27,049 bases of DNA from a virus (lineage: Duplodnaviria; Caudoviricetes): positions 1-27,049 of the IMG/VR virus record IMGVR_UViG_3300011423_000027; one strand, written 5' to 3'. Position 1 is the first letter of the stretch. Each line of letters begins with the position of its first letter. The notes beneath the pieces are model-generated. The model was not told the origin of the DNA, ran no database searches, and saw only the letters and a program-made list of their open reading frames with translations. The position numbers and the translations under genes are program-made. Below are positions 1-27,049 of the stretch, one piece after another.

Positions 1-28
1 CGTCACAGCCTTCGAATGTGTGTGTCAC
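1..28 (-). CDS. Start of a further small ORF running off the window edge (MTHTFEGCD...)
   Basis: GTG at 28 overlaps the TGA of the previous ORF (GTGA), the same coupling pattern as the rest of the operon. Confidence 0.35.
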
Positions 29-219
29 GGCGCCAGGTCCTCCTCATCAGGCTCAAGGCGCAGCTCCTTCGCTGTTATCTCTTTGCGATACCCTTCGAGG
101 ATCTCGTCCAAAGAATCCCCGCCCCCGCAGTTCGGTGGGCAAGCCTGGGGGCGGGGCGCTTGTGGGTCTCGAATCCACGGCCAGGGGTCGACGTGGCGTG
201 GCACGGCGTGGTCGTTCAA
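25..219 (-). CDS. Small hypothetical phage protein (64 aa)
   Basis: TTG start overlapping the upstream stop (TTGA at 216-219); ends ...LDEILEGYRKEITAKELRLEPDEEDLAP. Confidence 0.55.
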   Translation of the reverse strand: MNDHAVPRHVDPWPWIRDPQAPRPQACPPNCGGGDSLDEILEGYRKEITAKELRLEPDEEDLAP

Positions 220-359
220 GGCCGTTGCTCCATTCTGTCCGCGGCGCTCTCCGCCTCGTAGCGATCTGCCTTCCCGGCAACAAAGAACACGACCACGAAG
301 AAGACGACAGACGCCGCGAGGAGAGTCACAACGATCCAATCGAAGAGGCGCGCGCTCAT
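216..359 (-). CDS. Small single-pass membrane protein (47 aa)
   Basis: ATGA overlap at 356-359; MSARLFDWIVVTLLAASVVFFVVVFFVAGK hydrophobic helix. Confidence 0.65.
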   Translation of the reverse strand: MSARLFDWIVVTLLAASVVFFVVVFFVAGKADRYEAESAADRMEQRP

Positions 360-502
360 GCTGCCCCCCACGCTGTGAGGTTCGAGAGGAGCCAGAGAAC
401 GAACGCCGCGCCCGTGGCGTAGCAGAGCCACATCCAGAAGCGGCAGCGCTTGCACGAGCCGCCTCGCCACGCCTTACGGTCGTCGCAGATCGGGCAGGTC
501 AT
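356..502 (-). CDS. Small zinc-ribbon + transmembrane protein (48 aa; not in the ORF track)
   Basis: MTCPICDDRKAWRGGSCKRCRFWMWLCYATGAAFVLWLLSNLTAWGAA*; CxxC...CxxC then a hydrophobic segment; ATGA overlaps at both ends. Confidence 0.65.
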   Translation of the reverse strand: MTCPICDDRKAWRGGSCKRCRFWMWLCYATGAAFVLWLLSNLTAWGAA

Positions 503-744
503 GGGGCCTCCGGCTGGGCGTTCCTCGCCTCTATCCCACGCGCCTGCTCCGCGTACGCATCCATCTCGGCCTCGCTCGGCTCCGCATCAACGATCTCCTG
601 GACTTCCGCGAACGCCTCGAGGAACTGCGTTAGCCGCCTCGTCGACGCCACGTCCGTGAAGATCGTCGTGAAGACCTCCGGGTTCGTGGCACTCCTGAGG
701 ATCACCAGATCACCTTCGAGCTCGACGGTGAACGTTGGCATCAT
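499..744 (-). CDS. Hypothetical acidic protein (81 aa)
   Basis: ATGA overlap at 741-744; MMPTFTVELEGDLVILRS...; globular-looking composition. Confidence 0.7.
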   Translation of the reverse strand: MMPTFTVELEGDLVILRSATNPEVFTTIFTDVASTRRLTQFLEAFAEVQEIVDAEPSEAEMDAYAEQARGIEARNAQPEAP

Positions 745-836
745 GGGAGCCACCCGAGCATGAAGCTGACGGCGAGCCCGATCGCGCAGCCGATCGAAAT
801 TCCGAGCACGTACAACGGCCAGTCACGCTTAATCAC
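741..836 (-). CDS. Small membrane peptide (31 aa)
   Basis: AGGAGG SD then GTG at 836; MIKRDWPLYVLGISIGCAIGLAVSFMLGWLP. Confidence 0.65.
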   Translation of the reverse strand: MIKRDWPLYVLGISIGCAIGLAVSFMLGWLP

Positions 837-1068
837 GGCTCCTCCTTCCGAGCGCGCGGTCGATGTTTGCCTTCGTCTGGGCGAAGCGTGCGGCGGCATC
901 GAGCCCGTGCTCTTCTTGCCGCGAGGCCTTCGCGTCCACCTCCCGCTTCTTCTGGTCGTACTCGGCAAGCACCGTCGAGACCTCCCACGCGAGCTTGGAG
1001 CAGCCGTTGATCGGGGCGCGCGCGAGGAGCCGCCCCATCTCGTCCGTGATCGTGCGCATGGACTTCAC
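829..1068 (-). CDS. Hypothetical helical protein (79 aa)
   Basis: GGAGG SD and GTGA overlap at 1065-1068; MKSMRTITDEMGRLLARAP... Confidence 0.65.
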   Translation of the reverse strand: MKSMRTITDEMGRLLARAPINGCSKLAWEVSTVLAEYDQKKREVDAKASRQEEHGLDAAARFAQTKANIDRALGRRSRD

Positions 1069-1310
1069 GACCGCCTCCTGTAGAGCCGACCGTCCGACAG
1101 CGAGCGGATCGCGCCGCCCATCAGGCCGCAGTAGATGGAGCGCTCGATGTCTTCGAGCTCGTAGGCTGCGAGCGCCGAGACGAGAGCCTCCCGCGTGAGG
1201 TAGTGCTCGCCAAGGAGCCGCATGACGCACTCGTGAGCGTCCGGGAGGCGGTTGCTGTAGAGGGAGGTCTCGGGTACGATCACGGCGCTTTGACTGGATT
1301 CAGCAGTCAT
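1065..1310 (-). CDS. Hypothetical protein, possibly a winged-helix DNA-binding protein (81 aa)
   Basis: ATG after the purine-rich GGAAAGGAAAG; helix-helix-helix-hairpin-like pattern (LTREALVSAL...EDIERSIYCGLMGGAIRSLSDGRLY). Confidence 0.65.
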   Translation of the reverse strand: MTAESSQSAVIVPETSLYSNRLPDAHECVMRLLGEHYLTREALVSALAAYELEDIERSIYCGLMGGAIRSLSDGRLYRRRS

Positions 1311-1323
1311 TAGCTTTCCTTTC

Positions 1324-1366
1324 CGGCCGAGGTCCCCGGAGCTTTCCAGGCAGGGGACCTCGGCCG
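1324..1366. repeat. Perfect 14-bp inverted repeat (stem-loop) just upstream of the small-gene operon RBS
   Basis: cggccgaggtcccc (1324-1337) / ggggacctcggccg (1353-1366), 15-nt loop. Confidence 0.85.
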
Positions 1367-1629
1367 TGTTGTTGTGGTTGAAGGTCGTCCACCACCGTTT
1401 CGTTCGGATGAAAAGAACCGGCGCGACTCCACGAGGAAAGAGGAAGAGCGCGCCGGTCCCCGAAAAGAAGTGAGCGAGGTAAAGAGCCCAGGAGAGGAGG
1501 CGGCTGGCGGATGGAGTGACCGCGTTCCCTTTACGGGGTGGATGCCAACCTGGGCCTGAATCTCAGGTTCGTCGGATGTCGGTCCGGTAGGTTCCCAACC
1601 AGCCGAACGAAAGGAATCCGAACGTCGGA

Positions 1630-1704
1630 GCGGGCGTAGCTCAGTGGCAGAGCGACGGCTTCCCAAGCCGTAGGTCGTGGGTTCGACCCCCATCGCCCGC
1701 TCCA
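1630..1704 (+). tRNA. tRNA-Gly (anticodon CCC), complete with encoded CCA
   Basis: GCGGGCG/CGCCCGC acceptor stem, GCTC/GAGC D-stem, ACGGC-TTCCCAA-GCCGT anticodon arm, GTGGG-TTCGACC-CCCAT T-arm, U discriminator + CCA, followed by a T-run. Confidence 0.97.
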
Positions 1705-1717
1705 GTTTTTTGTACCC

Positions 1718-1746
1718 TTGCGAAACCGTGGCAAGTGTTCCACAAT
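1718..1746 (+). promoter_or_regulatory. Putative sigma70-type promoter for the RHH-like gene (near-leaderless transcript)
   Basis: TTGCGA (1718-1723), 17 nt, CACAAT (1741-1746); ATG at 1755. Confidence 0.45.
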
Positions 1747-1754
1747 AGGAGCCA

Positions 1755-1988
1755 ATGAACGGAATGCCCTTGGCCGCGAAGAAACCCAAGTCCCAGTCGA
1801 GCGCGATGCGGCTTCCAAACGAGACCTGGGACTTGATTCGAGAGTTCTCGAAGGACTTCGGAGGAACCACAGCGCCTACAACGGTAACCCTGGCCTTTAG
1901 AGTTCTCAAGCACCTGAAGGACTCAGGGCACCTCGAAGACCTGAAACTCTCGCTTCTATCCACCTTTCCTCCTAACAGGAACAGGTAG
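1755..1988 (+). CDS. Small DNA-binding regulator, ribbon-helix-helix-like (77 aa)
   Basis: AGGAG upstream; basic N-terminus then SSAMRLPNETWDLIREFS...TTAPTTVTLAFRVL (strand-helix-helix pattern); lies between tRNA and integrase. Confidence 0.6.
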   Translation: MNGMPLAAKKPKSQSSAMRLPNETWDLIREFSKDFGGTTAPTTVTLAFRVLKHLKDSGHLEDLKLSLLSTFPPNRNR

Positions 1989-2015
1989 GAATCTTGCCAC
2001 AACCTTGCAACGAAG

Positions 2016-2894
2016 TCAAACCGGTTTCTCGGATTCTCCCAAGTAGCGCTCCATGCGAGAGATAGCGTCGACCTGCGCGGCCTGATCGACGATCGAGTAG
2101 CGCCGGTAGATCGAGTCCGAGGCCCACCCGGCCAGGCTCATGGTGATCGCGGAGGGGATCCCGGCCAGCATCTGGTACGTGGCAAAGCTTCGGCGTAGCC
2201 CGTGGACCTTTAGATCAGGCATGCCCACGGTCTTCGTCGCGGTCCTCCAAGCCTTCCTGAAGTCGCTCATCCGCTCGCCCGCGCGATGGAAGACGTAGGG
2301 GCACCCGGGCACCTTGGCGGCTTCCCTGCGCGAGAGCAACGCGACGAGCCTGCCGCTGATGGGGAAGTTCCGGACGCGGCGGCTCTTGTTCCTCAGCGGC
2401 TCGAGCGTGATGACCCGCTCCTCAAGTCTCACCTCCTTCCAGGTCAGGTGGAGCACCTCGGTCTTCCTCCAGCCCGTTAGGAAGGCGAAGAGAACGACGT
2501 CCGCGAGAAGCTGATGGCGCTTCGCGAGGTGCTCGAGGATGCGCCGCAGGGTCTCGGCGCAGCACCAGTCCGTACGCACCCCTTCGGCCTCGCTCCGCAT
2601 CTTGAAGCGCGGGACCCGCTCGATCCGCTCGGCGTCCAGGCATCGGTTCATCGCGGCACGCAGGTAGCCGAGCTCTCGGTTCACCGTCGATTGCGACGGA
2701 GGCCCTCCACGCGCGCTTCTCTCCTTCAGTCGGGCCGCGCGGTAGTCCTCGATCGTGTGGCCCCTGACCGACTCGACGGTGAGTGACCCGAGATGCCGAA
2801 GCACGTGTTTGACTTGACTTCGGACCTTAGAAACAACCGCGCCTTCGTGTTCAAGCTGGGAAAGGTAGAGCCCTATCAGGTCCGAAACGAGCAG
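2016..2894 (-). CDS. int: Tyrosine recombinase / phage integrase (start uncertain: CTG 2894 or GTG 2804)
   Basis: Catalytic motifs TGWRKTE (R), NKSRR (K), HGLRRS (HxxR), LAGW, IYRRY (Y); core-binding region TVNRELGYLRAAMN; frame open up to TAG at 2931-2933, GAGGAGG upstream of CTG 2894. Confidence 0.92.
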   Translation of the reverse strand: MLVSDLIGLYLSQLEHEGAVVSKVRSQVKHVLRHLGSLTVESVRGHTIEDYRAARLKERSARGGPPSQSTVNRELGYLRAAMNRCLDAERIERVPRFKMRSEAEGVRTDWCCAETLRRILEHLAKRHQLLADVVLFAFLTGWRKTEVLHLTWKEVRLEERVITLEPLRNKSRRVRNFPISGRLVALLSRREAAKVPGCPYVFHRAGERMSDFRKAWRTATKTVGMPDLKVHGLRRSFATYQMLAGIPSAITMSLAGWASDSIYRRYSIVDQAAQVDAISRMERYLGESEKPV

Positions 2895-2977
2895 AAGAGG
2901 GTCCTTCCTCCTCTTTCGCCTTTTCTTCGCCTAACTGCCACCAACCACGATTTGCTTTGAGTGTTCCCCGGCTTTGA

Positions 2978-3007
2978 ACCGTAGAATGACCGGCCGTTCT
3001 ATGTCAA
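2978..3007 (-). promoter_or_regulatory. Putative integrase promoter
   Basis: TTGACA (3007-3002), 18 nt, TACGGT (2983-2978) on the minus strand. Confidence 0.5.
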
Positions 3008-3036
3008 GAGTAAATTCACAACGGAGGCGGTCCAAC

Positions 3037-3486
3037 ATGCGTGCTCTCTTCTTCCTCGCGCTTCTCCTCTCGAGCTGCGCCGCGGTCGGCAACAAGGCCA
3101 TCACCGATCCGAAGGTCACCTCGAAGATCGAGAAGGGGAAGACCACGAAGGCGGAGATCTCGAAGCTACTCGGGAGCCCCTCGAGCGTGGACTTCTCGGA
3201 CGATGGCCGCTTCGAAAAGTGGGTCTACGTCTACACGAAGAGCCAGGTTCGAGGGGCGAGCTTCATCCCCATTGTTGGCTCCTTCGCCGGAGGTACGGAC
3301 GTGAGGATGGACACGCTCACAATCCAGTTCAGCGAAGCAGGCATCGTGCAGAACCTCGGGAAGGGCGTCACGACCGGCGGTGGCGGCGGGCTGCAGGACT
3401 CCGCGCAAGCAAGCGTGCCCATGAAGGAGCCCGTCGCCAGCAAGGAAGAGCCGAAGACGGCTTACGACCCGAACCCGTACCCGTGA
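3037..3486 (+). CDS. SmpA/OmlA (BamE-like) domain lipoprotein; moron-like, possible superinfection exclusion
   Basis: GGAGG SD, ATG 3037; signal peptide with lipobox LSSC; IEKGKTTKAEISKLLGSP...EKWVYVY...LTIQFSEAGIV matches the SmpA_OmlA pattern. Confidence 0.85.
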   Translation: MRALFFLALLLSSCAAVGNKAITDPKVTSKIEKGKTTKAEISKLLGSPSSVDFSDDGRFEKWVYVYTKSQVRGASFIPIVGSFAGGTDVRMDTLTIQFSEAGIVQNLGKGVTTGGGGGLQDSAQASVPMKEPVASKEEPKTAYDPNPYP

Positions 3487-3487
3487 C

Positions 3488-3592
3488 CTACCACCTCCGC
3501 CGCCGACGTCTCTTCGCGACGCAACTGACCAGCGCATCGGCGAAGAGCAGGAGCAGAATCCCGAAGAGGACGAAGAGGATTAGCTCGAGCAA
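3488..3592 (-). CDS. Tiny membrane peptide with poly-Arg tail (34 aa; not in the ORF track)
   Basis: TTG start; MLELILFVLFGILLLLFADALVSCVAKRRRRRRW*; fills the gap between two genes; weak SD. Confidence 0.45.
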   Translation of the reverse strand: MLELILFVLFGILLLLFADALVSCVAKRRRRRRW

Positions 3593-3595
3593 GCG

Positions 3596-4540
3596 TCAAT
3601 GCCCAAGGAAAACCTTCCGGTCCGTGGCCACGATCCCGGCCTGCGGCGTAGCCTCGACGATCGCGCTCGCTGCCGACTCGTTGAGCGAGGCATCGATCGC
3701 AGTCACGTAGAACTCGTACGGGATCCCGTCCGTGAGCCCGGCCACCTCGAGGTCCACGTCTGGAGCGTTTGTCTCTCCGTAGAACGTGAACGGGTTCGGC
3801 GGCGGCGCGGAGGTGCCGCCCTGGACGTTCCGCCCGAGCACCCCGCCGGGGAAGACCTGCGCCTCGTACTTCCCGCGCGTGCCCTGATCCGAGGGCCCCG
3901 ACGGCGAGCCAGATACGTCGGTGATGTGCCGGCCGTTCCCGCTCAGGTCCGGGAGGTACGTTAGGTTCCCGCCGTCGAGAAGATACTGGACGAGCGGACG
4001 CGAGATGCCACACATGACGGGCCAGCCCGCATAGCGCAGCGAGCGCACCTCGTTCTGGTTGATCTCGAAGTTGCCCCAGATGATCAGGTTCTCGAGGTCG
4101 ACCCGCCCCAGGTTGAGTGTTGGGGTCCTCGCGGCGACACATAGCGGCGTTGTCGCGTCGCCCGAGTCGTAATCCACGCTCACCTGCGCGGTTGTGTCGG
4201 TGGTGCCCTGACTGGTGCCGTCGACCCACATCTCCATCCCGAAGGAGCTCCCCGCCGCCCAGCGGCCGGCGACGTGATAGAGCTGCCCGGCCGTAGGGAC
4301 GAGCCCGGAGCGAAAGACGGCAACACCGCCACAGGTCACGCTCCAGCGAAATACGTTCGACGTGACGACCTTCCGCATCGAAACCTGGTTCGTCGCCCCG
4401 CGGTGGCTCCAGAGATATTGCTCCTGCGCGGAGTCGACCGTCTCGAATCGAACCCACGCCGAGAAAGAGAACGCGCTCACTCCGTTCATCCAGCTTGCGG
4501 ATGGGAACTGCGCGAATTTTGAGCTCGGGAAGCGGATCAC
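3596..4540 (-). CDS. LamG/concanavalin-A-like tail protein ending in the C-terminal half of an FN3 domain
   Basis: GTGA overlap at 4537-4540; AFSFSAWVRF, GQLYHVAGRW, MWVDG LamG motifs; GLTDGIPYEFYVTAIDASLNESAAS FN3 E-F-G strands. Confidence 0.85.
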   Translation of the reverse strand: MIRFPSSKFAQFPSASWMNGVSAFSFSAWVRFETVDSAQEQYLWSHRGATNQVSMRKVVTSNVFRWSVTCGGVAVFRSGLVPTAGQLYHVAGRWAAGSSFGMEMWVDGTSQGTTDTTAQVSVDYDSGDATTPLCVAARTPTLNLGRVDLENLIIWGNFEINQNEVRSLRYAGWPVMCGISRPLVQYLLDGGNLTYLPDLSGNGRHITDVSGSPSGPSDQGTRGKYEAQVFPGGVLGRNVQGGTSAPPPNPFTFYGETNAPDVDLEVAGLTDGIPYEFYVTAIDASLNESAASAIVEATPQAGIVATDRKVFLGH

Positions 4541-5043
4541 GCTTTGTCTGCTACGAAAAGAGCGCCAAGGATCAGCACGTCCGATCCGAGGAGGTCGGCC
4601 GCGTCCCCGGAGTCCCGACGCAGCCGAGCGATGATCGAGTTCCCGGCCGGCAGCGCCAGCGCCGTTAGGTCGATCGTCCGCAACGAGAGGAGCCCTGCGC
4701 CGTCGCTCGTGTCCGTCGTCGTCGTGGAGAAGTCCCACGCCGCGGGGTCAACGGTTCCGCCGCTCGCCACGACCTTCACGTCGAGGAAGAACTTGACGGC
4801 ATTCACCACGTCCGATGAGCTCGTGGTCCAGAGGACGCGGATCTTCCCGTTGGGCGTCGTCGCGTGGATCTCTGGCGGGATGATCGGGAGCCAGAGGATG
4901 AGATCAGCGATCTCGCCGTTCCGGAAACGTACACCGAACGGGTTAACGAGATTATTCGTGAGCGTGATGTGATCGAAAGTGGCGTTCGAGTTGACCGTCC
5001 TGTGGGGGCTGACGCGAAACTCGGTCCTGATCTCTTCGCTCAT
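4537..5043 (-). CDS. Beta-rich hypothetical virion/tail protein (168 aa)
   Basis: Tightly packed in the tail-tip cluster; alternating beta-strand pattern. Confidence 0.75.
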   Translation of the reverse strand: MSEEIRTEFRVSPHRTVNSNATFDHITLTNNLVNPFGVRFRNGEIADLILWLPIIPPEIHATTPNGKIRVLWTTSSSDVVNAVKFFLDVKVVASGGTVDPAAWDFSTTTTDTSDGAGLLSLRTIDLTALALPAGNSIIARLRRDSGDAADLLGSDVLILGALFVADKA

Positions 5044-5046
5044 GGG

Positions 5047-7620
5047 TTACACCTTCTCACGGTAAAAAATCTTGTACTTGGCTACTTCATCCGCGTCCGG
5101 GTTCGGGCTCCAGCCGACCGTAACCTTGCCGCTCCCAGGCCCGCCGATCGCCGTGGGGTTCGCCACGACCCCCGGAGCTGTGGTGTCCTCGGTCGTGTCG
5201 CTCGTCGTCTGTACGCGGATCTGCGACTTGTGGATAAGGTACTGCGCGCCGTTGAAGTCGATCCCGAGGAAGCTGGGGGTGTCGACGTAGTTGTATACGG
5301 GCGGTGTCTCCCCAATCAGGCACGGGAAGATTACGTTTAAGTACGTGTGCTCCTTCACATCCTGGAGGACGCGCACGTCAACGCGCCTGACGCCTATGTC
5401 CGCCTGCTCTCGCGGGTTGTAGAGGTCGGTCGGTTTCCAGTTTGAGGTGCCAGGGGTGTAGGAGAACTGGTCCTGGTAGTAGACGATAGATCCGCTGCCT
5501 TGGATGACGGTGTTCGTGCCGACCGTGGATATCGTGTAGAGTCCAGGCTGATATACATCAATCACGCACTTACCGATGTTCTTCTTACCGTTAGCTGAGA
5601 TCCTCCGGCCGCCGCTCGGGGCATTCGTGAAGTTCGGCACAGTGCCGAAGTGCCAGACCTGGCGCTTTATGTAGCGCGCGTCGCGCGTGTTGATACGCAC
5701 GAGCTGGAGGATGATCGGCCACTGCCAAATTTCATCAATGATGAGGTACTTGAACTCGCACCCGGTCCCGATCCCGTCCGTGGTTGTCTGGAATCGGTCG
5801 CCGCTGCCCTCCGCCGCGAATCCTCCGCCGCCTATAACAGTCAGGTTCGGCGCAAGGTCGTAATACTCCGCCCGCGAGAGGTATGCGCGCCGTGCGTCGC
5901 AGTGGGCGAAGAGGTACTTGCCCACCACTTGCTGCTGGATCTTGAAGCGCCCATTGCCGTTTACGTCCCCGGTTTTCAGCCAGGCCAGGCCACCGGCATC
6001 GAAGCGTACCTTGCCGATATCGCCGGGGTCGCGCACGATCGGATCGCCGCCGCCAGGGTCGTAAGCTTTGTAGCGCGGGCCACCGAGGCCATCGACGATC
6101 TTGATGTACGTGCCGTCAACCTTCGTGACGTGCGGCGAGTTGAACCCGGTGACAGGTCTATCCTCGACGAGAACCGAGCCGCTATGGCTTATCCCTTGCT
6201 GGTACCAGAGCTTGTGATGGATGCCTCCGAATTGCGCAGACGAGTCGCCGTTGTCGAGGCGGCCGGAGTTGATGAGGACGCCGTCGCCCTTGACGTAAAT
6301 CTGCATCGCTCCCTGCGCGTGCCCGGTGTGGCCCTCGAAGAACCTGATGTCGTGCTGGATGTGTAGCAGGCACTTCTCGTTCTCGACGAAGCTGTTCTGG
6401 TGGAATAGCTGGCCCGGCGGATCGAAGAGCCGGCTCAGCGGCGTGTTCTGGGACTGCGGCGTCTGGACAGGGTTCCCGGAATCGGCTGGATCCCACTGCA
6501 TGAAATCATAGACCCGCACCTGCGTCGAGATTGTCTGACCGGCTCCAGGCGGAGTAGCCGAGGTGGCTCTGGTCGTGAAGTTATAAAGCTCCTCCCAGAG
6601 CCAGCGCATCCGTCCGCGCCACGCGCCGCCGTACTTGATCAGCGTGTTGATTGCCCAGCGGTGATTCTCGTGGATCCACGGGGATGTGATCCGGTCCGAG
6701 TCGCCGATCTTGAGAAAGTTTCCGTCGCCGCGCATCTCGGCGCGGAGCCACCATTCGCCGTACTTCTGGATCCACGTCTCATCCGTCCACGGCTCGTACT
6801 CATCGCCGAGCTGCAGGAGGCTATTCGGCGTCTCGGAGTTCCGCACGAATCCAGAGCTCACGGCACGCAGGAACCAGAACGCATGCCAGGCCGCGATGGC
6901 CGAGTAGTGGATCCCCTTGAATTGCCCGCCGTCTCCGATGCAGTAGCGCTCCGTCTCGATCGCCGCGGGCGCTCCGGCGCTCGCGCCGTACCAGAAGTTG
7001 ATGACGGTCGCTATGCGGGAGCTCGCCGTCGAGGTGTAGTTGTAACCCGAGCCGCTCTCGCCGTGGAGCGCCAGCATGGCATGGAGGATCGCGCAGTAGT
7101 TCCCCCTGGTATGGCCGTCGATGTACTCGTTCGGGGAGTTCGTGCCGTTGTAGTCGGCCTGCGAGATCAGCTCGTCGCCGATGGTCTTCCGGTCGGCCTC
7201 GCTGAAGGTGATGACCCCGGTGCGAAGGAAATCATAGGCCCACGCCATGGCGAAGACCTGATCGCGCTTTACCGGCCACGAAGACCACCGCTGCGAGTTG
7301 TTTGCGAGCGATAGCGCGGCGCTCTTCAGCTTGTTGTGATAGCTCGAATCACCGAGCACCCAGCCGACCATGCCCAGCGTGAGGAACCTGTCATCGACGC
7401 TCGACTCCGGCCCGCCGCTCGAGCTCGTGGTCAAGTCTGTGTCCGTCTGCCCGAGGTACCCGTCCGCCGCAGCAACGACCTTGCTCCAGCAATCGTAGAA
7501 CCCTGTCCCGTCCCAGGAGCTACCGCTGGTGCTCCGCGTGACGAAGCCCGAGAGGTCCGCGGAGCGGATGCCCATCACCCTCGGTCGGCCTGTCGTGACG
7601 GTGTAGGTGAGGTTACCCAT
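5047..7620 (-). CDS. Heparinase II/III-like polysaccharide lyase (putative virion depolymerase) ending in the N-terminal half of an FN3 domain
   Basis: AMAWAYDFL helical-toroid motif; GHTGHAQGAMQIYVKGDGVLINSG and HHKLWYQQGISHSGSVLV resemble heparinase II-type HxHxDxGxFxIY..GxxLxxDSG and YxxxxxAHN motifs; C-terminal DTTAPGVVANPTA...VTVGWSPN...YKIFYR. Confidence 0.7.
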   Translation of the reverse strand: MGNLTYTVTTGRPRVMGIRSADLSGFVTRSTSGSSWDGTGFYDCWSKVVAAADGYLGQTDTDLTTSSSGGPESSVDDRFLTLGMVGWVLGDSSYHNKLKSAALSLANNSQRWSSWPVKRDQVFAMAWAYDFLRTGVITFSEADRKTIGDELISQADYNGTNSPNEYIDGHTRGNYCAILHAMLALHGESGSGYNYTSTASSRIATVINFWYGASAGAPAAIETERYCIGDGGQFKGIHYSAIAAWHAFWFLRAVSSGFVRNSETPNSLLQLGDEYEPWTDETWIQKYGEWWLRAEMRGDGNFLKIGDSDRITSPWIHENHRWAINTLIKYGGAWRGRMRWLWEELYNFTTRATSATPPGAGQTISTQVRVYDFMQWDPADSGNPVQTPQSQNTPLSRLFDPPGQLFHQNSFVENEKCLLHIQHDIRFFEGHTGHAQGAMQIYVKGDGVLINSGRLDNGDSSAQFGGIHHKLWYQQGISHSGSVLVEDRPVTGFNSPHVTKVDGTYIKIVDGLGGPRYKAYDPGGGDPIVRDPGDIGKVRFDAGGLAWLKTGDVNGNGRFKIQQQVVGKYLFAHCDARRAYLSRAEYYDLAPNLTVIGGGGFAAEGSGDRFQTTTDGIGTGCEFKYLIIDEIWQWPIILQLVRINTRDARYIKRQVWHFGTVPNFTNAPSGGRRISANGKKNIGKCVIDVYQPGLYTISTVGTNTVIQGSGSIVYYQDQFSYTPGTSNWKPTDLYNPREQADIGVRRVDVRVLQDVKEHTYLNVIFPCLIGETPPVYNYVDTPSFLGIDFNGAQYLIHKSQIRVQTTSDTTEDTTAPGVVANPTAIGGPGSGKVTVGWSPNPDADEVAKYKIFYREKV

Positions 7621-8381
7621 CAGAGCTCAGCCTCGAAGGCGAATGGAGAGGTTGTAACGCCGGGGATGGTCGGGGTGAAGGAATCAACGGCAAAGATCAC
7701 CACGCGGATAACAGAGCTCGAGACGATGGTGTAGTGGGAGCCGGCGCGCGGTTCCTGGTTCGTTGTTGAGATAACGAAGGGCGTAACTTGCACCCCCATC
7801 TCCCCGCGAAGGAAGGCTGGGTTGAAGGTGATCTCACGATATGACCCGGAGCTCGTGACCGTCCAGTCGTCGCTACCACGGTTCACGATGTTGGCCCCGG
7901 ATCCGATGACCCCCCAGCATCGTTTCCCCTGCGGGCGCTCGTCCGCCTGCGACGTTACTCCGCTCCCATCGGTGACGACGCGGGCAAGCCGAACGGCGTT
8001 CGCTGGCCGCACGCCAGTTGTGTTCGTCTCGAGCTGGATGGCGCTGACCTTGAGGAGCGAGTCCACGGGGTCGAGCAGATAGATCAGGCGGAGGAAAAGA
8101 TAGTTGGTGGTGCTTGGAGAGAAGGCGATCGAGTTCGAGAGGTCGCCTCGGATGTAATATCCGTCGATCACGGCCACACCCGCCGGGATCGTCTTCGTGA
8201 AGCCTGCGCCAGTCGGCACGGGTGCGAATCCACCGATGACGATGTTTTGCTGGCGCTGCGCGGATCGTTGCGCCTGCGAGATGTTGACCTCGCTCCCGAG
8301 GCGGCCCTGGCCGGCTATCCCGCCGTTCAAATCGCGCTCCGTCGGGAACACGAGGTGATTAGTGACGTTGGTTACAGCCAT
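7620..8381 (-). CDS. Tail fibre / receptor-binding or adaptor protein (253 aa)
   Basis: TIPAGVAVIDGYYI...LARVVTDGSGVTSQADERP baseplate-attachment-type N-terminus; position in tail cluster; TGATG coupling. Confidence 0.75.
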   Translation of the reverse strand: MAVTNVTNHLVFPTERDLNGGIAGQGRLGSEVNISQAQRSAQRQQNIVIGGFAPVPTGAGFTKTIPAGVAVIDGYYIRGDLSNSIAFSPSTTNYLFLRLIYLLDPVDSLLKVSAIQLETNTTGVRPANAVRLARVVTDGSGVTSQADERPQGKRCWGVIGSGANIVNRGSDDWTVTSSGSYREITFNPAFLRGEMGVQVTPFVISTTNQEPRAGSHYTIVSSSVIRVVIFAVDSFTPTIPGVTTSPFAFEAEL

Positions 8382-8391
8382 TGCGCTTTCC

Positions 8392-8874
8392 TTATGGGCT
8401 CGTCACGACGAATTCCCAGGTGTACGTAACGGTGATTGCGTTCGTCTTGATGATCGGGGTATAGATAGCCCTCGCGCAGAGCGTTCCGCTCGCGATGGGG
8501 CTTGTTCCCGAGAACACCGCATCCGCGAAGAGCCCCACCTCCTGGAGCGTGAAGCCGTTGGCGTCCGCGCTCGTCAAGAGCAGCTTGAAGGTTGCTTTGT
8601 CCTCGAAGTCCGATCGGAACTTGCGCGTGATGAAGTTCCTGTAGACCTCCGCCACCAGCCCGGCATCGACGTCCGCGGCAGGTGTTGAGCCAGTGCCGAC
8701 TCCGATAAATTGCGGAGAAGGGCCTATGTTGAGCCACAAGTCCCGCAGAACCTTTCGCCCGCCGCGCACGATCTTGTTGTGAACATGCTGGACGTCGAGC
8801 AGCTCCAGGTCCTCTGCGCTGTGGACCTCGATTGTCAGGTTCGGTGTGATGGTGAACTCGACCTGATCCTGCAT
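8392..8874 (-). CDS. Tail-collar/baseplate-type structural protein (160 aa)
   Basis: HNKIVRGG...IGVGTGSTPAADVDAGLVAEVYR...ANGFTLQEVGLF...IIKT..ITVTYTWEF pattern typical of phage tail-fibre anchoring proteins; ATG 8874 in a TGATG overlap. Confidence 0.8.
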   Translation of the reverse strand: MQDQVEFTITPNLTIEVHSAEDLELLDVQHVHNKIVRGGRKVLRDLWLNIGPSPQFIGVGTGSTPAADVDAGLVAEVYRNFITRKFRSDFEDKATFKLLLTSADANGFTLQEVGLFADAVFSGTSPIASGTLCARAIYTPIIKTNAITVTYTWEFVVTSP

Positions 8875-10529
8875 CAGCTCACCCCCACGCTCGGCGGCGT
8901 TCCAACGAATGGGCCATAGGCGATGAGCCCGCCGGTCAGGGTAATGTTTCGGAAGCCGCCGACCCAAGGGCCGCCCGCCCGTATGTAGCCGAAATCAGTC
9001 GCGGAGCTCCCGAGCGGCTGATCGAGCGTGAGCGTGTCCGTCATGGCGAGCCCGTCGAAGAACTGACGGAGGAGGATCAACTGCTCGTTCTCCCGGATCG
9101 ACAGGGCGCGCCCCTTGTCGGCCTCCCGCTTGTAGAAATCGACCCAGCCGCCGATGAACTCCCCCGACGACATGTTCACCGTGTATCTGTACTGCTGGCC
9201 CTCCTCTAAGGTCTCGCCCACGTACCCGAGGTTCACGCCAGTGATGAGGAAGTCACCTACTATCCGGTGCTCTGGTAGATCAACCTTCTGGAGCATCCCG
9301 GCGAACACTCCAGGCTCGTCGGTCTCGTAACTGATGACGTCGTAGACCTTTGCAAAGCGCCTGAGCAGAGCCGCTACCTTCTCTTCGGCGAGGTCAGCTG
9401 AGTTGAGGTTGGTGTCGTCCTCGACGTTGACGTACACGCCGACGCCGCCCTCGACGCCCTTTCTCGCGGCGATCTGCTTCTCGTCGCGCCCTTGCTGGAG
9501 GATCGGGAATCGGCCCTTGTAGCTGATCTCGATCGTCTGCGCCGTAGTGAGCGGGGTGCCGCTCGAGTCCTGGTTAACGCCCTTCTCGCCGATCTGGTAG
9601 AACCAGAGCTTGTCCTTGTCCTTCTCGCGGATCCCGATGTTGGCGTCAGCAACCGGCACGCCGTCGATCGAAATGAACGGCTTCTCGGCGATCTCGAGGA
9701 CAGTATCAAACGACCTGGTCTCGCCGTCGCCCTTGGCCCGGTCGATCCTCAGCGTGCTCGTAATGTCGTAGCCGGCGCGCAGGTACTGAACGTTTCGGTA
9801 CTGCTCATTCCCGCGGCGGATCTTGACGTTGGTGAAGCTGCGGAACGTCTTCTCGTCGAGCGCGAACGGAGCGAAGTTGCTCGCGCGGTCGAAGAAGTGG
9901 AGCACCTTCAGGTAATCGATATTCCACTCGTACCCTGTCAGCTCTGCTATCTCGTCGAAGGCTTTCGATACCGGCACGTTCGGGAATATGAGCGTCCCGA
10001 GCACCGGCGTCAGCGGCACCGTCCCCTGTATGGTCACCCCGGCGTTGAATAGCGTCTCCCCGATGTCCCCCGAGTAGTCGGTTACGATCAGGTTCACGTT
10101 GACGAAGAGGCCCGCCCCAGCGGGAAGCTGCACGTTCAGGTTGTGGCGGTCGGCGAGGGCGTTGTAGTCGACGCACTCGAGGGAGATGAACTTGAGGCTC
10201 GTTTCGTCCGGGATCGTCTCCTCGATTTCGTCGATGATCCCTGCGAAGACGAGGACGCTATCGATGCGGATCTCGATCGGCATCCCCCAGTCGAGGAAGA
10301 CCGTATTGCCCCTGTCACGCAGGGAGAGGCTCGCCGTGTCGCGCGCGTTCAGCTCGCTCTCGATGGCGAGCGAGCCTTGCTCGAGGATCCCCGTGCGGTC
10401 GATCCCGGCTATGACGAGGTGGATCCCAAGGCCGGTATCTGGAGGCGGCTCCTCCGGCGGAGCGATGGTTGTATCGAGTCCGAGTAGGCCTGCGTACGGG
10501 TGCGCCCCATAGGTCCCGATTCCGATCAT
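8874..10529 (-). CDS. Tail tip / hub-like minor tail protein (551 aa)
   Basis: VFAGIIDEI, FDEIAELTGYEWNIDYLKVLHFF, YRNVQYLRAG motifs typical of siphovirus tail-tip proteins. Confidence 0.8.
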   Translation of the reverse strand: MIGIGTYGAHPYAGLLGLDTTIAPPEEPPPDTGLGIHLVIAGIDRTGILEQGSLAIESELNARDTASLSLRDRGNTVFLDWGMPIEIRIDSVLVFAGIIDEIEETIPDETSLKFISLECVDYNALADRHNLNVQLPAGAGLFVNVNLIVTDYSGDIGETLFNAGVTIQGTVPLTPVLGTLIFPNVPVSKAFDEIAELTGYEWNIDYLKVLHFFDRASNFAPFALDEKTFRSFTNVKIRRGNEQYRNVQYLRAGYDITSTLRIDRAKGDGETRSFDTVLEIAEKPFISIDGVPVADANIGIREKDKDKLWFYQIGEKGVNQDSSGTPLTTAQTIEISYKGRFPILQQGRDEKQIAARKGVEGGVGVYVNVEDDTNLNSADLAEEKVAALLRRFAKVYDVISYETDEPGVFAGMLQKVDLPEHRIVGDFLITGVNLGYVGETLEEGQQYRYTVNMSSGEFIGGWVDFYKREADKGRALSIRENEQLILLRQFFDGLAMTDTLTLDQPLGSSATDFGYIRAGGPWVGGFRNITLTGGLIAYGPFVGTPPSVGVS

Positions 10530-12226
10530 GGCAGCGCGTTGATGTGGGCCACGATACGGAGGTTAAAGCTCCCGGTCCCGCCCGCGATCGCGTAGAGCCT
10601 TAGCCCGACGTTCGTAGCGTCTACCACCGTGACGAATGGCCCACGAAAGGACATGGGAGTCGTGGGCTCGCCCTCCACGAAGTAGATCGAGACGTTACAC
10701 TGCTGCTTCGTCGGCGTCACGTCCAGGCCGTGTGCAACCGTCGCGCTGCCCTGCCAGGTGTTCGAGCCGGAGGTGTTATCGATATTGGCCGTCTCTACAA
10801 TCGCCTCGGTTATCCAACCGGTATTCTTACGCGCATGAGTTGTGGTAGACTGGTTGTCTACCTTCGTAGTGCCAGCGGCGATGTGGCAGTTCGCGATGGT
10901 CGTGTCCGCCGCGCCGCTATCGATCCGGATGCCCGTGGTGGCTCCCGAAGTGTAGCAGCCCATGATCTTCGTGCGGTCACCTGAGACGTAGAAGCCACTG
11001 TCCGCTGTGATGCCTGTGCAGCTTTTCAACACGCACTCGTCGCCCGTGACCTGGAATCCATAGTCGCAGCCCTCGACCTCGATGTTGGTCAGGTGGACAC
11101 GCAGTGCGTCGACCACCACGCCCTTCGAGATGTCGCTGGCGTCGGCCGTGCCCTTGATGAGGCAGTTCGAGACCTGGGCACCATTTGCCCCAAGGCCGTT
11201 GGTTACGTCGTCGTCCTGGAGGATGATGCCAACCGTCTGATCGTGAACGGTGCGAATCGAGACATCAGCGATGAGGATCGGCCCGTACACGTTGATGCCA
11301 TAGAGGACGCCGGTCGCCTCACTGAACCCAGGCTCGAAGAGCGAGCAACCAAGGATCTTGTTGCCGCGGTTCGTATTGTCCTTGTTGTAGATACGTATCA
11401 GGTCGCCGTGGCAATCACCGATCCTGCAGCCGCGGATGAGCGCGTTCGCGATCTCTCCGCCGGAGGCAGAATCCCCCAGCGCAATGCCATTCAGCCGGCA
11501 ATCAACGATCTCGACGTTGTCGATGAGGAGCCCGTCGACCTGGTCGATGCTGATTCCGTCCCCGTTCCCAGAGTTGTTCGACTCGTTCCCGTTAAGGGTG
11601 AGATCCCGGATGGTGATGCTCTCGAGGGCCCCTGTTCCCTTGAAGATCGCCGCCTGGCCCGCGCTGTTCTTGAGCTTGATGACCGTGGCGCCCGGGCCGC
11701 TCCCGCGGATCGTAAGGTCCGTCTTCGGCGCAAGGCCGCCATCCACGAGGTACGTCCCCGGGGGTATGAAGATCTCGTTGCCAGCGTCAATGGCGCTCTG
11801 AATCGCCGCGGTGTCATCGGTGGTCCCGTCGCCCTTCGCCCCGAACTCTGAGACGAAACGGATCAGGCCGATATCGACCGACTTCGCCTCTATATCTGTG
11901 ATCATCTTCGAAGTGAGGATCTGCGCCAGCCGGTAGACGGCGCCGGCCGAGTTCTTGGCGCTCGCCGTCAGGCCTCCGTCGGATGTCTCCTGCCCGCGTG
12001 TGATCGTGAGCTGGTCGACGTTCTTCGAGGTGACGCGCACGATCTCGCGGTTGGGGTCGAGCGCAGGATTCGCGTAGGTTGTAGCGTTCCACCAGACAGC
12101 ATTAAACGGAGGCGTGGGGAACAGATTCCCATGCCCAGAGCTCAAGTTGATCGTCACCGCGGCGGCGTCGTAGCCCTGGGCCACCACGGCAATCGCGAAG
12201 TTCTTCGTCTTGTCGAGGCTCGCCAT
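10526..12226 (-). CDS. Tail spike with pectate-lyase-like right-handed beta-helix
   Basis: N-terminal virion-attachment domain (EIVRVTS...LTITRGQE); VSEFGAKGDGTTDDTAAIQSAID...IFIPPGTY beta-helix cap followed by beta-helix repeats. Confidence 0.88.
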   Translation of the reverse strand: MASLDKTKNFAIAVVAQGYDAAAVTINLSSGHGNLFPTPPFNAVWWNATTYANPALDPNREIVRVTSKNVDQLTITRGQETSDGGLTASAKNSAGAVYRLAQILTSKMITDIEAKSVDIGLIRFVSEFGAKGDGTTDDTAAIQSAIDAGNEIFIPPGTYLVDGGLAPKTDLTIRGSGPGATVIKLKNSAGQAAIFKGTGALESITIRDLTLNGNESNNSGNGDGISIDQVDGLLIDNVEIVDCRLNGIALGDSASGGEIANALIRGCRIGDCHGDLIRIYNKDNTNRGNKILGCSLFEPGFSEATGVLYGINVYGPILIADVSIRTVHDQTVGIILQDDDVTNGLGANGAQVSNCLIKGTADASDISKGVVVDALRVHLTNIEVEGCDYGFQVTGDECVLKSCTGITADSGFYVSGDRTKIMGCYTSGATTGIRIDSGAADTTIANCHIAAGTTKVDNQSTTTHARKNTGWITEAIVETANIDNTSGSNTWQGSATVAHGLDVTPTKQQCNVSIYFVEGEPTTPMSFRGPFVTVVDATNVGLRLYAIAGGTGSFNLRIVAHINALP

Positions 12227-14932
12227 CTATCCTCCTGCGCGCGCGCGCCCGATCTTTCTGCGAATGATCGTAGGCCCGTGCGGCATCGTGGCCTTCGCGA
12301 TGACGCGACCATCCACCTCGAAGATCACCGTTCCGCTCCCACGCTGATCCATGTTCGTGAACGAGCCAAGGCGATCGAGAGGAAGAATCACCTCTGGCCC
12401 AGCCTCACCAACCACGGCAAGTGTTGGCGCGGTCACCAGGCCTCCCTTCGCGGCGAGGGGGATCGCCCCTACCGCGAGGCCCGCGGTGCCCGCAGCCGCG
12501 GCTGCACCCACAATGCCGGCGCCGGCGAGCCCTGCGACGGCCGGGATCGTCCCCAGGAGCGCCAGCGCAGCGATGGCGCCTGGGATGCCGCCCTCGCTCG
12601 CGAGCGCAGCCGCTGCGAAGGCCACGGTGGCACCGGCCGCCGCGGCTCCAGATGCAGCGTAGCCGGCCACCTGGGCGGAGGTCTTCCCGGCCGCAGCGCC
12701 CACGCTGGTAATGAGGTAGATAACCTCCTGGATCCCGAGCGCGACAAGGCTGGCTATTACCTGCGCCAGCACGCTTTTTAGGACGTTGATGACGGCGCTG
12801 CCAAGATCTTGCTGGAACACGATCGCTTGGGCCACCGCCTGCCCGATCCCTTCCGTAAGGGATTTGAAGGTGTCGCCGATAACCTGGGCGATCTCGGTCC
12901 CCGTTACCTGAAGGTTGAGCGCAAGCTCATTCCACGTCTTGGTGAAGCTCTTCGCGAATCCGCCGCCGGTGACCTCGAGCTCTTTGATCTGGTCTTCGAG
13001 CTTCTGAACCTCAGCACCGAGGCTCTGGATGGCCGGCGTAGCGAAGTCCTTCGCATCGGTGAACCCCTGGCCGATGCCGCGCTTGATCGCCTCCGAGAGC
13101 TCCGCCGACTTCGCCTCGAGCTGAGCCTGCGCTACCCCGATCTCGTCGCCGATGGCTTGGGCGAAGGCCCCACGCCCGATGATTTCATCCGGGAGCCTGA
13201 ACCCGCCTCTCTTCATCGCCTGCGGTTGCGGCGCCTCCGCGAGCTGCTCCTGCTCTTGACGCACCAGGGCGAGCGCCATGGCCAGGCCACGCAGCTCCTT
13301 CGAGTTCTCCGGGAGAACCTTTGCGGCTTCCTCGATCGCGGTCGTGTAGAGCTGAACCTCCTTCGCGAGGAAGCTCGCGCGGTCCCCGGTGACGCGCAGA
13401 ACCTTCGCGTTCTCCTCAGCGGCATCGGTGACGCGCTTCCAGATTTCCTCGCCGGTCGCAAGTTTCTTCTGCTTGCCGGCCAAGTCGTCCATCCGCTTGG
13501 CTGTGCGGCCAACCTCGTTGCCGAGCTCGCGAGCCTTGCCGGACGCCTCGCTCGAGGCGAAGGTGAACGAGCCGAGGCCAATCACTGCCGCAGCGACGGC
13601 CACGGTGAGGGCCACGAGTGGGTTAGCAGCAAGGAAGAGGACGGCCACGCGCAGAGCCGCCACGGTCTTCACGAGCTGGCCGAGCACGATAAGGAGCGGG
13701 CCAGCCGCCGCAGCGAACGCTGCCGTCGCGATGGCCGTCGTCTTTATGAAGCCCGGGAGGCTCGTGAAGCCAGCGATGAGACCCACGAGGAACTTCGAGA
13801 ACGTGACGCCGATCGCGAGCAGATCCTTGAAGGCCGGGATGAGCGCGTTCCCAAGATCAACGGCAACCAGGGAGAGCTCGTTCCCGAGCAGCTTGAGCTT
13901 CGAGCCCGTAGTGCCATAGGCAAGGCCGACGGTCTCCGTGAGCGTCTTATTGATCTCCCATTCCCGCCGGCCCTTCTCGAGCGTCCCGCGCAGCGAGTCC
14001 TGAGCGTTCCCGAGGTTGAGCACCACCATGCGGAGCCGAGCCGCATCGAGTCCCAGCTCCTGGAGTGTCCGGAACGTCTGCCCGCCTTCGTCCGTGATGC
14101 CCTTCAGCCCTTCGAGGAAGGAGGCCACGGCATCGGCCGCGTTTGTAGCGAACGCCTTACGGAACTGCTCCCCCGTCATGCCGGCAACGGCGGCAAAGTC
14201 CTCGAGCTTCCTCCCTCCAGCCTCCGAGGCACTCGCGATCTCGACAATGAGCGTGGAGATGGCGGTGCCGCCGGCTTCGGCCTCGATACCGGCAGAGGCA
14301 AGCGCGGCAGAGAACCCGAGGATCTCCGCTTGCGTCAGGCCTACGACGGTCCCCGCGCCTGCGATCCTTAGCGCGAAGTCTGTTATCTGCGCCTCGTTCG
14401 CCTTCGTCGTTTTCCCAAGCTTGAGCAGCGTCGAGGCCAGCCGATCGAGTTCCGTCTCCGGCAACCGCGTGATATTCGCGAGCTTCGCAAGCGCCGTCGC
14501 CGCTTCCTCGGCGGAGAGGTTCGTCGTCTTACCGAGCGCAATCGCAACCTCGGTAAACTTGAGGATGTTCTCGGTTTGAATGCCAAGCTGCCCTGCTGCG
14601 GAGGCCACAGCCGTGATCTCCGCCGTCGTCGCCGGTATCTCGCGCGTAAGCTGCTTGATCCCGCCGAGAAGATCCGAGATCTCCTTCTCGGTACCGTCGA
14701 CGTTCTTCCGGACGGACACAAATGCCGTCTCGAAGTCGATCGCCGCCTTGAGCGCGCCGGCCCCAATCGCCGCTATCGGGGCGGAGACGCCTATCGAGAG
14801 CGCGCCCCCCATCTGGGTGAGCTTGCTCCCGAGCTTCTGCAGCTTGGCGTCTACCTTGCCGGTGACCTGATCGAAGCTCTTCCCGAGGTCCGCCGCTATG
14901 CGGACGAATAGCTCGGCGAGCTTGAGCGCCAT
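12227..14932 (-). CDS. Tail tape measure protein (TP901-family core)
   Basis: 901 aa, Ala/Gly-rich; AAIDFETAFVSVRK, AAGQLGI, AEAGGTAIS motifs; follows the tail chaperone. Confidence 0.95.
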   Translation of the reverse strand: MALKLAELFVRIAADLGKSFDQVTGKVDAKLQKLGSKLTQMGGALSIGVSAPIAAIGAGALKAAIDFETAFVSVRKNVDGTEKEISDLLGGIKQLTREIPATTAEITAVASAAGQLGIQTENILKFTEVAIALGKTTNLSAEEAATALAKLANITRLPETELDRLASTLLKLGKTTKANEAQITDFALRIAGAGTVVGLTQAEILGFSAALASAGIEAEAGGTAISTLIVEIASASEAGGRKLEDFAAVAGMTGEQFRKAFATNAADAVASFLEGLKGITDEGGQTFRTLQELGLDAARLRMVVLNLGNAQDSLRGTLEKGRREWEINKTLTETVGLAYGTTGSKLKLLGNELSLVAVDLGNALIPAFKDLLAIGVTFSKFLVGLIAGFTSLPGFIKTTAIATAAFAAAAGPLLIVLGQLVKTVAALRVAVLFLAANPLVALTVAVAAAVIGLGSFTFASSEASGKARELGNEVGRTAKRMDDLAGKQKKLATGEEIWKRVTDAAEENAKVLRVTGDRASFLAKEVQLYTTAIEEAAKVLPENSKELRGLAMALALVRQEQEQLAEAPQPQAMKRGGFRLPDEIIGRGAFAQAIGDEIGVAQAQLEAKSAELSEAIKRGIGQGFTDAKDFATPAIQSLGAEVQKLEDQIKELEVTGGGFAKSFTKTWNELALNLQVTGTEIAQVIGDTFKSLTEGIGQAVAQAIVFQQDLGSAVINVLKSVLAQVIASLVALGIQEVIYLITSVGAAAGKTSAQVAGYAASGAAAAGATVAFAAAALASEGGIPGAIAALALLGTIPAVAGLAGAGIVGAAAAAGTAGLAVGAIPLAAKGGLVTAPTLAVVGEAGPEVILPLDRLGSFTNMDQRGSGTVIFEVDGRVIAKATMPHGPTIIRRKIGRARAGG

Positions 14933-15343
14933 TTAGTTCAGGTCCTGTTCCTTCTTGAGCTTCTCCAGGCGGGCCTTCTCCTCGAGCTGCTTTTTCCTCA
15001 CCTCTGGATCCACGCGCGCATGCGACTCCTCGATCATCTCGCGGAGCTCCTCGAGATCAGTGCGATCCGATTCGGTCTGGGTCATTTCCTTGTAGAGCCT
15101 TTTCAGGTTGGGCTTCGCCTCGCGGTACCCTTTGATGAGTCCACAGGCGATGCGGGCCTTGATTGCGAGCTCGAGCTTCATGCGCTCCTTGAACCCGTCG
15201 AGCATCACGTCGAGCTCTTTGGGGAGAGAGCGCCAGAACTCGGCCGGTTTCAGTCCAAGGTAGGCGAAGGCGTACCGCTGAATGGCGTCCCAGTCCCAGC
15301 AATCGCCGCCTCTTTCTCCATCTCCTCCCTGAGCTGCTGAGCC
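14933..15343 (-). CDS. Frameshifted C-terminal part of the tail assembly chaperone (G-T fusion, about 254 aa in total)
   Basis: The -1 frame is open from the slippery site: GSAAQGGDGERGGDCWDWDAIQRYAFAYLGLKPAEFWRSLPKELDVMLDGFKER...; LGLxPxEFW is typical of T segments. Confidence 0.82.
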   Translation of the reverse strand, partial: GSAAQGGDGERGGDCWDWDAIQRYAFAYLGLKPAEFWRSLPKELDVMLDGFKERMKLELAIKARIACGLIKGYREAKPNLKRLYKEMTQTESDRTDLEELREMIEESHARVDPEVRKKQLEEKARLEKLKKEQDLN

Positions 15344-15696
15344 TTTTTTTTTGCCTCCGAACCGCAGGAGGCAAGGTAAGCCTCGCCGAACTTCTCCACG
15401 ATGTAGTTGAACTTCTCCCCAAAGCCATCACCTGGTGCGAGGTCCATGAGATCCCCAACCTTCGCGATCGAAAGCCCCGGATCCTCATGGATTAACCCTG
15501 CCCAGAGGAGAAGCCTGACGTTCTTCACGCCGATCGTCTGGATCAATAAATGGCCTGGTACTCCCTGGTACTTCCCGAAGAACTTGAAGAGCGTTTCTCC
15601 CGCCGCGGTCTCGAACTCCGAGTACGCATTCATGTCGTAGCGGAGCATGCGCTCCCGATCGAGCATGATGGGAATATCACCCGTGGCCTTTCCCAT
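15250..15696 (-). CDS. Tail assembly chaperone (G protein)
   Basis: LDRERMLRYDMNAYSEFE...VRLLLWAGLIHED motif; lies between tail tube and tape measure. Confidence 0.88.
   Translation of the reverse strand: MGKATGDIPIMLDRERMLRYDMNAYSEFETAAGETLFKFFGKYQGVPGHLLIQTIGVKNVRLLLWAGLIHEDPGLSIAKVGDLMDLAPGDGFGEKFNYIVEKFGEAYLASCGSEAKKKAQQLREEMEKEAAIAGTGTPFSGTPSPTLD
15343..15352 (-). other. -1 programmed ribosomal frameshift site (GCA AAA AAA AAG; heptamer A AAA AAG)
   Basis: A9 run in a GC-rich genome, in frame with the chaperone, with the -1 frame open to 14933. Confidence 0.85.
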
Positions 15697-15699
15697 GGG

Positions 15700-16125
15700 T
15701 TACACCAGGCTCGTAACGAGCGGCCCGGAGCCTTGGAGCTCGAGCGTGTAGCTCACGAGATCCGAATCCGGGAAGTCGTAGGACATGTCGGTGATCGTCA
15801 CCTTCCCTTCCTTCTTCTCGCCTCCGATCGCAGAGGCGTCGATCTGCGCGAAGGGCTGGGACTTCGCTTCCCAGCGTCCGAGCAGATAGCTCCAGGCGCT
15901 GTCCGCGGGGTTCATCGCCCCGTCGCAGGACATGCTCCACGGGGTGCCCGTGATGACAAATGACGGCCAGCCGTTGTCATCTTTGTGCTTGGCATCAACG
16001 GTATCGCTCGTTCTCCCGAACGAGCCGCCGCGCTGTTGCCCGATCGTAATCCAGGTCGCACTTGCGCCCCCCACGCCTGCCGTGTCGATCTTGAGCTTGA
16101 CTTGCCTTCCGGCGTATACCGCCAT
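15700..16125 (-). CDS. Major tail (tube) protein, TP901-1-like family
   Basis: AGRQVKLKI, IGQQRGGSF, DTVDAKHKDDNGW, WSMSCDG, VSYTLELQGSGPL motifs. Confidence 0.92.
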   Translation of the reverse strand: MAVYAGRQVKLKIDTAGVGGASATWITIGQQRGGSFGRTSDTVDAKHKDDNGWPSFVITGTPWSMSCDGAMNPADSAWSYLLGRWEAKSQPFAQIDASAIGGEKKEGKVTITDMSYDFPDSDLVSYTLELQGSGPLVTSLV

Positions 16126-16143
16126 GCGAGTAACTCCGCGCGA

Positions 16144-16174
16144 CGGGTTCTGGCTCTAACCAAGCTCTGACCCA
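16144..16174 (-). promoter_or_regulatory. 31-nt repeated structured element, copy 1 (18 nt upstream of the tail tube ATG)
   Basis: mRNA sense UGGGU-CAGA-GCUU-GGUUA-GAGC-CAGA-ACCCG; 28/31 identical to 21825-21855. Confidence 0.8.
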
Positions 16175-16193
16175 GGATCTTCTGTTGTGTTAC

Positions 16194-16742
16194 TTAGCCG
16201 CGGAGCGCCGCTACGGCGTTCCCGATCTTCTTCGCCTCTGCGGCGACCTCGCGTTCCTTCTGCCGGATCGCGGCATCGAGGATCCGGCCGGCGTTTGCGA
16301 GCGCGGCCTCCTGGACTTTCGGGTCGTCGCCGACACCGGTCGCCGGCTTCTTGTACGAAGTGGTATCTGCGCCCGCGGGCTTCTCATCCTCATCGCAGCA
16401 CACCGCCCACTCGATCTCCGGGCCCTTGAGGGCCTCGCGATCGGCCTTGAGCTTCTTCAGGTTCTCCTTGCGGCGGTTGAGCGTCCCATCGCTCGCGAGC
16501 GACTCCGGCGTGTCGCCCGCAGCCAGCGCCGCCGCCTCGGCATCCTTGATCGCCTGCTCGACGGCCACGATCTGGCTATCGAGCGCAGCCGCCGCCGATG
16601 GGTCCGTGACCGTCCCATGCACCTTCACGGGCTCCTTGAGCTTGAGGGACTGGATGCGGCGGTCGACTTCGGCGAGCACCGAAGCTACCGTGGGGGCCGC
16701 AATGAGCGGCTGCGCCTTCGCGTCAAATTCCGAGAACTTCAT
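16194..16742 (-). CDS. Hypothetical Ala/Lys-rich coiled-coil protein (182 aa)
   Basis: AAAGGA SD; GC-rich codon usage like neighbouring genes; within the structural operon. Confidence 0.75.
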   Translation of the reverse strand: MKFSEFDAKAQPLIAAPTVASVLAEVDRRIQSLKLKEPVKVHGTVTDPSAAAALDSQIVAVEQAIKDAEAAALAAGDTPESLASDGTLNRRKENLKKLKADREALKGPEIEWAVCCDEDEKPAGADTTSYKKPATGVGDDPKVQEAALANAGRILDAAIRQKEREVAAEAKKIGNAVAALRG

Positions 16743-16763
16743 TGCTGTGTCCTTTCGTTTCGT

Positions 16764-17108
16764 TTACGAGCGGCCGGTTTCCGACATCTGGATTACGGCG
16801 ACGGTTACCCCCGTCACGGCCGTGTACGTGATGGCACAAGAGCCGTTGACATCGTTGAACTCCTGCGGGATGAACGTGCCGAACATCACATCCCCAGTAG
16901 TGGCCGGAACGACCTTCGCCACCGAGTGGAGGAATCCGTCAGAGCACTTGACGAGCTGTGTGACTGTGGCCGTGATCTGGGCGCCCGTGTTCTTGATATG
17001 GAGCATCGTCCGCCCGTCGTTCAGGAACGTGTCGCCTCCGGCAGCCGCCGCGGCGTACGTCGGAGCCATCCCCGCCTGAGTTACTCTCTGAGGTGTCAGA
17101 GCCGCCAT
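16764..17108 (-). CDS. Small beta-rich virion structural protein (114 aa)
   Basis: AAGGAG SD; GDTFLNDGRTMLHIKN...TVAVI pattern seen in phage structural genes. Confidence 0.78.
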   Translation of the reverse strand: MAALTPQRVTQAGMAPTYAAAAAGGDTFLNDGRTMLHIKNTGAQITATVTQLVKCSDGFLHSVAKVVPATTGDVMFGTFIPQEFNDVNGSCAITYTAVTGVTVAVIQMSETGRS

Positions 17109-17120
17109 TGAGCTATCTCC

Positions 17121-17540
17121 TTATGAAATGACCGTATCGAGTATTTCCCATCGGTACCGCACGACTCCATGCTGGACGATTCCCTCCACCTCGTGCTCCT
17201 CGGGGGAGTTGTCTGCGAACTCCCAGAATCCCATCGTCGTCTCCTCGAAGTTGTCCGTCAGCGCGAGCGGAGCACGGGAAAGCGAGGCGACGATACGATT
17301 CATCATCTCGTTTACCTCCTTCTTCCCGATACCCACGGAGAAGGCGTGGAATGTGAGCGTCGCCGCGGTGAGGTGGTGGCCCTTGAGGGGCGAAGGGGCG
17401 AAGCTCGGGACGCCGATCGTGACGTACGGGAACGCAGTTCCCTCCGGGACGGCTCCGTCGTCGTAGACCCCCAGCGGGGCCATGTCTGCGCTCAAGCGCT
17501 CGTAGACGGCGAGCTGGAGGGCGTTGAGCGGGAACCTCAT
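17121..17540 (-). CDS. Tail terminator / tail completion protein (DUF3168-like)
   Basis: LQLAVYERL, VYDDGAVP...FPYVTIG, QHGVVRYR motifs. Confidence 0.9.
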   Translation of the reverse strand: MRFPLNALQLAVYERLSADMAPLGVYDDGAVPEGTAFPYVTIGVPSFAPSPLKGHHLTAATLTFHAFSVGIGKKEVNEMMNRIVASLSRAPLALTDNFEETTMGFWEFADNSPEEHEVEGIVQHGVVRYRWEILDTVIS

Positions 17541-18094
17541 ATCGCAACCTTCCGCGCCGCGCCCTGAACCGCCTTCACCACGCGGTTATAGAGGCGGGGG
17601 CGCTCTCCCTCGAACGCTGGGAAGAGGAATGGGCGCGCCGGGTTGCCACCCCGCTTCGCGATCGCCACGGCGACAGCCCAAGGGTCGAGCTTGTGGCGAC
17701 GAGCCCACCCGGCGAGCGCAGCCGTAGGCGGTACTTGGTGCGAAGTTCCGTAGCTGTAGCCCGGCGGGAGCGGCTGACGGTTCGTCTTCTTCCCCATCTT
17801 CGCCGTGCCGAACTCCACAAACTTCGCGTACTTGACATCCGTACCAACGCTGGCCGCGACGAGCGGGAATGTTCCCTTGTTGAAGACCAAGCGGATACTC
17901 GAGCGCAAGCGGCCTGTATCCACCGGCACGCGGAGCTTCGCGGCGCGGTCGATCGCCAGAGCGCTCGAGTTGATGGCCCGGCCAATATCGTCGAATACCT
18001 GGCGCGTAAGCCTCTTCAACTGGGCAATCACCTGCCTTTGCCCGTTCAGCTCGAATGTAACCGCGATCCCTGGGTTGCGCAGACGGACGGCCAT
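17537..18094 (-). CDS. HK97 gp10-like tail component
   Basis: AKLRVPVDTGRLRSSI, YAKFVEFGT, ARPFLFPAF motifs; ATG 18094 in a TGATG overlap. Confidence 0.92.
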   Translation of the reverse strand: MAVRLRNPGIAVTFELNGQRQVIAQLKRLTRQVFDDIGRAINSSALAIDRAAKLRVPVDTGRLRSSIRLVFNKGTFPLVAASVGTDVKYAKFVEFGTAKMGKKTNRQPLPPGYSYGTSHQVPPTAALAGWARRHKLDPWAVAVAIAKRGGNPARPFLFPAFEGERPRLYNRVVKAVQGAARKVAI

Positions 18095-18414
18095 CAGCTT
18101 TGCCTCTCCGAGCACATGAGCATGAGCTCCTCCCCGCGTTCCTGCCGGTCACGGACACCGATGATGCTCAGGTACCGCGAGCCGAACTTGATGCGGCATG
18201 GAAGCTTGATCTCTGTCGAGTACCGCATACGCACGGCGTGCGTAACTCCTGGGTAGTTCTGCCCTGCGTAGAAGCCCTCGTGAGAGTCGATGGGCCGGAT
18301 GTCCGCCCAGGTCGTCAGCGCCTTTGTCCACGTTCGCGTCTGGCCCCCCTGGCCGTCAGGGACGTCGCTCAGCTTCTCCACATCCACCTTGTGGCGTAGG
18401 CGTCCGGCTTCCAT
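18094..18414 (-). CDS. Head closure / head-tail adaptor (SPP1 gp16-like)
   Basis: AGRLRHKV, DGQGG, TWADIRP, THAVRMRY motifs. Confidence 0.92.
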   Translation of the reverse strand: MEAGRLRHKVDVEKLSDVPDGQGGQTRTWTKALTTWADIRPIDSHEGFYAGQNYPGVTHAVRMRYSTEIKLPCRIKFGSRYLSIIGVRDRQERGEELMLMCSERQS

Positions 18415-19004
18415 CAGACCGACACCACCTTGTAGGGAAAGAGAAGGTCCCTGACCCCAAAGGGGATTTCCTTGAGCCCAGATTCACCGGCCACGCTCCG
18501 AGAAGTCGCCTCGCGATTCTCGTAGAGGTGCGCCGCGAGGAGCTTGATTGCGTGGAGGATCGGCCTCGGTACCGCGGAGGCAATCGCCCCGTACCCGGCC
18601 GTGTACGTCCAGACCATGGCGCGGTACGGACGCAAACTCGTCGGGAAGTCCACGCCCTGCTTGAGCCAGACACGCCCCCCCGGGCCGTCGACCACGTAGC
18701 TCGAGGAGCTGAACGCGGAAGACGTCTCGTCCTCAGCGAAGGAGAGCGCGGTGTCGACCGAGATGATAGGCGGCATGGGAAGCTCGAAGACCGTGCAGAG
18801 CGGGGTATCGAACGCCACCTCCCATTGCTGGGAGATGAGCGCCCGGCCCAGGAAATGCTCCACCAGGCCGCGAGCCCCACGGAGTGCTTCCGTCAGGCCG
18901 AGGAAGTCCTCCGCCACCCGGCAATGCTCCTTCAGCTCCGCGAGCGTCAGAGGCTCCACGGCGGGCTGCGTGAGGATCCGGGCTGTGTAGATTCCTGCAG
19001 TCAT
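18414..19004 (-). CDS. Head-tail connector (HK97 gp6 / phiE125 gp8-like)
   Basis: PAVEPLTLAELKEHCRV, GRALISQQW, YTAGYG, AIKLLAAHLYENRE motifs. Confidence 0.92.
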   Translation of the reverse strand: MTAGIYTARILTQPAVEPLTLAELKEHCRVAEDFLGLTEALRGARGLVEHFLGRALISQQWEVAFDTPLCTVFELPMPPIISVDTALSFAEDETSSAFSSSSYVVDGPGGRVWLKQGVDFPTSLRPYRAMVWTYTAGYGAIASAVPRPILHAIKLLAAHLYENREATSRSVAGESGLKEIPFGVRDLLFPYKVVSV

Positions 19005-19009
19005 GGTTG

Positions 19010-19051
19010 AAAAGGTCCAGGGCGGGCCCAACCACCAGGCAAGGCCCGCCC
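19010..19051 (-). terminator. Possible terminator/attenuator after the capsid genes
   Basis: 9-bp GC stem gggcgggcc (19020-19028) / ggcccgccc (19043-19051), followed on the minus strand by TGGACC and a short TTTT. Confidence 0.5.
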
Positions 19052-19070
19052 CAGTCCACAGGGGAGGCAG

Positions 19071-19478
19071 TTACGCGAGCTGAGTCACCGGAGCATGACG
19101 AGCGTGTCCGAGGATGACGTTGGCGCCGAACGTGGCACCCGTCGTCGCCCCAGACTGGATCGTCACGGCCCGGATCCACTTCTGCTTCCCGATGTAGCCG
19201 AGCGTCTCCACGGTGGAGTCCTCGGTCGTCGCGAGCGTGGCGAGGGCCACACCGTTGATGCAGTCCGCGGCAGCTACCGCCGTCCACGCGGAGTTGTCGG
19301 GGGAGTCCTCCATGGAGCAGGCAACGGATCCGTCCGTCGAGAGCCCCTGGGTGAACTCCATGAGCGCACCCTCGTAGCCGGTCAGATCGACGCCGGAACC
19401 GTTCACCGTGGCGTTGGCGTTTCGGATGAGAGGCGCCACGCTGACCTTGATGGCCAGGTTGTTTTTCAAATCGAGCAT
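19071..19478 (-). CDS. Capsid-associated (decoration-like) protein (135 aa)
   Basis: Directly after the capsid gene; NGSGVDLTGYEG...LGYIGKQKWIR...VILGHARHAP conserved pattern; AAAGGA SD. Confidence 0.8.
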   Translation of the reverse strand: MLDLKNNLAIKVSVAPLIRNANATVNGSGVDLTGYEGALMEFTQGLSTDGSVACSMEDSPDNSAWTAVAAADCINGVALATLATTEDSTVETLGYIGKQKWIRAVTIQSGATTGATFGANVILGHARHAPVTQLA

Positions 19479-19499
19479 TTGTGTTGTGTCCTTTCTTGG

Positions 19500-20744
19500 T
19501 TACGCGCCAGCGACGACCTTGACGAGCGCCTCGCCGAGGACGACTTGCCCACCGACGCGACGCCTGGCGATGAACCGAACCATGCCGCGCGTGCCCTGCG
19601 TGAACGGGTCACGCAAGACTGACGTCCCGATCCGATCCGAGACCACGTACCCGCGGCGGAAGTCCCCGCAGAGCGCGAGCGTGTTCCCCTGCGTGCCCTG
19701 CAGCTCGAGATCCGGGCTCTCGTAGTACGGTGCACCGAGAAGCGTCGGCGGCTTGTCGGCCGCAAGCCCAGGCTGCCAGAGGTAGTCACCGCTCGTCGCC
19801 ACGAACTTCCGGATGACGCCGATCGTCCCGCGGCGGATGAGCCACGAGGCAGCACGCGCGTACCCGTCCTTGATCTTGTAGTAGGCGTCGATCAGGTCAT
19901 TCGCCGTCAGGGTCGACGTGGTGCCCGTAGCCGTGTGGATTATGACCTGGTTGATGGATGTCGGAGAAGCCGACGCCGGAGCCGTCATGATCCCCTCGGG
20001 CTTCTGTATGCCGTTCCCCTTCAGGAAGGCCAGGCCCTCGGCAACGGCGAACTGCTCAGAGAACTCTTCTTGCAGCTCCTGCTCCAGGTTGAATGCCGAG
20101 TCCTCGAGGTCGCGCTGCGAGATATCCACCAGCGCATACAGCTCGTGGTTCGGGATCTCCTCGATGCCGTACACCAATCCCGTCGTCTCCGCGCGCGTGC
20201 CCTGCTCCTGAATCCAGAGCGCAGCGAACGTGCCTGCGCGCTTCGGGTGGCGGGATTTGTCAGTTGTCGTCGGCCGCACACGCGCAAGTTGCCGAACCGG
20301 GTTCGCCTCGACGATGGCCTTGATGATCGCCCGCTCGAGGTCCTCCGGGATCAGATAGCCGCCAGTCGTGTCCTGGCTCGCGATCAGGGCCTTCTGCTCC
20401 GTCGCACCGGCCTTGAGCGTGTCGAGATCCTCGCTATTGAGGTATTGCTCACCCTTGATCGCGTACTTCATGAACGCGCTCTTGTGCTTGATCTCGCGCT
20501 CCGAGGGCCCGCCCTCGACCGAGGTAGGCATTTCGGAGATCTTCGACTCGAGCGCCGCGAGCTTCTGCTTCTGCAGCTTCTCCTTCTTCTCGAGATCGGC
20601 GGAAATCTTCTGGAGCTTCTCCTCGAGCTGGGCCGAGGACACTCCCTTCTCTTTGATTTCCTTTAGCTGGTCCTGATGAACCTGCTTGAATTGCTCGAAA
20701 CCCGTTTTGAGCTGTTCCGAGATCTCCTTGAGGTCGGTTTCCAT
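19500..20744 (-). CDS. Major capsid protein, HK97 fold with N-terminal coiled-coil delta domain
   Basis: GGYLIPED, ISQRDLEDSAFNLE, AFLKGNGIQKPEGI, YLWQPGL, LLGAPY, GDFRRGY, RRVGG motifs. Confidence 0.97.
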   Translation of the reverse strand: METDLKEISEQLKTGFEQFKQVHQDQLKEIKEKGVSSAQLEEKLQKISADLEKKEKLQKQKLAALESKISEMPTSVEGGPSEREIKHKSAFMKYAIKGEQYLNSEDLDTLKAGATEQKALIASQDTTGGYLIPEDLERAIIKAIVEANPVRQLARVRPTTTDKSRHPKRAGTFAALWIQEQGTRAETTGLVYGIEEIPNHELYALVDISQRDLEDSAFNLEQELQEEFSEQFAVAEGLAFLKGNGIQKPEGIMTAPASASPTSINQVIIHTATGTTSTLTANDLIDAYYKIKDGYARAASWLIRRGTIGVIRKFVATSGDYLWQPGLAADKPPTLLGAPYYESPDLELQGTQGNTLALCGDFRRGYVVSDRIGTSVLRDPFTQGTRGMVRFIARRRVGGQVVLGEALVKVVAGA

Positions 20745-20762
20745 CGCTTGCCTTTCTGGGGG

Positions 20763-21803
20763 TTATTCAATGCGCATTGCATCGAGTATTTCCTCCACAG
20801 CGGCAGCGGGTTTTGACTCTGGAAATAGCCAGTCGAAGGGCCGCTCGGGGCGCGAGTTCTCCTGGGTTCCCAAGGCTGTCAAAAGGGCCTTCTGTGATTC
20901 CTTATCTGCGTACGGGTAGAGCCGCGCGGCCATTGCAAGCAAAGCCTCGAGGCTTTCTGGCGCTTGCCAAGGAGCGGGCTTCTCCATACGCAGGTGATAT
21001 TTTTCGAGATGCTGACAGATTGCCGGGAGATCCTTCTGCGCGAAGGCGCCCGACTTCGTGAACACCTGGGCCGTAACCTCATCCACAGCACGGGGGTCCA
21101 CCCGTAGCTCGTCGCCGAAGACATCGGCTATCAAGAGCTTCGGGCCCTGGCCCCGCGGCCGGTAGAGGTAGGCCGATTCCATACGGCTCTTCCGCTCCTC
21201 CTCGCTCGAAGCGGATTCCGCCCATGCGAGGACGCGGCTCGCCGCTTCCATCGAGTCCCAAGGACGATCGGTCTCAGCCGCGAGCGGGAGATTGCGGTAG
21301 CTCGAGACCGCCTTGATGCTCGTGACCGTGGCGTGAGGGTTTGCCGCGAACGTGACGAGCGAAACCTCGTGGAGCCGGAGCTCCTTAAGGTGCCGCGCGC
21401 CCGTTGACTTCTCCCACGAGTCCTGAATCGTGCGGAAGCCGATCGACATGCCCCGTATCACGCCGTCCTTCATGAGCGCGTAGGCGTCCTTGGCGCGCGT
21501 GACGCCCATGGATAAGCGCCCCTTGACGTGGAGCCCCTTCAGGTCTTCCGAGGCCTCCACCTCGCCGATGACCTCGTCCTTCTTGTGCTGCCAAAGAAGG
21601 GGGAAACGGCCCTTGTTGTGGTCGAGCGTGCGCTTGAACGCGCCAGCCTCCACGATCTCGTTTTCGAGATCCTTCTTGCCGAAGACGGAGGCATATCCGG
21701 CGAAGGTGCCGGAGTCGCTCAGCTCCTTCAGCGCAAGGTCGGGCCGATCGTCGCTCGGGTAAGTCCCGAAGTCCTTGGTGTCAGGACCGTCTGAGATCTC
21801 CAT
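20763..21803 (-). CDS. HK97-family prohead protease with a long C-terminal extension
   Basis: GTFAGYASVFG, LLWQH, GMSIGF, LHEVSLVTFAANPHA; about 180 extra residues follow. Confidence 0.95.
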   Translation of the reverse strand: MEISDGPDTKDFGTYPSDDRPDLALKELSDSGTFAGYASVFGKKDLENEIVEAGAFKRTLDHNKGRFPLLWQHKKDEVIGEVEASEDLKGLHVKGRLSMGVTRAKDAYALMKDGVIRGMSIGFRTIQDSWEKSTGARHLKELRLHEVSLVTFAANPHATVTSIKAVSSYRNLPLAAETDRPWDSMEAASRVLAWAESASSEEERKSRMESAYLYRPRGQGPKLLIADVFGDELRVDPRAVDEVTAQVFTKSGAFAQKDLPAICQHLEKYHLRMEKPAPWQAPESLEALLAMAARLYPYADKESQKALLTALGTQENSRPERPFDWLFPESKPAAAVEEILDAMRIE

Positions 21804-22194
21804 GGGCCAGGTCCGGTGAGTTCCCGGGTTCTGGCTTTGAACAAGCTCTGACCCATGCTGCTTCCTTCATAGTAAACCCGTCGGCACGCCCTTCGGCAAG
21901 GCCATGGCGCCCGGCAAACGAGATTTTCCACAGGGTTCTGCACTTGCTCGCCCTGCCGCGCTCCTTCACCGAGCCCCGGCATGGGAGCGTAACGCAACGC
22001 CTGCCGATCCAGTCCTCGCTCGATTGGTAGAGCGGGCGCTTGCAATAGTGGCAATCGGTTTCATTCGGCGAGAGAGTCACGATCCTCTGGCAGTCGCTGT
22101 TACGGCACTTAATCTCAAGGAGCGGCCCCTCCATAAGATAGAGGAGGAGCCGCCCGCAGTTGAGACACCTACACTCCGTTTTCTCTTCACTCAT
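21781..22194 (-). CDS. Mu Com-like zinc-ribbon protein with two tandem ribbons (137 aa)
   Basis: ATGA overlap with the portal stop; CRCLNCGRLL...LEIKCRNSDC and CHYCKRPL...TLPCRG...SKCRT. Confidence 0.78.
   Translation of the reverse strand: MSEEKTECRCLNCGRLLLYLMEGPLLEIKCRNSDCQRIVTLSPNETDCHYCKRPLYQSSEDWIGRRCVTLPCRGSVKERGRASKCRTLWKISFAGRHGLAEGRADGFTMKEAAWVRACSKPEPGNSPDLAHGDLRRS
21825..21855 (-). promoter_or_regulatory. 31-nt repeated structured element, copy 2 (21 nt upstream of the prohead protease ATG)
   Basis: mRNA sense UGGGU-CAGA-GCUU-GUUCA-AAGC-CAGA-ACCCG; 28/31 identical to 16144-16174. Confidence 0.8.
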
Positions 22195-25100
22195 TCTTCT
22201 AAAAAGCCCACTGCGCAGCGACAATTATGTACCAAAACCCCATTGGCGGTGTATAATCCACTACCAGTTTGGAGGTTGAACACGTGTCCAGAAAAACGAA
22301 CCCTGCGCTTCTCAAGAACGTAGTCCGGCTTTACCTGGGCGGAGCTTCTGAGCAACTCATCGCCAAAATGCTCCGCGTGTCCCGCAGGCCCATCAGGAAC
22401 CACTTGATCTCTAATGGTGTCGTACCTCGCGGAAGATCGGCGGCCATGGTCCAACGCATGCGCAACGCTACTCCCGAGCAGCGGCGACGTTGGGCGGAAG
22501 CCGCTCATGCGGCTGTCCGAGGCTGCAAGAAGACTCCGGCTCATGCCATGAAGGTGGCCCTGGCTATCGCCGCGTCGAAAGAGCGCCGTCTCTCCATGGC
22601 CGGACGCGGAGAGGAGCCTATGATCCGCTGGCTTCGCAGCCTCGGTTGTACCCCGCAATGGCAGCTGCAAGCTGGCACCCGCAATATCGACGTGGCCATC
22701 CAGCCCATCGCCGTGGAAGTCCACTGCTCCAATGCGAACCCTCTGAGGAACAGCCACAGACGCGAGCGCACCATAGACCTCCTCGATCAGGGATGGCATG
22801 TGCTCTGGATTTGGGCGACCAGCAAGGAGCCTCTTACCAAAGCCGCGGCTCATTACGCGGTCGCCTGGTACCAGGAGACCAAGAGGAACCCAGCCGCGAG
22901 TCGTGAGTACAGGATGATTTGGGGTACCGGAAAGCCTGTGCCCGAAGGCTGTGCGGATCTCGAATAGATCGCCGTTGTAGTAGCGCCTGAAGGCTCTCTC
23001 GATCCCTGACGCTTGGACTTCCGTGTTGCCAGGGAAGCACTGAATTGTCTGCGAAGCCGGAGCCCCGAGGCTCGTATCTCCCGGCCACTGGAGCTGCGCG
23101 CCTCCAACGAGGAAAGGCTGATCCATGGGAACGATCTGCCCGTCTGCGGCGGCGTGGGCGTCGCGCGTCCGCTCGTCCGCCGTCGCGATCCATTGCTTTC
23201 GGAGCACGAGCCCCGTAGCCTTCGCGGCCTCGACCGCTCCCAGGTTCGATGCGTTGATTACCTCGGTCCTCGCAATCACCTCGGAGCGATGCGGGATAAT
23301 GTCTTCGAGGTAGAGGGCATCAACCCGCTTGGCCAGCGCGTCGATGCCCTCGCCTTTCTCGACTCCCTCTCCAAGGACGCTACGCACCGCTTGGCGCGTC
23401 GTCTGAATAATGCCGGTGATCTTGTCCCCGCTTTGCGTGAGGATGTACTTCGAGACGACGTCATCCCACGGGTCTATAGAGTCCTCGAGCGCCTTGGCTT
23501 CGAGCCCCGCGCCATAGCTCTTTCGCATCCGGCTCGTCGTGAGCTGAGCGAAGTCGCGTACCACCATCTGGTAGACGCCGACGTAAGCGCGCTGCCAGGA
23601 ATCCTTGTTCTTGCCGATCTCTGCCGCGGCAGCGTCGGCCAGCCCAGCGGCATAGCCCGCCTGCTTGATTGCGCGCAGAACCTTGTTTCGCTCCTCCTTC
23701 ATGAGCCCGCGGAAGATCCCGATTGCGCGGTCCTCGAAGTAATGCCGCCGGGCGTCGAAGGACTTCCAGTATTGGACGCGCACATCCTTCGTATCGAGGC
23801 CCGTCGATTCCTTGGCGGCGGCCTCAGCCGGCATGGACTGCGCGCGCGGAGGCGCTACGGTCTGCGGCTCCGGATCCTTGCCGCCCTTAAGCACCTCGCC
23901 CGTCTTTCCGTCGAGGAGCACCGTGCCGTACAGGATCAGGTCGCCCGCGGGGCTTGGCGCTTGGTCATAGCCGAGCGCCTCCCGCTTCTCGTTCAAGGTC
24001 AGCGAGTCCGCTTCCTTGATCCGCTTCCAGAGCAGCTCTTGCTGCTCCTTGAGCGCGGATACCTCGTCCAGGTTCGGCGCGAAGAAGAGATCCTCGCCGT
24101 ACGGCTTCACGAGCCATGCGTTAATGTCGTCGAGGATCCAGTAGAGGAGCGGGAGGATGTGGTCCTCGTAGAGCGAGCGCCGCGCCTCCTGGTAGTTCGC
24201 GAACGTCATCGCGTCCTTGTCCCCGAGCATCTGCGGCGGGTAACCCAGAGCCACGGCGACGCTGCGATCGGCCAATCGCATTCCTTCGAGCCACTCGAGC
24301 TCTTGCGCCGTTTGTGCCACGGGGGACCACTCGAGGTCGCCCTGCATGATCGGGTTCCCGGCGTTACGGAAGCCGCCGTACTTCTCGAGGAACTTCTTGA
24401 TCGCCTTATCCTTCTGCTCCTGGTTCATGTCCCACTTGCCCTTGAGGATCCCGGGCGGGCGCGCGTTCGAGGCAAGTAGGTTTTTGTTCCACTCGCGCGC
24501 ATGGTTCCCCTGGGCCACGGAGGCCTCCCCAGGGCGAAGCGGGGAGAGCCCGTCCCAGTCGTTATCTGGGTCCGGGAGGAAGAGCGGCAGCACGCGATCG
24601 AATGGGATCTTGCGCTCGCTGCCGTCTATCTGGGTATAGATCCAACCAGCGCGTGGGTTCGTCTCGGTCCGCAAGCGCATGCGATCCGGGCGCAGGAGCC
24701 GCAGCGCCTCGACGAGCCCGTCGTCCTGGATGGCCTCCGAATGGATGAAGGTTTTACCTGCCACGTAGAGATGGATCACCATCATCTGGACGAAGCGACG
24801 GCCGCCCTGCTCGGGGTTGGGACGCGCCATGAGGTCAATCAGCGGGTGCTCCTCGATCTCCGTCTGCTCCTCGCCTTCCTGGCGAAACAGACACCACGGG
24901 ACTTGCGACATTGCGCGCGAGAGGCCCATGATCGCCGCGTACGCTGTGGCGTTCTGCTCGAAGCCTTTCGTCACCCGGGCTCGGAAGCTGAAGAGGCTAT
25001 CCGAGCTATCGAGGAGGTCGAAAAGCTCCGAGAGCTCGACGGCTTTGCGCTCTGGGCGTGTGCCGTTGCGGGCTCGGGGGATCTTGACGGCGCGTTTCAT
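22191..25100 (-). CDS. HK97-family portal fused to a gpF/SPP1 gp7-like head morphogenesis domain, with a C-terminal intein
   Basis: Portal motifs (HPLIDLMARPNP, GLSPL, NAGNP, LGYPPQMLG, LTLNEKREALG) in about aa 1-400; gpF motifs (RSEVIARTE, KQWIATADERTRDAH, DGQIV, WPGD); splicing would restore TIQ-CRC. Confidence 0.93.
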   Translation of the reverse strand: MKRAVKIPRARNGTRPERKAVELSELFDLLDSSDSLFSFRARVTKGFEQNATAYAAIMGLSRAMSQVPWCLFRQEGEEQTEIEEHPLIDLMARPNPEQGGRRFVQMMVIHLYVAGKTFIHSEAIQDDGLVEALRLLRPDRMRLRTETNPRAGWIYTQIDGSERKIPFDRVLPLFLPDPDNDWDGLSPLRPGEASVAQGNHAREWNKNLLASNARPPGILKGKWDMNQEQKDKAIKKFLEKYGGFRNAGNPIMQGDLEWSPVAQTAQELEWLEGMRLADRSVAVALGYPPQMLGDKDAMTFANYQEARRSLYEDHILPLLYWILDDINAWLVKPYGEDLFFAPNLDEVSALKEQQELLWKRIKEADSLTLNEKREALGYDQAPSPAGDLILYGTVLLDGKTGEVLKGGKDPEPQTVAPPRAQSMPAEAAAKESTGLDTKDVRVQYWKSFDARRHYFEDRAIGIFRGLMKEERNKVLRAIKQAGYAAGLADAAAAEIGKNKDSWQRAYVGVYQMVVRDFAQLTTSRMRKSYGAGLEAKALEDSIDPWDDVVSKYILTQSGDKITGIIQTTRQAVRSVLGEGVEKGEGIDALAKRVDALYLEDIIPHRSEVIARTEVINASNLGAVEAAKATGLVLRKQWIATADERTRDAHAAADGQIVPMDQPFLVGGAQLQWPGDTSLGAPASQTIQCFPGNTEVQASGIERAFRRYYNGDLFEIRTAFGHRLSGTPNHPVLTTRGWVPLGLLVPGDRVMSRGFGKRLLAGRPNPEHMPSLIEEVYGALASVAVPQRVRIGAVDFHGDGLDGHVDIAGASLQLPLRGTTEAAKPADHRLLSASGHGETALFRRGDSQGHLHGMSRSLLAASDSRMSGFRPTSPLLGSSVAHALDHGRRSSARYDTIRDQVVPDGPAGHAEHFGDELLRSSAQVKPDYVLEKRRVRFSGHVFNLQTGSGLYTANGVLVHNCRCAVGFLEE
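22252..22275 (+). promoter_or_regulatory. Antisense -10 box and SD for the nested endonuclease gene
   Basis: TATAAT at 22252-22257, GGAGG at 22271-22275, GTG at 22284; no good -35 box. Confidence 0.65.
22284..22967 (+). CDS. Putative homing endonuclease (HTH + NUMOD3-like motif + Vsr/DUF559-like nuclease), antisense within the intein
   Basis: HTH LYLGGASEQLIAKMLRVSRRPIRNHL; RGCKKTPAHAMKVA; GEEPMIRWLRSLG...Q..AGTRNIDVAIQPIAVEVH...R...LLDQGWHVLWIW; own SD and -10 box. Confidence 0.8.
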   Translation: MSRKTNPALLKNVVRLYLGGASEQLIAKMLRVSRRPIRNHLISNGVVPRGRSAAMVQRMRNATPEQRRRWAEAAHAAVRGCKKTPAHAMKVALAIAASKERRLSMAGRGEEPMIRWLRSLGCTPQWQLQAGTRNIDVAIQPIAVEVHCSNANPLRNSHRRERTIDLLDQGWHVLWIWATSKEPLTKAAAHYAVAWYQETKRNPAASREYRMIWGTGKPVPEGCADLE

Positions 25101-25321
25101 GCTCTAACAAACCCGCCTGGTCTTGGGTACTGCATGATATGGTCCATTTGGTCAATGATCATCCGCGCCACGGTTGTCATGTTTTCTATCTGCTGTATTT
25201 CCTTGATCCGCACTCGTACCTGCCAACCGCGGCAATCCACCGTAAGCCACGTATCGCACGTTTTTACGTCGACGTTGCGACGACCGTACTTATCAAAAAG
25301 TAAATTGCAGATTGTATTCAT
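25097..25321 (-). CDS. Hypothetical protein (74 aa), lower GC
   Basis: ATGA overlaps at both ends (25318-25321 and 25097-25100). Confidence 0.65.
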   Translation of the reverse strand: MNTICNLLFDKYGRRNVDVKTCDTWLTVDCRGWQVRVRIKEIQQIENMTTVARMIIDQMDHIMQYPRPGGFVRA

Positions 25322-25584
25322 GCCGTGCTCCCGCCGCAGCTCTCGCATTGGAATCCGGATAGAACCTCCTGCTTCCCGCAGGTCGAGCACCACTTCTTCG
25401 GACCGAAGATCTCGATGTCGAGTGACGTGCTGCCCTCGTGTGGATGGATGTCCCCGAGATCCCTTCCGTAGCTGAACCTCGAGGCATCAAGGACTACAGC
25501 CGCCAGGGCATCCCATGCCTTTTTGGTTGCCTTGCCGGACTTGAAGTGCCGGATCACTCTCTCGACGTAGTCATCGACGGTCAT
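25318..25584 (-). CDS. Hypothetical protein with C-terminal zinc ribbon (88 aa)
   Basis: ATGA overlap at 25581-25584; CSTCG...CESCG. Confidence 0.68.
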   Translation of the reverse strand: MTVDDYVERVIRHFKSGKATKKAWDALAAVVLDASRFSYGRDLGDIHPHEGSTSLDIEIFGPKKWCSTCGKQEVLSGFQCESCGGSTA

Positions 25585-25913
25585 AGCGCTCGTATCCATC
25601 CATCCTTCGACAGGACCATGCCCTCTGGGGGTGAATGCCAGGTCGGAGGCTCTCGGTACCACCAGTGATGGTTCTCGTCGGGGTTGTAGCGATCGTCTAC
25701 GGCCAGCCGCGCCCCCGCTTTGTCTACGAGGAACGTTATGAAGGCCTCTGGCGACTCGTTCACCTGCCAGAACGGCACGCCATTGAGCCCCGCCTTGTCG
25801 TAACAGCGTCTCAGCCACTCCTTGTATGCGTTACCAATGAACCAAGGCTCGTCTGGGATCTCAAACGTTCCCAGACAGTGGTCCCCCTTCCAGATAGTGC
25901 GGGTAATGGTCAT
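25581..25913 (-). CDS. Hypothetical Trp-rich protein (110 aa)
   Basis: ATGA overlap with the terminase stop; GAGG SD; MTITRTIWKGDH... Confidence 0.68.
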   Translation of the reverse strand: MTITRTIWKGDHCLGTFEIPDEPWFIGNAYKEWLRRCYDKAGLNGVPFWQVNESPEAFITFLVDKAGARLAVDDRYNPDENHHWWYREPPTWHSPPEGMVLSKDGWIRAL

Positions 25914-27049
25914 GCGTACACCTCGACTGGGCAGCTCGACGCGAGCTCGTTGGCCGCGATCGACACCATGTCGACCAGGTCGTCGTGCCGGCCGTTCGGG
26001 AAGACCAAGAGCTCCCGCTCGAGGTCCCCGAGCCACGGCTCGGCCCGCGGGAAGAAGACGGTACCCGCGGAGAACCTCGTGGCCGGGAGCTGTGCACGCG
26101 CCACCTTGTCTCGGTCGGCCTTCACCTCGCGGACGGGCACACCGGTACGCACGACGCTCTGGATGAGCGCGAGCTGGTACGCCACGCTCTCGATCCCGAC
26201 GAAGCTCGGTTGGTAGCGCTCATTGATCCGCTCGATCAAAGGCGGTTGATCGGGCCCGGCAATGCGATCGTGGACCACCTCGAGGAGAATCAAGTCCCTC
26301 GATGGCGTGACTGCCCAGACGCCAAGGGCGAAGAAGTCAGCCGTTTGCTTCTCCGATACCGCGGGATCGACGGAGACGAAGCGCCAGCAATCCGCTTTCT
26401 TCACGGCCTCGGGACCGCCGGGCTTCTGGAGGGTATAGAACTCGGCGTCCTCCTCGTAGTAGCGGAACCATTGGCGCTTGAACATGGCCCCATCGCGCGC
26501 GCAGGGCTTCCCCTGGTAGAGCGCGTCAAACCAGTTCGGCCCGGCGCTCGCCTCCTCGTGGTCGCAGCGGAGGCGGTACGCGTTCAGGTACCCGGCCGTG
26601 TACCTCTCGGGCCATAGCGCCTCGCCCGGATCGCGCCCGAGCGGGTCGGCTTCCCCCAGGAGCGGATCGTGGTCGGCTATCGCAGGCAGCGTCAGCACTT
26701 CCCAGCCTTCCCGCTCCCCGGCCTCGATCTGCTTGATAAGGCGCCCCGAGATGTCGTCATCGCTCCAGCGCGTGGCGATGATGACGTAGCGAGTGGCCGG
26801 AGTGGCACGACTCTCGATCGTCGTCTGCCAGAAGTTCCAGGCCTTCTTTCGCTTCGTGTCCGTGAGGTCATCGGGATTCTTGATGAGGTCATCGCAGACG
26901 ATGAGATCCCCGCCCTTCCCGGTGATCTGCCCGCCGATACCGATAGAGTCCACGCGCCCGCGGCACCCCATGAGGCGGAACTTGTGAACGGCATGGGAGT
27001 CCTGTCGAATCTGTACTCCGAAAAGGGCAGGGCCCCAGCGGGTGACCAC
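25910..27049 (-). CDS. terL: Terminase large subunit (5' part outside the window)
   Basis: GGQITGKGGDLIVCDD (Walker B), IIATRWSDDD, ALWPERY, ALYQGKP, SVDPAVS, IESVAYQ, HDDLVD nuclease motifs. Confidence 0.95.
   Translation of the reverse strand: MVTRWGPALFGVQIRQDSHAVHKFRLMGCRGRVDSIGIGGQITGKGGDLIVCDDLIKNPDDLTDTKRKKAWNFWQTTIESRATPATRYVIIATRWSDDDISGRLIKQIEAGEREGWEVLTLPAIADHDPLLGEADPLGRDPGEALWPERYTAGYLNAYRLRCDHEEASAGPNWFDALYQGKPCARDGAMFKRQWFRYYEEDAEFYTLQKPGGPEAVKKADCWRFVSVDPAVSEKQTADFFALGVWAVTPSRDLILLEVVHDRIAGPDQPPLIERINERYQPSFVGIESVAYQLALIQSVVRTGVPVREVKADRDKVARAQLPATRFSAGTVFFPRAEPWLGDLERELLVFPNGRHDDLVDMVSIAANELASSCPVEVYA

Follow-up and report, generated by a model that had tools for sequence, protein, structure and literature searches.

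We find that the MuF domain of a phage portal–MuF gene, encoded in the 27,049-nucleotide stretch of viral DNA analyzed here (the window), is broken by a 272-residue intein, and that the antisense strand of this intein carries a separate gene with a selective signature of its own. We predict that this gene encodes a Vsr-like homing endonuclease, which likely cuts the intein-free MuF gene and so spreads the 816-bp element. Coordinates are collected in Table 1.

Table 1. Features of the intein and the antisense gene, with positions in the window (a slash within a motif marks the insertion point)
Feature	Position	Strand	Remarks
Portal–MuF (gpF-like) fusion	22191..25100	-	969-aa precursor; 697 aa predicted after splicing
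Intein, 272 aa, class 1 signature	22224..23039	-	Inserted in the MuF C-terminal ...TIQ/CRC motif
N-terminal splicing region, residues 1–62	22854..23039	-	Cys1 and block B TPNH (22914–22925)
Intein residues 80–123	22671..22802	-	Confidently modeled (pLDDT 78–93); faces the catalytic strands of the nuclease
True shadow loop, intein residues 126–227	22359..22664	-	Disordered by prediction; selection almost confined to the nuclease frame
Blocks F and G, His252 to Asn272	22224..22286	-	Antisense reads as nuclease start codon, Shine–Dalgarno, and -10 box
Antisense gene, 227 aa	22284..22967	+	GTG at 22284 to TAG at 22967
Antisense-gene domains		+	HTH, ≈2–46; helical linker; Vsr/EDxHD-like nuclease domain, ≈104–222 (from models and relatives)
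Shine–Dalgarno GGAGG	22271–22275	+	8 nt before GTG; spelled by block F Asn-Leu(CTC)-Gln codons
-10-like TATAAT	22252–22257	+	Spelled by block F Leu(TTA)-Tyr codons; 13 nt before GGAGG

A class 1 intein in the portal–MuF gene

The host ORF (25100–22191, minus strand) matches the portal family (PF04860) at residues 52 to 377 and the MuF family (PF04233) at residues 571 to 664, after which come the intein and a C-extein of 10 residues. The residues of a class 1 intein are all present, namely Cys1, TPNH (39–42), block F VFNL (253–256), His271–Asn272, and Cys+1, and the model adopts the Hint fold, with Z 13.7 to 1at0 (rmsd 1.8, 107 aligned) and 13.1 to the Mtu RecA intein; this agrees with an earlier sequence-only reading, which had called the splicing blocks intact. 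Here and for the nuclease, fold matches come from VIA-align only. Block B lies ≈30 residues earlier than in solved inteins. The insertion is absent from the empty allele P0011 (698 aa, 65.5% identical to the host protein over residues 1 to 691) and from other portal–MuF proteins, which read ...IQ/CRC; among relatives, alleles lacking the intein are common: of 364 records, 58 have the full gene and many others give a two-piece match. The window also encodes an integrase-family protein (2016–2804).

An antisense gene in register with the intein frame

The antisense ORF is nested entirely within the intein with its codons paired to those of the host frame, such that nuclease residue i and intein residue j sum to 253. 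The nuclease stop thus faces intein residue 25, the nuclease frame crosses block B, and intein residues 26 to 62 are coding on both strands. The length of the ORF is by itself no evidence for a gene, since the extein of the same host ORF has a 489-codon open antisense stretch; the evidence lies instead in homology and selection. To count these features in relatives, we retrieved loci with a sequence pattern spanning nuclease residues 127 to 136 and kept the best 80 of 306 viral loci, the best 80 of 368 metagenome loci (the contig of the window among them), and all 24 from genomes. Before counting, we removed 9 of 187 loci because their intein was incomplete, and also near-duplicates, one locus with an N, and the misparsed loci L060, L117, and L118; L042, L075, and L177, in which block F was misplaced, were all retained in the signal counts (126 representatives). 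Among these best loci, an antisense, in-register nuclease lies within an open intein frame in 185 of 186; antisense orientation, register, and a block B occur together in 83 of 83 loci in one set and 102 of 103 in another; and the nuclease traverses block B in 124 of 126 relatives, starting in block F.

Homologs of the nuclease fall into 929 clusters at E ≤ 1e-10. Pfam assigns PF18741 to 51 of 64 family members and an HTH family to 31; the window nuclease itself has a weak PF18741 match only (E 0.013) and no match in PHROGs. Its model (pLDDT 92) retrieves Vsr 1cw0 (Z 9.5, rmsd 2.9, 110 aligned), 3hrl, and I-Bth0305I 3r3p (Z 8.9 each) as the top three of 48,161 chains, and residues 1 to 46 match HTH folds. 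Homology, fold, and selection thus bear out the 227-residue HTH and Vsr-like gene that had been proposed. The proposed HTH at its N terminus is supported as well; for the NUMOD3-like motif placed beside it, no NUMOD3 family occurs among the 25 of 47 Pfam families listed for nuclease relatives.

Selection on the two frames

In an alignment of 58 representatives, the nuclease frame is selected in 49 to 57 of 98 columns facing intein residues 126 to 227, against 1 to 2 for the intein frame, while residues 26 to 66 show 17 to 18 intein-frame and 11 to 12 nuclease-frame selected columns of 41. The codon patterns indicate that the loop is selected in the nuclease frame and that both frames are selected at block B, as the codon-aligned, doubly coding arrangement put forward earlier had implied; asking which strand is constrained in homologous inteins, the check suggested at that time, gives for residues 126 to 227 an answer almost entirely in favor of the nuclease. 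Intein-stopping codons are absent from 57 genes where 214 were expected, a zero that follows from the choice of open frames. Stops within the nuclease match occur in 4 of 103 of the best loci, in two cases close to the C terminus; L096 and L158 harbor decayed nuclease genes within intact inteins. In a close allele found in four other runs, 9 of 15 changed codons leave the nuclease residue as it was (silent-site share 0.23); Glu110, Gln127, Asn134, Asp136, Glu145, and His147 are kept.

The description of the whole loop as motif-less shadow sequence is accurate for residues ≈126 to 227 and not for residues 80 to 123, which are modeled and in which Glu86 and His109-Gly-Asp-Gly112 (HGDG, 22704–22715) are selected in the intein frame. 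These residues have no sequence match to solved structures in the PDB, nor did a 72-sequence profile find any at E ≤ 10 that would identify residues 76 to 125 as a permuted form of the usual N2 segment. None of the three observations by which the earlier reading might have been dismissed was made in full: nuclease and HTH homology is present, the homologs are open, and the sense loop is for the most part without structure.

The putative active site

Conserved nuclease residues include Glu110, Gln127, Asn134, Asp136, Glu145, and Arg162. With equivalences drawn from spacing and motif rather than residue-level superposition, Glu110 and Asp136 correspond to I-Bth0305I Glu170 and Asp196, with the same spacing of 26; among the best loci, 123 of 126 relatives retain the former and all 126 the latter, Asp136 lying inside the search pattern. 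Glu145 (126 of 126) places an acidic side chain where Vsr has Phe62, whereas His147 maps by spacing to the polar active-site position of Vsr His64 and I-Bth0305I Asn208. The general-base His (Vsr His69, I-Bth0305I His213) maps by spacing to Asn152 in the window, where 97 of 126 of these relatives have His, and I-Bth0305I Asp222 (Vsr Asp97) maps by spacing to Glu161 in an unconserved column (Lys 25, Glu 17 of 63). The window copy has two further departures, Gln129, where 119 of 126 relatives have Ala, and Arg133, where all 126 have Tyr; its terminal branch is long (0.98).

The EVHC motif had been flagged as a sign of a variant or inactive enzyme. The general-base His is indeed missing, but EVHC is clade-wide and unchanged in the close allele: 18 of the 126 relatives have the ExH type, and relatives of the His-less type cluster in one deep group of 28 (SH-aLRT 87 on a quick tree) whose frames are all open to the nuclease domain. 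By these comparisons, EVHC is the mark of a clade and not of lone decay. We take the predicted nuclease to work like a canonical EDxHD enzyme without classing it as one, since the His213 equivalent is missing. Loop type also varies with extein type, the His-bearing loop being found in 74 of 79 H-x-x/C sites and 0 of 26 [IVAL][NQ]/C sites; we do not read this as a demonstration of coevolution, because the pattern is mostly one clade on the quick tree.

Putative expression signals within blocks F and G

The GGAGG and TATAAT reported upstream of the antisense GTG are both there, the former at the stated distance; the gap between the two is one nucleotide shorter than the 14 nt first given. No second TATAAT occurs on either strand of the 27-kb window. 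The -35 position (22229–22234) is weak in the window (GTACCA, 3/6) and near-perfect in relatives, and a simple promoter scan of 21900 to 23400 found no site owing to this weak -35; we therefore used a family-wide test. Across the 126 representatives of the best loci, TATAAT is present in 50 (4.7 under the null), a -35/-10 pair scoring at least 11 of 12 in 20 (0.3), and GGAGG in 60 (12.4), with a start codon facing the residue before block F in 99. These excesses indicate that the nuclease start codon, a Shine–Dalgarno sequence, and a σ70-like promoter are written into blocks F and G through biased codons. The His before block F is also found in the ordinary intein 2jmz, and its conservation is thus no proof of the start codon. 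RNA-library contigs from three studies cover pieces of 22277 to 22806, although they are strandless and may reflect DNA carry-over. We gave no weight to a gap in these libraries at 22858 to 23800 (three runs; covered by a DNA run), because contigs are no guide to strand or to the ranking of genes.

Homing footprint and proposed mechanism

In enterobacterial phage relatives, the LP31 N-extein is 95% like those of the intein-free ST4 and MA12 and 70% like those of Snoke, PK1, and dunkel, while the LP31 intein is 95 to 96% and the final 45 N-extein bases are 91 to 96% like the latter three. Such a mosaic is the sequence pattern of a mobile element and an indirect homing footprint, here in a distant sub-lineage (≈30% identical to the window, with GGWAC at the loop) that does not include the window's own lineage. 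No contig joined across the intein, as a near-identical empty allele would give, was found in eight runs, which is no proof of absence.

We envision that late mRNA would be translated into the 969-residue precursor, from which the Hint domain would splice itself out, removing the ≈100-residue shadow loop as well. Plus-strand transcription starting at the predicted promoter within blocks F and G would yield the nuclease, whose HTH would bind, and whose nuclease domain would cut, near the ...IQ/CRC codons of an empty allele brought by a co-infecting phage or resident in a prophage; repair would then copy the element together with a stretch of flanking sequence. With its promoter, ribosome site, and stop all inside the intein coordinates, the unit would be self-contained at any new site. 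A broader proposal, which we hold tentatively and with somewhat less than even confidence, is that these elements form one large, old intein family in which nuclease and splicing domain are an interlocked two-strand unit: the nuclease takes its promoter, ribosome site, and start from blocks F and G and ends in block B, the sequence antisense to the catalytic strands has been co-opted by the intein as its folded, selected HGDG segment, perhaps replacing an N-terminal segment absent here, and the Vsr-like nuclease of the window's clade would be active, with a His-shifted active site that accompanies a different MuF target sequence.

The antisense gene could also be real and expressed yet have lost cleavage in this lineage, persisting as a DNA-binding protein or decaying slowly while the intein overlap keeps it open. 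The missing general base, the two altered near-invariant positions, the long branch, the decayed copies elsewhere in the family, and the 6 of 15 changed codons that do alter the nuclease in the close allele all fit this scenario. We nevertheless judge it unlikely, given the retained Glu110, Gln127, Asn134, Asp136, Glu145, and Arg162, the placement of His147 by spacing, the open frames of the ExH and deep His-less groups, and the excess of silent changes in the close allele.

Much less probable is a unit that acts chiefly in regulation: through its antisense transcript, or through the HTH protein, it would dampen expression of the head operon, such as in a lysogen, and mobility would be secondary. 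The strongly conserved promoter-like motif is convergent with the late operon and the window encodes the integrase-family protein noted above, but what is selected is the amino acid sequence of the nuclease, putative catalytic residues included, many relatives have alleles without the intein, and the LP31 pattern is that of a mobile element. We give virtually no credence to the plus-strand ORF being an assembly artifact or an accidental shadow of the intein: long antisense open frames are common in this GC-rich host gene, as the extein attests, yet homology, fold, selection, and signals refute chance, and a second assembly (possibly of the same sample) is identical across the stretch, with identical pieces in four other DNA runs.

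Relation to known systems

The architecture had been thought undescribed; this does not stand, since Gosselin, Arsenault, and Gogarten (bioRxiv 10.1101/2025.01.02.630785) report antisense Vsr-like nucleases in full actinobacteriophage inteins. The layout being already in print, the window copy is an example and not a discovery. Like those systems, it combines a contiguous intein with an antisense Vsr-like nuclease, and both match structures 1CW0 and 3R3P (ranks 1 and 3 here). The preprint lists noncanonical intein hosts, including a minor capsid protein (IPR006528, MuF), and proposes invasion by a free-standing nuclease as the origin; our nuclease retrieves MuF inteins of Gordonia phages, within its survey scope. 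In that text, the sense loop lacks a recognizable fold, which here is so for residues 126 to 227, residues 80 to 123 being confidently modeled; second ORFs are typically outside the splicing domain, whereas here the nuclease begins in block F and spans block B; and the survey concerns actinobacteriophages, whereas the present family reaches well beyond them. The main text does not mention a promoter, ribosome site, or start codon. The literature searched, in which subscription journals are sparsely covered, yielded no earlier report of an embedded promoter or of MuF inteins, and neither the embedded start, Shine–Dalgarno, and promoter nor the partly nonshadow loop was found there. No match could be made between these MuF inteins and "cluster 47" of the preprint (Angelicage, Affeca, Keitabear, Sedona), which is discussed there under endonuclease VII; the Angelicage and Sedona MuF inteins differ.

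Opposite-strand nucleases in full inteins are likewise known from Synechocystis DnaX and Chloroflexus SpoVR (Gorbalenya 1998, as cited in that preprint), with LAGLIDADG enzymes, a different nuclease family. Vsr-like homing endonucleases in fractured genes (Dassa et al. 2009, PMC2677866) and I-Bth0305I, a Vsr-like/EDxHD enzyme (Taylor et al. 2011, PMC3239194), share the N-terminal DNA-binding helices and C-terminal Vsr-like domain, but sit between split-intein halves or in group I introns, and not inside a contiguous intein; the window protein lacks an equivalent of I-Bth0305I His213 and has no clear one of Asp222. At split-intein loci, such genes had already been noted to have control elements of their own and coding sequence that overlaps the intein ends. 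An HNH gene hidden out of frame within a phage methylase (Arsenault et al. 2025, PMC11855218) is similarly nested in an insertion kept open in the host frame, but lies on the same strand and lacks a splicing domain.

The family provides a natural series of two-strand genes, with ≈100 codons doubly constrained and control signals composed through synonymous codon choice in a catalytic domain; with such a series, the origin of overlapping genes can be put to the test. The element also occurs in cultured phages of laboratory hosts, where expression, splicing, and homing are directly testable; examples are Gordonia phage Angelicage (host G. terrae), which shares the window's ExH type and site type, and coliphage Snoke (laboratory E. 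coli). Finally, none of seven intein-bearing records inspected has a nuclease annotation, PK1 labeling the ORF hypothetical, and the mobility of such inteins has thus been overlooked.

Host gene, intein and nested nuclease

The intein interrupts a portal-MuF fusion gene within a head module of terminase, portal, protease and capsid, and an intein-free homologue of 698 residues runs uninterrupted across ...TIQ|CRC with 65.5% identity over the N-extein. The stretch is found unchanged in one spanning assembly (possibly the source sample) and as identical pieces in four other DNA runs; the intein/nuclease DNA is real and not an artifact. Structure prediction, which the sequence-only reading had proposed for both frames, returns a Hint domain for the intein (AlphaFold model, Z 13.7, rmsd 1.8, 107 aligned) and a Vsr/I-Bth0305I fold for the plus-strand nuclease (pLDDT 92). 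Compared with 48,161 solved chains, the nuclease model scores highest against Vsr (Z 9.5), followed by endonuclease-like 3hrl and I-Bth0305I, a homing endonuclease, both at Z 8.9. Fold comparison matches nuclease residues 1-46 to HTH domains. In the nuclease family search, 929 clusters reach E<=1e-10; PF18741 is found in 51 of 64 members and an HTH family in 31 of 64.

Features of the window discussed in the text
Feature	Position	Strand	Description
Portal-MuF fusion gene	25100-22191	minus	969 codons; phage head module
Intein	23039-22224	minus	272 residues; ends ten residues short of the portal-MuF gene end
Nuclease ORF	22284-22967	plus	227 codons, GTG to TAG; codon against codon with the intein
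CxxC ORF	21781-22224	minus	between portal-MuF and protease
Direct repeat, two copies	16144-16174 and 21825-21855		31 nt, 28/31 identical
Integrase-family gene	2016-2804	minus	phrog_1, E 5e-43; downstream of tail genes

The neighboring CxxC ORF carries paired motifs without a Pfam or PHROG match, and we take it to resemble the Mu Com-type zinc ribbons. The repeat copies lie directly upstream of the major tail and head protease genes, both on the minus strand, and are possibly a shared late-gene control element. The integrase-family protein suggests a temperate phage.

Distribution and relation to known inteins

We fetched the best 80 of 306 viral, 24 of 24 genomic and the best 80 of 368 metagenomic loci, together with phage records. 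In 83/83 and 102/103 loci of two sets (the window's own contig excluded), an open frame with intein block B encloses an antisense nuclease in the codon register seen here, and no free-standing nuclease copy occurs among the fetched loci. Sequence flanking the intein belongs to the HPN|CRC or IN|CRC type with which MuF domains end. A match is present in 126 phage records. They come from phages of Gordonia, enterobacteria, Pseudomonas, Vibrio and Pasteurellaceae, with almost every match annotated as head-morphogenesis or hypothetical.

This layout, of which the sequence-only reading knew no description, is already known in kind: Gosselin, Arsenault and Gogarten (bioRxiv 10.1101/2025.01.02.630785) describe full inteins whose anti-sense nucleases are VSR-like and match 1CW0 and 3R3P, name minor capsid as one host of non-canonical inteins, and cite anti-sense LAGLIDADG inteins from 1998. 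The preprint's main text puts most second ORFs outside the splicing domain and makes no mention of promoter, ribosome or start codon; here the nuclease traverses block B in 124/126 relatives. A Methylococcus genome paper reports a gpF intein without a recognizable nuclease, and related background is found in Dassa 2009 (PMC2677866), Taylor 2011 (PMC3239194) and Arsenault 2025 (PMC11855218). Our literature search found neither the embedded signals nor the HGDG segment, both described below, in any earlier publication; the preprint supplements may bear on both.

Selection on the two strands

Using 58 representatives under 70% nucleotide identity, we held the residues of one frame fixed, redrew synonymous codons and sought excess conservation in the other frame; results were alike with either frame used for alignment. 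Intein residues 126-227, modeled as disordered, show 49-57 of 98 selected columns in the nuclease frame versus 1-2 of 98 in the intein frame, and are a true shadow. Both frames are under selection in residues 26-66 (of 41 columns, 17-18 in the intein frame and 11-12 in the nuclease frame), where nuclease YR[VM]IxGxG sits opposite block B TPNHP. In blocks F/G and intein residues 1-25, selection acts on the intein frame. Residues 67-125 show 27 nuclease-frame and 7-8 intein-frame columns, the latter including Glu86 and His109-Gly-Asp-Gly112, directly opposite the nuclease strand bearing Glu145; this segment is modeled at pLDDT 78-93, and a PDB sequence search with its HGDG-bearing part gave no match. 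Because of this intein-frame selection and confident model, the loop between blocks B and F, initially read as about 170 motif-less residues, is motif-less for about 100. The overall reading is supported for the intein, the antisense Vsr-like gene and dual coding at block B, and is not supported for novelty or for a wholly motif-less loop.

A close allele of the window element (low-depth contigs, four runs) has 15 changed codons, of which 9 preserve the nuclease residue (silent-site share 0.23) and 5 the intein residue (0.26). An RNA-library contig of the variant allele in run X7 (depth 2.2) lacks 2 bases at 22609; the gap, absent from other runs, is probably an error.

Start and promoter-like signals

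The codon opposite the residue preceding block F is ATG, GTG or TTG in 99/126 representatives, because a His codon gives ATG or GTG on the opposite strand, and 21 of the remaining 27 offer a start no more than eight codons away; an ordinary intein also has His before block F, so that conservation of this His does not prove a start codon. Within blocks F/G, upstream of the start, GGAGG occurs in 60/126 (null 12.4) and TATAAT in 50/126 (null 4.7), at two fixed distances (32 or 51 nt); -35/-10 pairs matching at no fewer than 11 of 12 positions are present in 20/126 (null 0.3). Extein codon use as null gave the same result. The block F Leu codon is CTC in 42/55 (extein share 0.28), and the LY-type Leu codon is TTA in 13/19 (0.04). 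In the window the distance is 32 nt and the -35 is weak; the window's TATAAT at 22252 is the sole one on either strand, and GGAGG lies 8 nt upstream of GTG. These promoter-like signals are motifs, not transcripts. RNA-library contigs from three studies cover pieces of 22277-22806, strandless and possibly DNA carry-over, and give only a hint of expression.

Active site, mobility and probable mechanism

By spacing against I-Bth0305I (Glu170, Asp196, Asn208, His213 and Asp222; Taylor 2011, PMC3239194), the window equivalents are Glu110, Asp136, His147, Asn152 and perhaps Glu161; Glu145 falls at an acidic position that Dassa et al. (PMC2677866) point out. Among 126 relatives, Glu110 is kept in 123, Asp136 and Glu145 in all 126; His152 occurs in 97/126 and the window's ExH pattern in 18/126. 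The EVHC motif had been flagged as a sign that the nuclease may be variant or inactive. The motif is a clade trait and not a lone oddity, because His-less nucleases form a group of 28 including the window (SH-aLRT 87, quick tree), mostly at [IVAL][NQ]|C sites, where the usual WH occurs in 0/26 versus 74/79 at H-x-x|C sites. The general base is still absent, and Gln129 and Arg133 are two further odd changes, so that we can only infer an active nuclease.

Of 364 matching Guernseyvirinae records, 58 span at least 80% of the intein-bearing gene, and many others match in two pieces. The LP31 N-extein shares 95% identity with its counterparts in intein-free ST4 and MA12 and 70% with those in Snoke, PK1 and dunkel; its last 45 bases are 91-96% identical to the latter three and 69% to ST4 and MA12, and its intein is 95-96% identical to those three. 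This pattern, in a sub-lineage distant from the window's own, is that of insertion with co-conversion of the flank. Of the 20 loop codons that differ between LP31 and Snoke, 18 leave the nuclease residue unchanged and 1 the intein residue.

The likeliest reading, which we consider probable, is that splicing would take out the intein together with its shadow loop, while a plus-strand transcript starting in blocks F/G would yield a nuclease that cuts empty MuF alleles, and repair would copy the element into the cut allele. The nuclease gene may have entered the intein in reverse orientation or have been turned around there afterwards. An expressed antisense gene in a lineage that does not cut is distinctly less likely; the missing general base speaks for it, the invariance of Asp136 and Glu145 against it. 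A mainly regulatory role for the antisense unit is improbable: the promoter-like motifs in blocks F/G favor it, and selection in the nuclease frame counts against it. Chance is scarcely credible: ORF length is by itself little evidence, because the extein of the host gene holds an open antisense stretch of 489 codons; fold matches, family homology and selection confirm the antisense HTH plus Vsr-like gene inside the intein.

Variant loci

Nine related loci (L004, L020, L048, L052, L084, L122, L152, L161 and L171), several forming one well-supported group, have inteins without Cys1 at the usual place and with a longer Ala/Ser/Thr-rich N-terminus, keeping block B, the HN/QN end and Cys+1; this could point to a variant akin to class 2/3 or to misplaced starts. 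In the L106 intein (2326-3229), the N-terminal splicing region is ordinary and of full length and HGDG is missing, yet an antisense nuclease is present, possibly a pointer to the ancestral state. L096 and L158 are decay states, with stops in the nuclease while the intein stays open; in L135 it is the intein frame that stops, beyond block B, and the nuclease that stays open, which marks an error or else a split form. Gordonia phages Angelicage and Sedona (L081 and L191) carry two clearly different intein alleles at the same site in near-identical MuF exteins. In phage Aaphi23 (L190), the MuF C-terminus extends about 200 residues beyond the intein, which we liken to the C-terminal enzyme domains of some MuF proteins.
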